Positions 1 to 60,174 of a stretch of DNA of 60,174 nt are shown in pieces (position 1 is the stretch's first letter; every line of letters starts with the position of its first letter). The DNA lies in the NCBI GenBank assembly GCA_015523565.1, contig WAKA01000203.1:1-60174 (forward strand), in the 5' to 3' direction. The translations under genes were made by a program, and so were the position numbers. This DNA comes from Candidatus Heimdallarchaeota archaeon (GTDB taxonomy: Archaea; Asgardarchaeota; Heimdallarchaeia; Heimdallarchaeales; Kariarchaeaceae). Below the pieces are notes generated by a model. It worked only from the letters and a program-made list of their open reading frames with translations. It did not search any database and was not told the DNA's origin.

Positions 1-21
1 GGAGATGTGTATAAGAGACAG
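1..21 (+). other. Tn5/Nextera mosaic-end adapter remnant (library artefact)
   Basis: Positions 3-21 read AGATGTGTATAAGAGACAG, the exact 19-bp Tn5 mosaic end, at the contig edge. It interrupts the pyrC frame. Confidence 0.97.
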
Positions 22-212
22 GTATTTGGCATCTCAACAACTGTTCCCACTCCACCCAACCAAGAGGCAACCATCCCACTCAGAAAAGTTTCCTTGTTTT
101 CATGTCCTGGCTCGCGAAAATGAACATGCAAATCAACCATTCTCTTGAGACTTTCCAATCCCTGCCAATCCCTTTGACTTGCATTAGGTAAATTCTGTGT
201 AACCACTACCAT
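21..212 (-). CDS. pyrC: Dihydroorotase, N-terminal part (truncated by contig end)
   Basis: Manual translation gives MVVVTQ...RMVDLHVHFREPGHENKETFLSGMVASWLGGVGTVVEMPNT. DxHVHxREPG, KET and GGxxxVxxMPNT are amidohydrolase/DHOase motifs. Not in the ORF track. Confidence 0.85.
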
Positions 213-245
213 ATTATTGTATTTATCAAATAAAAGAACTTATCC

Positions 246-977
246 TCAATGTGTCGTTTTGTAAAAGAAAATCCGAAGAAGGGCTTCATCCAAGTCTGCA
301 TCTTGTGGATTGCCTTCCCATTCAACCGCCTTGTCAATGCAGATAATCCTGTCTGTGTAATCCTTTAACAATTGCAAATCGTGATGAACTGCAATTACAG
401 TCAATCCATATTTCTCATTTAATTCCTTCAACAAATCCATGAACTTTATTGTCATTCTAAAGTCAAGTGCAGATGTTGGTTCATCAAGAAGGATGATTTC
501 CGGTTGTTTTGCCAGCGCCTGTGCCAACATGACCCTTTGAAATTGCCCTCCGCTTAACTGACCAATTGGACGATCTGCCAACTCCGATAGTTGTGTGTCA
601 TTCATGACTCTTTCAATAATCTCCCAGTCTTTTCTGGTCAATCGCTTAAACAATCCTCTTATTGGATACCTGCCCATTGAAACAACATCTTTTACTTTGG
701 CGGGGAATTCCTTTGAATACCCTTTCAATTGGGGCATATATCCAATTCTCATTTGTGTGTCTTTTGTAATGGGCTTCCCAAACACTAGAACCTTTCCTTC
801 TGTTGGTTTGATTAGTCCCAAAATGGTCTTTAATAACGTTGTCTTGCCAGAACCATTTGGACCACAGATCCCTACCATTTCCCCCTTCCAAAAATTCAAA
901 TTTATATTGCATAAAACACTTTGCGTGTTATAGGAAACATAAACCCCCTTCAAAGATATGATGCCTTCTTCCTTCAA
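246..977 (-). CDS. znuC: Zn/Mn ABC transporter ATP-binding subunit
   Basis: Walker A GPNGSGKT, LSGGQ signature, LLDEPT and GYMPQ; in an operon with a permease and a binding protein. Confidence 0.92.
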   Translation of the reverse strand: MKEEGIISLKGVYVSYNTQSVLCNINLNFWKGEMVGICGPNGSGKTTLLKTILGLIKPTEGKVLVFGKPITKDTQMRIGYMPQLKGYSKEFPAKVKDVVSMGRYPIRGLFKRLTRKDWEIIERVMNDTQLSELADRPIGQLSGGQFQRVMLAQALAKQPEIILLDEPTSALDFRMTIKFMDLLKELNEKYGLTVIAVHHDLQLLKDYTDRIICIDKAVEWEGNPQDADLDEALLRIFFYKTTH

Positions 978-1945
978 TTTTTCTCATCTCCTTTCTGGAT
1001 TTCGCGAAGGTGCTCCTTGAACTCCTCAATCCCTTGATTTTCTCCATGGAAATGAGGTAGGGGACTGATTTCAGGAACATGCTTGAAGTTGCGTTTAAAT
1101 AAGAGAAAGACTGTAGATACCAGTTTCCTCTTTGGAGACAATATGTAGCTTACAACAAAAAGAAATGTTGCCAATAACACTATGACAGATCCCGATGGCC
1201 AATCATAAATAAATGAAAAAAATAACCCCCCCAATGAGGAAAACACTCCAAAAGTAATGGATAACACTATCATCTTGTTGAAATCATATGTGAGCTGATA
1301 TGCAGTTGCCGCAGGAATGACAAGCATTGCAAACACTAAGATGGCCCCAATGGCAAAAATTGAGACATCTATGGCCAATGCAATTAAAACCAAAAAGAAA
1401 TAGTTCATTGCCGTAACTGGCAACCCTGAGGCTATTGCCAACTCCTTGTCAAATGAAATCATGAAAAATTCCTTTTTCAATAGAAAGATGGAAACTGTTG
1501 TTATCAGCGTAAATAGAATCAACAGATTCACATTTCTTTTTGTTATAAGTAAAATTCTTCCAAATAAAATCGCCTGCACATTTGACGTATATGAAGGCAA
1601 AAGCCCAATGAAAAAAATCGCCAACCCCATAAAAGATGCAAAGAAAATTCCTACTATGACATCATCTTCAACTTTCTCGTCCTTGTTGATATAGCCTATC
1701 CCTAAAGCTGTTGATATTCCAAAAAACAAAACCAAAAGCAGTGGGTCTGAAATTCCAAGCAAAAGGGCAAGAGCGGCACCAGCAAAAGCAGAATGTGCTA
1801 TTGCCTCCCCAATGAAAACCATCCCTCTCAGTATGATGAACACCCCTATCAATGAACAAATCACTCCTATTAAAACTGCGGCCAACACTGTTCTTTGCAT
1901 CCAATCATATTGAAACGCTTGAATAAAATCCTCCAATGTTGCCAT
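974..1945 (-). CDS. znuB: Zn/Mn ABC transporter permease (ABC-3 family)
   Basis: Polytopic, with GEAIAHSAFAG, LFGRIL and FDKELA..SG motifs; overlaps both neighbours. Confidence 0.92.
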   Translation of the reverse strand: MATLEDFIQAFQYDWMQRTVLAAVLIGVICSLIGVFIILRGMVFIGEAIAHSAFAGAALALLLGISDPLLLVLFFGISTALGIGYINKDEKVEDDVIVGIFFASFMGLAIFFIGLLPSYTSNVQAILFGRILLITKRNVNLLILFTLITTVSIFLLKKEFFMISFDKELAIASGLPVTAMNYFFLVLIALAIDVSIFAIGAILVFAMLVIPAATAYQLTYDFNKMIVLSITFGVFSSLGGLFFSFIYDWPSGSVIVLLATFLFVVSYILSPKRKLVSTVFLLFKRNFKHVPEISPLPHFHGENQGIEEFKEHLREIQKGDEKN

Positions 1946-2898
1946 TATTGCTTTATCCTCCTGCGTTGTAATAAGACAATCAAAAACATAACTCCCACTG
2001 TTACTTCAAAAGGAAAAGGTAAATTGTCTTGTGGTGTTTCTGGTGTTTCTGGATGTTCCAAGGATTCAATGTTTGTCTTTATCATGCCGATATATGATTT
2101 CCCATCAACTTGGGAAGGATTGACGCTCAAATAGCTTACCTTTGCCCCCGTTCGTACGGCTAGGTCTATGACATCTGAACCGCTCTGGGCTTTGCTTGCA
2201 ATTATCAAGGAGATGTTCTCCTTCTTCATCATGTTCACCAACTCTTGAATATGGGCTGGGCTTGGATCCACTCCCTCTTTCTCTTCAATCACTCCTCTTC
2301 TATCTATCCCTAACAATTCCAAAAAATAGAAAAATGCAGGATGATCTATCACTGCTTTTGTACCTTCCAAAATTTGCCTGGATTCATTGATATTCGCAAT
2401 TAAAAGGTCTAAAGAATCAAGATATGTTTGGAATGTGGTTGATTCAAACGTCCCGACACTATTCAAATGATCAAAGATTTCTTGGCTGACATTTCTCATT
2501 ATTTTGGGGGAAAGCCAATAATGGGGGTTTATTGTATTCAACAAGGGATCTGTTTTAAGATATTTGTCTGCATCAATTGAGAAAAGCTTCCCCTTATAAT
2601 CTGGGTTGTCGTTGATAAATGAAACCAACCACTCGTCCAACTCTTGTATCCCTGTGGAAATAATGACATCTGCTGTGCTAAGCTTTTGAATATCACTCGG
2701 CGTGGGTTCATAGTTGTGTGGGTCTGCATCACCAAGTAAGATTGCATTTACAGATGCCTGATCCCCTACAATTCCTTTGACCACATCCCCTAGAAATGCT
2801 GTTGTTGTCACGATTTCAAAATTCTGTTTTTCTCCATGCACTGGAATGCTGTAAAGCAATAAAAACAACATTAAAAGAAATGTAAGCTTCATTTTCAT
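1945..2898 (-). CDS. znuA: Zn/Mn ABC substrate-binding protein (cluster A-I, TroA/ZnuA-like) with C-terminal membrane anchor
   Basis: Signal peptide; metal-ligand His in DPHNYEP, NPHYWLSP and DHPAF; C-terminal Pro-rich linker, TM helix and RRR. Confidence 0.9.
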   Translation of the reverse strand: MKMKLTFLLMLFLLLYSIPVHGEKQNFEIVTTTAFLGDVVKGIVGDQASVNAILLGDADPHNYEPTPSDIQKLSTADVIISTGIQELDEWLVSFINDNPDYKGKLFSIDADKYLKTDPLLNTINPHYWLSPKIMRNVSQEIFDHLNSVGTFESTTFQTYLDSLDLLIANINESRQILEGTKAVIDHPAFFYFLELLGIDRRGVIEEKEGVDPSPAHIQELVNMMKKENISLIIASKAQSGSDVIDLAVRTGAKVSYLSVNPSQVDGKSYIGMIKTNIESLEHPETPETPQDNLPFPFEVTVGVMFLIVLLQRRRIKQ

Positions 2899-2903
2899 AT
2901 GTT

Positions 2904-2917
2904 TACGATAATTCGTA
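2904..2917. promoter_or_regulatory. Candidate DtxR-type operator (TACGA-N4-TCGTA inverted repeat)
   Basis: Inverted repeat directly upstream of the znuA start, in the divergent intergenic region shared with the regulator. Confidence 0.35.
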
Positions 2918-2996
2918 GATATTTAATGATTATGTAAAAGGTCACATTTGTTTGTTACAATTACGATGGTTTATATTTGTCGGTATCCAAATAAAT

Positions 2997-3437
2997 ATGA
3001 TGCTTCCTGAAATGCGTGAAAGAGATGCTTTGGTGTTGATGTTTCTTCTTGAATGGGGGCGTCCATTACGTGTCGGTGAAATCAAGAGACATCTAAACAT
3101 GCCTCATTCAACCTTGAATTCAATCATAAAAAAACTCGAAAAGAGGGGACTTGTTGATTGGGAAGAATATTCCAATGTATCATTGACTGAAAAAGGAAAG
3201 AAGGTTTCATCTCATTTACTTAAACATCATAACATTCTCCATCATTATCTTGTGAAGGTACTGGGTATCGATGACAAAGTTGCACATCAGGATAGCTTGA
3301 AGACTGCTGGACTCTTGTCTTGTGATACCATTGAGGCATTGAGAAATGCAAACGAAACATGCAATTTGGAAATCTGCAAGATTGCCTTGAAGGATCATCA
3401 ACCACTTGTGAAAAAAGAAGACTTGGAAATATGCTAA
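2997..3437 (+). CDS. DtxR/MntR-family metal-dependent transcriptional regulator
   Basis: wHTH (PHSTLNSIIKKLEKRGLV), LTEKG and KHHNILHHYLVKVLG; divergent from the metal ABC operon. Start moved to ATG 2997 because a TATA-like TTTATATT lies at about 2970. Confidence 0.88.
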   Translation: MMLPEMRERDALVLMFLLEWGRPLRVGEIKRHLNMPHSTLNSIIKKLEKRGLVDWEEYSNVSLTEKGKKVSSHLLKHHNILHHYLVKVLGIDDKVAHQDSLKTAGLLSCDTIEALRNANETCNLEICKIALKDHQPLVKKEDLEIC

Positions 3438-3474
3438 TTTTAAATATGTCCAAACAAATGTTTAATGGAGACAA

Positions 3475-3885
3475 ATGGATTACTGTCCTGACTGCAACTC
3501 ACTATTGAGGGACTCTGTGTGTTCAAGATGTTCACAGATTGTCCTCCACGAACCAATACATGACATGGCATGCTGGAATTGCAACCGAAAAACCCTGAAA
3601 TTCAATTCTTCAAACAGGGCACAATGTGAATTCTGCCTCTATTTTTACTTCTTTACGAAAGGTTACCGCAAGATAGATGTTGATGAAGTTTTGCGAAGTA
3701 CTGAACTTAAATGCAATGAATGCAATAGCAGGGTTGTCTATCGTAAAATATCTGAGGCATTTGTCTGTACCAATTGTGGATTGGTCTCTGAAGACGTGCT
3801 TGCAATTGATGATGATCAGAAAATCCGATCCTTTAAACCATCATTGCCTTCACAACTTGAAAGATATAGACCTCTCAACTATTGA
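3475..3885 (+). CDS. Triple zinc-ribbon protein; last ribbon is TFB/TFIIB-like
   Basis: Six CxxC pairs. The segment CNEC...VCTNCGLVSEDVLAIDDDQKIRSF resembles the TFIIB N-terminal ribbon. Confidence 0.7.
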   Translation: MDYCPDCNSLLRDSVCSRCSQIVLHEPIHDMACWNCNRKTLKFNSSNRAQCEFCLYFYFFTKGYRKIDVDEVLRSTELKCNECNSRVVYRKISEAFVCTNCGLVSEDVLAIDDDQKIRSFKPSLPSQLERYRPLNY

Positions 3886-4273
3886 ATTCAGATCTTATCT
3901 TTTCTGCTAATTCTTGAAGCTCACTGTTTTCCGCTTGTCGGGCATTTGATGGGTTTAATTCTCCCGCTTTATTGATTGGAATCAAATGAATGTGGGCATG
4001 GGGAACCTCAAAACCTTCCACAGCCAATCCAATCTTTTTGGCGCTGACAGCTCTTCTCAATGGTTCCGACAACTCCCTTACCTTTTTCATCATTTCCATG
4101 TATAGCTCTTCATCCGTCTCAAACAAGTAATCCTCATGCACTTTGGGAATTAATAGGCTATGTCCCTTGTTGATTGGTCGAATGTCCAAAAACATCATGA
4201 ACTTTTCATTCTCCCAAACTTTATGGGAAGGAATTTCTCCAGCTACTATTTTACAAAAGATACAGTTTTCCAT
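3875..4273 (-). CDS. HIT-family nucleotide hydrolase
   Basis: CIFCKI, DIRPINKGH and the histidine triad HAHIHLIP; start set at MENCIF. Confidence 0.93.
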   Translation of the reverse strand: MENCIFCKIVAGEIPSHKVWENEKFMMFLDIRPINKGHSLLIPKVHEDYLFETDEELYMEMMKKVRELSEPLRRAVSAKKIGLAVEGFEVPHAHIHLIPINKAGELNPSNARQAENSELQELAEKIRSEFNS

Positions 4274-4330
4274 AATTGGCAATCCACTTGTCAATTATAA
4301 ATTTTCAACAATTCCATTGGATTTATGCAA

Positions 4331-4723
4331 TTATTGCATGAACAGACGGTTTGTTTTCTTGTTAATCCCTAAGATCCAAATTCTGTAAATAAAAAGAAGT
4401 GGAACAAATATGTCCATGGGTGCAAATATGCTGACAATGAAAAAATCCATCAATGAAAAGACAAGAAACACTTTTCTTGAAATCTCTTTCAGGGATGCCA
4501 ACCAGAATACTAAAATGAATGACAGCAATGTATCCAACAACAAATAAAATGCAGAAACATAAAGAGCTGAAACAGTCAATGATACAAAAAGAATGAAGTA
4601 ATAAACAGACGATATCAAATTAACAAAAATGAATATGCGAAATCTTAACAAAATATCTTTGTTTTGCAAGAGATGCCATGTGTCTTTTGCATTTGCTCCG
4701 AAAGAAAATGGTGAAATTTCCAT
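4331..4723 (-). CDS. Hypothetical small membrane protein
   Basis: 130-aa ORF with 3-4 hydrophobic segments that fills the gap between genes. Confidence 0.55.
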   Translation of the reverse strand: MEISPFSFGANAKDTWHLLQNKDILLRFRIFIFVNLISSVYYFILFVSLTVSALYVSAFYLLLDTLLSFILVFWLASLKEISRKVFLVFSLMDFFIVSIFAPMDIFVPLLFIYRIWILGINKKTNRLFMQ

Positions 4724-4994
4724 ATGAAAAAGCCCTGTCTGGTTTTGATAAGCTTATCGTAAAAGATAGGTGGAAATGGGGGTGAATTAAATATTGTTGC
4801 CTTTGACATCATTGGGGAGACTGAAGTAGTTTTTTTCTGTTGTCTTGACCCTTGATGATTTAATATTGTACCATCAACATCATGAGCAAAAGCATCAATG
4901 ATCAAACTTGACTGTAATATCTATAAAATATCCCTTATCAACATGTATCCTGTTTTTTTTCATTACTTTTCAGGATACATTTTCCTATGTGGGG

Positions 4995-5010
4995 AAAAAC
5001 GTTTATAAAG
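4995..5010 (+). promoter_or_regulatory. Archaeal BRE/TATA promoter (probably leaderless transcript)
   Basis: Purine-rich AAAAAC followed by TTTATAAA, about 22 nt before ATG 5031. Confidence 0.55.
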
Positions 5011-5030
5011 TCGATTTAAAACTTAAAATT

Positions 5031-5432
5031 ATGAAAATAAAGGATCTTCAAATTGAAGATGAATATTTTGTTATTGACCATGATAAGCCAGTTTTGGATC
5101 TTGCAAGAATGATAACAGAAACTGGCATTCCAGACGCAGTTGTAATGAAAGATGGAAAACCTGTTGGAGTGGTTGATGACTTCGACATTGTTTCAAAACT
5201 TGTGGCAGAAAATAAAGACCCTACTTCTACCCCTGTCTCTGAAATTATGCATGCACCTCCTTATGTAAATCCTGAAACAGATATTGAAAGGTTAAGACAA
5301 ATATTTGATGAAATGGATCCTTCCATTGTCCCAGTTATTGATAATGAGGGGCAATTGCTTGGTGTTGCAACATTGTTTGATGTGTTGTCTGCTGAAAAAA
5401 AACCTCGTTTCAAACTGTTTGGAGGTAAGTAA
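5031..5432 (+). CDS. CBS-pair (Bateman domain) protein
   Basis: Two CBS repeats (PVGVVDDFDI, VSEIMH, VPVIDNEGQLLGVAT); start set at MKIKDL. Confidence 0.88.
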   Translation: MKIKDLQIEDEYFVIDHDKPVLDLARMITETGIPDAVVMKDGKPVGVVDDFDIVSKLVAENKDPTSTPVSEIMHAPPYVNPETDIERLRQIFDEMDPSIVPVIDNEGQLLGVATLFDVLSAEKKPRFKLFGGK

Positions 5433-6602
5433 ATGAGAGGTGGTCGAGGTTCAAGAGGAGGGGGAAGTCGAAGCAGATCCCATAGGTCATCTTACAGACG
5501 AAGACATAGGCATCACAGATATTATGGCTATACACCATATGGATACCGATCTTATGGTACTACAGAAGTGGGAAGAAGGGGTGGGTTTGTGATACTCTTC
5601 ATTTTCCTAAGTTTCTTCTATCTCTTTGGTTCATTGTTTGCATTTATCTTTATTGCCGCTCCAGAACAAAGGAATTTCTATGTTGAATCTGGAAGGCAAA
5701 AACTTATCACGCTCTCTTCAAACTACAAGTCTGTTACTGTTTCTTTTGAAGGTGGAATATATATTACAGATAGTGTTCCTCCAATAATTGGTACACATGA
5801 TGTAGAAGATTCTGAATCAACAACGGTTGGTCCTGATTCTTATGTCTATTGGGTTGTCTATTTGGAACAAAATGTTCAAATGGAAATTAATTGGACTGCT
5901 GATGCTGTCTTAAAAGTCTATATTTTAGAAGGCAGGAGTGAATTCAATAAATGGAAGGACGGAAAAACTCCCTTTGGCTCTTTGAAAGCAACTGACAACT
6001 CTGGAAGCATAGATTATACTGCATCCAAATCAGACGATGTATACATTGCGTTTGAGAACGACGGATTCCCCAGATCTACTGTTTCATTAAGCAGAACCGT
6101 TACCATAAAAGACCCTGTTTATTCATTGGATGGTCTCCAAAAATTCAACAATGGTGATACAATCCCTGTTGAAAAGGAAAAGTATCTCCTTCTTGTCAAT
6201 GATAAAAGTGTTGATTTGGAAGCTTCAATAAACATTGAGAAAAAACTTGGTGTTGAACAGTTCAAGATAATCTGGCTTATTGTCAGCGGAATTTTGCTGG
6301 CTTTTGCCATTTTTGTGATTTACAAGGCAGGCGATAAAAAGGAAGCACGTGCTACAGTACCTCCACCGTCTACCCAACCAATGACTCAACCTACTGGAGG
6401 AACCTATGTCTATACCTCCAATCTTCAGCAACAGCCACACCAGCAACCTCAACAATCTTTACAACAACCTTCAACCTCAAACTCTTGGGTTGGATCAAAT
6501 ATGGTTCGACCTGATCCCTTGTATTGTCCAAATTGTTCTGCACCTTACCTGAAATCTGATAAGTTCTGTGGCAGTTGTGGTGCCGCTCTTCCTGCAAAAT
6601 AA
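5433..6602 (+). CDS. Two-TM membrane protein with Arg/Gly-rich N-tail, extracytoplasmic beta-domain (APD1-4-like), Q/P-rich linker and C-terminal zinc ribbon
   Basis: MRGGRGSRGGG/RRRHRHH N-terminus, two TM helices, CPNC...CGSCG at the C-terminus. Confidence 0.8.
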   Translation: MRGGRGSRGGGSRSRSHRSSYRRRHRHHRYYGYTPYGYRSYGTTEVGRRGGFVILFIFLSFFYLFGSLFAFIFIAAPEQRNFYVESGRQKLITLSSNYKSVTVSFEGGIYITDSVPPIIGTHDVEDSESTTVGPDSYVYWVVYLEQNVQMEINWTADAVLKVYILEGRSEFNKWKDGKTPFGSLKATDNSGSIDYTASKSDDVYIAFENDGFPRSTVSLSRTVTIKDPVYSLDGLQKFNNGDTIPVEKEKYLLLVNDKSVDLEASINIEKKLGVEQFKIIWLIVSGILLAFAIFVIYKAGDKKEARATVPPPSTQPMTQPTGGTYVYTSNLQQQPHQQPQQSLQQPSTSNSWVGSNMVRPDPLYCPNCSAPYLKSDKFCGSCGAALPAK

Positions 6603-6830
6603 TGCTATTGCTTGAATTTTTAATCTAACTTTTGTATCTTTGTCAATTCCAGAAAAAAATTTAGAATGAAATTTATTGGGAAATTAATTGTGGATTACAT
6701 ATATGCCCATATCTATATTGGAAATGAAAAACCCTGCATTGCAAATAAAAAAATGTGTGGACAGCCTTTTTTTAATAGTGATGAAATGTTATATTAATTA
6801 AATTTATATTGTAATCGTATTTCGAAGAAA

Positions 6831-9146
6831 TTGGAGAGTGTTTTGTTTCTTCGTTGTCCTCAACTAAAATATATTCATTATGAGCCAAAGCCCCTTTCAT
6901 ATCAATTCCAAACAGAAGGTGTAATTTCCTTACAAAAACTGGAACAAATGATGCAATTACTTCCTTTAATTGACCAACGCTCTATCACTCATGACCTAGA
7001 AAAAATTTTTGAGGGACATCGATTGGAACAAGTGATACCATACCTTGAAAAGGACGAATTAGGCGACTTTCTTAGACATGTCCTCTATTCAAGTTATGAT
7101 ATCCTGGATTGGTCATACATAGACCTCAAATTGGAAACAATAGACAGATATCTGCCCACAAGATGGGATATTCCAAAATTGGAATTGGATCAGGCTTTCC
7201 GTTCCCTTTTCAATACAGTTATCCTTGTTAAGCTTACATCGGAAGAGACAAGACTTTTCAAAAAATTTTTTAAAATTCATGGGATTCCATTTGATATACC
7301 CTCTCGCATTTTGGAAATTCTGACAAGTCCCCAACAATCCTATCGCCCTTTTTCTTTCTCTTGGCTATTTGAAATTTATAAATACTTTATCTATATCATA
7401 TTCAAGGAAAAACGAAACGATTTTCTGACACGACAGAAATATTTTCCATTATTGGAATTTTTTGAACTCCAAATGGAAAAACTGTTTTCTAGATTCAATG
7501 ACAAAAATCATGTCTGGGTTGCTCTTGTCAATGTACATTCAAACCTTTTGCTTGATATCGGGTTTGAATCATTTTTAACAAAAAAATTCATGTTTGAAAA
7601 AATGATCAAGAGTATCCAAAAATTTCCTGAAATGGAACGAAATCTTGTCAACCTGATAATCGGTACCAACCTTGCAAAAATCTTGAACCAACAGGAATTT
7701 ATTAACCTACCTCTTGATAAACTCATTTCTGAGATAAACCGGATCCTTGACCTTTTATTTCCAACAAGAAATACAAATAGCATGGTCGATGTGTTCAAGA
7801 ATTCAATATTGAATTATAGAATACATGTCCAGTTCTTGAAAATCATTATTGAAGGATTTTCCAATACACTTTATCTCATAAGCACATTAAAAAAACGGAT
7901 CCCATCAGATTACTTGACCTTTGATTATAACCAAACCTTTCAAAATCTTTTAACCATATATTTTGAATTGGCAGAATTAGTCTATAACGAAAATAGTGGT
8001 GATTTATCAAACCTAGATCCAAATATGCCATTTGGTTATCCCATTCAGTTTGCGTTAGGATTACAGGAATATTATTGGAATCATTTGTATTATCTCCTAT
8101 CAGACCTTCCAAAGGATAAAAAATCAGACAAACTGATGCGACTCAAGGAATTTTTGGCAATTCAGCATTCATCATATCTTAAATATGTGGAAATGTTGGA
8201 GAAGACAATTCTGGATAACTATACTGAGTTGATTGAAAATACATTGGATAAAATGTTTGAAAACGATTTTGACATTGAAGATATTATTTTCTCCCAAAGT
8301 ACAGAAATTAACTTATTGTATGTCCTGAACGTGCTTCTGTCTGTTGAACTTCCGAAATTTGACACCCTGAAAGTCTTCCCGATTCCTGAGGTTTTGATCC
8401 TAATTATAAAGTCATGGCTTATTTATTTCCATAAAAAAGGGAAAGGATATGAAGAGCTCTTTGAGTTGGTAACTCCCGTCCTTCTTGAACTTCAGGCTTC
8501 GAGGATTGAAACAGAATACATTAACAGAAATTACCCATTGGCATTGATTCATGCCATAAATTTCTTCCTATTCAATAAATGGAAGCAGCAGGTTCAAATA
8601 GATTTCTTGACTATTGCCTCCAACAACAAAAAATCAACCAACTTTTCCAACCTTATCCAAAAGTTTACAGAAACCGTTCAACTCTCCCAAAATACTTCAA
8701 CCTATGTTCAGTCTCTCACTACTGAACTTTCACAGATATTGATCTCTGATCCTGGAAAATTGAATTTTGATAAACTCATGTCCAATCTTTTTGAACTTGA
8801 AAGCATTGTCCAAATAGGGAAACCCCAAGAAATTGTCAATAAACAAAAAATTTCAGAAAATATGACATTCAACCTCGGTCAAATTGCCATGGAACTTTCA
8901 GAACTACTAAGTAAATTGGGAACTACCTCTCCTACATTCAATATTCAGGATCTGCTTGTTGATAAAAAAAATCTAATAAAGATACATGATGACATCTTTT
9001 CCATTCCTGATTCTCTTGATGCATCATATTATGAAACCCCAATCCAGAAGATTGTATTCCCAATAAAAAATGAGATGATGGTTGCCATTGCAATATCCGC
9101 TTTTCCAATGATTATTGAATTTCCACACGACTTTTTCAAATCCTAA
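6831..9146 (+). CDS. Large hypothetical, predicted all-alpha protein
   Basis: 771-codon open frame rich in Leu/Ile/Phe with no recognisable motif; start uncertain. Confidence 0.75.
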   Translation: MESVLFLRCPQLKYIHYEPKPLSYQFQTEGVISLQKLEQMMQLLPLIDQRSITHDLEKIFEGHRLEQVIPYLEKDELGDFLRHVLYSSYDILDWSYIDLKLETIDRYLPTRWDIPKLELDQAFRSLFNTVILVKLTSEETRLFKKFFKIHGIPFDIPSRILEILTSPQQSYRPFSFSWLFEIYKYFIYIIFKEKRNDFLTRQKYFPLLEFFELQMEKLFSRFNDKNHVWVALVNVHSNLLLDIGFESFLTKKFMFEKMIKSIQKFPEMERNLVNLIIGTNLAKILNQQEFINLPLDKLISEINRILDLLFPTRNTNSMVDVFKNSILNYRIHVQFLKIIIEGFSNTLYLISTLKKRIPSDYLTFDYNQTFQNLLTIYFELAELVYNENSGDLSNLDPNMPFGYPIQFALGLQEYYWNHLYYLLSDLPKDKKSDKLMRLKEFLAIQHSSYLKYVEMLEKTILDNYTELIENTLDKMFENDFDIEDIIFSQSTEINLLYVLNVLLSVELPKFDTLKVFPIPEVLILIIKSWLIYFHKKGKGYEELFELVTPVLLELQASRIETEYINRNYPLALIHAINFFLFNKWKQQVQIDFLTIASNNKKSTNFSNLIQKFTETVQLSQNTSTYVQSLTTELSQILISDPGKLNFDKLMSNLFELESIVQIGKPQEIVNKQKISENMTFNLGQIAMELSELLSKLGTTSPTFNIQDLLVDKKNLIKIHDDIFSIPDSLDASYYETPIQKIVFPIKNEMMVAIAISAFPMIIEFPHDFFKS

Positions 9147-9607
9147 ATTTGTGACAGTACATTCTCTTCAAGCATTACTCGATCACAATATTGACATCTA
9201 ACTAATAACGGTTCTTTCTGGATCACTTTAAACTTTGTTTTGATTGGTTCCCGGTAATTGGTGACACAAGTTGGGTTATTGCATTTGAGCACCTCATCAA
9301 TTATGTCAGGCACATTCAAGTTGACTTTCGATCTTACTTGGTAGTTTTCAATTGTAGACACAGTAACGCCTGGGGCAAATAATCCCAATGCATCAAGCTC
9401 CTTCTTAGTCAATGTTCTGTCATGCACTTTTACAATGTCTTTCATGCCAATTTTATGCGATTTCACAAACATTCCAATTGTCAATGTATGTTTCTCATTC
9501 GCCAATCCCATCAATTCAACAAACTTTAAGGCTTTTCCAGCAGGAATTCTATCTATAACCGTGCCGTTTTTGATTTTTGATACAAGCATTCCTTTTTTGT
9601 CTGTCAT
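9143..9607 (-). CDS. pyrI: Aspartate carbamoyltransferase regulatory chain
   Basis: IKNGTVIDRI, KDIVKV, Zn site CNNPTC...RCQYC; follows pyrB. Confidence 0.97.
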   Translation of the reverse strand: MTDKKGMLVSKIKNGTVIDRIPAGKALKFVELMGLANEKHTLTIGMFVKSHKIGMKDIVKVHDRTLTKKELDALGLFAPGVTVSTIENYQVRSKVNLNVPDIIDEVLKCNNPTCVTNYREPIKTKFKVIQKEPLLVRCQYCDRVMLEENVLSQI

Positions 9608-10515
9608 TTTGTTTCACCTATCAATTTAAGCAACAATGCCATTCTCATCCAAACACCATTCTTTGCTTGTTCAAAGTACTTGGCTTGGGGAAGACTGTCA
9701 ACTTCATATGAAATCTCATTGATTCTTGGTAATGGATGCATTATAATACTGTTCTTGTTCATTCTTCTTGCAATTTCAGGATCAATGACATAAAAGTCTT
9801 TGACTCGCTCATAGCTTGCCTCATCTGGGAATCTTTCTTTCTGAACCCTTGTCACATAGAGAACATCAAGCTCTTCAATATTGGATTTTAAATCCTGCCT
9901 GATTATTGCCTCAATATTGTCCCTGACATCATTGAGTACACTCATGCGAGTCCGTAGTTCTGGAGGGGAAAATAGGAAAACCTTGTTATCCTTGAATTTT
10001 GAAATCGCATACAGCAAGGACGGAATGGTTCGCCCATACCGCAAGTCGCCAAGAAGCCCTATCGTTAAATTGTTCAGCCTCCCAAAATGTTTGTAAATAG
10101 TGTAAACATCAAGCAAAGCTTGGCTTGGATGCTCTTGAATGCCTGTCCCTCCACTAATCACAGGAACATCACTGTATTCCACAGCAACTCTCCCACTTCC
10201 CTCAAGGAAATGACGTAGAACAATGACATCAGAATATGCGGATGCCATCCGTATCGTATCTGCTATGGACTCTCCTTTCTTCGCACTGCTTACCTTTGCA
10301 TCTGAAAACCCAATGACCCTTCCTCCCAACCGATGCATGGCTGTTTCAAATGACAATCTGGTTCGAGTGCTTGGCTCATAGAAGAGTGTTGCCATGATCT
10401 TCCCGTCGAGAGCATGTGCATATTTTTCAGGATTTTTTTCCACCTTGCCTGCAAGGTCAATCAATTCGAGAATTTCTTCCCTTGAAATGTCTCGGATGGA
10501 TACTAAATGTTTCAT
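9604..10515 (-). CDS. pyrB: Aspartate carbamoyltransferase catalytic chain
   Basis: FYEPSTRTRLSF, EHPSQ, TRVQKERF and MHPLPR motifs. Confidence 0.98.
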   Translation of the reverse strand: MKHLVSIRDISREEILELIDLAGKVEKNPEKYAHALDGKIMATLFYEPSTRTRLSFETAMHRLGGRVIGFSDAKVSSAKKGESIADTIRMASAYSDVIVLRHFLEGSGRVAVEYSDVPVISGGTGIQEHPSQALLDVYTIYKHFGRLNNLTIGLLGDLRYGRTIPSLLYAISKFKDNKVFLFSPPELRTRMSVLNDVRDNIEAIIRQDLKSNIEELDVLYVTRVQKERFPDEASYERVKDFYVIDPEIARRMNKNSIIMHPLPRINEISYEVDSLPQAKYFEQAKNGVWMRMALLLKLIGETK

Positions 10516-10589
10516 GGCTATGCCTCTGAGTAATTATTTACAATCCCATTAAAAATCAATCTAATCATACTTTCACTAGGTTATTGATT

Positions 10590-11360
10590 TCAAATGCGTA
10601 TCATTCTTGGGTTTTTATAGAGCGCCATTTCATTCTTATCGATTATGAGATCCTCCTCCCCCTTTTTCAGGAGATCCAGCTCTTTTTCGATCCTCTCTTC
10701 TATTTCCTCAAGAAACTTGTTGGCTCCTGCAAAACATATGAGACAGTCAATAAGCTCATCAGGAATTTCGAAATTCTCCTGATCCAATTTGATCGTGTAT
10801 TTTCCTCCAATATTGAATCCCGATCCGTCAATTACCCCAATTTTCTTTTCTTCATGGTTATAGATTGTCCAGTCTGTCCCTAAAGAAATCCTATCTGCCT
10901 CTGCCCTATAAATGTGAACTAATTCCGTCTCATCATCAACCACAAGAATTGAATAGACTTGCTTTCCAAAAGAGTTTTGCCTAATTACTTTCTCAAGGCT
11001 GAACAAAACTTTTGTGTTTTTCCCATTGTATGAAAAATATGGAAGGGACTTGTTTGCCGCAAATGAGTTCGCTAATTCTCTTCCTTTTAATTCTTCCAAT
11101 GTTGCCTTCCAATTGAAACTTTCAGAAAAGAACTTCAAAACCAAGGTGCTGTTCATTTTTTCACTTTTCCATTTTCCTTCCCTGTATGTGATATACCCAA
11201 TTATCTCATCACCTTTCTTCACTTCTCCAATAATTTCTGTGTCTTTTGTGAATTGCCTTGATTTAGACATATACTCCTGCTGTTTCTTTATTCCTATGTT
11301 CACTTTGTGGGTACCGCTAGTACGCCATAAATCCACTACATATTCTACAGTCCAACCCAT
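10590..11360 (-). CDS. Hypothetical protein, probably Tubby-C/LURP-one/scramblase-like beta-barrel
   Basis: Run of beta-strands ending ...SLGTDWTIY...IGVIDG..FNIGGKYTIKL followed by a buried hydrophobic helix (LIDCLICFAG). Confidence 0.6.
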   Translation of the reverse strand: MGWTVEYVVDLWRTSGTHKVNIGIKKQQEYMSKSRQFTKDTEIIGEVKKGDEIIGYITYREGKWKSEKMNSTLVLKFFSESFNWKATLEELKGRELANSFAANKSLPYFSYNGKNTKVLFSLEKVIRQNSFGKQVYSILVVDDETELVHIYRAEADRISLGTDWTIYNHEEKKIGVIDGSGFNIGGKYTIKLDQENFEIPDELIDCLICFAGANKFLEEIEERIEKELDLLKKGEEDLIIDKNEMALYKNPRMIRI

Positions 11361-11416
11361 GGATTTATTTTCTGCTCACCTTTAATATAACTAGTTGCTC
11401 GAAATTATTGCTTTGC

Positions 11417-11986
11417 TTACTTTTTCCCTTTCTTTTTACCTAAATCTTCTACCATCTTATTAAGCAATAAGGTAAATGCTTTCTCAATGTTATATCCCGT
11501 CAAGGCAGAAGTTTCTATAAAAAACACAGAATTGTTGAACTGGCTCGCTAATTCAATCGCCTTTTGTTTACCTGCTTCAGGCGTTATGCAATCATCAAAA
11601 GTTTCCCTGAGGTCAACTTTGTTTCCTGCCAAAATAATGGGCACATTGCCAGGAGAATGCACTTTTAACTCTTCAATCCATCTAGCTAAGTTATCAAAAG
11701 AAGATTTAGATGTTATATCATAAACCAGTATGGCTCCTTTCGCTCCCTTGTAGTAGTTCGACCTAATTTGATCAAACCCTTTCTGTCCTGCAAGATCCCA
11801 AATCAATAAGGTATGACCTCCCATTTCCTTGAGGGAAAAATCCACTCCAACCGTCATGAAATACCGTTGATCGTATCCCTTGCCCATTACCCTGTTTTTT
11901 ATGGAAGTCTTCCCCACTCTTGCATCTCCTAAAAGAACCACCTTAAATCTATAGCTTTCTTTGTTTTCCTCTGAAGGAGAAGACAT
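11417..11986 (-). CDS. Rab-like small GTPase (Ras superfamily)
   Basis: G1 GDARVGKTS, G2 TVGVDF, G3 WDLAGQ, YYKGA, LVYDIT, G4 NKVD, G5 ETSA; polybasic tail KKKGKK. Confidence 0.95.
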   Translation of the reverse strand: MSSPSEENKESYRFKVVLLGDARVGKTSIKNRVMGKGYDQRYFMTVGVDFSLKEMGGHTLLIWDLAGQKGFDQIRSNYYKGAKGAILVYDITSKSSFDNLARWIEELKVHSPGNVPIILAGNKVDLRETFDDCITPEAGKQKAIELASQFNNSVFFIETSALTGYNIEKAFTLLLNKMVEDLGKKKGKK

Positions 11987-12164
11987 GTTTCATTTATTTT
12001 ATTAACACAAATAAACTCACCTATCGGATTACGAAAAATTCCCTCCCATTTCCTAAATTCTTATTATCGTTTACCATTAAATTTTGATTAAATTGTCAGA
12101 TTATTTTTCATGTTTCGTTTAGAATATTCGATATGATTAAAAATATGCTTGGTATTGACACTTT

Positions 12165-14159
12165 ATGATAGGGGAGCTTAAAAGCCAAGCAGATCAAGTC
12201 CTCTCCAAACTGGATTGGTCGCTTTCACCGATAGAAATAGATAAAGCCACAACTGACATTATGAATGATCTAATTGATGGAATTGAAAAAATTGAGGCAA
12301 TCCCAGAGAATGAAAAGACTTTTGCCAACACGATTGAAAAACTTGAAATGATTTCCGCAAATGCTGGAGACCGATTTGCATCAATCTACTTTCCTGCTTA
12401 TGTTTCTACAGACCCTGAAGTACGCAAAGCAAGTAGTCAAGCAATGCAAAAATACAGGAAATTCCTTGTTGACCTTAGCATGAGGAAAACACTCTATGAA
12501 GCCATAAAACCTCTTGAATCTCAAAAAGATCAACTTGATCCTGTTGAAAGGCGGCTTTTGGAAAGATACCTTCGAGATTTCAGAAGAATGGGACTTGATT
12601 TGGAAGAGGAAAAACAGAAAGAATTAAAAGAAATACTTCAACGCCTCTCTGAACTTTCTGTGGAATTCCAACAAACATTGAATGAGGTCAATGATACCGT
12701 CTTGTTCACAAAGGATGATTTGGAAGGTCTTCCTGAAAACATTTTGTCGATGTACAAGCAGGACGAGAATGGAAATTATATTGTAGGAATGTCTTATCCT
12801 GAATCCATCCCTGTTCTTGAATATGCAAAAAACCCTGAAACAAGAAAAAAACTGCTGAAGGTATACGGAAACAGGGGTGTCCAACAAGGAAACGTTGAAC
12901 GCCTTGAAGAAGCCATTACTCTTCGAGCAAAAGCCGCTGAATTGAGAGGATACAAGAACCATGCAGAATATGTACTGGAAATCAGAATGGCAAAGTCTCC
13001 CGAAAGTGTCTTTACCTTCCTCAACGATTTGGAAAGCAGATTGAAACCATTCGGCAAAAATGATCTCGCAGAACTTGTGGAATTGAAAAAAGAGGATACC
13101 GGTGACCCTGACGCAACTATTGAGGCTTATGATTATGCATATTACTCCCGAAAATATATGGAATCAAAATATGACATTGACAAGGAATTGATCAAACAAT
13201 ACTTCCCAATGGAATATACCGTTAATGCAATGCTGGAATTTTATCAATACATTTTCGGATTTACGTTTACTGAACTTAAGGATGCACCAAAATGGCATGA
13301 GGATGTTAAAGTCTATTCAGTTCATGATACAGAAACAAAGGAATTCAGGGGTATTTTTTTCCTTGATCTGTTCCCACGGGACGGGAAATATAACCATGCT
13401 GCCGCATTTACACTTATCAAGGGGAGAATGGAAAATGGAAAACATGTGCCCACCGCTTCTGCAATGGTCACCAATTTCAACAAACCCACTGAAAATCAGC
13501 CATCTTTGCTTACTCATCAACAGGTAAACACCCTTTTCCATGAATTCGGCCATATTGTGCATCAAGTGACTACACGTTCTAGATTTTATACATTTTCTGG
13601 GTCTTCTGTTGCAAGGGATTTTGTGGAAGCACCATCACAAATGCTTGAGAATTGGGTTTGGGAACCAATCGTCCTTGAAAGAATTACCCGCCATTATGAA
13701 ACAGGCGAACCTCTTCCGGAAGAGCTCTTGAATAAAATGATCAAGGCAAAAAATGCTTTGGCACCATTGAAATACCTCAGACAGATATTCTTTGGAAAAT
13801 TTGACATGACCTGCCATACCTCAAGAAGAATCAACTCAAAAGAACTTTGGCATAAGTTGAGAAAGGAGATCACATTAATCCCTGCATTGGAGGATACAAA
13901 CCCTGGCGCCAGCTTCGGTCATATTATGGGAGGATACGACGCAGGATATTACGGTTACCTCTGGAGTGAAGTCTTTGCCCAAGACATGTACACCCGATTT
14001 GAACAGGAAGGGCCTACATCACGCCAAGCAGGCATGGATTACAGGAAATATATTTTGGAACCTGGAAATGATATTGAGGAAGAAGAGCTTTTACGAACCT
14101 TCCTTGGAAGGGAACCAAACAACAAGGCTTTCCTGAAATCAATCGGGCTCAATGTATAA
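12165..14159 (+). CDS. M3A metallo-oligopeptidase (thimet oligopeptidase/neurolysin-like)
   Basis: FHEFGH zinc motif, DFVEAPSQMLENW, FGHIMGGYDAGYYGYLWSEV. Confidence 0.95.
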   Translation: MIGELKSQADQVLSKLDWSLSPIEIDKATTDIMNDLIDGIEKIEAIPENEKTFANTIEKLEMISANAGDRFASIYFPAYVSTDPEVRKASSQAMQKYRKFLVDLSMRKTLYEAIKPLESQKDQLDPVERRLLERYLRDFRRMGLDLEEEKQKELKEILQRLSELSVEFQQTLNEVNDTVLFTKDDLEGLPENILSMYKQDENGNYIVGMSYPESIPVLEYAKNPETRKKLLKVYGNRGVQQGNVERLEEAITLRAKAAELRGYKNHAEYVLEIRMAKSPESVFTFLNDLESRLKPFGKNDLAELVELKKEDTGDPDATIEAYDYAYYSRKYMESKYDIDKELIKQYFPMEYTVNAMLEFYQYIFGFTFTELKDAPKWHEDVKVYSVHDTETKEFRGIFFLDLFPRDGKYNHAAAFTLIKGRMENGKHVPTASAMVTNFNKPTENQPSLLTHQQVNTLFHEFGHIVHQVTTRSRFYTFSGSSVARDFVEAPSQMLENWVWEPIVLERITRHYETGEPLPEELLNKMIKAKNALAPLKYLRQIFFGKFDMTCHTSRRINSKELWHKLRKEITLIPALEDTNPGASFGHIMGGYDAGYYGYLWSEVFAQDMYTRFEQEGPTSRQAGMDYRKYILEPGNDIEEEELLRTFLGREPNNKAFLKSIGLNV

Positions 14160-14160
14160 T

Positions 14161-15477
14161 CTATTCCATAAATTTCTCAAATCCCAGCTCATAATAGATT
14201 GCAGTAACTGTATTTGTGATATCATCTATAACCCCCTTGAAATTTGAAACCTTATCTCCAATTTCTGAATGTATCCTGTCAACAAAAACCATTAATTTTT
14301 GCTTGAGCAAATGAGTGGGGAATTGAACCAACGCAATCACGGAAATCTTCTCTGCGTTCTCAACCATTATTGTCCCATGTTCATTCTGAATTTGTTCTAA
14401 ATTTCCATTTGCCAATTCCTGTATGACCAACTGAATTCCCGTCAAGGCAGGGGCATATAATGCCGTGGGAGATGTAGACGAAAAATTTTTTGAGAATTTG
14501 GAGAAAAACTCTGTGCCATCATCACTTGAAACAATTATCCACCTGATTGAATTCTTGTGCACAATATCTTCAATCAAATTGAATACATTCAACAACCTCC
14601 CATTTAATTTTTTCTCGTTTTGCAAATCTTTTGTCTTACGAGTTACAATCTCCCCTAACTTCCCGAAGTCATAAAACGGCTTGAAAGTGATGTCATCACT
14701 TTGTTTGGTGGCAATCATTGCAATCAACTTTTCCAATTGGGAAATGGTTGACTTGTTGTTCAGGGAAGGGAGAAAATCATAGGAAAGCAATAGAATTCTC
14801 GCAGCAGATACAATGAAAGATGTAATCAGATTATGCTTTTCCTTCTCAGTCAATGAGATTACATTTTTGTTGTAATGTTCCCATGCACTCACCAAATCTG
14901 AATAGTCATCCTGATATCTATTGGTTTCCCATGGGTTTATCCCCGTTGTTTTTTTCACGCTGACCAAGAACAGGTTGTAGAGGGTTTCTTCTCCTATCTC
15001 ATCAATCTCCAACGATCTTATGAGCCTATTGAGTCCTTCAACTATTGTCTTGAATATGCCGCTTGTATATGAAAAGCCCCTTAACTGTTCAGTTACATAT
15101 TTCCTCAAATACCTGAAGGTCAATGCCTGTTTTTTATTGTTTTTGAAGCGCAAGTAAACGTAGTTCCCAATCCCTGCCCAAATCATGTAATTCTCATTAT
15201 AACCCTTTTCCCTGATGGCTTGATTCAACAATTTGGCAATTTTCCTTGCATGCAATCCCTTTCTCAACTTGGGTCTAACCTTATAGAGAATTGAAATTGT
15301 ATCAAATGGACTTATTCCAGTATGTATCAAATCCTCGATGATTTTTTCAGTGTTGAATGGTGCCTTTTTTGGAGGGTCTCCCACCTGAATGAACTTGTAC
15401 CTGTTGTCAAAATCATTTTTTAAGAGCTGAATGATATGTTCCCCATTATGCACAGTTGGTCTATCAAAAATTAGCAT
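14161..15477 (-). CDS. Hypothetical protein with ATP-cone-like N-terminal region and C-terminal longin/roadblock-like domain
   Basis: N-terminal PFNTEKIIEDL..TG; C-terminal WIIVSSDDG...LYAPALTGIQLVIQEL...LEQI...LKQKL..FV...FKG pattern. Confidence 0.6.
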   Translation of the reverse strand: MLIFDRPTVHNGEHIIQLLKNDFDNRYKFIQVGDPPKKAPFNTEKIIEDLIHTGISPFDTISILYKVRPKLRKGLHARKIAKLLNQAIREKGYNENYMIWAGIGNYVYLRFKNNKKQALTFRYLRKYVTEQLRGFSYTSGIFKTIVEGLNRLIRSLEIDEIGEETLYNLFLVSVKKTTGINPWETNRYQDDYSDLVSAWEHYNKNVISLTEKEKHNLITSFIVSAARILLLSYDFLPSLNNKSTISQLEKLIAMIATKQSDDITFKPFYDFGKLGEIVTRKTKDLQNEKKLNGRLLNVFNLIEDIVHKNSIRWIIVSSDDGTEFFSKFSKNFSSTSPTALYAPALTGIQLVIQELANGNLEQIQNEHGTIMVENAEKISVIALVQFPTHLLKQKLMVFVDRIHSEIGDKVSNFKGVIDDITNTVTAIYYELGFEKFME

Positions 15478-15597
15478 TAAACATTCTCGTTTTCTTATCG
15501 TTGCAAATCTAGATTTTCCAACAGGAATTGCACTTTGTAATCAAAAACAGCTTCCCCTTGTATAAGTTTTATTACTACGTATTTCACCCAACAGATT

Positions 15598-16563
15598 GTG
15601 AATAATGACATTAACAGTATATCTCAACGACTCCAACAGATCAGAGACTCTGTAAAGAAAGTTATTGTAGGACAGGAAGATGTAGTTGAAGGAGTCTTGT
15701 TGAGTATCTTAAGTGATGGTCATGTTTTACTTGAAGGGGCTCCCGGTCTTGCCAAAACTCTTTTGGTTCGGGCATTCTCAAAGGCTACCAGTTGTGAATT
15801 CAAAAGAATTCAATTCACTCCCGACCTTATGCCTACTGACATAACTGGTGTCAATATTTATCAACCAGGAGATGGTTCTTTCAAATTTCAAGAAGGTCCC
15901 GTTTTTACTAACCTGTTATTGGCTGACGAAATCAACAGGGCACCCCCGAAAACACAGGCCGCAATGCTTGAGGCCATGCAGGAAAGGCAAGTCTCCGCTG
16001 AAAACCAAATATATCAGCTTCCAAAACCATTCATCGTACTTGCAACACAGAACCCAATTGAACAAGAAGGAACATATCCATTGCCTGAAGCTCAAGTTGA
16101 CAGGTTCATGTTCAAGATAATTGTTGACTATCCAAATGAGGACGAGGAATTTGAAATCGTCAAAAGGTATACAGCAGGTCATGACGCCTATGACGAATTG
16201 GAAAACATTTCTCCAGTCGTTGGTCCTGAGGACATCATCAATTTCCAAAGATTTGTCCGTGAAAAAATCAGAATCTCTGATGACATCATGAAATACATTG
16301 TGAGAATAATTAAACTGACAAGGGAAAGTGAAGAGGTTATGATTGGTGCATCGCCTCGTGCTTCCCTTTGGCTTGCAATTGCAGGAAAAGCCCATGCACT
16401 CTTTGACGGAAGGGACTATGTGAATCCAGGAGATATCCAAAGAGTCGCAAGGGGAATCCTAAGACATAGGGTAATTATCTCTCCTGAATGGGAATTCGAA
16501 GGAATCACTTCCGATACGATTATTGACCGTATCCTTCGAAATGTCGAAGTTCCAAGGGTTTGA
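15598..16563 (+). CDS. moxR: MoxR-family AAA+ ATPase
   Basis: GHVLLEGAPGLAKT, RIQFTPDLMP, LADEINRAPPK, ATQNPIEQEGTYPLPEAQVDRF, GASPRA. Confidence 0.97.
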   Translation: MNNDINSISQRLQQIRDSVKKVIVGQEDVVEGVLLSILSDGHVLLEGAPGLAKTLLVRAFSKATSCEFKRIQFTPDLMPTDITGVNIYQPGDGSFKFQEGPVFTNLLLADEINRAPPKTQAAMLEAMQERQVSAENQIYQLPKPFIVLATQNPIEQEGTYPLPEAQVDRFMFKIIVDYPNEDEEFEIVKRYTAGHDAYDELENISPVVGPEDIINFQRFVREKIRISDDIMKYIVRIIKLTRESEEVMIGASPRASLWLAIAGKAHALFDGRDYVNPGDIQRVARGILRHRVIISPEWEFEGITSDTIIDRILRNVEVPRV

Positions 16564-16573
16564 GGTGTAGCTC

Positions 16574-18703
16574 TTGAAAAAATTGTTGGTTCTTGTCTTG
16601 GGTTTGGTCGTCTTTTTGAGCAATGTACCGCTTTCAACTAACGAGAATGTATCTTTAACCGCTGCACAGTTTGATCCAGGGATACAGGATTTTTGTTTGA
16701 AGCTTTCAGACCCATCAAATGTATGCATTGTTGAAGGTGTACAATATGAGGCACCAGTCGGAAACAATCGCCCAATTGCCACATTTTGGGGATATCTCTA
16801 TTGGGAATTTATTCCTGACAATACACTTTCCTTTTTTGTAAATACGACAAATCTCATTGAAGAACCAAAAATCTATGACCCTGATTTCCCCAATGATCCC
16901 TCAAGAGTTAGTTATTCAATATCCGAAAGGGGAGACTTTATTTCCATAACTCCAAAGGGCAAACATTTTGCTTACTTGATCAAGGCTTATTACGATCCCG
17001 ATGTAGTGGGTGACACTGGTTTCATTGTTGTATTTCAATCACAGGTTGTTAATTTTCCATTGCCAAGATCCAACGCAGAAGATGCTTGGTACAAAGTGGA
17101 TTATTCAAATACTATCATTCTCCCAAAAGGTGCAGGGATTATAAGTTATGCACCAACTGAAGATTCAAATGGTCCCGTGGTTTTCGACAAGGTTGGAGAA
17201 GATAGATTTGCATTACATTGGGAATACAGGAATAGGGCATTGGATTCTAAGCATGATCCATTGATTACAGAAGTTACATATAGTTACGACAAAATATACT
17301 TGCAATTCACAGAGCTTGTCTATAAGAACCAAATTGAGCAACAGCAACAACAGGATGAACAAAACAGGCTAAATCTCCTGAAAAACGCTTTTCGGATTAT
17401 ATCCACTTTGGCAATTGTTGTCTCAATCTTGTCTGTAATTGTTGCCTATCTTCTCGTCAGGAAACGCTATGACCCATTGAAACAAAAGGCAAAAGAATTG
17501 CCGAGACGGCAAGCCGTCGATGTAGAACGGGAACAGCAAATGCGGATTGAGGTAAGACGAATGCTGTTGGGAACCATGATCCTCTTTCTAGTTATGGCTC
17601 CAAGCTTTATGTATTCAACCTATGCCCAAGTGCAAATCCAAGAAAATATAAAATGGTTCGGTCAATATGAAATCTTCAAGGATAATTCAATCAGGGAAAC
17701 CGTCAGGCTTGACATCCCGATTCCCCAAAGCACCATGAAGATTTGGGTGAATACATCTGCTGTATGGAACGTTTCCATCACGGATGAAAATGGTGTCCCT
17801 ATCTCCAATGTCCAAACGTTCCCCGACAGATTTGAAATTTCAAATCCTCCATTGGTCATTCAATACTCTTTCTCTTATTACTTTACACCTTATGAAAATT
17901 ACGGAATGCTTGTCTATATCGATCGATTTTGGTTGGAGTATATCAACCCCAATGCCCAATCATCAGAAAGCCGATTTCTGTTGGCGGATATTGATTATAA
18001 TGTGGTTTTGCCTGCTGATGCCATTATTTACAGTGCTTCACCCTCTGACTTGGTTAAGCTGTCAACAGATGCAGACGGAAGAAAAAGAGTAAGATTCGTC
18101 GATAAAAATCGGGAGATTGATGCATTCCACGACGCTTGGGAAACACAGGTCACCTATTCTTTTGAGGATGTGCTTGATGCACTTAATGATCTTAATACTC
18201 AGTTTACCCAAAGAAGAGTTGAAAACAAGAACATAAACGAAATAATCAAGCAAAACCAAGACCAAATCCTGTTTTTTGCCATATTGGGATTGATCGCCCC
18301 CTTGATATCCTTCCTTATTGCATACTGGACTTTCAGAAGACGTGCATTGAAAGAAATTGAAAGACTTCAGCAACAACAGGAAGAACAAATAATGGTTGAA
18401 ACCGACCAAATCAATGCCTTTTTGGCAACAAGAAATATTGATCCCGAAGAACAAGCGAGAAACGCTCTGTTAGGTTTCTATTATGAACTCGTCTATCGAC
18501 TGAAGAAAAAACTGAAAAAAGACCCTACAAAAGTGCCTCCTTCATTCTTTGAAAAGGAATTGCATAGATTGAATGCAGATATTTCTGAAATATTTTATCT
18601 CCTTGACGAAGGGAAAATGGTTGAACAAATGAATGAACCAGTTACTTTTGACCAGTTCCAGGATTATGCAAACAGGGTATTGGAAGTACTCAAGAACTTA
18701 TAG
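16574..18703 (+). CDS. Membrane protein with two tandem extracellular-domain/coiled-coil/TM modules
   Basis: Signal peptide; duplicated motifs IILPKGA..YAP..HD...EVTYSY and VVLPADA..ASP..HD...QVTYSF, each followed by a Q-rich helix and TM. Confidence 0.8.
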   Translation: MKKLLVLVLGLVVFLSNVPLSTNENVSLTAAQFDPGIQDFCLKLSDPSNVCIVEGVQYEAPVGNNRPIATFWGYLYWEFIPDNTLSFFVNTTNLIEEPKIYDPDFPNDPSRVSYSISERGDFISITPKGKHFAYLIKAYYDPDVVGDTGFIVVFQSQVVNFPLPRSNAEDAWYKVDYSNTIILPKGAGIISYAPTEDSNGPVVFDKVGEDRFALHWEYRNRALDSKHDPLITEVTYSYDKIYLQFTELVYKNQIEQQQQQDEQNRLNLLKNAFRIISTLAIVVSILSVIVAYLLVRKRYDPLKQKAKELPRRQAVDVEREQQMRIEVRRMLLGTMILFLVMAPSFMYSTYAQVQIQENIKWFGQYEIFKDNSIRETVRLDIPIPQSTMKIWVNTSAVWNVSITDENGVPISNVQTFPDRFEISNPPLVIQYSFSYYFTPYENYGMLVYIDRFWLEYINPNAQSSESRFLLADIDYNVVLPADAIIYSASPSDLVKLSTDADGRKRVRFVDKNREIDAFHDAWETQVTYSFEDVLDALNDLNTQFTQRRVENKNINEIIKQNQDQILFFAILGLIAPLISFLIAYWTFRRRALKEIERLQQQQEEQIMVETDQINAFLATRNIDPEEQARNALLGFYYELVYRLKKKLKKDPTKVPPSFFEKELHRLNADISEIFYLLDEGKMVEQMNEPVTFDQFQDYANRVLEVLKNL

Positions 18704-18715
18704 GAGAAGGCTGTT

Positions 18716-19642
18716 ATGAACAAAAAATTATTTTCAATAAATCTAGTTATCTTAGCAATTGTTTTTCTTGCCTCCTTGTCACCATCAAATGCCGTTTTAA
18801 GCTCAAAGTTCAATTTTGAGATGGATGATTCCGGGTTTTATCAATTCTCGGCAAGAGCTGAAGCCCCAATCCTTTGGAAAGAAGGAGAAAACGCCTTGTT
18901 CAATGTGTCAATAACAATTGAAAACCTTCCAAAAGACAATATTTCTGGTATAACAATAGTTGCAATAAATTTCATCCTAAAAACATCTAGGGAAAAAAGA
19001 TCAAATTTGTTGCCAGAAAGTGATTCCACTTTCATAAACCAAAATTACAAGAACGTTTCAGAAACAATCACTTTTACAAAAGCCTTGAATCCTCCATCTT
19101 CTGTAGACCAGTTTATCGTTGTGGTCGAAATACTCGCAATAACAACTGGCAATATAACTCAGGACATCAACAATCCAGGGTCTTATTCATTTATTTTCCC
19201 TGATGATGGTGATATACTGGTCGAAAGACCCCAAGCCGCCGCATTAATTAACCTGTATGGTTTTCCCCCAACCTCTTTCATATTGGCTTTCTTAATAATT
19301 GCATTTGCAATAGGATTACCAATGCTGATTCCTGGATTTGTAACTGTTGCTTATGTCATTAAAGACTGGTGGATCAAGAGAAAGAAACATGATAGAAATG
19401 ATACTGGTTCTGATGCTAGTACCGATGATGGAACTGATACAGGTATAGATGCAGGTTCTGGAACAAGTACACATACAGCTCTTGCAACAGGTACAAATGT
19501 TGGCATTGATACAGAAACACATGTTGATACTGGCAACAACTCAACTGGTACAGCAGTACTAAATACAGAAAATGATACAGCATCCAAGAAATTACAAGAT
19601 GGAATGGATTCCGAAACACATTCCAAGAAGGAGGTCACTTAA
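18716..19642 (+). CDS. Secreted/single-pass membrane protein with T/D/G-rich cytoplasmic tail
   Basis: Signal peptide, beta-rich domain with several NxS/T sequons, TM helix, low-complexity tail. Confidence 0.75.
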   Translation: MNKKLFSINLVILAIVFLASLSPSNAVLSSKFNFEMDDSGFYQFSARAEAPILWKEGENALFNVSITIENLPKDNISGITIVAINFILKTSREKRSNLLPESDSTFINQNYKNVSETITFTKALNPPSSVDQFIVVVEILAITTGNITQDINNPGSYSFIFPDDGDILVERPQAAALINLYGFPPTSFILAFLIIAFAIGLPMLIPGFVTVAYVIKDWWIKRKKHDRNDTGSDASTDDGTDTGIDAGSGTSTHTALATGTNVGIDTETHVDTGNNSTGTAVLNTENDTASKKLQDGMDSETHSKKEVT

Positions 19643-21232
19643 GTGGTTCAAACAACAATTCAAATTCGAAGAATAACTGATAAGGTGGGTCGGTACTTCC
19701 AACGATTCGGATACAGGTCATACACCAAATATTTTGATCGAGGTGCTTTAATAAATGGAAACAAGATACTTGGTCCTGACAGATTCCAATGCAGGGTCGC
19801 AGAAACCAGCAGGGGAACTGCCGTCAGCTTTTACACAATAAATTTATGGACCAATTTCCTTCCATTCCTCCCTTTCATCCTCATGCTGATACTTTCTGGT
19901 CTAAATAAAATAGATGCAATCAGTAAATTCATTTCTGGAGAAAACTCCTTTCTGGGAGTCAAATGGATTTCTCTGTTTTTGGGAAATTTTAACCTGAACA
20001 TATTGTCTGTCCTTCTTTTCATTGTCATCCCCGGATTTTTCTCATTTGCCCTCTATTCCATCCAAAACATCAGACTATCAAATTTGAAAAACAGGTTCGC
20101 GTTTTTCACAAAAGATGCAATTTGGGAACCAAGGGACATCCCATTACCCCTTATTATGATTAAAGCCGCACAAACCGCATTTACGCATGTATGGTTTTTG
20201 GCAATCCTGTTTTTCTCTGTGTTTGCATTGCCTGACAACATAATGGGTGATGTAACTGCAATTTATGGTATTAAGGAAGGGGCTCTTGCTTCCTCTCTCC
20301 AATTTGGATTTGCCATCATCGCGGGACTGATTGGTGGATTGATTGCAGGTCAAAAATCCTTGCTCACAAGAAGGGAATTGAGCAGGTATGACTCCAGATT
20401 AAGAATTTCTGGTGGTTATTATGAAAGAAAAATCGATCCCATCCTTTATGGAATCCAATCTGCTCTTGTTTCCGGGCTTTTCATCATCCCATTTTTGGCC
20501 ATGACATTCATCACTACTGGAAATTTCGGGTTTGCTGGCTTTACAATCGCTGGACTCGCGGTAGGCGGTGCTATCAGTGGAACTATTTTCGAAGAAGGGT
20601 CCGTTTGGTTCGCTGGCTCCTATATCGCCATCCTGTTTTTCACATCAATTGCCCTTGTATTCAGGACTGGTCAGGAACCCGCCCTTGCTTTCGTTGTTAT
20701 CCTTATTCTCTTCTTTGCCATCATCCCATTTTTCATCCTATCATCCGTTGTCTTTGATCTTGTTCTCCAAAAATATAAAATTAGAACTGTTGACCATTAT
20801 TATGATTACTTCCCCTTAAACCCTCTGTGGACATTGATCCAAACACAAAGAAGAATACAGGAAACAATCAGGACATACGAGGAAAGCCTAGCCGAAGAGC
20901 ATGTAATCACTGAATCAGGTATCCTCCTCATTGACAAGACCCAATTGCTCAAAAAAGGAAAACTTGCAGAAAGAATCGCCAAACACTATTTTGAATTGCT
21001 TGCCAAGTATAACTCCATGTTTGACGAGGAAGATCTTGTGATGGTGCCCACATCCATCGAACTTGTCGAGTGGTGGTCCTCAAAGACAGGAATCCGAAAC
21101 TACAGTAAACAACTGGATTTCCTGAATTTCACTGACAGGTTGATTTGGGATCCAGAATTCAAACCAGAACCCAACGACCTAAAGAAGCATGACGAAATCG
21201 GTTTCAACATGATCGTCTCTCTGGAGAGCTAA
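19643..21232 (+). CDS. Polytopic membrane protein (about 8 TM) with soluble C-terminal helical domain
   Basis: Multiple hydrophobic helices; abuts both neighbours inside the moxR operon. Confidence 0.8.
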   Translation: MVQTTIQIRRITDKVGRYFQRFGYRSYTKYFDRGALINGNKILGPDRFQCRVAETSRGTAVSFYTINLWTNFLPFLPFILMLILSGLNKIDAISKFISGENSFLGVKWISLFLGNFNLNILSVLLFIVIPGFFSFALYSIQNIRLSNLKNRFAFFTKDAIWEPRDIPLPLIMIKAAQTAFTHVWFLAILFFSVFALPDNIMGDVTAIYGIKEGALASSLQFGFAIIAGLIGGLIAGQKSLLTRRELSRYDSRLRISGGYYERKIDPILYGIQSALVSGLFIIPFLAMTFITTGNFGFAGFTIAGLAVGGAISGTIFEEGSVWFAGSYIAILFFTSIALVFRTGQEPALAFVVILILFFAIIPFFILSSVVFDLVLQKYKIRTVDHYYDYFPLNPLWTLIQTQRRIQETIRTYEESLAEEHVITESGILLIDKTQLLKKGKLAERIAKHYFELLAKYNSMFDEEDLVMVPTSIELVEWWSSKTGIRNYSKQLDFLNFTDRLIWDPEFKPEPNDLKKHDEIGFNMIVSLES

Positions 21233-21234
21233 AC

Positions 21235-22176
21235 ATGTCAGAAGAAAGCCTAAATGAATCCCAGCTCCAAGCCATCAAGGAAGCTGAAAAAGTACTGATG
21301 GCAAAACAGGTCAAGGATCTGGCTATCATTGCAAAACAAAAGGTGGCAACTTTTCTTGCAGGTACAAGAAAATCAAAATTCAGGGGTGATGGCACTGATT
21401 TTGCCGATCTCAGGGAATACATCCCTGGTGACGACTTGAGAAAGGTCGATTGGAAAGCCACCGCAAAATACCAAAACAAACTTGTTGTAAAGGAATATGA
21501 ACAGGAAAGAAACGCCAATGTCGTTATCCTCCTTGACTCTTCCGCCTCAATGCTCTTAGGCAAAAAAGAACCAAGAATAAAAGCCGCAGTAGAGGCAATC
21601 GCAAGCCTGACTCATGCAACAATAATGAACAAGGATTTCATCGGCTTTGGCGCTTTTTCTGACAAGCTTGCCCAATTCATCCCCCCTAAAGGTGGCAAAT
21701 CCCATGAATATTTCATCTTCCATAAATTGCTTACATTAACCCCCATAGGAGAAACCAATATTGGAGAAGCATTGAAGGAAGTCTCTACAACCTTGAAAAG
21801 ACAGGCTCTCATCCTTGTAATAACAGACCTGCATGACAAGTTGAATGAAACGTTCAGGGGATTCAGGATTGCCAAGGCATTAAACCATGAAGTGCAATTG
21901 CTTCAAATCTCAGACTATGGCGAATTTGTCCTGCCTGACAACATGGGCAATGTCAAGTTCACTAACCCAAAAACCAAGCAACCCGTCACGATAGACCTCT
22001 CCGACCCTTTGGCTCGTGGACTGTATGACTTTGCCATCTTCAAAAAAGTCCAAGAGATTGAGGCTTTCAAAAGAAAACTCAGAGGTCTGAAAATCAGGGT
22101 CGTCGAAACTCATACAGAAGATATCACCCAACAAGTATTGCTTGCTTATTATTCATCCAAGAGTAAAAGACAATGA
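21235..22176 (+). CDS. DUF58-family vWA protein (MoxR partner)
   Basis: G.GTDFADLREYIPGDDLRKVDWKATA, VKEYEQER, MIDAS-like DSSASM, G.TN and ITD. Confidence 0.93.
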   Translation: MSEESLNESQLQAIKEAEKVLMAKQVKDLAIIAKQKVATFLAGTRKSKFRGDGTDFADLREYIPGDDLRKVDWKATAKYQNKLVVKEYEQERNANVVILLDSSASMLLGKKEPRIKAAVEAIASLTHATIMNKDFIGFGAFSDKLAQFIPPKGGKSHEYFIFHKLLTLTPIGETNIGEALKEVSTTLKRQALILVITDLHDKLNETFRGFRIAKALNHEVQLLQISDYGEFVLPDNMGNVKFTNPKTKQPVTIDLSDPLARGLYDFAIFKKVQEIEAFKRKLRGLKIRVVETHTEDITQQVLLAYYSSKSKRQ

Positions 22177-22226
22177 TTTTCTAGGATTAATTAAAAACTT
22201 AAATTCTCAACATCTTTCTTTACACT

Positions 22227-23210
22227 ATGCAATATGTCAGACTAGGAAACACAGGCGTGAAAATCTCAAAAATCATTCTGGGGACAATGCAATTCGGCTG
22301 GAGAATTAATGAAGAAGAGTCTTTCAAGGTAATGGACAAGGCAATCGAACTCGGAATAAACTGCTTCGACACTGCCGACATCTATACCAGATGGAGCGAA
22401 AACAGCTATGCAGGAAAGACCGAGGAAATCATCGGCAGATGGATGAAGGAAAGAAAGACAAGAGACGACCTTGTCCTTGCAACCAAGCTCAGGGGCCCCA
22501 TGTCTGACGACATCAATGACAGGGGACTCTCTAGAAGGCATGTCCATCAAGCCATCCACGGAAGCCTTAAAAGACTGCAAACGGATTGGATAGACCTCTA
22601 CCAAATCCACAGCTTCGACAATGAAACCCCGATTGAGGAAACACTCCATGCACTCAATCTCCTTGTCGAAGAAGGAGACGTCAACTACATCGGCGCATCA
22701 AACATATTCCCATGGCAGATGGTCGAGGCATTATGGGTAAGCGACAAATATGGTTATGCCAGATTTGAAACCCTCCAACCTGTCTATAACCTCGCCAGAA
22801 GAATGCTTGTCGAACACCAATTCATAAATGTGATCGAAAAATACAAAATCGGCGTGATCCCGTATAGCCCACTGGCTGGAGGATTCCTCACAGGAAAATA
22901 CAAAAAAGACAAACCACTGCCTGACACCCCAAGAAGCAAAGGAGTTGAATCAAGATACTTTACGGAAAAAAGATGGAAAATACTTGAAACTGTCGAAGAA
23001 CTTGCATCCAACTATGAGGCAAAACCATCACAAATAGCATTGGCTTGGCTACTCTCAAAACCCCATGTCACAGCTCCAATAATCGGTGCAAATTCCATCG
23101 AACAACTAGAGGAAAATCTCGGCGCACTCGATATTTCCCTGAGTAAAGAGGACATTGAAAGACTTGACAAGGTAAGTGACTGGGTCGAGGATTACGAAAG
23201 AATTAGGTGA
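22227..23210 (+). CDS. Aldo/keto reductase
   Basis: LGTMQFG, FDTADIY, LATK, SLKRLQTDWIDLYQIH, IGASN, YSPLAGG. Confidence 0.95.
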   Translation: MQYVRLGNTGVKISKIILGTMQFGWRINEEESFKVMDKAIELGINCFDTADIYTRWSENSYAGKTEEIIGRWMKERKTRDDLVLATKLRGPMSDDINDRGLSRRHVHQAIHGSLKRLQTDWIDLYQIHSFDNETPIEETLHALNLLVEEGDVNYIGASNIFPWQMVEALWVSDKYGYARFETLQPVYNLARRMLVEHQFINVIEKYKIGVIPYSPLAGGFLTGKYKKDKPLPDTPRSKGVESRYFTEKRWKILETVEELASNYEAKPSQIALAWLLSKPHVTAPIIGANSIEQLEENLGALDISLSKEDIERLDKVSDWVEDYERIR

Positions 23211-23295
23211 CCTATAGCTACATACTTCACAAAAACATTTCAAAACTTGACCCCAGCCTAGAAACTGATAAATGCAAACCCCACCAAAATTATTC

Positions 23296-23634
23296 ATGGT
23301 TAACTTAATGAAACCAACCGTCAAACTGAAAGCAAAAAAACCTCAGTTCGCTCTCTATGGTCACATTCTCTCGCTTATCGGATCTCTCGTCCCTGTAGTG
23401 TTCGGATTGCTGGCATTGGTCACTTTGAACTTTAACGGATTGATTGGTCTCATCGGCGGCCTGTTCATCCTATTGGTCGAAATCGATACCATCAAACTTG
23501 ACTTCCTCAAAGATTCTCTTGTCAGGGGAATTGTGTGGATTATCCTCGCAGTTGTATTCGGCATCGGAAATATTCTCACCTCACTCATTATCATTTTTGG
23601 AGGGGTCTTCTACATTATCTACCATTTCCAATGA
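23296..23634 (+). CDS. Small membrane protein (4 TM)
   Basis: Gly-rich hydrophobic helices; start uncertain (23272, 23296 or 23308). Confidence 0.7.
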   Translation: MVNLMKPTVKLKAKKPQFALYGHILSLIGSLVPVVFGLLALVTLNFNGLIGLIGGLFILLVEIDTIKLDFLKDSLVRGIVWIILAVVFGIGNILTSLIIIFGGVFYIIYHFQ

Positions 23635-23855
23635 TATGGGCTCCTGAATCCGAAAAAAATCTGCATTTGTAAAATCAAATAGATTACCCTTCCCAATGCA
23701 TTATATCATGTCAATTCTCCACTATATCCTCAAACAACTTTTATACAACATATTTTTCCCTACCACATACGAATGCACTGGAGTTGTTTCTTTCATGGAA
23801 AAAACATATCAACTCCAAATTATCAAAAACAATGCATTCTCATGAAGGTGAAGAC

Positions 23856-25091
23856 ATGATTGGTGATTATAATGGTGTCACCCTCTCCAAAAGGGATACG
23901 GAAGTACTCAGAGAACTCGAAACGCAAGTGGGAAAGATTCCCCAACTTCCTCAAGTCGAACCAGAAACTTTCGGGTTTGCAGTAATGAACCAAAGGGTGA
24001 CTGCATTGGGACTTTACAATAAGGGTCTGACATCTCTCCCTGATACTATTGGAACTCTAACCAACCTTCAGGAACTGTATTTGCATGAAAATGAGTTGAC
24101 TTCCCTGCCAGAGTATTTGGGAAACCTCAAGAACCTTAAATGCCTGCATGTGGAAAATAATCGGCTGACCTCTCTTCCCGAAAGTCTTGCGAGCCTTGAT
24201 AGCCTCCAAGAATTGTATGCAAGAGATAATTATTTGACATCTCTTCCAGAATCTTTAGGGGACCTTCAGAACCTTCAAGTTCTTAACTTAGGGGGAAATG
24301 AATTGGCTTCACTTCCTGAAAGTTTAGGGGAACTTCAGAACCTTCAATATCTGTATTTGTACGAAAATGAGTTGACATCTCTTCCCGAAACTTTGGGAAA
24401 CCTCCAAAACCTTCAAGTACTTAATTTAAGTGGAAATAAGTTAACTTCCCTCCCTGAGAGTATAGGTGAACTCCGGAACCTTCAATACCTCATTGTTACC
24501 GGAAACAAGATAACTTCTCTCCCCGAAAATTTATCGGAACTCTACAATCTCCAATGCCTCGATTTAGAATCAACTCAACTGACATCCCTTCCCAATAATA
24601 TCGGCAATCTCCAAAACCTCCAGACCCTCAATCTAGGATCAAACCGTTTGGTCTTCCTTCCAAACAATCTAGGAAACCTAATCAACCTTCAGGAACTAGA
24701 TGTCTCTTACAATAGGCTGAAATCCATTCCTAATAGCATGGGTAATCTCCAAAATCTCCAAACTCTAAGATTAAGTGGAAATCAGTTGACCTCATTGACT
24801 GAAACAATAGGAAACCTAACAGGTCTTCATGAACTGTATGTGTCTTACAATCCGCTGATGTCTCTTCCCGAAAGTATTGGCAATCTAATAAACCTCCAAG
24901 TTCTCATTTTAAAAATGAATCAGTTAATGTCTCTTCCTAGCAGTGTAGGCAATCTCAAAAACCTTCAAAAACTCGATATGTATTATTGCCCGTTGACAAC
25001 CCTCCCAGAAAGCATTACTCAGTTGTCATTGAGATATCTGGACATTAGGGGCTTCAAGAAATTGAAACTGTCCAAATCTATTAAAAATTGA
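23856..25091 (+). CDS. Leucine-rich-repeat protein (about 15 23-residue repeats); the TGA at 25089-25091 is probably premature
   Basis: LxxLxLxxNxLTSLPESLGNL repeats; SD-like AGGTGA before ATG 23856; a cap motif continues in frame to TAA 25133. Confidence 0.93.
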   Translation: MIGDYNGVTLSKRDTEVLRELETQVGKIPQLPQVEPETFGFAVMNQRVTALGLYNKGLTSLPDTIGTLTNLQELYLHENELTSLPEYLGNLKNLKCLHVENNRLTSLPESLASLDSLQELYARDNYLTSLPESLGDLQNLQVLNLGGNELASLPESLGELQNLQYLYLYENELTSLPETLGNLQNLQVLNLSGNKLTSLPESIGELRNLQYLIVTGNKITSLPENLSELYNLQCLDLESTQLTSLPNNIGNLQNLQTLNLGSNRLVFLPNNLGNLINLQELDVSYNRLKSIPNSMGNLQNLQTLRLSGNQLTSLTETIGNLTGLHELYVSYNPLMSLPESIGNLINLQVLILKMNQLMSLPSSVGNLKNLQKLDMYYCPLTTLPESITQLSLRYLDIRGFKKLKLSKSIKN

Positions 25092-25100
25092 ATAAATAAT

Positions 25101-25406
25101 CTAAAGCAGAACGGTGCAACGGTTTATCAATAATCTCCCTAAACCATTCAACACGATGGGCTTCTGAAATGTGGATATGGGGATCAAACATTTGGGAAGA
25201 CTGGGATCAGCATATGTCTGACTTACACAGGGGAAGATCTCATGCGATCGTATTCCACTATGGTACAGCAGGTTGAATGTCAATCTAAACCTTTCAGGCT
25301 CTGAATGGTCAAGAACTGTAGCATACTCATCCTCCATGATGGATTCCTGTGTGAACTGTGAATCTCCGAGAGTCTTGCTGAGGTAACTGAAAAACTCAAA
25401 AGTCAT
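25101..25406 (-). pseudogene. Tyrosine recombinase/integrase remnant
   Basis: EDEYATVLD...RFRLTFNLLYHSGIRSHEI matches the box I pattern (E..RLL...RD..I.LLY.TG.R..E). No HxxR or catalytic Tyr follows. Confidence 0.6.
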
Positions 25407-25712
25407 GAGTGCTTTCTAATCTACCATTATTTTTTTCGTATAGTGACAACTATGCGCAAAAATCCCTTGAACCATTTTTGATATTCTGTAAATACTTGAA
25501 AGGAAATCGATTTTTCAATATTGATTTTTCAAATATATCAAGCAAATATTATTTTTAAAAAAATAAAATTATTTTAATTATATTAATATATAAGTTGAAG
25601 AACATAATCACAATACAAAAATTAAAGATACCATCCGACATTTGAGAAAAATCTGGAAATCCATTGTATAGAGGATATCATTGATTTTAAATAGGATCAT
25701 GATGAATAGATA

Positions 25713-26777
25713 ATGATGATTGATATTTCCAATGACTTTTTCACTCAATTCATTGAATTTCTCAATAGTCATCCTGAATCCAAGGAAAAACTGATAGAAA
25801 TGTTTAATCAGGAATTCGTCAAACGTGATGAATTGAGTGAATTACTTCAGGAGATAAAACAATTAAGGATTGAAAGCAATCAGCGATTTGAAGAGTCCAA
25901 TAAGCGGTTCGATAAGCTTTTGGAGGAATCAAGCAAGCGGTTCGATCAACTTTTGGAAGAATCAAACAAGCGGTTTGAGGAGATAAACAAGCGGTTCGAG
26001 GAGTCCAACAAGAGGTTTGAAGCTTTCCAGCAGGAAGTATATCGGCGGTTCGAGGAGATAAACAAACGATTTGAGCAGATTGACAAACGGTTTGAGGAGT
26101 CTAACAAAAGGTTCGACGAGCTTCTGAAGGAAACAAACAAACGCTTCGAGGAGATAAACAAACGGTTTGAGGAGTCCAACAAGAGGTTTGAGGCTTTTCA
26201 GCAAGAAGTGTATCGGCGGTTCGAGAAGGTTGATCAGCGATTTGAGGAATCCAACAGGAGGTTTGAGGCCCTCCAAAAGGAGATGAATGAGCGGTTTGAG
26301 AAGGTTGACAAACGATTTGAGGCAATGCAGGAACAAATAGACAGGCGGTTTGATGCAGTATTTCGAAGATTTGACGAATTAAGCATTGCGTTAGGTCATG
26401 ATTTTGAGGAATTCAATTCATTATGGCTCCAGGATTTCCTTCGAAATCAAGGATATCCAAAACTGACAATAAAGAAACGTACGTTTGTTGATCCCAATTA
26501 TGAAGTGTTTTCTGATTCCACAGATGTTGAAGTGGATGTTTATCATGAAGATCCTTTTGTCATTGGGGAAATTACAGCAATCACGAGAAAACTTTCAAAG
26601 GTCACAACATTTCTCAGGAAGGTTGAATTCCTGAAAAAACTGAAGGGGAAGGAGCCCATGACATTCTTCATTACATATGGTTTTTTACCAGAAATCAGGA
26701 ATGAGGCATTAAGGTTGCTTGAGGAAGCGGGAGTAAAGGTTTATGCACTTAGACACAGGAAGATGGAAAGTGATTGA
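25713..26777 (+). CDS. Coiled-coil repeat protein with C-terminal PD-(D/E)XK-like nuclease domain (DUF3782/DUF1626-like)
   Basis: More than 20 (N/D)(K/R/Q)RF(E/D) units; C-terminal G..FEE...EVDV....VIGEIT motif. Confidence 0.82.
   Translation: MMIDISNDFFTQFIEFLNSHPESKEKLIEMFNQEFVKRDELSELLQEIKQLRIESNQRFEESNKRFDKLLEESSKRFDQLLEESNKRFEEINKRFEESNKRFEAFQQEVYRRFEEINKRFEQIDKRFEESNKRFDELLKETNKRFEEINKRFEESNKRFEAFQQEVYRRFEKVDQRFEESNRRFEALQKEMNERFEKVDKRFEAMQEQIDRRFDAVFRRFDELSIALGHDFEEFNSLWLQDFLRNQGYPKLTIKKRTFVDPNYEVFSDSTDVEVDVYHEDPFVIGEITAITRKLSKVTTFLRKVEFLKKLKGKEPMTFFITYGFLPEIRNEALRLLEEAGVKVYALRHRKMESD
25870..26380 (+). repeat. Intragenic 21/33-bp tandem repeats containing a 171-bp duplicated block
   Basis: Recurring AACAAGCGGTT(T/C)GAG; GAGGAGTCCAACAAGAGGTTTGA recurs at 25998 and 26169. 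Confidence 0.85.
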
Positions 26778-26853
26778 TCACTGACTCACTTTATGATCAT
26801 TTATTTTGAATTGCATACATGGGTTTTTTTTTCTTCATTTTTCAGTTCAAATC

Positions 26854-27603
26854 ATGGGAATTATTGAAATCAGAGGGTTGAATAAGTTTTTTGGGAGTTT
26901 TCATGCGCTTAAAGATATTGACCTGACAATAAGGGAGGGGGAAGTTTTTGGCTTGTTGGGATTGAATGGGGCTGGAAAGACAACATTGATACGGATATTG
27001 ATGGGGCTTTTGAATCCCAGTTCTGGTTCAGTTCGCGTTTTTGGCATTGATCCTTCAACCAATCCCCTTCCAATAAGGAAACGTGCCTCACTATTGCCTC
27101 AGGAATGCCAAGCTTATGAGAACCTGACAGCAATGGAAAACATCCTTTATTATGGATTAATGCAGAGTGAGGCTCCCAAGGAAGAATTGATTGAGCGAGC
27201 GAACTACCTCATTGATCTTATTGGATTGAAGGGAAGGGAAAATCAGCTTACAAAAAAATTTTCGGGGGGTATGAAAAGGAAAGTGCTTGTTGCACGTTCT
27301 GTCGTGGGCAACCCTGATCTTCTTTTCCTTGATGAGCCGACAACAGGCATTGATGTCCTTGGTGCCCGAAAGGTGAGGAATCTCATTCAAAAGCTTAGCA
27401 GGAATGAAAAGAAGACAATAATTCTAACAACGCATGACCTGACAGAGATCAATTTGCTATGTGATCGGGTCGGAATCCTTGTGGATGGCGAATTAAAGGC
27501 TATCGGCACTCCAGATGAACTTGAGGGGCAATTTCAAGCTGCAAACATAGAGGATATCTTTTCTTCTCTTGTTGAGGGAAGGATTGGAGGTGATGAGGAA
27601 TGA
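26854..27603 (+). CDS. ABC-2 exporter ATP-binding subunit
   Basis: GLNGAGKT, FSGGMKR, FLDEPT, TTHD; start set at MGIIEI. Confidence 0.93.
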   Translation: MGIIEIRGLNKFFGSFHALKDIDLTIREGEVFGLLGLNGAGKTTLIRILMGLLNPSSGSVRVFGIDPSTNPLPIRKRASLLPQECQAYENLTAMENILYYGLMQSEAPKEELIERANYLIDLIGLKGRENQLTKKFSGGMKRKVLVARSVVGNPDLLFLDEPTTGIDVLGARKVRNLIQKLSRNEKKTIILTTHDLTEINLLCDRVGILVDGELKAIGTPDELEGQFQAANIEDIFSSLVEGRIGGDEE

Positions 27604-28832
27604 GACGTCAACTTACAACCTTGATTGTACAGGAACTGAAGCAGGCAATGAGGAACAAAAGCCTTGTTTTCATGTTCATTGTCTTTCCTCTTTTCATGTG
27701 GGGACTTCAGGGTGGTGTTCAGTTTTTGGCAGTGTCCAACACATCCTCAGAAGGGGAGACATTTTATGTGATTAACAGGGATCTTGGAAATTCCACAGTA
27801 AATCTTGGGGAATTGTTGGTGAAAGAGCTTGATGCAATGACAAGGATCAATGCTTCCATAATTTATGGGTCGGTAATCAATACGACCCTTCAGGTGGATT
27901 CATTCTCTCAAGCAGTATCCTTGGTAAAAGAAAAGGGGATTTCCCCATTGCTGTATATTCCTGAAAATTTCACAACGGTTTATGACAACTTTACCGACAC
28001 GGAATCTTCGGTTGTTCCCGCAGTCACTTTACTGAGTAGACCCGATGACAATGCCCTTTTTGTCAATGATCTTTCAACTGCACTACAGATTGTCTTGTCA
28101 TCCTCTCCTTTCACCAAAGTTACTTACCACAAGGTGACATCTTTCAAGCTTGAACGAATTGTTTTTGAAGGGGAAGGTGAGGAAAGCTTTTTCCTTTTGG
28201 GCCTCATTGCTTTCATTGCGACCTTGATTGCAGTACAGGCACCTGCAAGCTATATTTCTGCTGCATTTTCAGGGGAAAGGGAAAAGCATACATTGGAGGC
28301 ATTGCTTGCCCTGCCCATGAGAAGGATCGATATTTTATTGGGGAAGGTGATTGCCGCCTTCATTCTTACCCTTGTATTTGCAGTCTCAAATATATTTGGA
28401 ATGGTTGTTTTCTCGAAATTGGTGAGGGCAGACCTTTCACCCTATCAAATGTTTGTAGTTACATTGGTTTTGGTTATCACCTCATTTGTAGCTACGGGGT
28501 TGGGTATTTCTATCACAAGTTTTGCCAAGGACAGTAAGACAGCAAACACGGTCTATCAATTTGTCATGCTGATTCCAACTATTTTTGTTGGCTTTTCTGC
28601 TATTTTCGGGACAGTGCCTGATAAACTTACTTGGGTATATCTAATTCCATGGATGCATACCATTGCCGTACTTCAAAAAATATTGTTTCCTCAAATACTT
28701 TCCAATTCAACTCTTACAGGGAATATCATTCTTGATATCGTTTTCCATCTTGTGTATCTTTTCCTTTTTGTGATGGTCAGCTTTATTGTCGCAGCAAGGT
28801 TATTTGCTAGGGAAAGCATTCTTAAGTCTTGA
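27600..28832 (+). CDS. ABC-2 exporter permease (NatB-like)
   Basis: One N-terminal TM, a large loop, then five TM; GEREKHTLEALLALP and LLGK motifs; ATGA overlap with the ATPase. Confidence 0.9.
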   Translation: MRRQLTTLIVQELKQAMRNKSLVFMFIVFPLFMWGLQGGVQFLAVSNTSSEGETFYVINRDLGNSTVNLGELLVKELDAMTRINASIIYGSVINTTLQVDSFSQAVSLVKEKGISPLLYIPENFTTVYDNFTDTESSVVPAVTLLSRPDDNALFVNDLSTALQIVLSSSPFTKVTYHKVTSFKLERIVFEGEGEESFFLLGLIAFIATLIAVQAPASYISAAFSGEREKHTLEALLALPMRRIDILLGKVIAAFILTLVFAVSNIFGMVVFSKLVRADLSPYQMFVVTLVLVITSFVATGLGISITSFAKDSKTANTVYQFVMLIPTIFVGFSAIFGTVPDKLTWVYLIPWMHTIAVLQKILFPQILSNSTLTGNIILDIVFHLVYLFLFVMVSFIVAARLFARESILKS

Positions 28833-28989
28833 TATTTTAGATTTCTACCATTCTACCTTTTTTTTTAATTAGAAAGGATATTTGTTCTATTTTCATTGAC
28901 TTCTCAAAAAAATAATTCCTGCATTGTATTGGATTTGAAAAATTTTGGATTTTTGGATCCTAAAGTCATTGTAAACTGTAGAAGATTTG

Positions 28990-30264
28990 TCAGAAGAACT
29001 TTTCCTTGCACCATGGACAGTTGTTGCTTATTGAAAACCAGTTCTCCATATGACTTGAGTGGATTGGGTGGTGACAGGATCTGCATCTTTCAAAATCCTC
29101 TTTTTCAGGAGATATGATCCCTCTGCAAATGGAGCAGTATTCAATTGGCTTCAAACAGTTGGGACAGGTGTCCATGCCATATGACTTACTAGGCAACGGG
29201 GTTTGGCAATGGGGGCAATAGTCAGATCTAAAACGTCTATATGCTCTTCTAGTGCCCTGACTGACATTGTATGCAAATCTTTGGGTTGCTTGGATCCTTT
29301 TCTTGATCCATTCAGGATTTGCAATGAAAATGATTGTTGTGGGTATGATCAATAATATTGTGGAAATCTGAAGCAGTACTGGATCATTGTTTCTCCAATA
29401 TCCTATGATGGAGATGCCTGCAAATAGGTATCCTATCATGGGGATGTTCTGGGCTATTTGAAGGGCGTTTTCCCTTAGGTAGGCAGAAAGGACTGCAATC
29501 TGCCTTCCCAACAGATGGACAATTCCAACGGTGAAGTTCCAAAATCTGGCAAGGTATTGGGGGAGGTGGGTTATCCATTCAACAATTGTCTTGGATATGA
29601 TTACAATCCAACTCCAAAAGAAGAATGCCCCTGCAAACAATAACTCTCGTATTTCGAACAATGTCATTGCAATTCCGATTGCTATAAAGACAGTCATGAC
29701 TTGGAAGGCGTTTACAGGGAAGCCAATGCCTGTAATTGCACTTGAAAGGGATTGGTCAAGATCAGTGAACAAGAAAAACAGGATTATGATGATGTCAATG
29801 AATATGAGTACAACAACTGGAGAATGCCTTATTCTCAACCATAGCCTTTCCATTCCTACTGTGAATGCAATCCTGAATTTGTTGATCGCGGAAATTATGT
29901 AAGTGTTAAGTTCATATATGGTGGTGACAAACCCCAATACAACAAGCAGAATGCCTCCAATTGCCATTGTCCACTGTAGTGAAATGTTTATGTTCACTTG
30001 AGCCACAAGTAGCAGTAATGGAATCGAAAAGATGACAACTCCTAAGTAGACAATGATTGAGCCCAATGCCCAGTACTCTGCACCAAGTCGTTGCAGTCTT
30101 TCAATAATGTAGCTAAGCATCAGTATGAGAAATCCCAAGGTCAAAAGCACCAGTCCTGTTGTCTGGCTGTCAAATGTCCCTTGATTTGGGATGAACATGA
30201 CAATCATTCCAATGATGGCGAGCACTATCCCCCCTTGTCCCAAACGTGTTGTGTTCAAATTCAT
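28990..30264 (-). CDS. Polytopic membrane protein with C-terminal zinc ribbon and RING-like finger (putative E3 ligase)
   Basis: About 8 TM, then CPHC..CPNC, CSIC, CRSCHHPIHSSH..W....CPWC. Confidence 0.82.
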   Translation of the reverse strand: MNLNTTRLGQGGIVLAIIGMIVMFIPNQGTFDSQTTGLVLLTLGFLILMLSYIIERLQRLGAEYWALGSIIVYLGVVIFSIPLLLLVAQVNINISLQWTMAIGGILLVVLGFVTTIYELNTYIISAINKFRIAFTVGMERLWLRIRHSPVVVLIFIDIIIILFFLFTDLDQSLSSAITGIGFPVNAFQVMTVFIAIGIAMTLFEIRELLFAGAFFFWSWIVIISKTIVEWITHLPQYLARFWNFTVGIVHLLGRQIAVLSAYLRENALQIAQNIPMIGYLFAGISIIGYWRNNDPVLLQISTILLIIPTTIIFIANPEWIKKRIQATQRFAYNVSQGTRRAYRRFRSDYCPHCQTPLPSKSYGMDTCPNCLKPIEYCSICRGIISPEKEDFERCRSCHHPIHSSHMENWFSISNNCPWCKEKFF

Positions 30265-32072
30265 GGTTTGTTACCTCCGAAATCCACACCTTCTATTTTC
30301 AGAGTTTCTCTTCTGGCATAGGTATACCTTGGTATCAGTATCCCAAAAGTCAATATCATCCCACCAACAATGAATCTTTGCAGGTTTGGAAGATCAGGGA
30401 TGATGCTTTCAAACATTCCTTTCCCAGACAGACCTGAGAATATTAGCAAGAACCCATAGATAATTCCCAAAATCCCCAAGAAAAAGGAAGAAACTAGGAC
30501 AATGTTTTCAACTATTGCCTCAAGCAAATTGACTATGGCTTTTCCTATTCCTCCAAAATTATGCCAGATGAACCTCAAAATTGCCCTTGGAAATCCAAAG
30601 ACAAGTGTTCCCCAAAACCTGCTCACAAATCCCAAAATTACAAGGGATGCAATGAAAAGTCCAATTCTCAAATATTTGATTTCTGGTATCCATAAATTGA
30701 AAATTGAGACAAACATGAGCCCATATCCTGTGATTTTTCCAACTACTTGCAGGTTTTTCAGCTTTTCATATAGTTGTTTCAACATTTCCATAAAGCCACG
30801 TGTTGTACTTTCAAAACCAAAAATCAAAGATAGAAACCCCGAAAGGAAAAACAAATACCTCGGAACGTTTTTGTAACCAATAAGGGTCAAAACAATGAAG
30901 AAAAAGAATCCTGCAATCCCCAATGTGCCTCTCAGTACCTTCAAATTGGAAAGCCTCCTGAAAATGACTCCTCCAACTATCCTCATGACATGCATAAATC
31001 TTACTAAAGAAAGGAAAAACCTGTCAATAAACCTGAAAATCCTGAAATTATTGAAGGATGAAAGAAACAGTCCTGTCAACACAATATAGGGGATTTTGTA
31101 ATTTGTTGGTATCCTTTTGACATTAATCAGCATGACAATCCCCACAAAAAATAAATGCAGATAATATTTGGACGAAACTCTCCAAAGCCATTTGGATGCG
31201 TACCAAAGTTTTCTATATGCAACAAACTTATTGTAGGAAGATAACAGAAGGATACCTGCAATCCAAGTCGGTTTCTGATATTGCAAAGGCACGAATGGTG
31301 ATGCCATGACAGTTGCAAATCCAAGAACGACTGCAAATCTACTTGGGTCTTCCATGAAAAACATTATGGACTTCATTATCGATTCTTTTATCTTTGTAAT
31401 GAATGTGATATATCTCTTGAAATTATTTGAAATATAGATAATCATTGTTTTACTTACGAAAACTATGTCTCTGAAGAGAGCCAATATGACAAATATGCCT
31501 CCAAGCAATGTAAAATTGATAGGTGAATTGTTGAAATAACCCAATTGGTCAAAAACAATGAAACCAATCCCTGTAAAAAACAAAATGAATTCCGCAAATC
31601 TAAGGGGATCATTAACTAGTATCAATTTAAGCCTATAAACTGCACTTTTAATTGTCTGGATCAAAAGGATTGGAAGCACTTTTGCGAATGAAATTATTGT
31701 CCTGAAAAGAAATTCAAAAAGCTTGTCGATAAGAAATATCCTTGCAATAATTGACCCTATTGCCAATCCGAATGAATATGGGGCGAGGTTCCACTCTGGA
31801 ATGAAACTTGAGACTACAAGAAGACCTGATGCAATGAAAATTGCTATTTTCAAGAATGAATTACCCAACTGCGATTTTGTAAACAATGCAACACTGACAA
31901 AAATGAATGTCAACACGGATAATATCTGAAGCATTAGAATATCCGCTTTCTTGCCTATCATCACAAAAAATAGCAAGCCAATAGCCCCCAAAAAGGCTGT
32001 GTTTGTGAAAACCAAAAAAATATTCTTTGCAAGGATTAAACCAGTTTCATTTGCCCCAGTTTCTTTTTTCAT
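30261..32072 (-). CDS. Large polytopic membrane protein with internal repeats
   Basis: More than 14 hydrophobic helices arranged as hairpins; repeats NDPLRFA/EDPSRFA and LLSSYNKF/FLSSFNNF; 4-bp overlap with the RING gene. Confidence 0.78.
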   Translation of the reverse strand: MKKETGANETGLILAKNIFLVFTNTAFLGAIGLLFFVMIGKKADILMLQILSVLTFIFVSVALFTKSQLGNSFLKIAIFIASGLLVVSSFIPEWNLAPYSFGLAIGSIIARIFLIDKLFEFLFRTIISFAKVLPILLIQTIKSAVYRLKLILVNDPLRFAEFILFFTGIGFIVFDQLGYFNNSPINFTLLGGIFVILALFRDIVFVSKTMIIYISNNFKRYITFITKIKESIMKSIMFFMEDPSRFAVVLGFATVMASPFVPLQYQKPTWIAGILLLSSYNKFVAYRKLWYASKWLWRVSSKYYLHLFFVGIVMLINVKRIPTNYKIPYIVLTGLFLSSFNNFRIFRFIDRFFLSLVRFMHVMRIVGGVIFRRLSNLKVLRGTLGIAGFFFFIVLTLIGYKNVPRYLFFLSGFLSLIFGFESTTRGFMEMLKQLYEKLKNLQVVGKITGYGLMFVSIFNLWIPEIKYLRIGLFIASLVILGFVSRFWGTLVFGFPRAILRFIWHNFGGIGKAIVNLLEAIVENIVLVSSFFLGILGIIYGFLLIFSGLSGKGMFESIIPDLPNLQRFIVGGMILTFGILIPRYTYARRETLKIEGVDFGGNKP

Positions 32073-32245
32073 TCAAGTTATTTTACTATTGATGACTTAA
32101 AAAGAACATTACACCTTTTGGTACAACCTTGTAGATTGAATGGAAAAAAATATCCCTTCAAACAAATCTGTCAAATCAAATGAAATTATTATGAATTTGA
32201 ATAATTATACACATAAAATTTTTCAACATGACTTTCCTATTTTAA

Positions 32246-34243
32246 ATGGGTATGCCTGTTGATTTTGCAATAATGCTTGGGTTTGCCGCAACCCAATTTA
32301 CTGGGAAAGCCATTTCATATCTCATTCATGCTGGAATAAACAAGGCAGAAGATGAAATTGAGGATATGGCCATCAAATCAATCAGCAAGATGGTTCAAAA
32401 GGCACTTGGAAAAAGATTTGAAAAGACAGAAATGGACAAGCAACAAATTGAAATGCTAATCAGGGAACAAGTTGAAAAACTCATTGATGAAATCATTGAT
32501 GAAAAAAGTTCAAAGTCAAAATTAAAGACAGATTTCATAAAACAGACGAACTTTTCTGAGAAGATAGATGAAATCCTGAATATGGGGGAGGATCAATTCA
32601 AGAAATATCTTTCACGTTTTGATCAACTTGGAGATAGCAAAAATTTTCCAGAACCCACATATAAAACTAAATGGAATGCCATTCAGAAATACCTATTGAG
32701 AAAAAACGTTCTGAAAGAGAATGCAAAGACCCTTGGTGTCAAAGAATTTAACATAGATGGTGTTCCGTTTCTTCCCTTGACCCCTTTGGACCTTGACGAG
32801 GAAAAAATATTGGAAATGATAACTCAATTGCATAAGGGCAGACAAACCACAAATATCCCACTCAAAGATATTGCTAACCTTTCTGGAATGGAATTCAACA
32901 AGGTTTACAACTTAACGACCAAGCTTTTGAAAGATGGGTACATAGAGGGAAAGATACTTACTTCAGAAACCCAAATGTTAAGAAATGACCAATTGGAATT
33001 GTCTGGTGATTGGAATAAGCTGGAAGAGTACAAGGAAGACATTATATACATTAATTCACTTATAAAGGTTCATAAATATGAAGAAGTTCTGCAGGCTTTG
33101 TCAACAATAAATTTGAAATATAGGGTCAAGAAAGACAATGAAGTCAAAAAAATCGTGGAACGGCTACTGGCTGTTGAAACAATGCATAAAATTGAATTGC
33201 AGATTGTTGAACTAGTAGAAAATAACGCCTCACCAAAATTTGTTTTGGAAAAAATAGATGAAATTCTCACCCTACCTTTGCCAGTTCATATGATAAAAGA
33301 ATTTGAGTTATTGAAAGAATATTATTGCCTTAAAAAAGAGGCAATTGATTATCTATTACAAAAAAACTATGAAATGGCTACTGCTAAAATAAAATCCCTT
33401 ATTCCGAAAATTCCTCAACAATATGAGGATTTTGAAAAGGCATGGTCCAAAAATTTCATTGAAACTGTGTCATATCGAATTAAAAGCAACAAGGAATTGC
33501 AAATCAAGTATAATGTAATGAAGAATGCCCTACTTGAGCAAATTGAATTGAGAAACCTTCAACCTTCAAAACAATTGTTTGATAGGGTAAAGGTTCTTTC
33601 AAAGAGAGTTGGGAAAGATTCCGATATACTGGAATTACAAAATAAATTCAATGAAGCATTTGGGCTTGTTGAATTTAGAGGTACACAAATTCCAAACCAC
33701 GAGAAGGAGGCAATTGAAAATATTGAAAGACAGGTCAATGGAACCTTCAAATTGTTAAGACAAGTCAGGTGGAATGATTTTGGCATTGTAATCCGCAACA
33801 ATAGTGTGGTTCAAATCGGTTTTTATTCAAGGCATTTGAAATCCTTGCCCAACGACCTGTCCAAATTGTCTTCCCTTAAATTATTGAATCTGACTCAAAC
33901 ATATCTGAAAGCTTTTCCAGACTGGATTGCAAATCTTCAGGACATTTCAACCCTGATGCTACGTTTCTGTTCATTCAATAAGTTTCCAATAATAATTACA
34001 AAATTGAAAAACCTCCGAAGAATTGATCTGTCTTACAATCAAATTGACTCCATTCCAGATGAGATTTCTGCATTGGAAAACCTTGTTGAGATAAGAGTAA
34101 ATCACAATCGAATCAAAAAGCTTCCTGAAGTCCTTTTGGAAATGAAAAACCTGAAAGTGGTCTATTGCCTTGAAAATAAACTGGACAATGGAAGTATGAA
34201 GATATTGGATACATTGCGTGAAAGAGGGGTCAGGATTTCTTGA
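32246..34243 (+). CDS. Multidomain LRR protein (helical N-terminus, PCI-like winged helix, helical region, C-terminal LRRs)
   Basis: IPLKDIANLSGMEFNKVYNLTTKLLKDGYIEGKI wHTH; about 6 LRRs; cap LRERGVRIS. Confidence 0.85.
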   Translation: MGMPVDFAIMLGFAATQFTGKAISYLIHAGINKAEDEIEDMAIKSISKMVQKALGKRFEKTEMDKQQIEMLIREQVEKLIDEIIDEKSSKSKLKTDFIKQTNFSEKIDEILNMGEDQFKKYLSRFDQLGDSKNFPEPTYKTKWNAIQKYLLRKNVLKENAKTLGVKEFNIDGVPFLPLTPLDLDEEKILEMITQLHKGRQTTNIPLKDIANLSGMEFNKVYNLTTKLLKDGYIEGKILTSETQMLRNDQLELSGDWNKLEEYKEDIIYINSLIKVHKYEEVLQALSTINLKYRVKKDNEVKKIVERLLAVETMHKIELQIVELVENNASPKFVLEKIDEILTLPLPVHMIKEFELLKEYYCLKKEAIDYLLQKNYEMATAKIKSLIPKIPQQYEDFEKAWSKNFIETVSYRIKSNKELQIKYNVMKNALLEQIELRNLQPSKQLFDRVKVLSKRVGKDSDILELQNKFNEAFGLVEFRGTQIPNHEKEAIENIERQVNGTFKLLRQVRWNDFGIVIRNNSVVQIGFYSRHLKSLPNDLSKLSSLKLLNLTQTYLKAFPDWIANLQDISTLMLRFCSFNKFPIIITKLKNLRRIDLSYNQIDSIPDEISALENLVEIRVNHNRIKKLPEVLLEMKNLKVVYCLENKLDNGSMKILDTLRERGVRIS

Positions 34244-34265
34244 CCATGGCGGTGAATCCGTAAGA

Positions 34266-34754
34266 TTAAATTTGATACTCTTTTTTGTTCATGACTTGCC
34301 TGACAGTTAACAATCCGTTTTCAGGATCAAATATTATTGTCCGCCCATAGTTTTCCCCCACATCTTGAGCGACAATTCTTATCCCAAGGTTTTTTAAGAC
34401 ATTGACAACAGAATCTATATTTCTTCTGCCAATATCCAAGGAATCTGTAGAAACGTTGGTTTCAAACATTTTTGCACCGCCTGCAATCTTGGCAACAATG
34501 TTCTCTCTTTTTGCCCCCATGGCTTCCATTCTTCTAACTGCCTCTGGTATTGCAGTCGTCGCGAATTTGCCTGGGTTGGCTTTTCCATCATTGTTCATTT
34601 CTGTAGGGAGAAGAACATGTGCAAGTGCGGCGATTCGGGTTGTTCTATCGTAAAGAACCACTCCGACACAACTTCCCAATGCAAGAGCCTGTAACTTTGA
34701 GGGAGGTTTGCCAATCTGAATTTCTCCAATTTTCGCCGTAAGTACCTCTGTCAT
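34266..34754 (-). CDS. cheD: Chemoreceptor glutamine deamidase CheD
   Basis: LGSCVGV, AHVLLP, GKFA, AKIAGGAKMF, IGRRN, DVG..YGRT; ATGA overlap with cheC. Confidence 0.96.
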   Translation of the reverse strand: MTEVLTAKIGEIQIGKPPSKLQALALGSCVGVVLYDRTTRIAALAHVLLPTEMNNDGKANPGKFATTAIPEAVRRMEAMGAKRENIVAKIAGGAKMFETNVSTDSLDIGRRNIDSVVNVLKNLGIRIVAQDVGENYGRTIIFDPENGLLTVRQVMNKKEYQI

Positions 34755-35422
34755 GAATACATTTCCTCCCAATTTTCTCCATAAATGGTTGTCATCAACG
34801 CATTCATTGCCCGTGTGTCTGGAAGAAGGAGAATGTCTCCTTTGATTTTTTCACCGTCCGTAAAAATGTCAACTTCCACAAGCAAAAACCTTTCCACATT
34901 TTCAGGATCTGCCGAAATCAATTCATCAGTCAACGCCCCAACCATGTCTATTGCAAGGCTTGGGGCGTGTGGAAACCATCTTGTCTCGGTGAAACTGTTG
35001 ATGGCTGTTATTGTATGTATCAAAAGAATATTTCCTGTTTCCTTGATGAGTGATATGGAAACCTCATCAAGATTTTCCAAACTTTCAGGAATGGGTGACG
35101 CAATTAAGGTTTTCAACAATTGCTTTACCGATGAGAAATCAAATATCAACAATAAGTTCAATAAGCCCTTGTCTTCTTCTGATGTTTCCTGTAGTATTCC
35201 TGCGACCACTTCTTCTGGAGATGCGGCCAAATGTTCACTGACTTCCTCAACCTTTACAAACCTTACTCTGGGGATGCTCATGTCCACTTTCCTGTTCAAA
35301 AGCTGAGAAAGTGCCGTGGCTGCATGACCTACTCCGATATTGCTTAATTCTTGCAGGGCTTCTATCTTTGGGTCGTAGTCTTGAAAGAAGCTGTCATCAG
35401 GAATCTTTAAACCCATCTGCAT
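34751..35422 (-). CDS. cheC: CheY-P phosphatase CheC
   Basis: Two ExxN motifs (LQELSNIGVGHAATALSQL and IKETGNIL); adjacent to cheD. Confidence 0.93.
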   Translation of the reverse strand: MQMGLKIPDDSFFQDYDPKIEALQELSNIGVGHAATALSQLLNRKVDMSIPRVRFVKVEEVSEHLAASPEEVVAGILQETSEEDKGLLNLLLIFDFSSVKQLLKTLIASPIPESLENLDEVSISLIKETGNILLIHTITAINSFTETRWFPHAPSLAIDMVGALTDELISADPENVERFLLVEVDIFTDGEKIKGDILLLPDTRAMNALMTTIYGENWEEMYS

Positions 35423-35543
35423 TTACTATGATTAATTCCTGATAAAAACTAACTGTTATGGAAGGGAGTAATGTAAATATTTGCACTTTTTTTTGGTTCA
35501 GAAAAACAATTCATTTTACACTCTTCAATTTACCTTGGGAAAA

Positions 35544-36137
35544 TCAATTCCTTTCACCATAGTAAAAGCCAAGATATATAGAGGCAAGATTGATCCAAAA
35601 GTCCAAGAATTTGAATGTGTCTTGATAGATCGTGAAATAGATTGTGATTGAAACAATGGTTATGGCTAATATGGCATTCATATGCTCAATTAGACTTGTC
35701 TTGTGCAGATGCTCTTCCTTAACCCCCCTTTTCCTTCGAAATGCCACCTTCACCTTATTGAACATCTGTCCGATTAAATAACCTACAATGATGGTTGCAA
35801 TCTCGACATAATAGTCTGGAATTGGCTTTCCATTGATAATCAAATAAACTCCAAATGCTGAATACATTAAAATCAGCAATGTCCTTATTGTTCCTGCAGG
35901 CAAACCCCATGCCCTGTCTGCACGTGCTGTTGGAGACCTTGGGACAATGGTGCCTTTTGACCGCATTCTGCCGCCAAAATAGAATGCCAGCGCAACAAGG
36001 ACAATGCTTGCAACTTGTTCTGCAAAAGGTTCTTCCCTCAATGTTATGATAAACAAATCTATTGAAAGAAGTATCGTCAAGGTGGATCGTACTGTGCCTT
36101 TTGGTAATCCCAAAGGATATGGATACGGAAATCCCAT
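35544..36137 (-). CDS. Membrane protein with internal duplication (GLPxGT[VI]R...F/YxxG)
   Basis: LGLPKGTVRSTL and WGLPAGTIRTLL; helices end in AFYFG, GYLIG and GFYYG. Confidence 0.75.
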   Translation of the reverse strand: MGFPYPYPLGLPKGTVRSTLTILLSIDLFIITLREEPFAEQVASIVLVALAFYFGGRMRSKGTIVPRSPTARADRAWGLPAGTIRTLLILMYSAFGVYLIINGKPIPDYYVEIATIIVGYLIGQMFNKVKVAFRRKRGVKEEHLHKTSLIEHMNAILAITIVSITIYFTIYQDTFKFLDFWINLASIYLGFYYGERN

Positions 36138-36168
36138 GGATACCCATAGAAAAAACTAAGATATTAAC

Positions 36169-36864
36169 TTAACTTACAACATATTTTCCTGGTTTTGAAA
36201 AGTCAAAACGGATATTGAATTTCTCTGCATATTTGCAGTTTGATTCCATGCCATTTGCCCTTCGTCTGGTAAACAGCCATTCTTCAAAGTTTTTCCAATC
36301 ATAGATTTGTGCATAGTATTCTGTTGCCTCCTTTACCCTCTCAATTGTTTCACTTACATCAATATATTTGATAGGAAGGTTGATAATGGATTCGTAATAG
36401 CTAAGAAAAACAACAGGCTTCCTATGCGGTTCCATTTTAATGATGTTTTTCACTCTTGCAAATTTAAGCGCCTCAAATGCCAGATATCCTGTATTTTTAT
36501 GGTCACTGTGTGAATTGAAAAATCCCCATGAAATCACTGCATCTGGTTTTCGTTTTGCATAAAGCTGACCCAATTTGACTCTTTGTTCATTTGAATTTTC
36601 AACACCGCCATCAGGAAACCCCAAAATCTCTGTATCGCTTGCTCCAACTATCTTTCCAATCTCTAAAGTGTGTTTTTCCCTCTCCCTCTTGATTTCTTCT
36701 GCCGTATAATCTGGAAAGAATGTTGTATTTTCCCCAAAAGTAGTCCAAACCATAATTACTTCATCTCCCCTATCCGCATGATTCGATAAGGTTCCAATTG
36801 CCCCCAGCTCATCATCGGGATGGGCAAAAACGGAAACAATGGTTTTCTTCTCACTATCAACCAT
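36169..36864 (-). CDS. PIG-L/LmbE-family zinc deacetylase
   Basis: FAHPDDE, T.GE, FPDG and HSDH motifs. Confidence 0.92.
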   Translation of the reverse strand: MVDSEKKTIVSVFAHPDDELGAIGTLSNHADRGDEVIMVWTTFGENTTFFPDYTAEEIKREREKHTLEIGKIVGASDTEILGFPDGGVENSNEQRVKLGQLYAKRKPDAVISWGFFNSHSDHKNTGYLAFEALKFARVKNIIKMEPHRKPVVFLSYYESIINLPIKYIDVSETIERVKEATEYYAQIYDWKNFEEWLFTRRRANGMESNCKYAEKFNIRFDFSKPGKYVVS

Positions 36865-37081
36865 AGTTTCTCTTGAAAATAACATCAATTAAAAGAAAGG
36901 GGTACGGATAAATTTTGGATGATATGCTGAAGGACATAACTATATTGTTCCCCCCAAAAAATTGATCAAAAATAGTGATTAATCCACCATTTGTTGGATT
37001 TTTGCACACTTCTAGAAAAAAACGAACGCAATTTGCTGAATTGATAGATAGCATTAAATAATTTTCCACCATAACTAAAGT

Positions 37082-37762
37082 ATGTATAGTCTTCAGGAAG
37101 TGCTAAGGTTAGATAAAGAACCTGAAGAAAACCAATTTAATTACTATGCAAACGTAGCCGTGTCTTTTGACTCATTAATCGCACAACAAGGGCATCCCAT
37201 TCAAATCTCTGATGAAAATGACTGGGCAATTGTTCATTCATTGAGAAACAATTCTATTGGAATTTTAGTGGGAAGTACCACTGTTTTGGTAGACGATCCA
37301 AGCCTTTTGGTCAAGACAAAATATGTCAAAAACCCAACCCAACCAGTCAGAATTGTTTTGGATAGAAGAGGTCGACTGTCTGGAAGAGAGAAGGTTTTTA
37401 AAAATCAAGAAATGGCAAAAACCATATGGGTCACCTCAAAACGGTTTCGTTTCACAAATCCACCTAACTTTGAAATTCTTAAGGTGCCTGAACAAATCCG
37501 CCTTCGGGAACTGTTGCCGAAAATTGAGGAGAAAGTCGAAGAGTTGACTGGAAAGACTGGTTGGATTATGGTTGAAGGTGGCGCTCAAATCATCAAATCT
37601 TTTATTGAAAACGATTTAATTGAAAGGCTACGGATTTACAGATCCTCTAAAATTTTGGGATCTGGTCTTCCACTGTTTGCCCGCCCTTTGGCAAAATCCC
37701 TTTGCCCAATATCTGTTCAACTATTATCCAACGGAATTGAGGAAATTTATTGTATCGAATAA
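37082..37762 (+). CDS. RibD C-terminal-type pyrimidine reductase (riboflavin pathway)
   Basis: A.SFD..IA, ILVGSTTVLVDDPSL, PVRIVLD, MVEGGA; no deaminase domain. Confidence 0.85.
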   Translation: MYSLQEVLRLDKEPEENQFNYYANVAVSFDSLIAQQGHPIQISDENDWAIVHSLRNNSIGILVGSTTVLVDDPSLLVKTKYVKNPTQPVRIVLDRRGRLSGREKVFKNQEMAKTIWVTSKRFRFTNPPNFEILKVPEQIRLRELLPKIEEKVEELTGKTGWIMVEGGAQIIKSFIENDLIERLRIYRSSKILGSGLPLFARPLAKSLCPISVQLLSNGIEEIYCIE

Positions 37763-37832
37763 ATGGCATGATCTGCCAAAAATAAGAGAACTCTCAATAA
37801 GGGTTTTTAATCCTTTAAAACATTCAAGTTCA

Positions 37833-38729
37833 GTGAATAGCGGTATTGATGAGAAAGAGCAATTGGATGAAGTTACTCAATATTTATTGACGTTAAAGGA
37901 AGATGTGGAGCCTCCTGATGGATTCACAACTAATTACCTTGAAATGTCTGACGGTTGCAGATTAAGGCATCTCCATTACATTCCTGAAAATCCCAAGGCT
38001 CAAATAATTCTGATACCGGGATTAAATACCTTGTTGATGTCTTGGTACAAGTTACTGCTTCTCCTAAAGGACAACAGTTTTCAAATTGATTACATTGAAA
38101 CAAGAGAAAAACGTACCTCCATCTTGGATAAGCCAAAAAAGATCACTTATGAACGATTGCTTCAAGATGTCAAAGAATCCTATGAACTGGTCAAGAATGA
38201 TGAAATTACCCAGATTGCCATTGGATCCTCCATGGGTGCCAATCTTATATTGTTGTCATTGGCAAGAAAGGAAATGCAACCACAATTTGCGGTACTTATT
38301 GGTCCTCTGCTTGATTTCCACATTCCCAAATTTTTCAGGTATGTGACTCCTTTCCTAAATAGGTTCACCTTTATGATAATTAAGCCATTGGCATGGAGAT
38401 TTGTTCTTCCCCGCTACCTGAACAAGGAGAAGGATCCATTCCAAGCACACAAATATGAATTGGGATTCAAGCTGGGAGATGCAAACAAAATGAAATATGC
38501 ATTCAAGAGTTGGGCAGGGACTACTTTAAGAAATGACTTGAACAAAATTGACGGAACCAAGACTAAAGTGATCCTTATCGGTGCTGAAGAGGATAAGCTC
38601 CATGCCGCAGATGAAACCAAGCAAATTGCGGAAATGGTTCAAAATGGTGAATATATAGATTTGAAAACCAATTACGCCGCACATGACATGCCACTGGTTA
38701 AACTACTTTTGGAATTGACAAATAGATAA
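37833..38729 (+). CDS. Alpha/beta hydrolase
   Basis: GSSMG nucleophile elbow, GAEED acid and AAHD His. Start set at GTG 37833 because the track start overlaps the upstream gene by 143 nt. Confidence 0.82.
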   Translation: MNSGIDEKEQLDEVTQYLLTLKEDVEPPDGFTTNYLEMSDGCRLRHLHYIPENPKAQIILIPGLNTLLMSWYKLLLLLKDNSFQIDYIETREKRTSILDKPKKITYERLLQDVKESYELVKNDEITQIAIGSSMGANLILLSLARKEMQPQFAVLIGPLLDFHIPKFFRYVTPFLNRFTFMIIKPLAWRFVLPRYLNKEKDPFQAHKYELGFKLGDANKMKYAFKSWAGTTLRNDLNKIDGTKTKVILIGAEEDKLHAADETKQIAEMVQNGEYIDLKTNYAAHDMPLVKLLLELTNR

Positions 38730-38785
38730 CAAATACATACGTTTATTCGGAAAAATTCTTTTGCAATAGTATCTATAAAGAACTG

Positions 38786-39868
38786 TTGCCTGTTACTGTA
38801 TTGATCGCAGATGATTCACCTTTTATGTTGAAACTGCTTGAAAATACAATCAAAACCGACCCCAATTTGAAAATCATAGGCATTGCCAAACGAGGGGTTG
38901 AATGTATTACTCAAGTAATAACAAAGAGACCAAGGGTTGTAATACTTGATATCATGCTTCCTGATGAAAGTGGTCTCAATATTGTCTATCAGATTATGCG
39001 TGCAAGACCCACCGCTGTTTTGCTGTTTTCTTCCTTGACTGCTGAAAAAGTCAAACAGGACTCTCTTGTCTTCAATTATGGGATTGTCGATTTTATCAGC
39101 AAGCCCCCTGCGGATGTCGATGACCCTGTATTGTATTTGAGAAAAGTCCTCCTGCCAAAAGTGCATACTCTTGCCAAACTGACTGTCTCTAAATTTCGTA
39201 CCATGATCTCAACCACAAATGATGAATTTCTCGGAAGAATGCCGATACATACTGCAAAGGCAGTCAGTATCACCAAACCCAGTGAAAGTAGACTTTCCCT
39301 TTCAAAGAAGGCAATAATTATCGGAGCAAGTACAGGCGGTCCTGGTGCACTGTCTGAATTATTTCCAATGCTTCCAGATAATCTTCCCCCCATTATTGTT
39401 GTCCAGCACATGCCTGCCGGGTTCATTGAATCATTTGCCAGCAGGCTTGACAGATGTTCCAAAATCAAGGTTGAAGCTGCGTCCAATTTGAAAGAGATCA
39501 AACCTGGTCACGCATACATTGCTCAAGGAGGAAAGCATCTGGTTTTAGAAAAATCAGAGAATGGAAAAATTATCTGTAAATTGGAAGAAACTGAAATGGT
39601 CAATTTTGTCCGCCCGTCTGTTGATGTGACTTTGATCTCTGCGGTTCCGATATTCAAGGACAAATTGATTGTGGTCATCATGACAGGAATGGGGAAAGAC
39701 GGTCTACAAGGCGCCAAACTTGCAAAGAAATATGGTGCAAAAGTCATTGCACAAAGTGAAGCAGATTCTGTCATTTTTGGAATGAACAAAGCTGTCATTG
39801 ATGCTGGTATCGTTGATAAGGTGGCACCCATAAAGGACTTGGCTAAGGTAATTGTTGAATTATCCTAA
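38786..39868 (+). CDS. cheB: Chemotaxis methylesterase CheB (receiver plus esterase)
   Basis: ADDS, LDIMLP and KP receiver motifs; GASTGGP, VQHMP, RPSVD and MTGMGKDG catalytic motifs. Confidence 0.97.
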   Translation: MPVTVLIADDSPFMLKLLENTIKTDPNLKIIGIAKRGVECITQVITKRPRVVILDIMLPDESGLNIVYQIMRARPTAVLLFSSLTAEKVKQDSLVFNYGIVDFISKPPADVDDPVLYLRKVLLPKVHTLAKLTVSKFRTMISTTNDEFLGRMPIHTAKAVSITKPSESRLSLSKKAIIIGASTGGPGALSELFPMLPDNLPPIIVVQHMPAGFIESFASRLDRCSKIKVEAASNLKEIKPGHAYIAQGGKHLVLEKSENGKIICKLEETEMVNFVRPSVDVTLISAVPIFKDKLIVVIMTGMGKDGLQGAKLAKKYGAKVIAQSEADSVIFGMNKAVIDAGIVDKVAPIKDLAKVIVELS

Positions 39869-40227
39869 GAAGAAACAGTCTTTTCAATGGCTTTGACGAT
39901 TTCCTCATTTCTGAAAGGTTTAATGATGAATTCCCTTGCACCCGACTTAATGGCATCCAAAACAAATGCCTCTTGACCTAAAGCGGTAACCATGACAATT
40001 CTAGCATTTGGATCAAACGACATAATCTGTTTGACGGCTTCAATACCGTTTTGCTTAGGCATAACTATATCAAGTGTCATACAATCTGGTCTCTCTTTTG
40101 CCCAAATCTCAACTGCGTCAAGTCCTGTTTCACCTTCCGCAACTATTTCATGACCTGCCTCTGTTAAAATCCTTCTCAATACTAATCTCATGAATTTTGC
40201 ATCATCTACAATTGCTATTCTAGCCAT
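39865..40227 (-). CDS. cheY: CheY response regulator (copy 1)
   Basis: VDDAKFMR, LDIVMP, VTALGQ, FIIKPF; single receiver domain. Confidence 0.93.
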   Translation of the reverse strand: MARIAIVDDAKFMRLVLRRILTEAGHEIVAEGETGLDAVEIWAKERPDCMTLDIVMPKQNGIEAVKQIMSFDPNARIVMVTALGQEAFVLDAIKSGAREFIIKPFRNEEIVKAIEKTVSS

Positions 40228-40357
40228 GGTGGTCCCTCAACACAGGAGTTAATCATATTAAGAACATATTTGATACTATTTAATTGTTTTTTAGTGGAAA
40301 TCATTATGGTGAGTGAATTTTCATGAAAGAATGAAAAAAGACGTCGCATTTTACTCT

Positions 40358-40729
40358 TCATGGGGAATCAAGCACATTGTTGATCACTTGTGCCAATTGA
40401 CTCAGTCTAAATGGTTTAGTGACAAAATCCTTTGCTCCTGCACGCAACGCAGGCTGGACAATGTGGGGGCTGGATATTGAAGTGACCATCACAACCTTTG
40501 CATCTGGATTGAGTGTTAAAATCCTCTTAAGAACCTGCAACCCATCCATTTTGGGCATGACAACATCAAGTGTCACAAGGTCAATCTCATGCATATGTTC
40601 TGCATAGATGTTCACTGCATCAACTCCATTGACTGCCCTGTATACTACATCATGCCCCATCTTGCGCAAGAGTTTCTCTATGACCATTAACATGAACCTT
40701 GCGTCATCTACTATCATTATCCTAGCCAA
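40358..40729 (-). CDS. cheY: CheY response regulator (copy 2)
   Basis: VDDARFM, LDVVMP, VTS, FVTKPF; tandem paralogue of copy 1. Confidence 0.9.
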   Translation of the reverse strand: MARIMIVDDARFMLMVIEKLLRKMGHDVVYRAVNGVDAVNIYAEHMHEIDLVTLDVVMPKMDGLQVLKRILTLNPDAKVVMVTSISSPHIVQPALRAGAKDFVTKPFRLSQLAQVINNVLDSP

Positions 40730-40751
40730 TTAATGTGTCACCAACAACTTG

Positions 40752-41711
40752 TTAACCATTCATATGTTCTTGAATTTTCCGAACAAGTTCATTCTTATTG
40801 CTTCTACTACTGACATTTTCTATTCCCATTTCAATTGCTATACGTAGAAGCTCGCTTTTTGTCAAACTGCTCAGATCTAATGGACTTTCTCCAAACTGGT
40901 CGTCCATTGCAGGTTCTGGACTTTTTTGTTTTGGTTTTACTGGGCTTGGTTTGGTACCCTTAACCGTGGTGTCCTTCTTGGATTTTGTTTTTGCCGTTTC
41001 TTTTTTAGTCGCGGGTTTTTCTTTTTTTACTACCTGCACTCCTTTGTCATCCACTATGACATCCTCATCATCGGCAAGGTCATCCAATGAAAAATCAGAA
41101 CCAAATTTATCCTGTGAGGAAATTTTTTCGATCTGTTCATTGGTCACAGTAATTTCATCTGTCGCCCCACTTTCTATTTCCTTGGAGAAGACTTGCTCAC
41201 GCACCGCCGCAAGTTTTTCGAGTTCTGACACCTCATATTCTGACAATATGACTTGCAATGTCAAAATGATCACAATTCCAAGTTCGGTCTGAACCACTCC
41301 TTCTATGAATGGTGTTGCAGTCTCCTTTGAAATCAACGCCAATGACTCTTGGATATCACTTTCATCTACGGTTATCACTGCTTCAACATAATCTACAAGA
41401 AGACCAACCAATGATTTGCCGACATTTACCATCAGCACATAATTTCTTTCATCATCATCATAGTTTCTCTTCGGCTTCCTGCTTTCCTCTATCAGTAACC
41501 TCCTTTTCAAGTCAATGGTGGATATGATTTGACCTCGAAAGTTGATGACGCCTGCAATATAATCTGGTGCTTGGGGTATCGGTGTGATAGTTTCAGGAAC
41601 AAAGACCTCTTGGACATTATGCACATCAAATGCAAAATATTCATCATTTAACAGGAATGTGACCAATTTTTTCTGCTTAACTGTCTGTGCAGTGCTCATA
41701 GATAACCTCAT
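40752..41711 (-). CDS. cheW: CheW with long acidic/basic linker and C-terminal Rho_N/HeH-like domain
   Basis: VTFLL..EYFA..V..VQEV, ITPIPQAPDYIAGVINFRGQI, GLLVD.V; tail LSSLTKSELLRIAIEMGI..VSS..KNELV..I. Confidence 0.92.
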   Translation of the reverse strand: MRLSMSTAQTVKQKKLVTFLLNDEYFAFDVHNVQEVFVPETITPIPQAPDYIAGVINFRGQIISTIDLKRRLLIEESRKPKRNYDDDERNYVLMVNVGKSLVGLLVDYVEAVITVDESDIQESLALISKETATPFIEGVVQTELGIVIILTLQVILSEYEVSELEKLAAVREQVFSKEIESGATDEITVTNEQIEKISSQDKFGSDFSLDDLADDEDVIVDDKGVQVVKKEKPATKKETAKTKSKKDTTVKGTKPSPVKPKQKSPEPAMDDQFGESPLDLSSLTKSELLRIAIEMGIENVSSRSNKNELVRKIQEHMNG

Positions 41712-41809
41712 TCCTCCTTTGAAATTATAATAAAAAAGTCATTCCCATTCAGGTTGGAAGAAGCATAGAAACTTCTTTGTGAATATATCACCTGTCTACT
41801 CTTGTTCTT

Positions 41810-42283
41810 TCAATCCACAGAAATTTTAATCAGTAGTTCATTAGCATTGACTTGACTGTTTTCCTTGCAATGAATGGATTCAACTTTTCCCTCTACTGGT
41901 GCAACTATCTCATTTTCCATTTTCATGGCTGAAAGAAGTAACAGGTGATCTCCTTTTTTCACTTTTTGGGATGGTTTTACAAGGATTTTTGTGACGACTC
42001 CTGCCATTGGGGCTGTCACATCACCAGTCATTTCCATTTCATCAACGTCTGAAAGGGCATCCATGACTTTCACATCAAATGAATACCCTTGAATATGGAC
42101 CCTGAAATCTTTTTCAGAAAGTTTTATGACATCCTCAACAAAATATCTTTCATTGTCCAAAACAATCCATAGACCTTCCTCATCTTCTTCAAATTTAAAA
42201 TTCTGGTTCTCGATCCTTGCATCGTCTTTTTCAACATCGACTTCCACTTCAATGCCATTAATCTCTGTCTTTATCTTTTTCAT
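41810..42283 (-). CDS. accB: Biotin carboxyl carrier protein
   Basis: APMAG and SAMKMENE biotinylation motif. Confidence 0.92.
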   Translation of the reverse strand: MKKIKTEINGIEVEVDVEKDDARIENQNFKFEEDEEGLWIVLDNERYFVEDVIKLSEKDFRVHIQGYSFDVKVMDALSDVDEMEMTGDVTAPMAGVVTKILVKPSQKVKKGDHLLLLSAMKMENEIVAPVEGKVESIHCKENSQVNANELLIKISVD

Positions 42284-42284
42284 T

Positions 42285-43778
42285 TTACCACCTCATATAG
42301 CCCCAATAGGATTTCTTCCAAAACATGTTTTCATCAACAGTCTTGCCGTTTGTCGATGGCATCGCTGTTTGTGTCGCTTGCTTGTATGCTGCAACTGCTC
42401 TGGCAATTAACTCAAGCGATCTGTCCGGTTTGAATTTTTCCATGTGGTTTTCCAAAAATTTGGTGTCATATTTTAGTGTGCGAAATTCCTCACTGTCAAT
42501 TATTTGTTTCAAGTATGGAACTGTTGTATGTATCCCTGTCAGCTTATATGATGCCAAAGCAATGGAAAGTTTGGTTCTTGCCATTTCTCGGGATCGACCA
42601 TAACTGATCAATTTTCCAATCATGGAATCATAAAAATTCGGAATGTCTGAATTGGGTTCCGCATGACTGTCAACTCTGAGCCCAACTCCACGTGGATGGA
42701 TTATCTTCGATATTTTTCCTGGACTTGGTCTAAAACCATTGTACGGGTCTTCTGCATAAATTCTTGCCTCAATTGCATGACCTTTGAATTTGATATCCTT
42801 TTGTTCAATTTCCAGTTCTTCTCCACTTGCAACCTGTAGTTGTCTGTAAATGAGATCCTCAGAGGTGATGAATTCCGTGACTGGATGTTCAACTTGTATT
42901 CGAGTATTCACCTCCATGAAATAATGATTTCCGTCCTTATCCAACAAGAATTCTGCTGTGCCTGCATTCTGGTAACGTACTGTCTCCCCCAAAGAGACTG
43001 CGGATTCATGGATTTCTTTGGCTTTCTCTCTTGAAATGGAAGGGGCTGGCGCTTCCTCAATCAATTTTTGGTTCTTTCTTTGCATGCTGCAATCTCTTTC
43101 ACCAAAGTGAAGCACCCCCTTTTCAGTTCCTAACAACTGAACTTCAATATGCTTTGCTGAAACAAGGTATTTCTCAACAAATATTTCTGGATTGCCGAAA
43201 GCGCTTTTTGCTTCTTGCATAGCCAATGTTGCCATGTCCATGAAATCCTCTTCTCTATTCACAAGTCTTATTCCCCTTCCGCCCCCTCCTGCTGATGCTT
43301 TGATAAGAACTGGAAACCCGATGTTCTTTGCTATTTCGAAAAGCTCATCAACTTCTCTTGGCTCAAGGCTCCCTGGCAATAATGGAACTCCCGCCTTTTT
43401 TGCAGCTTCCCTTGCAGATACTTTTTCACCAAGAACCTGCATGTTTTCACTTGTTGGACCAATAAAATCAATCCCCACTTTGTCTACTGCCTTTCTGAAT
43501 TCAATGTTTTCTGAAAGGAAACCATATCCCGGATGGATTGCCTCCACTCCCAATTCTTTTGCTATTGGAAGAAAGTGGTTATAGTTGAGATATGATTCAT
43601 TGGGCAAATTACCAGGGAGTTCAATAACTTTGTCTGCCAATTTTACGGGCAGTGTCCTTCGGTCAACAGGACTGGAAAGAATGACACTTTCTATTCCAAG
43701 GGATTTCAACGTCAACATAATTCTTAAGGCAATTTCTCCCCTGTTCGCAACAAGAACCGAATTATACACAATCAACAA
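42285..43778 (-). CDS. accC: Biotin carboxylase subunit
   Basis: ANRGEIA, HPGYGFLSEN, KASAGGGGRG, ERDCS.QR, EVNTRIQVEH, YDSMIGKL. Confidence 0.96.
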   Translation of the reverse strand: MLIVYNSVLVANRGEIALRIMLTLKSLGIESVILSSPVDRRTLPVKLADKVIELPGNLPNESYLNYNHFLPIAKELGVEAIHPGYGFLSENIEFRKAVDKVGIDFIGPTSENMQVLGEKVSAREAAKKAGVPLLPGSLEPREVDELFEIAKNIGFPVLIKASAGGGGRGIRLVNREEDFMDMATLAMQEAKSAFGNPEIFVEKYLVSAKHIEVQLLGTEKGVLHFGERDCSMQRKNQKLIEEAPAPSISREKAKEIHESAVSLGETVRYQNAGTAEFLLDKDGNHYFMEVNTRIQVEHPVTEFITSEDLIYRQLQVASGEELEIEQKDIKFKGHAIEARIYAEDPYNGFRPSPGKISKIIHPRGVGLRVDSHAEPNSDIPNFYDSMIGKLISYGRSREMARTKLSIALASYKLTGIHTTVPYLKQIIDSEEFRTLKYDTKFLENHMEKFKPDRSLELIARAVAAYKQATQTAMPSTNGKTVDENMFWKKSYWGYMRW

Positions 43779-43805
43779 TTCACATGGAATTCAAAAGCAT
43801 TATCT

Positions 43806-45182
43806 TTAAACCTTGTTTCTTTTTCTACGTACACGCCTGTGGCTTGATTTTGCCAGCCTTCGAGATTGGGCAAAAACCTTGTTCTTGTGCCTTTCACTTG
43901 CAGCAAGTCTCTTCCCTTGCCTTGAAAAAGGGTCATATTTCTGGTAGCTGTCGTTGAACCATCCTTTGTTGATGGACTTGCTTTTCTTTCTTTGTTCTAT
44001 CTGTTTGATTCGCTTCTCTTCCAATTGAATTTCCCTTTTTGTCTTTCTCAACATTTCTGGTAATTTTTGTATCACCTGTATCTTGCTATGTGTTGCCTTT
44101 TCTATTTTTCTGACAAGATGCAATTCTTCAGGTGAAACAAGATTGATTGCAATTCCTGTTGTACCTGCACGGGCTGTTCTTCCAACTCTATGCACGTATT
44201 CATCAACGTTCCTTGGAATGTCAAAATTAATCACATGGCTTAATTCAGGAATGTCTATCCCTCTGGATCCCACTTCTGTTGTCACTAAAACATTGACCTC
44301 CCCAAGCCTCAAGTTTTCCAAGGCTGTCAGTCTTTGCTTTTTGGTTAAGCCTCCATGTAGTTCTTCAACATCCAAGCCTTCTTTCAATAACATTTTCGTC
44401 AAGGCCCTTGCACCATCCTTGGAATGAATGAATATCATTGCCGCGGTGATTTCATCTTTCTTTTTCCTTAGGAAGTCTATGAGGAATGTTTTCTTTTCCT
44501 CTTTTAGCATTTCATATGAATATTGCCTGAGACCTTTTGGCAAGCCTAACCTCCTGACCTCTACCAATGTTGGTCTTCCTATAATGTAATTGGCAATCTT
44601 CTCAACCTCTGCTGGAAGTGTAGCGCTGAACATGTGTATCTTTGGATGTTCCTCTTCCTTGACGCTTTTTATTATGTCCAAGATATTGTCCATAAATCCT
44701 AAGTCAAGAAGCATGTCACACTCATCCAAGACTATCCATTTCAAGTATGAAATATTGATCTTACCTTCTGATTTTGCCTCCAATAATTTCCCAGGTGTTG
44801 CTATTATCAGATCAATCCTGCTTTCCTTCAATCGAGACGGACGAAATGGAAGGCGACCTGATATGTTTACTGTTGCCAAGTCTACAGGTTTGCCGAGAAC
44901 ACGTGCGACATTGTAAATCTGGTCAGCAAGTTCTGTAGTCGGTGCTAATACCAAGCCTAAAGGGAAGTCATGGTCTACAGGAGTGGAAATGATCCTGTCT
45001 ATCAACGGAAGTAAATAGGCAAGTGTTTTCCCTGTACCTGACGGTGCCAAGCCAATGACATTTTTGTCTGCCAATATCTTGGGAATGGCCTGTTTTTGAA
45101 TTTCTGTGGTTTTTGTGAAACCAAGCTCTTCAGTGACCACTTTTTTCAGGTATGGGTTTAGTTTAAGGTTTTGGAATTTCAT
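43806..45182 (-). CDS. DEAD-box RNA helicase (DECD variant) with basic tail
   Basis: Q motif, GTGKT, PT.EL, TPG, DECD, SAT, RGID, HRVGRTAR. Confidence 0.95.
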   Translation of the reverse strand: MKFQNLKLNPYLKKVVTEELGFTKTTEIQKQAIPKILADKNVIGLAPSGTGKTLAYLLPLIDRIISTPVDHDFPLGLVLAPTTELADQIYNVARVLGKPVDLATVNISGRLPFRPSRLKESRIDLIIATPGKLLEAKSEGKINISYLKWIVLDECDMLLDLGFMDNILDIIKSVKEEEHPKIHMFSATLPAEVEKIANYIIGRPTLVEVRRLGLPKGLRQYSYEMLKEEKKTFLIDFLRKKKDEITAAMIFIHSKDGARALTKMLLKEGLDVEELHGGLTKKQRLTALENLRLGEVNVLVTTEVGSRGIDIPELSHVINFDIPRNVDEYVHRVGRTARAGTTGIAINLVSPEELHLVRKIEKATHSKIQVIQKLPEMLRKTKREIQLEEKRIKQIEQRKKSKSINKGWFNDSYQKYDPFSRQGKRLAASERHKNKVFAQSRRLAKSSHRRVRRKRNKV

Positions 45183-45308
45183 CTTAACAATGGATTAATT
45201 TCAGACTATTTCACTATATAGGTATATTCAGTTTTCAAAAAATTCGTACAATTGTTAATCGTTATGTTTTCCACTAAACCTTATAAAAAGAACATTCAAA
45301 GAAGAATT

Positions 45309-46097
45309 ATGGAAATTTTTGAGTTCAAACCTAAAGAAACACGATATTCTACTCCATTGTTGTTTGTTCACGGCATGTGGCATGCCGCATGGTGTTGGGA
45401 AGGGTTCATCACTCACTTCACCAAGGCAGGATTCACCTGCTATTCGTTCAATCTTAGAAAACATGGGCATCAAAGAAATCCAAAAGGGATAAGATGGGTC
45501 AAAATTTCTGACTATGTTAGAGACCTTGAAAATGTAGTTGACCAATTGGGAACCACCCCTGTCATTATTGGTCATTCCATGGGCGGATTCATTTTGCAAA
45601 AGTATCTTGAAAAATCCGAACCCGCGGCTTCAATATTTCTTGCCAGTATCCCTCACACAGGGACTTTCAAGGCAACATTGAGATTTATGGGCAAATATCC
45701 ATTTGCATTCTTGCGCATGATTTTAACATTCAACATGATTGCAATGATCACTTCTGAAGATCGGTATTCAAGAATGTTTTTGACGGAAGGAACAGATTTA
45801 TCCAAAAATTTTGAAAAGGTACAAAACGAGGCATTTCGGGCTTATCTAGACACGTTTTTGTTTAATCTTCCTAAAACCAAGAAAATAAGGAAAACTATTA
45901 CCAATTTTGACAATGTTCTTTTTCTCGCGGCAGAAAAAGACGCATTTTTCACCCCAAAATCACTTCAAAACACTGCAAAGAAATACAATGCTCATTTTCA
46001 CTTATTTAAAGATCTTGCACACAATATGATGACTGGACCAGGTAGTGAGAAAGTTGCTGAGTTTTGCATCGATTTTCTGTCCTCCAGAATTGAATAG
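45309..46097 (+). CDS. Alpha/beta hydrolase
   Basis: FVHGMWH, GHSMGG, AEKD and AHNM motifs. Confidence 0.9.
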   Translation: MEIFEFKPKETRYSTPLLFVHGMWHAAWCWEGFITHFTKAGFTCYSFNLRKHGHQRNPKGIRWVKISDYVRDLENVVDQLGTTPVIIGHSMGGFILQKYLEKSEPAASIFLASIPHTGTFKATLRFMGKYPFAFLRMILTFNMIAMITSEDRYSRMFLTEGTDLSKNFEKVQNEAFRAYLDTFLFNLPKTKKIRKTITNFDNVLFLAAEKDAFFTPKSLQNTAKKYNAHFHLFKDLAHNMMTGPGSEKVAEFCIDFLSSRIE

Positions 46098-46167
46098 AAA
46101 TTAAATTCGTAAAATGGTCAATTACACTTGAAATAAGTATTTAAGATCTATTTCTTGATTTTTTTTT

Positions 46168-47106
46168 ATGATTGAAACCACTGAGCTCACAAAAATATAC
46201 ATTGACGCAGGTGGTCAGAAATATGTCGGGGTAGAGAACCTGAACCTTAGAATCGGAAAAGGGGAGATTGTGGGTCTGTTTGGTCCCAATGGGGCTGGGA
46301 AGACGACGACTCTAAATCTCCTGTCCACAATCCTTAAGCCAACAAAAGGTGATGCCATTGTAAATGGCTATGATATAATCAAGAACCCATTAAAGGTGAG
46401 GGAATGCATAGGAGTTGCAGGTGATACCCCTGGATTTTATGCAAGGCTTTCAGCAAGGGACAATCTCGAATTTTTTGGAAAACTTGCAGGGATTGACAAC
46501 CTTGAAAGCAAAATAATGGAATTGACAAGTTATCTGAACATTGACAATGTATTGGACAGAAAAGTGGGGACATTCTCAAAAGGAATGACACAGAAACTGC
46601 TTTTGGCTAGGGCTTTGTTGAATGATCCCGCACTCCTTATGCTTGACGAACCATGGTCTGGATTGTCTCCACTTGCACAGGTGGAACTTAGGGATTTACT
46701 TACTGAAATCACCAAAGAAAGAAACAGAACTGTAATAATCTCTACACATAACCTTGTGCAGGCTGAAAGGATTGTTGACAGATTGCTCATAATCAATCAC
46801 GGAAGAATCATCAAGGATTCAACTCCTGAATTGCTAAGACGGGAATTCATGCTAAATCCCCTTCTTTTGGTCAAAATAGATCCAAGGGATTTAAGAATTG
46901 CAAAAAGAATTATTGACGGGACAAATCATTCAATCAATAGTATTTCAGAACAAGACGGAACAATTGAGATTTCCATCAAGGATTTTGAACAGACTCCAGA
47001 CCTTGTAAAGGGTCTTGCAATTGAACAGGTAAGAATTCATGAGGTAAGGGAACTGATCCCTTCACTTGAAGAAATCTACATTAAATTGGTTGGAGGCAAT
47101 AATTAA
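46168..47106 (+). CDS. ABC-2 exporter ATP-binding subunit
   Basis: GPNGAGKT, FSKGM, LDEP, STHN, C-terminal SLEEIY. Confidence 0.93.
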   Translation: MIETTELTKIYIDAGGQKYVGVENLNLRIGKGEIVGLFGPNGAGKTTTLNLLSTILKPTKGDAIVNGYDIIKNPLKVRECIGVAGDTPGFYARLSARDNLEFFGKLAGIDNLESKIMELTSYLNIDNVLDRKVGTFSKGMTQKLLLARALLNDPALLMLDEPWSGLSPLAQVELRDLLTEITKERNRTVIISTHNLVQAERIVDRLLIINHGRIIKDSTPELLRREFMLNPLLLVKIDPRDLRIAKRIIDGTNHSINSISEQDGTIEISIKDFEQTPDLVKGLAIEQVRIHEVRELIPSLEEIYIKLVGGNN

Positions 47107-47907
47107 ATGATTAGAACAAGTAAGGCGCTGACTATTTTCTGGAAAGACATGAAGGATTTAATGCAATCGAAATATGTTCTCCTTTCATTTCTTGTAATGC
47201 CTTTCATCTTTGGCGTTTTCATTCCCGTAATCTCAATCTTTCCATTTTTGGGATTTGGTGATACCCAATCAAGTTCCACTGGATTTGACTTTCTTCCCCC
47301 ACTGACAAATGACTGGAATCAACTGACTGAAAACCAGAAAGGACTGATTTTTACCATAGAAACCATGAATTTCATGCTTTTGCTCCTTTCCATCGTATTG
47401 CCAACTGTCATTGCTGCCGACAGTTTTGTCGGTGAAAAAGACAGGAGAACAATTGTCACTCTCCTTCTATTGCCAATTACTGATACCGAGATTTATCTTG
47501 GAAAGGTCTTGAGCACTATTGTGCCAACAATTATTGCAATTTTCATTGGCTCATTGACTTATTTCTCATTGGTCAGTTATGTAACAGTAAAGGTACTTGG
47601 ATATTTTTATCTGCTTAATTACAAGTTCTTTCTTTTAGTTATCTTTGTAAGCCCATTGCTTACAATAGCCACTACCAACCTTATGATTTGGGTATCGACA
47701 AGAACCTCAACCACTCGTGACGCCCAACAGCTTGGATCAACCCTATCTCTTACTCTTACTCCTCTAATCCTTATCGCAATGCTCTCATTGATTTATAGCC
47801 CCGCTTATTTTGCAGTGGTCATTATTTTCCTTGGAATTCTTGACTATCTTCTTATCAAGCTCGGTCTTGGTCTGATGGATAGGGAAAAGCTTTACACGAG
47901 TCTTTAG
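47107..47907 (+). CDS. ABC-2 exporter permease
   Basis: AADSFVGEKDRRT and LGK motifs; about 6 TM. Confidence 0.9.
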   Translation: MIRTSKALTIFWKDMKDLMQSKYVLLSFLVMPFIFGVFIPVISIFPFLGFGDTQSSSTGFDFLPPLTNDWNQLTENQKGLIFTIETMNFMLLLLSIVLPTVIAADSFVGEKDRRTIVTLLLLPITDTEIYLGKVLSTIVPTIIAIFIGSLTYFSLVSYVTVKVLGYFYLLNYKFFLLVIFVSPLLTIATTNLMIWVSTRTSTTRDAQQLGSTLSLTLTPLILIAMLSLIYSPAYFAVVIIFLGILDYLLIKLGLGLMDREKLYTSL

Positions 47908-47981
47908 ATATAGTTTACAACTATCCCTGTTTTACGCGGTAATTTTTAGTAAGGCTGTTTCCACAATAGAAATGGATCAAC

Positions 47982-49880
47982 TTGGATGAGTACAAAGACA
48001 TTTTCATAGCAGAATTGGATGAAAACACGAAACTTTTGAGTGATTCCCTACTTAAACTAGAGAGGAGTCCCTCCCAACTGAAACCATTGGAAGATGTTAT
48101 CAGGGCCGCACACACTGTGAAAGGTATGGCCGCCACTATGGGATTTGAAAACCTTACCAGGTTGACTCACACAGTGGAATCAAAATTAAGGGAAATCCAA
48201 CAGCAGGGTAAGATCTCCAAAAACTTGGTTGATTCACTCTTCCAAGTCGTGGATCGATTGGAACAATTCAAGGAATTTATGGAAGATGACAAGGATTTAT
48301 CAAAAATCCAAGTTGATGATTTGATAAGGTTTCTTGAGAAATATGACCTTCAGGCTGACCTAGAACTTGAACAGGAAGGCGCCACAGAACCTCGACTCAA
48401 ATTGGAAAACAAATTCTCAATAACCGTGAAATTCAAACGCGGTGCCAAACTGTTGGGTGCAAGAGGATTTCAGTTGTTAAGGGCCATTGAGAATGTCGCC
48501 CAAGTGATCAAGTCTACTCCTCCTCGAAGCGACTTGGAAGAAGGAAAACTCCTTGGGGATGTAACTTTTGAAATCATTACAAATGAGGACGAGGTTAGCC
48601 TCAGGCAGGTTATTTCATCTATTGAGGATATTGATGAAGTTATCATTTCCCGACTTGTTGAAAAAGAAGAGGGTCCAAAAATCAAAGTTACAAGAGGCAT
48701 CCAGACAGTCCGTGTAAACCTCAACCAATTGGACGAGGTCGTTGACCTTCTTGGAGAACTTGTTCTTAACAGGGGACGCTTAGAATCCATTCTAGGAAAC
48801 ATGATCAATCCAGAAATCGTTGAAAACCTGAATACATTTGACTCATTGATCACCACAATCCAAGACAAATTGATGAGAATGAGAATGGTTCCATTGAACC
48901 GTATCTTCGAAACCTATCCAAGAACAGTCAGGGATATTGCGTCCAAAAAGGGACAAGACATTCAAATCTTTCTCCAAGGTTCCCATATTGAATTGGATCG
49001 ATCTGTCATTGACCAAGTGAATGAGGCATTGTTGCACCTCATCAGAAATGCCGCAACCCATGGGATTGAACCTCCTGATATCCGCAAAAAGCTTGGAAAG
49101 CCAGTTGTCGGAACAATTCGCGTTTCTGCTTTCCAAGATAAGGGAGAGGTACAAATCGTGGTCGAGGATGACGGTAGCGGTCTTGATCTGGAAAAAATCA
49201 GGAAAAAAGGAATCCAAATGGGGTTGATTGATGAAAAAACAAGATTAACCAGATCACAGGTTGCCGCACTTATCTTCCATCCTGGCTTTAGCACAGCAGA
49301 CGTTCTTACTGATGCCGCAGGACGAGGGGTTGGCATGGATATCGTGAAAGAAACAATAAATGAGATTTCAGGATCTATTGAAATTAGATCCAAGAGAAAT
49401 GTGGGCACCCAATTCATCATACGGGTTCCTCAAACACTCGCCATCATTGAAGCATTGATCGTTCAGATCAACAATTACCATTTTGCCCTGCCAATGCTGA
49501 ACATTGAAAAAATCTTTTCGGAAGATGATCCCTCAATAGAATACCATGAGGACGATGTATTCCTGAAATATGAAAAATTCACAATTCCTGTTATTGACCT
49601 TGAAAAGTCACTTATTGTCCCATCCCATATCAAACCCGCATATGACGAAGATCAAAGCATGAAAAAACAAAAGAAAAAGGTAGTCCTTTGGGAAAAGGGC
49701 GGCAAGCGGGTTGCTTTCAAGGTCACCAATGTTCTTGAACAGAGGGAAATAGTCACTAAGCAATTTGATGAGGTATTGGCAGAATATCCTGGATTTTCTG
49801 GAGCCACAATCTTAAAAGAAGAAGAGGTTGTGCTTATCCTTGACCCTTCAACATTCCATGAACTGACTTTGTACGCATGA
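47982..49880 (+). CDS. cheA: Chemotaxis histidine kinase CheA (P1-P5)
   Basis: RAAHTVKG (P1), P2-like region, LLGELV, RMVP, HLIRNA, DDGSG, IFHPGFST, GRGVGMD, GATIL (P5). Confidence 0.97.
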   Translation: MDEYKDIFIAELDENTKLLSDSLLKLERSPSQLKPLEDVIRAAHTVKGMAATMGFENLTRLTHTVESKLREIQQQGKISKNLVDSLFQVVDRLEQFKEFMEDDKDLSKIQVDDLIRFLEKYDLQADLELEQEGATEPRLKLENKFSITVKFKRGAKLLGARGFQLLRAIENVAQVIKSTPPRSDLEEGKLLGDVTFEIITNEDEVSLRQVISSIEDIDEVIISRLVEKEEGPKIKVTRGIQTVRVNLNQLDEVVDLLGELVLNRGRLESILGNMINPEIVENLNTFDSLITTIQDKLMRMRMVPLNRIFETYPRTVRDIASKKGQDIQIFLQGSHIELDRSVIDQVNEALLHLIRNAATHGIEPPDIRKKLGKPVVGTIRVSAFQDKGEVQIVVEDDGSGLDLEKIRKKGIQMGLIDEKTRLTRSQVAALIFHPGFSTADVLTDAAGRGVGMDIVKETINEISGSIEIRSKRNVGTQFIIRVPQTLAIIEALIVQINNYHFALPMLNIEKIFSEDDPSIEYHEDDVFLKYEKFTIPVIDLEKSLIVPSHIKPAYDEDQSMKKQKKKVVLWEKGGKRVAFKVTNVLEQREIVTKQFDEVLAEYPGFSGATILKEEEVVLILDPSTFHELTLYA

Positions 49881-49902
49881 ACTCGCTTGGCTTTGCATGA
49901 AC

Positions 49903-50901
49903 TTACTTGATTGGTAAATTGCCTTCAAATTCAGATCTTAGATAGTCTGGCGTGATATTTGCATAAATTTGCGTCGTATCCAATGATGAGTGACCAAGCA
50001 ATTGCTGGATTGCACGGATATTGGTCTTGTTCATCACAAGATGGGAAGCAAATGAATGCCTGATCATGTGTGGTGTTGTATGCCTGACACCTGTTTTTTC
50101 AGAAATCTGTGAAATGAAATGCTGTATGGTTCTGTTGGCTACTCGCTTTCCCCTGTTGCTCAAAAACAATGCCCGTTTTGCATCTTCCGATATGGAGCCA
50201 TGACGTTTGATTGTCTTTTCAATTACCCTTTTTCTCTCTCCATCAATATATGCCTTTATTGCCGCCGCCGCCCTCGGTGTAAGCAGAACAAGTCTGTCCT
50301 TGCTTCCTTTCCCTCCCCTGATTATGATCTGCCCAGTTGTTTGCTTTTCAACTTCGCCAGTTTCAGTGACAACTTCCTTGTAATTAAATTCAATGTCCTC
50401 AAGATTTATGTTCCTGACCTCATTGCATCTCGCCCCTGTGGAATATAAAACCTCCAAAACAGTTTGGTGCATCTGTGATTTTTTCTGTGAGTTAAGCAGT
50501 TTTGCCATGTCGTCCTTTGGCAAGAACTTTGGAAGTGACTTTGCCCGTTTTGGATATGATAGGTCTTCAGCAGGGTCTTCATTTATAATCTTGTTGCTTT
50601 TTAAGAACTTGAAAAAGCCTTTCAAAGTGCAGACTCTTCTATGTATGCTTGAAGGCTTATTCTCACGATTATTGTGCAGGAATGCAAGAAAACCTCGCAA
50701 ATGAAATATGCTGACCTGTTTCCAATTTACATTGTTTGTGTTGTCGATATATCCATTCTCCTTTAACCAATTGATCAAAGAAAAGAGATCATGTGAATAC
50801 CCTTTGATTGTATTTTTTGAAGAACCCTTTTCAATTTCCATATACGCAAGAAAGTTTTTGACCATCAAGTCATTCACTTGGTCTGCAAACGTCATTGACA
50901 T
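49903..50901 (-). CDS. xerA: XerA/XerC-like tyrosine recombinase
   Basis: N-terminal core-binding domain; STGARCNE, GKGSK, PHMIRHSFA, LLGH and TQIY, so the catalytic set is complete. Confidence 0.88.
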   Translation of the reverse strand: MSMTFADQVNDLMVKNFLAYMEIEKGSSKNTIKGYSHDLFSLINWLKENGYIDNTNNVNWKQVSIFHLRGFLAFLHNNRENKPSSIHRRVCTLKGFFKFLKSNKIINEDPAEDLSYPKRAKSLPKFLPKDDMAKLLNSQKKSQMHQTVLEVLYSTGARCNEVRNINLEDIEFNYKEVVTETGEVEKQTTGQIIIRGGKGSKDRLVLLTPRAAAAIKAYIDGERKRVIEKTIKRHGSISEDAKRALFLSNRGKRVANRTIQHFISQISEKTGVRHTTPHMIRHSFASHLVMNKTNIRAIQQLLGHSSLDTTQIYANITPDYLRSEFEGNLPIK

Positions 50902-51038
50902 TATTGCGCTTCTGAATTATATGTATTAAAGGCGTACTGGAAGAATAGTGGAGTATTGTTCAAGTTCCTTTTTGAAATGTTCATTAGAAATGGCGATGTA
51001 GGAAAATACTTAATATTATTGAAACCACATTATCCATA

Positions 51039-51827
51039 ATGAAAAAGATTATCGTGTACTTTCTTCTTTTAACCCTTTTAATTACCTTGCCATTTACTGC
51101 TTCTGCACAAAAATATTACCTATCAACTCCATCAGGTGCACAAATCAGCAGTGACTTTGATATAACATCGTACCAGAATATTACTTTGGCACAATTTTAT
51201 GGTAAAATGACTCTTTCCTGGTATGCCCAAAGTGTGCCATTAATAAGATTTACAAATATTTCATTGTTTATACAGCTTTTTGATGATACAGAAAAGAAGT
51301 TGATGTCAACTTCATTCAATTCAACCGATACATTGGATTTTGTGGGTGATTATGTAGAAATACAATTTGAAATAGCGTATGATATAAATGAAATATTGAA
51401 CTCTTCCCAAATTGATAGTGTCATATTGAAATCAGAAATAATTTTCCAAGAAGAAAAAAGCAATGTGGTCATAAACAGTGTTACATCTCCAATCTTTGAA
51501 ATCGATACTATTTCAATTGATTATTCCATGATTAAGGATTATTACAATCCCAATCCTTCGACCCCTTCAAGCTTTGAACCTGAACCTATCACTTCTACCC
51601 CTTCAATAAATTTCCCCTTAATCATAACATATACAATTGCAATTGTTAGTGTAATCATTTTCATTTCATGGGTTATTAACAAAATGAATAAGGATGAAAA
51701 AGTCGCAAAGCCAATCAAGTCAGTGGTCATAAAGAAATCAACTTCCAAATTCAAGACATGCCCAACTTGCGGTAAAGTAGTTCATCCTTCAGATTTGTTC
51801 TGTATGGATTGCGGAACCAAACTCTAA
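51039..51827 (+). CDS. Single-pass membrane protein with C-terminal zinc ribbon
   Basis: Signal peptide, P/S/T linker, TM helix, CPTC...CMDCG. Confidence 0.8.
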   Translation: MKKIIVYFLLLTLLITLPFTASAQKYYLSTPSGAQISSDFDITSYQNITLAQFYGKMTLSWYAQSVPLIRFTNISLFIQLFDDTEKKLMSTSFNSTDTLDFVGDYVEIQFEIAYDINEILNSSQIDSVILKSEIIFQEEKSNVVINSVTSPIFEIDTISIDYSMIKDYYNPNPSTPSSFEPEPITSTPSINFPLIITYTIAIVSVIIFISWVINKMNKDEKVAKPIKSVVIKKSTSKFKTCPTCGKVVHPSDLFCMDCGTKL

Positions 51828-52594
51828 AATGCTTTATTAATTGCATCATTTTTCAGATAAGGTGGTACATATATCTCCTTTTTGGGAATTTTCTTGATTG
51901 CACACCACAAATTAATGACAGTTTTTCCGTCTACCAATACCAAGTCGTTCTTTTCTGCATATTTTTTTGCATCGGAAAGGGATAGCGCCTTAAACGTTTT
52001 TGAATCCATCATTTCACACATGACAACGGAAGGTGCTTGTTTTGCCAATTCACAGAGTGCCAATCCTAATTCTGTATGTCCTAAACGGGATTTCATCAAT
52101 CCAGGTGCTCCACGCAAGATCGGTACGTGCCCTGGCAATCTGAATTTTGATCCAAAAGACTTAATCAGGTCTTCTTTGGAACTACCGAGCATAAAATTTC
52201 TTGCCTCATTCCCCAATTCAGAAATGGTCAATGCTCGATCGGTATCGGTAATCCCCGTAAATGCATTGACATGGTTGACATTCACAGAAAATGACGATCG
52301 TGCACCATAAGGCAAGCCATGGCTTCTCATTTTCCTTATGACTGGATAGAGGTTTTGGACATTGTCATAAACCGTGGCTATGAACGGCAACTGTAGTTTC
52401 TTGCAATGCTCATCACTTAAGGCAGTACAGATTAATCCGCCTGCATCTTCCCGCATCTGTGCCACATTTGCAGGGGTAACCAATTCCGATGGGAACATCA
52501 TATCGATTTCCCCTTCCCTCTTATCCGAATCAAAAAGCAAAATTGGTTTTCCTTTATCCCAGCTTTCCCTAATTCTCTTTAATGTGTCGAAAAT
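51824..52594 (-). CDS. ribB: 3,4-dihydroxy-2-butanone 4-phosphate synthase (archaeal type)
   Basis: FDSDKREGE.D, GGLIC, TGITDTDRA, PGHV, R.GHTE, CEM. The homologous N-terminal helix extends upstream of the track start (52540) to a candidate ATT at 52594. Confidence 0.93.
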   Translation of the reverse strand: MFDTLKRIRESWDKGKPILLFDSDKREGEIDMMFPSELVTPANVAQMREDAGGLICTALSDEHCKKLQLPFIATVYDNVQNLYPVIRKMRSHGLPYGARSSFSVNVNHVNAFTGITDTDRALTISELGNEARNFMLGSSKEDLIKSFGSKFRLPGHVPILRGAPGLMKSRLGHTELGLALCELAKQAPSVVMCEMMDSKTFKALSLSDAKKYAEKNDLVLVDGKTVINLWCAIKKIPKKEIYVPPYLKNDAINKAF

Positions 52595-52684
52595 ATTATC
52601 AGTCTCCTTTCAATGTTGCCTTTCAATTGGTTTTATTTCTATTTTTACATTCTTCCCTGCACTAGAATTTAGATTTTCACGAAT

Positions 52685-53158
52685 TTACGCATTGACAGGT
52701 CCCGCATCCTCATGACCTTGACGAATTCCTTGGCCCGCACGTTTTGTCAGCCAAGAGGGATCCAACAGCAGGTAGATTGCATTATAGGCATGTTTTGTTG
52801 CCCTATCCTTCATTATGGCTTTTAAATGCCTATCATCTTTCCCTTCATCCTCATGTACAAATACCTCAATGACATGCTTTCTTGTCATCAATTGGCATTG
52901 ACCGATCATGGTGCTGGCAACCTGTGCCGACATTTTATCATAGGTCTTTGGACCAGGCATCCCCAAGGCTATAACCAAATCACAACCTCTTTCCTCTATC
53001 AGCTTTAATGCAGCAACTGGTAGGTCCTTTATTCCAGGTACAGTATATCTTTCGTATGTGATCCTTCCCGTGAATTCCTCAAAAACAGTTATGACATCTT
53101 TCGCCATGTCATAACGGGCAAACATTGTGTCTACTATTCCAATCTTAGGCACAACCAT
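52685..53158 (-). CDS. ribC: Archaeal riboflavin synthase
   Basis: KIGIVDTMFARYDM, RYTVPGIKDLPVA, GMPG, IEVFVHEDE, G.RQG..DAG. Confidence 0.95.
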   Translation of the reverse strand: MVVPKIGIVDTMFARYDMAKDVITVFEEFTGRITYERYTVPGIKDLPVAALKLIEERGCDLVIALGMPGPKTYDKMSAQVASTMIGQCQLMTRKHVIEVFVHEDEGKDDRHLKAIMKDRATKHAYNAIYLLLDPSWLTKRAGQGIRQGHEDAGPVNA

Positions 53159-53199
53159 CTTTTCACAGGTTTCAATAAGAACTCTCCCATTCATTCAAT

Positions 53200-53787
53200 T
53201 CAAGGAAGCTCAAGTTCAATGGATGCGTTCTCTTCAATGCTCTTGCAACAGCTTATCGCCTCTTCCAAAACAGGTGGTTTGACATCATCCCGTTTGTGTT
53301 CCTGTATCCATTCAATCAATTCCTTCAATGGCTTGCCACAGCATCTGCCTGTTGGATTGGTGATTTTGCAATCTTTTCCCTTGTTTGCTCCCGTAAAATT
53401 TTGAATGTCAATCAAGCTGTCACAACAATGTTTTACAACCATTTCCTCAATGATCTCTTCCTCTAGAACCTGCATGCAATAACAGACGGGCCTGTTCTCT
53501 GTGCCAATCTCCATTTTGTGCATCACTGGTGTCCTTAATTCCTCCTGAACAAAGATGTGGGTGTTTTTTTTGCTAAAATAAATCACTGGACATTGTTTAT
53601 TAGGGCAAAAATAATAATCGTCTTCCTTGACTTTCCTCCAATATTTGGGCATGGCATGGCTTCCAATGGTGATCCTGAACACTCTCTTTCCCTTGTCCCC
53701 TGAAATGGGGCAATTTTTGCCATTTAGTTCAATACCTTCCTTCAATTGTTGTAAAACAATTCCTGAAACCGTCTTAAATTCATTCAT
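53200..53787 (-). CDS. CopZ-NT-like Zn/[2Fe-2S] protein
   Basis: YYFCPNKQCPVIYF, VCYC, C...NPTGRCC. Confidence 0.82.
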   Translation of the reverse strand: MNEFKTVSGIVLQQLKEGIELNGKNCPISGDKGKRVFRITIGSHAMPKYWRKVKEDDYYFCPNKQCPVIYFSKKNTHIFVQEELRTPVMHKMEIGTENRPVCYCMQVLEEEIIEEMVVKHCCDSLIDIQNFTGANKGKDCKITNPTGRCCGKPLKELIEWIQEHKRDDVKPPVLEEAISCCKSIEENASIELELP

Positions 53788-53854
53788 ATCTAAACATCTT
53801 CTGAAAGAGATAATAACTTCTCTTTTCAAATAAATTAATTTTTCTCCCCATTTT

Positions 53855-54622
53855 TTACAAATTCTTAAAATTTATCTTAAGGAATTCTTTTGAATTGTCA
53901 AAAATTTGATTGCTCAATTCTTCTAAGCCCATTGAATGAAATTTCCCTATATTTGGCAGTACTGTTTCAAGAACCATTGTGGGAACACCAACCTTTCCTT
54001 GGTATTTTACATTTCCATCAGATTCGGTCAATAACCTGTCCAAGGGAACATGCTCCAAAACCTTTTGATGGGCTTTTGAATATTCAACGGCAGGATTGAC
54101 TGAAAAGTAGCATCCCATCGATACAAATTTTTTTATGAACTCTTCAGATCCAGAATACCAATGAAGAGAAATTAATGCAGGGTCAATACCCGTTTCCCTT
54201 ATTAATTTCAGAAAATCATCATGAGCATCAACGCAATGTATTGACAAGGGTTTTGACAATTCACCTGCAATAATCAAGATATTCTTCAGAAATTCTCTCT
54301 GATAAGGATATCTTTCCACCTTTTGGACAAATCGATAGTCAAGTCCCACTTCACCGATTAAGGTTCCTTCTTCTGCCATTTGCTTGATTTGCTCGTATTC
54401 TTCCGTTGTATATTCCCTTTTGACTTTCCACGGATGCACTCCAATTCCTGCAATGATCTGCTTGTATTCTTTGGCAAGCTTCAATGACTTTTCCGATTGT
54501 GATATGTTCATCGCCATACCACAAACCCAAATATTCTTTCTTTTCCATTTTTCATTCCATTTTTCGGTTCCTGGAAAAAATGGTGAGCGAGGAACGTGAC
54601 AATGTATATCTATTATTTTCAT
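53855..54622 (-). CDS. tatD: TatD-family nuclease
   Basis: DIHCH, GVHPW, IGEVGLD, IHC, HWY, LLTESD. Confidence 0.92.
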   Translation of the reverse strand: MKIIDIHCHVPRSPFFPGTEKWNEKWKRKNIWVCGMAMNISQSEKSLKLAKEYKQIIAGIGVHPWKVKREYTTEEYEQIKQMAEEGTLIGEVGLDYRFVQKVERYPYQREFLKNILIIAGELSKPLSIHCVDAHDDFLKLIRETGIDPALISLHWYSGSEEFIKKFVSMGCYFSVNPAVEYSKAHQKVLEHVPLDRLLTESDGNVKYQGKVGVPTMVLETVLPNIGKFHSMGLEELSNQIFDNSKEFLKINFKNL

Positions 54623-54707
54623 TTTGCTATTATAAGGCAAAAAACTTTTCAAAATTTTTTGTGCTAATCATCAATATTTTATAATTCAAAAGTGCATTTA
54701 ATCGCGA

Positions 54708-55115
54708 ATGCTTAAGAGAAACCATTTGCAGCCAATTTCTGAATTCATCTCTGAAAGGCAGGAATGCAAGGATATTGTCCAAGCCTTGTTTGGTCTAAAT
54801 CATCTTGAGTTTACAATCTTTTGCTCCCTCAATATGCTGAAAAAAGCAGACATCAATGAAATTATGAAGTATACAAAAAGGAATGAAAGAACCCGTGTGA
54901 ACAGGGCTTTGCTTAAATTGCTGGAGGAAAACCTATGCACTAGGGCAAAAGAGAAAACCCCTGAAGGGACAACACGTTATTATTACTCTCCCATTCCTAT
55001 AGAGGTGTTGCAGGAAAGGCTGGAAAAAAAACTCGATAATTGGTATGCACATGCCCTTAATGAAATAAAAAACATGAAAGAACATTTTGAAGCGGAAGTC
55101 TCCAAAAAGAATTAG
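54708..55115 (+). CDS. TrmB-like winged-helix transcriptional regulator
   Basis: FGLN.LE, ERTRVNRALLKL and YYYSP pattern typical of small archaeal TrmB-type HTH proteins. Confidence 0.8.
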   Translation: MLKRNHLQPISEFISERQECKDIVQALFGLNHLEFTIFCSLNMLKKADINEIMKYTKRNERTRVNRALLKLLEENLCTRAKEKTPEGTTRYYYSPIPIEVLQERLEKKLDNWYAHALNEIKNMKEHFEAEVSKKN

Positions 55116-55705
55116 CTTGCAATGGTTTTGAAATGGGTTCCTCTCCAAGGAAAGAAACGTCCCACCTTGTTTCTATATTCACTATACTCTTTAAAGACCT
55201 TTAATAATTTCTTTTCCTCAAAATAAGAACCGACAACAAAATAGCCCCCTGCACCCAAAAACCACGAAATTGTTGTTTCATTGGGATCAATAACAATAAA
55301 TGCAAAAAAGGCAAGTATTGCAGAAGTATAAACGGGATGCCTGCTTATCTTATAGATACCGTCAGTTCTCAATGGATCATCCTCTTCCTTGAGACCAACA
55401 AATCCCAACAAATTCCATGCCATGAGACCTAGAATGCCAAAAATCCCAGAGACTGCAAAAAGAGTGACTGCCAAGATTTTCCGCCAAAATTCTATTTGTG
55501 ACATACTAAACAAGTATGGAGAAAGTGAGGGAACGTTAACAATCACAAAAAGAAAAATCAATGTCGCAACGATATTATAAAAAATACGATATCCCCGCCC
55601 TTTCAATGGAAATTTATCCTTTACACCCTCAAACGCCAAAATCGTGTGGGAAAGACCAAAAATCATCCAATAAAAAATATATTTTCCAAGAAGAAAATAA
55701 TCCAT
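55112..55705 (-). CDS. ICMT/PEMT-superfamily membrane methyltransferase (Nurim/MddA-like)
   Basis: F...H...A, YRIFYN, GIY..SRHPVY, EEKKL...F.EY..Y...V..FFP. Confidence 0.85.
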   Translation of the reverse strand: MDYFLLGKYIFYWMIFGLSHTILAFEGVKDKFPLKGRGYRIFYNIVATLIFLFVIVNVPSLSPYLFSMSQIEFWRKILAVTLFAVSGIFGILGLMAWNLLGFVGLKEEDDPLRTDGIYKISRHPVYTSAILAFFAFIVIDPNETTISWFLGAGGYFVVGSYFEEKKLLKVFKEYSEYRNKVGRFFPWRGTHFKTIAS

Positions 55706-55941
55706 ATAAAATAAAACATGGGATGGTTTTAATAGCATTTTGATATCGGAGTGTTGCATTCTTACGAATTTTTATCCTTACAATAATATAACCTTCGAAA
55801 AACATATTTTTACACTGTCGTTTCGTTTTTGTACAAAACTGATTCAGCTTCCGAAACTAACCAGCTTCAGAAAGCTTGGCGTGATACTATCGTTGTTATC
55901 CTATGGATTTTGAACATGGTTAAGTGGGACACAGAAAAGGA

Positions 55942-56856
55942 TTAGTGTTCATTTCCATTCTTTTTTTCCACAAACTCTATAAGGATGGACAGGACGTTGT
56001 CAACTTTGTCATGAAGATTTCCAAGATCATTTCGAAGCTCTTCGGCCTTGTTTTCCAAAGAATCCACCTTGTTTTCCAAAGAATCCACCTTATTTTCCAA
56101 AGAATCCACCTTGGTTTCCACTTTGTTTTCCAAAGAATCTACCTTGGTTTCCAAAGAATCCACCTTGGTTTCCACTTTGGTTTCCAAAGAATCCATCTTG
56201 GTTTCCAAAGAATCCACCTTGCCTTCGACTGCATTTATGTGTTTTGTCTGATCCTGATTGAGCTCACTAAGTTTTTCGATGTCCTTTGAATGTTGCAGGA
56301 GCTGTTCCTGGTACATCGAGGTAAACTCATCCCAAAGTCCAAGCACGGAGCGACCTTCTTTCAGGATTTCATTCGCCAGTAATTCAGGAGGGGTTTCTTC
56401 GATCTCTACCTTTGACACAAGTATCCCTAGTACACAATACCCCTTAAACCTTTTAAAACCTTCCTGCATGCTAAATTTTTTTGCAATGGTTGTAATTAAA
56501 AGGAAATCAAGCTTTTTTGTGGCAATGTCGCTTTTGGTTTTCCGTATGGCATCAATGAGCCTGTTTCTGTTCTCGTTCAGCTTGGAGATGAACTTGATCT
56601 CGATCCTGCATTTTTTGGAATCAGAAGTGACAATCAGATCAACCCTGCCTTTGGTCTCCCAGACTGGATCTGAAAAATCAAAATGACCCAGCAAAAGCCT
56701 TGCGGATTCCTGCGAGAGCTTGTTGAGAGAAGGAAACCGGAAGATGACGAATTGTGCCACTGCATCATCATCATCGCAGACTTTTTTTGCAATCAATGAC
56801 CCCCAGTTGTTCCCATTGAAAAATAACTTTTTTGCAGAAAGGCAGAGAAATGACAA
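55942..56856 (-). CDS. PD-(D/E)XK nuclease-like domain with C-terminal repeat coiled coil
   Basis: E..GRVDLIV.....RIEIK motif; KVDSLE(T/N) repeats; start uncertain. Confidence 0.75.
   Translation of the reverse strand: MSFLCLSAKKLFFNGNNWGSLIAKKVCDDDDAVAQFVIFRFPSLNKLSQESARLLLGHFDFSDPVWETKGRVDLIVTSDSKKCRIEIKFISKLNENRNRLIDAIRKTKSDIATKKLDFLLITTIAKKFSMQEGFKRFKGYCVLGILVSKVEIEETPPELLANEILKEGRSVLGLWDEFTSMYQEQLLQHSKDIEKLSELNQDQTKHINAVEGKVDSLETKMDSLETKVETKVDSLETKVDSLENKVETKVDSLENKVDSLENKVDSLENKAEELRNDLGNLHDKVDNVLSILIEFVEKKNGNEH
56045..56228 (-). repeat. Intragenic 21/33-bp tandem repeat (TTCCAAAGAATCCACCTTG on +)
   Basis: Six close copies plus degenerate flanking units, encoding KVDSLEN/T. Confidence 0.88.
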
Positions 56857-56938
56857 CTGAAACTTATGAAATCACCATTTATTCTCAACTTCAAGCCATT
56901 ATAGGTATAATGAAATACCTTTTACAAAATTCATAATT

Positions 56939-58093
56939 ATGAAAATTAGACCAATTATATTGGTTATTGTGTTGTTCGGACTTAACAGCTTTTTTGCGGA
57001 TATCATTTACGAGGGTGCAAGATCCATCATGCCCAATTTTTTGAGAACATTTGGTTATACCGTATTTCAAGTGGGCATAATAATAGGCAGTGCTGAACTT
57101 GTTGGATATCTGTTTCGCCTTATTTCTGGTTATGTCTCAACCAAATCAAGACGTTATTGGATACTGATGGTTACTGGCTATGTTGGAACTTTAACAGTAC
57201 CCCTGATGGCATTCACAGACAGCAAGGGTATTATCATAGCTCTGATTTTCATGGAGAGAATTGCCAAGGGAATTCGTTCATCTCCTAAAAATGCGATTGT
57301 ATCCATATTGGTTCAACCAAATGAAAGGGGAAAAGCTTTTGGTTTCATAGAGGTTTTCGATGAATTTGGGGCTATGTTGGGACCAGTAATCCTGTCATAC
57401 TCTTTATGGAAAAGCGAAATCTATCAACAAGCCATCAAATTTTTGCTTATACCCTTTGCATTTGTTGTTTTAATGCAAATGTTACTGCCAGTTGTCTTTT
57501 ACAAAAAATTTTCCCAAAGTCTTGCATCTTCTATGTCAAAAGAAATTATGGAAAATGGTGATGAACTGAATCTCTCATTTTTCGTTTTTGTTGCCATTGT
57601 CTCACTCAATTTGATTTTTACGTATCCAATATCCATTAATCTTGTAATAAGTGAACCTTTGCTTTCCATTTGGAGTCTTCCATTGCTTTACCTTGTGGTT
57701 CATACATCTGATTTGGTTGCAGCATCAATAATCGGAAACATATACCATAAAAAAACTAATAAGCCATTTTATTTTCTCTTCTTAGTCTCAATTTTTACCT
57801 TTGTACCGCTTTTTGTCTCCTCCTCTCTCTCTTCTTTTATTTCTGCATCTGCTTTTGGCATAATACTAGGAATCAACGAATCAGCTGTAAGAGCAAGGGT
57901 GTCAGATGAAACCTCCACCAAAAATAGGGGAAAGGCATTCGGAATATTAAATTTTGCAACTGGTATGGCACTTTTCATTTCAAACGGATTGTTTGGTTTG
58001 ATTGCACAAATGAATAATTTTCAATCAGTTTTTGGGATAGTTTTCATATTCCTGCAAATTCTTCTTCTGTCTGTTTATCGCAAAATCAACTGA
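56939..58093 (+). CDS. MFS transporter
   Basis: About 12 TM; ERIAKGIR, RGKAFG in both halves. Confidence 0.9.
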   Translation: MKIRPIILVIVLFGLNSFFADIIYEGARSIMPNFLRTFGYTVFQVGIIIGSAELVGYLFRLISGYVSTKSRRYWILMVTGYVGTLTVPLMAFTDSKGIIIALIFMERIAKGIRSSPKNAIVSILVQPNERGKAFGFIEVFDEFGAMLGPVILSYSLWKSEIYQQAIKFLLIPFAFVVLMQMLLPVVFYKKFSQSLASSMSKEIMENGDELNLSFFVFVAIVSLNLIFTYPISINLVISEPLLSIWSLPLLYLVVHTSDLVAASIIGNIYHKKTNKPFYFLFLVSIFTFVPLFVSSSLSSFISASAFGIILGINESAVRARVSDETSTKNRGKAFGILNFATGMALFISNGLFGLIAQMNNFQSVFGIVFIFLQILLLSVYRKIN

Positions 58094-58191
58094 AAAATAT
58101 GCTATTTCCTATAATTCCCCTTTTTTTCATTAAACTTACTTATGTTTCTTTGTTAGAAAGGTTAAAATTATTAAAAACAGATTCAATAACG

Positions 58192-58554
58192 ATGGTATTC
58201 GTTACCTCTGAATTGGAAAAAGAGGCAAATGATTTTTCCCAATTGCAGATCCATCCAAAGCATAGAGAATATGTGGAAATGGTTGCGAACGTCATTGAGC
58301 AATATCTCGAAATCAACCATTTGGCTCTAATGGGTTTTGCCTGGAAAGCCATCAAGGAATGGCAGATCAAACACAAGATGACAGCATTGGAAGCATCCTA
58401 TAAAGATAAGGAATTCAGGGATCAGGCCACAAAAGAAATGTTTGATATCACCAAGGGATATCTGAAAAGAGTACTAAGAAACAAGGCTGATGAACCCATA
58501 ATCGATTTGGCGATCGATAAGGCATATCAATTTTATTTGAACAACATTTCCTGA
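58192..58554 (+). CDS. Hypothetical helical protein
   Basis: Open frame with normal composition; start set at MVFVTS. Confidence 0.7.
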   Translation: MVFVTSELEKEANDFSQLQIHPKHREYVEMVANVIEQYLEINHLALMGFAWKAIKEWQIKHKMTALEASYKDKEFRDQATKEMFDITKGYLKRVLRNKADEPIIDLAIDKAYQFYLNNIS

Positions 58555-58612
58555 TGCATTTGTTGCATTAGGAAACAATTCTTTTATTTCAAAAACTTCT
58601 ATAGGGGAATGA

Positions 58613-59563
58613 ATGCCAATTATAGAACTTGCAAAATCTGGTCGTGCCACATGTCGAACCTGTAAGGGGAAAATCGAGAAGGGAACCCCTAGAATTGGGG
58701 TTGAAAGTGTCTTCCGAAAAGACGGAAAAGAATATGTTAGCTATAAATGGCACCATTTTGACTGTGCAATGCAAAAAATCCCTGAAACTGTTGCAGAGGC
58801 CGACGGAGTGGAAAACCTTTCAGGAGAATACCGTAAACGGTTTGACCAATTGGTTGAATCATTGAACAGATCCGCTTTCGATTTCATCCCCTTTGAGGAA
58901 TTGAAGGATGAGGCGAATAAAATAAATATATATGGTGCTGTAGGGCGGGTTTTGCCGCCAAAAGAAATGGAAGCCCCAGACGGGTCAATGAAAACTGGAA
59001 CGATTGTTCAACTCAAATCTGGGGATATTAGCCGAAAGGCAATTCTATGGAATTCCACAGAAAAAATCAATAAGGGGGATGTGATTTATGCCGCCAATGT
59101 CTCTGCTCAATACGGAAATGATGGAAATCTGGTGATACATGCTGGCTTGACAGATGATTCTTCTATCAGCATCAATAGTAAACCCCAAATAACCAAGATT
59201 GAAAAATTCATCTCTGAGGCTTGGGAAAGACCAAAAAATAAAAGATGTCAATTTACACTTGCTAAGTCCAGCAGGGCAATTTGTCCTGTCTGTGAAGCAA
59301 AAATTGAAAAGAATCAAGTGAAAATCATTCAACCAATCTGGATTGAAACAGGAAGTGAAAATACAAAAATTGCTGGTGACAGAAGTTTCCATCCCGAATG
59401 CGTTGAAAAATATGAACATGGCAATGAAATTTTGCTTGAGGCAATTACACACCTTTCCATAAAATTTCTCAATGATCATAGAGAATACTTTGACCTGTTG
59501 GTAGACAATCTCCAAAGTAATATGGCAAAAACTGTCCTTCTTGACATTCTCTCATTTAAATAA
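58613..59563 (+). CDS. Protein with two PARP-type zinc fingers flanking an RPA/SSB-like OB fold
   Basis: ELAKSGRATCRTC..KI.KG..RIG...WHH..C; AKSSRAICPVC..KI.K....FH..C; central INIYG.V...DG......LW......GDVI...N. Confidence 0.85.
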   Translation: MPIIELAKSGRATCRTCKGKIEKGTPRIGVESVFRKDGKEYVSYKWHHFDCAMQKIPETVAEADGVENLSGEYRKRFDQLVESLNRSAFDFIPFEELKDEANKINIYGAVGRVLPPKEMEAPDGSMKTGTIVQLKSGDISRKAILWNSTEKINKGDVIYAANVSAQYGNDGNLVIHAGLTDDSSISINSKPQITKIEKFISEAWERPKNKRCQFTLAKSSRAICPVCEAKIEKNQVKIIQPIWIETGSENTKIAGDRSFHPECVEKYEHGNEILLEAITHLSIKFLNDHREYFDLLVDNLQSNMAKTVLLDILSFK

Positions 59564-59576
59564 AATTCAAGGGCGC

Positions 59577-59897
59577 TTATTCTTTCTTTTTGAGATTTTC
59601 CAGAATTTCTGTGTCGATCTGTTGAACTTTTGGCTTTGCATTGATTGTCTTGCTGAGACCAGGATCTGCAGAAGCCTCAAGATCTTGGTGAGTCCGATCA
59701 AAGTCGGCTTTGGTCGCTTTACCGATACATTCAGAAATGACTTTGTCTCCAATTCTTCTGCTCTTGTACCAGTAATAATAATCTTTCTGTTTTACAACGC
59801 CAGATTTGTTTTTCCAAGTTCGGGTGATTTTTCTTACGTAAACCATAGTACCATCAAACTCCATTGTTTGATTCAAGTCCTCTGCGGCCAATGCCAC
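59577..59897 (-). CDS. Small basic protein with mobile-element-type DNA-binding motif
   Basis: VYVRK...YYYWYKSRRIGDKVISECIGK. Confidence 0.65.
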   Translation of the reverse strand: MALAAEDLNQTMEFDGTMVYVRKITRTWKNKSGVVKQKDYYYWYKSRRIGDKVISECIGKATKADFDRTHQDLEASADPGLSKTINAKPKVQQIDTEILENLKKKE

Positions 59898-60058
59898 AAT
59901 AGGCTTGAGTTATTACTACTATCAAAATTCTCCCCTTTAAATGTTACTCTTGAAGAGAAAAACAACATCTCTCTTTTTCGCACTAATTGCACAGTTTGAC
60001 AAACTCAATTAACTCCTTACAATTTTTAAGCACAACTGAAAATTCAAACTATGTGATG

Positions 60059-60079
60059 AAAAACGAATGTTTCGTTTTT
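60059..60079. promoter_or_regulatory. Inverted repeat AAAAACGAA-TGT-TTCGTTTTT (candidate operator)
   Basis: Perfect 9-bp arms in the AT-rich non-coding region upstream of 59897. Confidence 0.45.
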
Positions 60080-60174
60080 TTTACAGAAAAATAAATTTGT
60101 TTAAAGTATTTCGTCAATTGCTTGATTGATATTCAATATAATAATTTATTACAATTTTATACTTAATATCGCAC

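Follow-up and report, generated by a model that had tools for sequence, protein, structure and literature searches.

Overlapping genes of a Heimdallarchaeota archaeon encode two polytopic membrane proteins that are candidate subunits of a membrane-embedded RING ubiquitin ligase

Two overlapping genes of a Candidatus Heimdallarchaeota archaeon encode polytopic membrane proteins, one of which (P0001) ends in a zinc ribbon followed by a RING finger while the other (P0002) consists of repeated transmembrane (TM) hairpins. We consider it somewhat better than an even bet (about 0.55) that the two proteins form a two-subunit, membrane-embedded RING ubiquitin-ligase complex. Taken as a whole, the ligase interpretation that had originally been made from the DNA letters is partly supported.

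Both genes lie on the minus strand of the window, the 60,174-nucleotide stretch of DNA that was analysed. As originally described, P0002 (603 amino acids, 30261-32072) overlaps P0001 (424 amino acids, 28990-30264) at an ATGA, with the P0001 ATG at 30262-30264 and the P0002 TGA stop at 30261-30263. A Shine-Dalgarno sequence read from the DNA, GGAGGT (30273-30278, minus strand), precedes the P0001 start codon by 8 nt and thus falls inside the end of the P0002 coding sequence. On the other side, an AT-rich intergenic region of 173 bp (32073-32245, no strand assigned) separates P0002 from a divergent LRR gene and is the presumed promoter region of the operon. Inspection of the neighbouring genes revealed no linked E2, ubiquitin or Cdc48 gene, a point against the ligase reading.

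P0001 is made up, on the minus strand, of a TM domain (residues 1-347, 29224-30264), a zinc ribbon (residues 350-370, 29155-29217) and a RING finger (residues 377-419, 29008-29136) supported by its invariant ligands, conservation, the AF2 model and its superposition on solved RINGs. The ribbon reads CPHC-x13-CPNC (350-353 and 367-370), its four cysteines are invariant and it is matched by the DZR and zinc_ribbon_16 profiles. The RING follows with CSIC (377-380), CRSC (394-397), H402, H405, W409 and CPWC (416-419). Its ligands C377, C380, C394, C397, H402, H405, C416 and C419 have the cross-brace spacing C-x2-C-x13-C-x2-C-x4-H-x2-H-x10-C-x2-C in the variant order C4H2C2; the gap between CSIC and CRSC, first counted as 14 residues, is 13. 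Also within the finger are I379 and P417, and K420 follows the last cysteine. In the histidine run that had drawn attention at the outset (CHHPIHSSH), conservation is limited to H402 and H405, and H398 and H399 were rejected as zinc ligands for this reason.

The 12 zinc ligands, the tryptophan and the proline are invariant in all 17 orthologs of the family alignment, whose pairwise identity is 18-42%; judged from this alignment, such invariance of the ligands is far beyond chance. Every genome of the host's Asgard class encodes numerous further proteins with the ribbon+RING module, HEAT-solenoid + PCI proteins among them, and about 12 proteins of the host genome carry it. Across 47 modules compared, the RING spacing is fixed in 37. 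The positions corresponding to E2 contacts are I or V in 47/47, W in 46/47 and P in 47/47, and K, R or H follows the last cysteine, at the linchpin position, in 45. The canonical fourth RING ligand, a histidine two residues after the third cysteine, is kept in five.

In the AF2 model the RING has a pLDDT of 86-91 and a beta-beta-alpha core (strands 58-60 and 67-69, helix 70-79, in the numbering of the model). Foldseek superposes it on RNF165, RNF12 and EL5 with an rmsd of 1.3-1.8 Å over 49-53 residues, some of the targets being chains from E2~Ub complexes. The predicted RING fold of the C-terminus is thus supported by the model and by its fit to solved RING-H2 domains. VIA fold searches give Z scores of 6-7.2 to RINGs that include those of Nse1, listerin, HRD1 and RNF4. 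When the family profile is compared with the PDB, RNF165/Arkadia is matched at 1e-8, and synoviolin and AMFR are also found. P0001 alone scores 19.6-20.2 bits against Pfam zf-RING_2, below the cut-off of 27.3, which tells against the ligase reading, and 17 of 17 family members match that profile at E<0.01 (best 1.1e-8).

In both sequence and fold, the RING half is matched best by the RING-H2 E3s RNF165/Ark2C, Arkadia, RLIM/RNF12, RNF38 and EL5, which share with P0001 the hydrophobic residue in the first CxxC, the helix tryptophan, the CPxC and the basic residue that follows the final cysteine. P0001 differs from them in that the fourth ligand is replaced by an invariant cysteine three residues upstream, in the ribbon that precedes the RING, and in being embedded in the membrane. 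The resulting order, C4H2C2 with four residues separating ligands 4 and 5, is not that of a canonical RING-H2, which weighs against the ligase reading. The tryptophan and the CP had been read as hallmarks of E2 binding. Both are also present in MIOS and so are no proof of it; since MIOS keeps the I379-type residue as well, these positions, necessary but not sufficient, cannot separate catalytic from structural RINGs.

The likeness to GATOR2/SEA C-termini pointed out in the original prediction was right, since the whole module matches them by profile, by Foldseek and, borderline, by Pfam. Relatives over both halves are the C-terminal domains of MIOS, WDR24, WDR59 and Sea4 (GATOR2/SEA) and of WDR19 (IFT-A), with profile E values against the PDB of 2e-6 to 3e-4 (WDR19 8e-6, WDR24 2e-5, MIOS 1e-4). 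Foldseek ranks 1-29 for the whole module are all GATOR2/SEA chains (E from 8e-5, 70-99 columns, 23-30% identity). The superposition on these chains is loose, with an rmsd of 7-10 Å; the ribbon and RING halves are therefore oriented differently. WDR19 superposes at 3.5 Å (TMq 0.55). The trimmed module reaches 27.3 bits against zinc_ribbon_16 (PF17034, cut-off 27), covering profile positions 26-115 of 125; whole P0001 scores 20.6 bits, nine of the 17 family members match, and a genome-scale Pfam search did not report this family for P0001. The ribbon aligns to the CPGC knuckle of MIOS, and MIOS-type domains have in common with P0001 a run consisting of a CPxC knuckle, a short linker and CxxC ... 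CxxC-x-H-xx-H-xx-H-M-xx-WF-x5-CP. The same order of ribbon and RING at the C-terminus is found in GATOR2/SEACAT (MIOS, WDR24, WDR59; Sea2, Sea3, Sea4) and in IFT-A (WDR19/IFT144, IFT122). These subunits are soluble, coat-like proteins of beta-propeller and alpha-solenoid, whereas in P0001 an 8-TM domain precedes the module and residues 1-347 match no WD40 or solenoid family in Pfam.

This relationship nourishes the view that the pair is a structural scaffold and not an enzyme, which we regard as possible and hold to be the less probable reading. The ribbon and RING would then be a zinc-stabilised dimerising junction, as in GATOR2/SEA and IFT-A, joining P0001 to itself or to another module protein and connecting arrays of TM hairpins and amphipathic helices in a membrane lattice, which would organise or bend the membrane by a wedge mechanism in the manner of reticulons and REEPs. 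The 29 leading Foldseek matches, the collinear MIOS alignment with its C-x2-C-x-H-x2-H-x2-H-M-x2-WF run and the bit score of the trimmed module all speak for it. In solved complexes the SEA/GATOR2 RINGs are structural heterodimers, dimerisation elements without an established ubiquitin role (PMC9646525); an E3 activity of P0001 is therefore likely yet unproven. However, the RING half is closer to active E3s, monomeric or dimeric (RNF165/Arkadia, 1e-8), than to GATOR2 chains (2e-5 to 3e-4), the basic linchpin residue is present in 45 of 47 modules, and P0002 has no RING with which that of P0001 could pair, unlike the heterodimers of GATOR2/SEA.

The membrane part of P0001 is confidently modelled (AF2 model m5cf3053c8c17, pLDDT 87) as eight TM helices in four hairpins (7-24/33-59, 67-87/94-114, 149-166/186-204 and 274-292/295-315), in agreement with the eight or so originally counted. 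Three long helices (117-147, 206-272 and 317-346) are cytoplasmic in the predicted topology. Lysines and arginines are confined to the side of the membrane that bears the RING, the outer loops having none, so that by the positive-inside rule P0001 is predicted to have both termini, and with them the RING, in the cytoplasm. Searches of 1.84 billion representative proteins yielded 73 sequence relatives. The TM domain matches no Pfam family; Foldseek returned nothing meaningful (best E >0.05, TM-score <0.25), and VIA Z scores went no higher than 9, the matches being generic helical hairpins and Hrd1 not listed. Hrd1, Doa10, the Pex RING peroxins and the reticulons do not appear in these fold lists, which prove neither absence nor novelty of the fold.

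P0002 has about 15 hydrophobic helices by hydropathy, in line with the more than 14 TM segments claimed for it, and no Cys-rich domain. It is built of tandem units of ~86 residues, each a basic amphipathic helix plus a TM hairpin with very short outer loops. Self-alignment detects the repeat at 90% probability with an ~86-residue offset and, in partners from the sister family, at E 3e-48. The description of both proteins as TM hairpins with long basic amphipathic helices between them thus holds, from the AF2 helices in P0001 and from the repeats in P0002. Across lineages the partners measure 500-900 amino acids, with units of ~85-100 residues whose number varies freely and whose sequence evolves fast. 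P0002 has orthologs at 32-35% identity, and direct sequence searches with it match its own genus only; profile comparison reaches other partners at 87% and 52% probability, and the bridging sequence L063 links it to those of other genera. Its C-terminus is conserved (PRYTYARRE..L...G.D.GG.K), and it matches no family in Pfam or NCBIfam. A hairpin-helix unit of P0001 matches the repeat of a sister-family partner at 51%; this match is weak and paralogy of P0001 and P0002 is not claimed. A 15-TM protein from a second polytopic+RING pair in the same genome (contig C6) was considered as a relative of P0002, and no relationship was detectable. Neither TM family, that of P0001 or that of P0002, has a Pfam entry or a match among solved folds; both are new.

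This architecture also bears on the scaffold. Both proteins are almost wholly TM hairpins with minimal outer loops and long amphipathic helices, a layout similar to that of reticulons, REEP/Yop1 and Lunapark (in which a hairpin is joined to a coiled coil and a zinc finger), and the number of partner repeats is free to vary by lineage, as a scaffold would predict. The TM helices of P0001, on the other hand, are 18-23 residues long and span the membrane fully, unlike the short wedge hairpins of reticulons. The pair further differs from reticulons and REEPs in its many tandem units, and no sequence or fold match to them was found in the searches, in which such lists prove no absence.

A matching layout among known ligases is that of Hrd1/synoviolin and gp78/AMFR, which, like P0001, have a multi-pass TM domain and a cytosolic C-terminal finger of RING-H2 type and work with other membrane subunits (Hrd3, Der1, Usa1). 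Hrd1 has eight TM helices. The HRD1 and AMFR RINGs match P0001 at profile E values of 1e-5 and 2e-4 and at VIA Z scores of 6.4 and 5.7. In contrast, Pfam, Foldseek and VIA detect no resemblance of the P0001 TM domain to theirs, whether in sequence or in fold. P0002, a tandem hairpin-repeat protein, is unrelated to Hrd3, Der1 and Usa1, the partners of Hrd1 being Sel1-repeat, derlin and Usa1 proteins. The archaeal pair has no extra-cytoplasmic substrate-recognition domain, and archaea have no ER. In Doa10/MARCH6 an N-terminal RING-CH (C4HC3) precedes about 14 TM helices, whereas the RING of P0001 is C-terminal and C4H2C2. The label "ERAD-like" must accordingly be reduced to an analogy of layout, because the TM parts match no Pfam family or solved fold, those of Hrd1 and Doa10 included. 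In the fold searches, the TM parts gave no sign of a fold that is Hrd1-like or forms a cavity and could thus point to retrotranslocation; this counts against the ligase reading.

The pairing itself is well conserved, as predicted. In every locus inspected with enough upstream sequence (17/17), a large polytopic gene lies upstream of the RING gene, overlapping or abutting it; these loci span two families and a distant subgroup within one order of Heimdall-group Asgard archaea. The search found no fused partner+RING protein, which is weak evidence. A constant third gene was rejected, because the neighbours differ by lineage. The two closest relatives have the pair directly after cheC-cheD on the same strand, and other genera of the host's family have it beside a CheA-P2-domain protein, TPR proteins and response regulators. 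Its neighbours in the sister family are SPFH-zinc-ribbon, GT2 or hydrogenase-maturation genes.

The chemotaxis neighbours, together with a strict 1:1 coupling that suits a dedicated regulator, invite the proposal that the functional unit is P0002, acting as a channel, a transporter or a platform for lipid handling or signalling, and that P0001 regulates it, either by ubiquitylation or by bridging it to cytoplasmic factors; in the host's family the machine served might be the chemotaxis apparatus. We find this doubtful, since no chemotaxis gene accompanies the pair in the sister family, the LRR gene parts cheD from it in the window, and in P0002 no family or fold signal points to a transporter or channel, conserved polar residues within the membrane are few and the sequence turns over fast. 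That the zinc module merely looks like a RING and serves outside ubiquitin, for instance in binding nucleic acid, lipid or metal, as sub-threshold matches to the Cys-rich families DZR, C1_1 and DnaJ CXXCXGXG could hint, is most improbable, given that the cross-brace spacing and beta-beta-alpha core are RING-specific, that the hits of fold searches are nearly all RING and U-box domains and that every family member matches zf-RING_2.

The original prediction required a ubiquitin system in the same genome, and the host has three ubiquitin-like genes, three ThiF/E1-like genes and two E2s with HPN and cysteine, besides one UEV protein and three Cdc48 homologs; contig C104 carries a cluster of two ubiquitin-like genes, an E1-like gene, an E2 and a RING protein. 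Asgard E1-E2-RING cascades are active in vitro (preprint 10.1101/2023.07.25.550441), and the same is reported for Caldiarchaeum (PMC5654768). The RING E3s of archaeal ubiquitin operons (Caldiarchaeum subterraneum, Asgard clusters) share the organismal context of the pair. They are small or lie inside the operon, whereas P0001-P0002 is unlinked to ubiquitin genes and P0001 is set apart by its 8-TM domain, its preceding ribbon and an obligate polytopic partner.

For the membrane ligase, the analysis shows conserved genes with coupling signals, a RING fold, a cytoplasmic orientation by the positive-inside rule and a ubiquitin system in the genome; that the two proteins associate, bind E2 and transfer ubiquitin, to which substrates and with what downstream route, we infer as follows. 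A single mRNA would yield both P0002 and P0001 through coupled translation, and the two would most likely come together in the cytoplasmic membrane. P0002 would serve as a platform in which each of the repeated TM hairpins has basic amphipathic helices beside it on the cytoplasmic face. P0001 would add four similar hairpins and, from the tip of a ~30-residue helix, present its three-zinc module to the cytoplasm. The RING could dock one of the genome's cysteine-bearing E2~ubiquitin conjugates through I379, W409 and P417, with K420 as the linchpin. It would then promote the passage of ubiquitin to lysines of proteins in or near the membrane, perhaps also to those in the Lys-rich helices of P0002, marking these proteins for handling by Cdc48 and the proteasome or by ESCRT.

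Eukaryotic membrane quality control and trafficking rely on membrane RING ligases and on coat-like complexes with subunits that terminate in a ribbon and a RING. Among their archaeal antecedents, ubiquitin, E1, E2, small RING proteins, Cdc48 and the proteasome have been described, and the host belongs to the archaeal class that most often stands nearest to the eukaryotes. No membrane E3 of archaea is named in a 2026 review on Cdc48-dependent proteolysis (PMC13328587); the pair, conserved and co-translated, therefore offers a concrete candidate that can be cloned. The GATOR2/IFT-A-type C-terminal module is already present, in many architectures, in the Asgard class of the host. A bolder thought, which we advance as speculation and think unlikely, is that this module is the archaeal forerunner of the protocoatomer-derived C-terminal junction of GATOR2/SEA and IFT-A, and the pair a membrane lattice in which RING junctions would connect arrays of TM hairpins and amphipathic helices and so organise or bend the archaeal membrane. 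It would be a pre-eukaryotic coat or scaffold that may or may not have E3 activity. The pair makes testable when ubiquitylation first reached the membrane and how the protocoatomer C-terminal domain originated.

P0001, the 424-aa RING subunit with 8 TM helices, and P0002, its 603-aa polytopic partner, are encoded on the minus strand (28990-30264 and 30261-32072, respectively) by ORFs that share an ATGA overlap. The sequence GGAGGT lies 8 nt upstream of the P0001 ATG, within the final codons of P0002. Such an overlap with an internal GGAGGT is the usual signature of coupled translation. Hydropathy analysis of P0002 shows about 15 peaks, and the protein lacks a Cys-rich part. The C-terminus of P0001 reads CPHC-x13-CPNC, then CSIC-x13-CRSC-x4-H-x2-H-x3-W-x6-CPWC, so that the spacer after CSIC is x13 and not x14 as in the original prediction. 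Pfam and NCBIfam scans assign no family to either protein; the P0001 tail alone gives sub-threshold matches to zinc_ribbon_16, DZR, zf-RING_2 and zf-RING_16.

The TM domain of P0001, modelled from a 34-sequence alignment (pLDDT 87), consists of four hairpins and long helices at 117-147, 206-272 and 317-346. Lys and Arg are absent from the four short loops, which lie on one side, while every long helix and the tail are basic. The positive-inside rule therefore predicts a cytoplasmic location for the N- and C-termini as well as for the zinc module. This is the location that a zinc-thiolate domain requires. For the TM domain, Foldseek and VIA-align return generic helical matches only. The model of the zinc module, built from 17 sequences, has a pLDDT of 79 overall and of 86-91 over the RING, with a beta-beta-alpha RING core.

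Taken separately, the RING half resembles active RING-H2 ligases. Its best profile match is RNF165/Arkadia (E = 1e-8), followed by EL5, RLIM, RNF38, synoviolin/HRD1, AMFR and listerin, and the predicted model superposes on RING-H2 ligase folds, including chains solved with E2~Ub, with an rmsd of 1.3-1.8 A over about 50 residues; VIA-align gives Z of 6-7.2 to RING folds. The module as a whole, ribbon plus RING, has matches solely among GATOR2/SEA and IFT-A C-terminal domains. Profile matches covering both halves are found with WDR19/IFT144 (2e-6 to 8e-6) and IFT122 of IFT-A, and with WDR24 (2e-5), MIOS (1e-4) and WDR59 (3e-4) of GATOR2; GATOR2/SEA chains fill Foldseek ranks 1-29. In single-sequence alignment, P0001 and MIOS stay collinear over a stretch that starts at the second ribbon knuckle, includes C-x2-C-x-H-x2-H-x2-H-M-x2-WF and ends at CP. 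Support from Pfam is borderline: the trimmed module scores 27.3 bits against the zinc_ribbon_16 cut-off of 27, which whole P0001 and the genome-scale search miss; 9 of 17 family members hit zinc_ribbon_16. Together, these comparisons bear out the likeness to GATOR2/SEA C-termini named in the original prediction. The ligand scheme of the RING is C4H2C2. The canonical fourth RING-H2 ligand is His in only 5/47 distinct modules of the TM-RING family; the invariant residue is instead a Cys that precedes Cys 3 by three positions.

A word-based search with P0001 detects two relatives only (39-42% identity). Profile search of 83 species genomes of the class yields full-length matches in 5/6 genera of the window's family and across the sister family of the same order, and none in other orders. 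With the TM domain as the sole query, exhaustive profile searching of 1.84 billion representatives retrieves 73 proteins, of which about 34 are full-length; it also retrieves a more remote group that has 5-6 TM helices and shares the ribbon+RING tail. In the family alignment (17 sequences, 18-42% identical to P0001), the invariant residues include the four ribbon Cys, the eight RING ligands, W409 and P417.

P0002 is detectable by sequence in its own genus only. At every locus with sufficient upstream sequence, the RING gene is preceded by an ORF of 500-900 aa, which has 12-21 hydrophobic segments and either overlaps the RING start or abuts it (pairs counted: the window and 16 others, 14 of these from species genomes and metagenomic contigs). 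The remaining two are a locus of the distant subgroup, where the partner has 899 aa and a 14-bp overlap, and a further metagenomic locus, where it has 820 aa and a 4-bp overlap. At L051:875-3171, in another genome, the partner appears as two successive ORFs of 563 and 202 aa, which could be a real split or the product of a frameshift or sequencing error. The partner sequences form three clusters. Profile-profile comparison links them by matches whose C-terminal ends are in register (87% and 52% probability). A bridging sequence from L063 matches the cluster of the other genera at 5e-12 and P0002 at 3e-6 over 275 residues; these E-values are generous given the very small database, but the alignments are long and collinear. 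Sister-family partners align with themselves (E = 3e-48) at offsets of about 100 residues, with a repeat unit made up of an amphipathic helix, a TM hairpin whose outer loop is very short, and then a basic helix. The self-alignment of P0002 has an offset of about 86 residues (90% probability). The partner is a tandem-repeat protein, and variation in repeat number accounts for both its size range and its fast divergence.

In the window, the pair is adjoined by a chemotaxis set of cheY, cheB, cheC and cheD (34266-35422 and 38786-40227). The two closest relatives have cheC-cheD-partner-RING on a single strand, with a gap of about 70 bp between cheD and the partner (including L022:72-6071). The window has between them a gene for a 665-aa protein with a long helical N-terminal part and C-terminal LRRs (32246-34243, plus strand), missing from this position in the relatives. 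A second leucine-rich-repeat protein is encoded at 23784-25091 (plus strand). Also on the plus strand, 25713-26777 encodes a 354-aa protein with a long series of near-identical heptad-like repeats (RFEE.NKRFE and similar) and a globular C-terminal part, for which Pfam gives spurious coiled-coil matches only. Neighbours in other genera of the window's family are a CheA-P2-domain protein, a TPR protein, response regulators and a small DCC1-like protein. In some of these genera a 113-120-aa protein is encoded directly 3' of the RING gene (L040:2274-2615, L042:6660-7001, L063:6353-6715); the two 113-aa proteins scanned match the DCC1-like thiol-disulfide oxidoreductase family, and this protein may be a third operon member there. 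The sister family has SPFH + double-zinc-ribbon protein, GT2 glycosyltransferase or hydrogenase-maturation genes. At four of its loci the RING gene is followed immediately by an ORF of 327-329 aa (L043:6859-7848, L044:1419-2402, L047:5577-6560, L048:1089-2072), and the one scanned, at L043, encodes an SPFH/Band-7 protein that ends in a double zinc ribbon. The constant element across loci is the pair alone.

The genome of the window (3.57 Mb assembly, 90% complete) contains a ubiquitin system. It has three UQ_con matches: two E2s (173 aa on contig C104 and 136 aa on C204), both with HPN followed by a downstream Cys, and a UEV that lacks the Cys and has a coiled-coil tail. There are three ubiquitin-like matches, one ending in GG and a short pro-peptide, three ThiF/E1-like genes, three Cdc48 homologs and about 12 proteins with the P0001-type RING module or a relative of it. 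An Asgard-type Ub-like/E1/E2/RING cluster lies on contig C104, where the E1-like protein has 418 aa; two of the ubiquitin-like genes are on C104 and one is on C97.

We regard the pair as a candidate membrane E3, with a probability of roughly 0.55. Among the 47 modules the canonical E2-contact positions are kept (I/V in 47, W in 46 and P in 47) and 45 carry a basic residue after the last Cys, which is consistent with a ligase. However, the structural RING of MIOS likewise keeps the first three positions, and RINGs of the SEA complex, by published structure, "clearly play a structural role", ubiquitin function being left undecided there (PMC9646525). For Asgard archaea and Caldiarchaeum, E1-E2-RING cascades function in vitro (preprint 10.1101/2023.07.25.550441; PMC5654768). 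Weighing this evidence together, we favour the E3 and consider a structural junction or scaffold unlikely. Within the E3 reading, we hold with high confidence that the P0001 tail is a true cytoplasmic RING, and there is good reason to expect that P0001 and P0002 assemble into a complex. The "ERAD-like" quality-control role of the original prediction reduces to an analogy, as family and fold searches detect no similarity to the TM domains of Hrd1 or Doa10, the partner is unlike Hrd3, derlin and Usa1, and an extra-cytoplasmic domain is absent. No Cdc48 or E2 gene is linked to the pair.

The module recurs in other proteins. Contig C6 of the same genome (L056:12-2907) has a second pair of polytopic and RING proteins. 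Here the gene for a 673-aa protein (about 15 TM helices) is overlapped by that for a soluble protein of 308 aa, which carries HEAT-like repeats and a P0001-like ribbon+RING tail; comparison detects no relation between the 673-aa protein and P0002. On contig C8 (L054:2942-5029, minus strand), a 695-aa protein with several winged-helix/PCI-like units ends in the module and is the best-matching paralog of the P0001 tail (E = 2e-19); nearly all genomes of the order have orthologs of it, about 690-700 aa long. The 687-aa protein at L070:598-2658, from a different family of the class, combines six HEAT_2 repeats (E = 7e-59) with a PCI domain and the ribbon+RING tail. GATOR2 subunits have this layout, an alpha-solenoid and then ribbon+RING, in their C-terminal half. 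The tail also occurs in proteins of 1005-1007 aa and of 809 aa, to which Pfam assigns no family.

RING E3s of Asgard archaea and polytopic RING ligases of eukaryotes were already known. A 2026 preprint on Asgard-eukaryote structural clusters places RING-type E3 ligases among alpha-solenoid proteins, with GATOR and a membrane form unmentioned (PMC13734099). For the 8-TM family, its partner, the identity of the tail and the spread of the module, we found no description in the literature. What is new is the 8-TM family of P0001 with its obligate hairpin-repeat partner, the demonstration that the P0001 tail is a ribbon+RING module of GATOR2/IFT-A type, and the presence of this module, in many architectures, in every genome of the class.

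Follow-up and report, generated by a model that had tools for sequence, protein, structure and literature searches.

A CheW coupling protein with a conserved helix-extension-helix tail on a flexible acidic arm in two families of a Heimdallarchaeial order

Few components of prokaryotic chemosensory arrays are as strongly conserved, or as simple in architecture, as CheW. Canonical CheW proteins, exemplified by those from Thermoanaerobacter tengcongensis (2qdl), Thermotoga maritima (2ch4 and 1k0s), and E. coli (2ho9 and 6s1k), end at about 150–170 amino acids (aa). Where CheW bears an accessory module, as in CheV and ParP, each case has brought to light a new principle of adaptation or of array placement. 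A tether of another kind is the NWETF pentapeptide, carried by the high-abundance receptors of E. coli, which recruits CheR and CheB via a flexible C-terminal linker. Vibrio ParP combines a C-terminal CheW-like domain with another region that binds ParC, a ParA-like ATPase (PMC5706961). Chemosensory arrays can also be positioned by proteins of the ParA/MinD type, as exemplified by MinD4 in Haloferax volcanii (bioRxiv 10.1101/2020.04.03.021790), and ParA-family ATPases have been described to position cargo on the nucleoid (reviews PMC11407121 and PMC9178275).

Here, we analyze a CheW gene located in a 60,174-nucleotide stretch of DNA from Candidatus Heimdallarchaeota archaeon (GCA_015523565.1 WAKA01000203.1:1-60174), hereafter the window, with positions counted from its first letter. 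The gene, which we denote cheW-HeH, occupies positions 40752..41711 on the minus strand; the ORF list and translation give a 319-aa open reading frame, the coordinates including the stop codon. Because the homologues retrieved by the search and the 315-aa database entry P0002 all open at MSTAQ in the alignment, Met5 (MSTAQ..., nt 41699) is probably the true start and the product 315 aa long. Two genes for CheY-type receivers lie downstream on the same strand, both with a Pfam Response_reg domain: cheY2 (40358..40729), which begins 22 nt from cheW-HeH, and cheY1 (39865..40227, E = 4.7e-29). Other Pfam-assigned che genes of the window are cheB, with a REC and a methylesterase domain (38786..39868, plus strand), cheC (34751-35422, minus strand), cheD (34266-34772, minus strand), and cheA with the P1-P2-P3-P4-P5 arrangement (47982..49880, plus strand; Hpt, P2, H-kinase_dim, HATPase_c, and CheW), orthologues of which are present in the relatives that carry the tailed CheW. 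The genome, which is 90% complete, encodes two che systems, the one in the window, where che genes are interleaved with housekeeping genes, and another on contig C108. Profile searches of the genome identified 13 MCP genes and one cheR gene.

The N-terminal part of the protein is an ordinary CheW domain, a type built from two SH3-like beta-barrel subdomains (residues 16–158; 41238..41666, minus strand), with 109.2 bits against a cut-off of 23.5 for PF01584 (E = 1.6e-31). In the whole-genome profile scan, this is the top CheW of the genome (111.3 bits). An AlphaFold2 model of the full protein, built with a 24-sequence alignment, has pLDDT of about 90 or more in the CheW core, and Foldseek matched this core to the solved CheW 2qdl (E = 3e-13, 35% identity) as well as to 2ch4 and 6s1k. 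An earlier note on this DNA, made by a model from the sequence alone, had described a normal CheW core followed by a probably disordered linker and a nucleic-acid-binding-like module, and the first of these elements is borne out by both searches. The window protein thus shares with canonical CheW the domain and a neighborhood that includes cheA, cheY, and cheB, but adds about 160 residues. The only Pfam domains in the full protein are CheW and Rho_N, and NCBIfam recognizes CheW alone. Like CheV, it is a CheW with a C-terminal accessory module, but Pfam detected no Response_reg domain in it, so it is not a CheW-REC fusion of the CheV type. The likeness to ParP, in which the CheW-type domain sits in the array and a second region tethers the array elsewhere (PMC5706961), is limited by the nature of the extra module, which in the window protein is a C-terminal helix-extension-helix (HeH) domain on an acidic arm, with no ParC-type partner implied. 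The architecture is that of a CheW with an accessory module, here an HeH tail. We interpret the protein as the principal CheW coupling protein in an F1-like chemosensory system of an archaeon.

The CheW domain is followed by an alpha-helix in the AlphaFold2 model (residues 161–180; 41172..41231, minus strand; consensus SEYDxKExEKLAxxRE), which is moderately conserved (35% mean pairwise identity), and then by a disordered arm (residues 181–272; 40896..41171, minus strand), delineated by the alignment, the charge table, and pLDDT, which falls below 50 for most of residues 182–274. The disorder proposed in the earlier note is thus retained, but not the length of about 120 aa: the linker proper spans about 95 aa (181–275), with helix 161–180 preceding it, and ranges from 15 to 99 aa among homologues. 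The arm is variable (23% mean pairwise identity) outside two short acidic motifs that are conserved in the alignment, DE(I/V)xVT (residues 185–190; nt 41142–41159, minus strand) and DFxxDDL, contained in DFSLDDLADDEDV (residues 206–218; nt 41058–41096, minus strand). Three acidic residues of the arm, E186, D210, and D211, are nearly invariant among homologues. Further downstream, the window protein contains a Lys/Thr/Pro-rich insert with 14 K+R in 41 aa (residues 227–267; nt 40911–41033, minus strand), which the alignment confines to the window genus. Summed over its full length, the arm carries a net acidic charge in 23/23 tail-bearing homologues analyzed. Hence, of the linker portrayed previously as acidic and then Lys/Thr/Pro-rich, the acidic part holds across the 23 homologues and the Lys/Thr/Pro-rich part within the genus alone. 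With f1, f2, f3, and f4 denoting families of one Heimdallarchaeial order, the net charge of the extension is −5 to −21 in all f1 homologues analyzed and −1 in the short-linker form of f4, in which the linker consists of about 15 nearly uncharged residues. Such variation in linker length is more in keeping with a tether than with a rigid module.

The conserved C-terminal module (residues 273–319; 40755..40895, minus strand) starts with the lead FGxSPLDL and continues as an HeH domain located at the extreme C-terminus. The match to Rho_N (PF07498) covers residues 279–313 (nt 40773–40877, minus strand) and scores 21.4 bits in the full protein, below the gathering cut-off of 24.9, which the tail scanned by itself exceeds with 25.3–26.3 bits; when orthologous tails were scanned independently, 19/20 matched Rho_N at E ≤ 0.01, with the best E of 2.1e-10. 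As judged by these profile scores, the Rho_N assignment is marginal for the window tail alone and solid across the orthologue set. The earlier assignment of the tail to the Rho_N/HeH (SAP/LEM-like) class accordingly survives, since the isolated tail reaches the profile cut-off, the orthologues match, and the model has two helices; both strings quoted in that note were also located, DFSLDDLADDEDV at residues 206–218 and the LDLSSLTKSELL...VRKI stretch at residues 278–313. A profile built from the tail itself gives 95 bits on 40758–40895. Two features of the consensus derived from the homologue alignment, SPLDLxSLTKxELLKIAIEMxIDxVSTRSxKxxLIxKIxEKMG, are not part of the general HeH pattern and define the tail as a distinct subtype: the SPLDL lead, and the conserved hydrophobic character of the site occupied by I293. 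A Rho_N-like match in the second CheA, encoded on contig C108 (E = 0.46), was dismissed as a chance hit that falls within the ATPase domain.

Structure prediction gave a compatible picture. In the AlphaFold2 model of the full protein, pLDDT exceeds 90 at residues 280–319, and the terminal module consists of two helices (285–295 and 306–317, pLDDT 92–96) joined by an extended loop; a tail-only model of 47 residues likewise has two helices and pLDDT of 89. Foldseek with the tail model yielded no match at E ≤ 0.001, and the neighbors, ranked at E > 1, were the N-terminus of Rho, SAP, the C-terminal domain of T4 endonuclease VII, the SAP domain of SLX4, the LEM domain of emerin, and the C-terminal domain of MANF/CDNF. 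VIA-align superimposed these neighbors with Z of 5.0–6.3 and rmsd of 1.6–3.3 over 40–46 residues, a range (Z < 8) in which similarity may reflect a common arrangement. The tail profile matched none of the PDB chain sequences at E ≤ 10, and an ESM Atlas feature search gave a sub-threshold value of 0.82 to Rho_N/SAP clusters, which is consistent with the assignment and carries no weight on its own. The fold scores are weak for such a small domain, but they are mutually consistent and in line with the sequence profile. The tail thus shares with the Rho_N/SAP/LEM/HeH class, whose members span about 35–45 residues and include the SAP domains of Ku70, PIAS, and SAF-type proteins, the profile match and the two helices with an extended loop. 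It differs from Rho in that the OB fold and the RecA-type ATPase are absent from the protein in the Pfam search, and from the Rho_N/SAP class in its location on a signaling scaffold instead of a nucleic-acid enzyme, its near-zero charge, and its FGxSPLDL lead.

A word-indexed search retrieved 44 homologues of 190–520 aa, most of them 250–315 aa with query coverage of 97–99%; where named, they are Heimdallarchaeota or Kariarchaeaceae CheW, and the database entries describe them simply as CheW. The tail profile matched 10/301 Asgard genomes, with a single match in each, which in every case fell within a CheW reading frame (226–343 aa). These are the window's own genome, which belongs to f1, 7 of the 10 sampled f1 genomes, and 2 of the 3 f4 genomes, and the best-scoring CheW in f1 and f4 genomes is the tailed one. 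The che systems of f2 and f3 in the same order are without a tailed CheW. The survey, together with the profile and fold evidence, upholds the view that CheW normally lacks such a tail. As for conservation of the fusion among Asgard CheW, it is present in related genomes, with tails that average 59% identity, but is not Asgard-wide, being confined to two families of one order. The CheW core has a mean pairwise identity of 55%, compared with 35% in the post-domain helix, 23% in the linker, and 59% in the tail, so that by alignment the tail is conserved as strongly as the CheW core across family-level divergence. Given that 19/20 orthologous tails match Rho_N independently and that conservation of the tail extends to homologues with CheW identity as low as about 40%, the pattern exceeds what chance would produce, on the evidence of the sequences. 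Among 1.84 billion representative proteins, 7/7 matches of at least 67 bits were CheW or C-terminal CheW fragments. Below this level is a gap in scores down to about 46 bits, where generic Rho_N/SAP modules on small proteins and DUF4912 proteins begin; a C5 DNA methylase and phage families that bear the annotations endonuclease VII and Arc-like repressor also contain related HeH modules. Given that all Asgard matches are CheW and the sole additional carrier is a CheY2 orthologue (see below), the tail subtype has so far been found on chemotaxis proteins alone, as far as profile searches reach. We found no description of a fusion between CheW and a Rho_N/HeH/SAP module in the literature, Asgard literature included, a search in which matches to the word "chew" swamped part of the results. 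The fusion is thus real, clade-wide, and undescribed in the literature searched.

These distributions bear on the possibility that the tail is a fortuitous accretion, for example from a mobile element, with no role in chemotaxis. The closest non-CheW relatives are indeed HeH modules of the phage type, and the feature is restricted to one order. However, the tail is conserved like the CheW core while the linker drifts, it is intact in all complete orthologues, and it has been copied onto a second chemotaxis protein, which together leave a functionless appendage with scarcely any credibility. On the contrary, the conservation of the HeH domain at the level of the CheW core across two families makes it very likely, as sequence comparison goes, that the tail binds something specific at the baseplate of the array.

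The second carrier, P0070 (193 aa), is the only non-CheW protein with this tail subtype among the 1.84 billion representative proteins. It consists of a CheY-type receiver, 53% identical to that of the window cheY2, of which P0070 is an orthologue, and a copy of the CheW tail that includes an FGxxPLDL lead and is 52% identical to the window tail. The locus, on 11-kb metagenomic contigs, has the order cheD-cheC-cheA-cheB-cheY | cheW(272 aa)-cheY2+tail-RR, with a long CheW encoded next to the fusion. The REC-tail fusion is limited to a narrow clade with variants at least 88% identical; it is present on many contigs and therefore is no assembly artefact. The pairing of cheW-HeH with cheY2 is itself conserved in 8 f1 genomes and, along with the REC-tail protein, hints at a receiver near CheW, a further point of resemblance to CheV.

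Duplication of the tail onto CheY2 would be immediately functional if the target of the tail were at the array. This favors a role internal to the array, whereby the tail would self-associate, cross-link and stabilize the lattice through CheA, the MCP tip, or a neighboring CheW, or fold back on the CheW core, in the last case as a regulatory or auto-inhibitory element; the CheY2 copy would then be a receiver recruited to the array, in a non-covalent arrangement similar to that of CheV. The linker of about 15 residues in f4 points in the same direction because it would place a fixed target within a few nanometers of the CheW C-terminus, and Vibrio ParP shows that a CheW-like protein with an extra module can stabilize and localize arrays (PMC5706961). 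Against this stand the linkers of 35–100 acidic residues, which appear better suited to distant capture than to lattice cross-linking. Moreover, SAP/HeH domains are typically monomeric. We consider an array-internal role quite unlikely.

The fold class of the tail raises another possibility, that the HeH domain binds DNA or RNA and couples the array to the nucleoid. Binding by each monomer would be weak, with high avidity coming from the hundreds of CheW copies bound in the lattice, and the purpose could be positioning, partitioning, or signaling to DNA, with CheY2 also coupled in one clade. The Rho_N/SAP/LEM HeH class includes DNA binders; the next-best relatives of the tail are on the phage endonuclease VII, Arc-like repressor, C5 DNA methylase, and DUF4912 proteins; and basic and Ser/Thr residues are conserved at the helix N-termini. 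These N-termini are the canonical DNA-contacting face of SAP/HeH domains, and the window tail retains there the Lys, Ser, and Thr typical of the family (K285, R303, and K306). The Lys-rich arm segment of the genus, with its 14 K+R, might contribute, and P0070 looks like a response regulator whose output domain binds DNA. The placement of cargo on the nucleoid by ParA-family ATPases is a further argument on this side. However, the HeH core is near neutral, with a net charge of −4 to +4 across the homologues analyzed; the adjoining arm is strongly acidic in all f1 homologues analyzed; the Lys-rich insert is not conserved beyond the genus; and the tail subtype occurs on no DNA-related protein of the tail-bearing lineages. 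To our knowledge, there is no precedent for a DNA-binding CheW.

The receptors and the output of the pathway also bear on this coupling. Eleven MCPs were examined, and the predicted protein contains hydrophobic TM-like segments in 10 of them, whereas the remaining one, L022, has such segments only upstream of its first Met; because most MCPs are transmembrane, the arrays are expected to be membrane-bound and not cytoplasmic, which speaks against a nucleoid tether and led us to give less weight to cytoplasmic, nucleoid-borne arrays. On the other side, Pfam models of CheF, ArlD/E, archaellin, and bacterial flagellin had no match in the window genome or in the two congeners searched, which leaves room for a different pathway output. 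Across the six genomes searched, archaellin was found in 1/6 and CheF in 0/6. We do not take the missing output genes as true absence because a preprint reported several archaellum components in Heimdallarchaeia (10.1101/385732). All considered, coupling of the array to the nucleoid is the main rival interpretation, if on the unlikely side. Its specific form, in which a truly DNA-binding, multivalent HeH domain on the CheW lattice links a membrane-embedded receptor array to the chromosome of an Asgard cell, is less likely still; given the apparent absence of CheF, ArlD/E, and archaellin, it might include a non-motility output of the pathway, with the REC-HeH protein as a DNA-targeted receiver in one clade. 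If DNA is the partner, this would be the first direct link between an array and the nucleoid and an Asgard membrane-chromosome tether based on the fold class (HeH/LEM/SAP) of the eukaryotic inner nuclear membrane.

A pathway protein appears somewhat more likely than nucleic acid as the partner of the tail, and the candidate comes from the CheR methyltransferase. In the window genome, the cheR gene (G000:C112, L045 2346-3773, minus strand) encodes CheR_N and methyltransferase domains followed by an extension of about 150 residues that Pfam does not recognize and whose net charge is +27. Extensions in f1 are 129–156 aa long with net charges of +18 to +37 and share an amphipathic helix (consensus RLxELKNFRxxFEERKKxWEERI) whose F, R, and W never vary; those in f4 are shorter, 65–76 aa, and less basic, +11 to +13, and their helix has diverged. 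Every lineage with a tailed CheW has a basic C-terminal CheR extension, whereas CheR of other che systems in the same order has 0–9 residues after the methyltransferase domain. A profile of the f1 CheR helix matched 10/301 Asgard genomes, all f1, once per genome; 9 of the 10 matches are inside the CheR reading frame and one (in G160) is on a short fragment at a contig end. The positive genomes include all 8 tail-positive f1 genomes, and the two others, where the search detected no tailed CheW, have a completeness of 86% and 68%. The short, nearly uncharged CheW linker of f4 is likewise paired with the shorter and less basic CheR extension. Because the CheW arm and the CheR extension are complementary in presence, size, and charge, comparison of the two proteins suggests that the CheW arm, the HeH domain, or both dock the CheR tail.

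We therefore favor, tentatively, the interpretation that the extension is a flexible arm, anchored in the array, that docks a protein, for which CheR is the strongest candidate. The CheW core would sit within the receptor-CheA lattice and couple the kinase encoded by the window cheA to the receptors. The helix, the acidic disordered arm of 15–100 residues, and the HeH domain of 40 residues would project from the baseplate into the cytoplasm, where the HeH arm could capture the partner and hold it at the array; for CheR, capture would occur via the basic C-terminal extension with its amphipathic helix. Such a device would be a CheW-borne functional analogue of the pentapeptide tether for CheR and CheB. 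As in that system, an array-anchored flexible arm could raise the local level of an adaptation enzyme, and the CheR extension is lineage-matched, but here the arm is on CheW rather than on the receptor, it ends in a folded domain instead of a pentapeptide, and the docking is putative. The C-termini of the 11 MCPs showed no common pentapeptide-like docking motif. If CheR is the partner, this would be an independent invention of adaptation-enzyme tethering and would explain the co-evolved charged extensions.

The CheR evidence also allows other interpretations. Because the co-occurrence with CheW amounts to one or two evolutionary events in one clade, it could result from the shared ancestry of one che system, and DNA, RNA, or membrane would be equally conceivable targets of the basic CheR tail. 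Under coupling to the nucleoid, the CheR tail would co-localize on the same DNA, and a basic tail is also what would be expected if CheW and CheR met there. The location of the nearest non-CheW relatives of the tail on DNA-acting proteins and the retention of K285, R303, and K306 at the helix N-termini similarly argue, as far as can be judged from sequence, against a protein partner. A four-chain complex prediction for CheA, the CheW core, CheY2, and the tail as partner gave a score of 0.01 and a mark of 0.32, obtained without controls, and thus weighs neither for nor against any binding. In favor of a protein partner, protein binders are represented among the SAP/LEM-fold neighbors of the tail, as indicated by the titles of the matched entries: emerin LEM with BAF, MANF/CDNF with BiP, SLX4 with MUS81, and PIAS1.

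The CheR encoded in the genome that holds the window (contig C112, locus L045, 2346-3773, minus strand; orthologues in loci L046-L062) carries a strongly basic C-terminal extension, which is present in all lineages with a tailed CheW and spans 65-156 aa with a net charge of +11 to +37. Within this extension, an amphipathic helix is conserved (RLxELKNFRxxFEERKKxWEERI); the CheRs that belong to the order's other che systems have no basic C-terminal extension. The extension is a candidate partner for either the acidic arm of CheW or its HeH domain.

In the same genome there are two che systems and 13 MCP genes, together with CheR, CheB, CheC and CheD. Among six MAGs that are 82-94% complete (G000, which holds the window, G015, G045, G145, G166, and G175), Pfam models detected archaellin in just one and CheF in none; in the genus of the window, with MAGs in the same range of completeness (82-94%), there was no Pfam-model match for CheF, ArlD/E, archaellin, or bacterial flagellin. 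The second chemosensory cluster (contig C108, locus L010, 5109-10450) is arranged in the order CheW (188 aa), a 669-aa CheW-domain protein that matched the CheW profile in part only and has no other assignment, CheY, CheA (597 aa), and CheC, and the HeH tail was found in none of these five proteins. Besides the tailed CheW, the sole Rho_N-type protein of the genome is a 387-aa protein with three HeH-like repeats (YWLEDH...ENYDN...L...L...Y), encoded on contig C15 (locus L002, 472-1635, plus strand); at 26.6 bits, its last repeat meets the Pfam threshold for Rho_N.

A CheY paralogue of 193 aa, made up of a REC domain and a copy of the HeH tail, was identified on metagenomic contigs, as P0070 and its variants P0131-P0138. 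Its gene, confined to one narrow clade, lies immediately 3' of a long cheW (272 aa), the product of which presumably bears the HeH tail as well. In family f4 of the order (locus L020, 2290-3099, minus strand, on contig C28 of G175), the tailed CheW is 222 aa long with a linker of about 15 residues, and no receiver gene cheY2 comes after it; a gene for an unassigned 269-aa protein with a Lys/Glu-rich C-terminus precedes it.

Between the che blocks of the window, a protein of 665 aa that bears leucine-rich repeats at its C-terminus (32246-34243, plus strand) adjoins two large ORFs of 603 and 424 aa (28990-32072, minus strand), one of which gave a weak zinc-ribbon match and nothing else.

At the 5' end of the tailed cheW (41697-41711), the annotated ATG at 41711 gives four extra residues (MRLS) that no homologue has; translation more likely begins at Met5 (41699).
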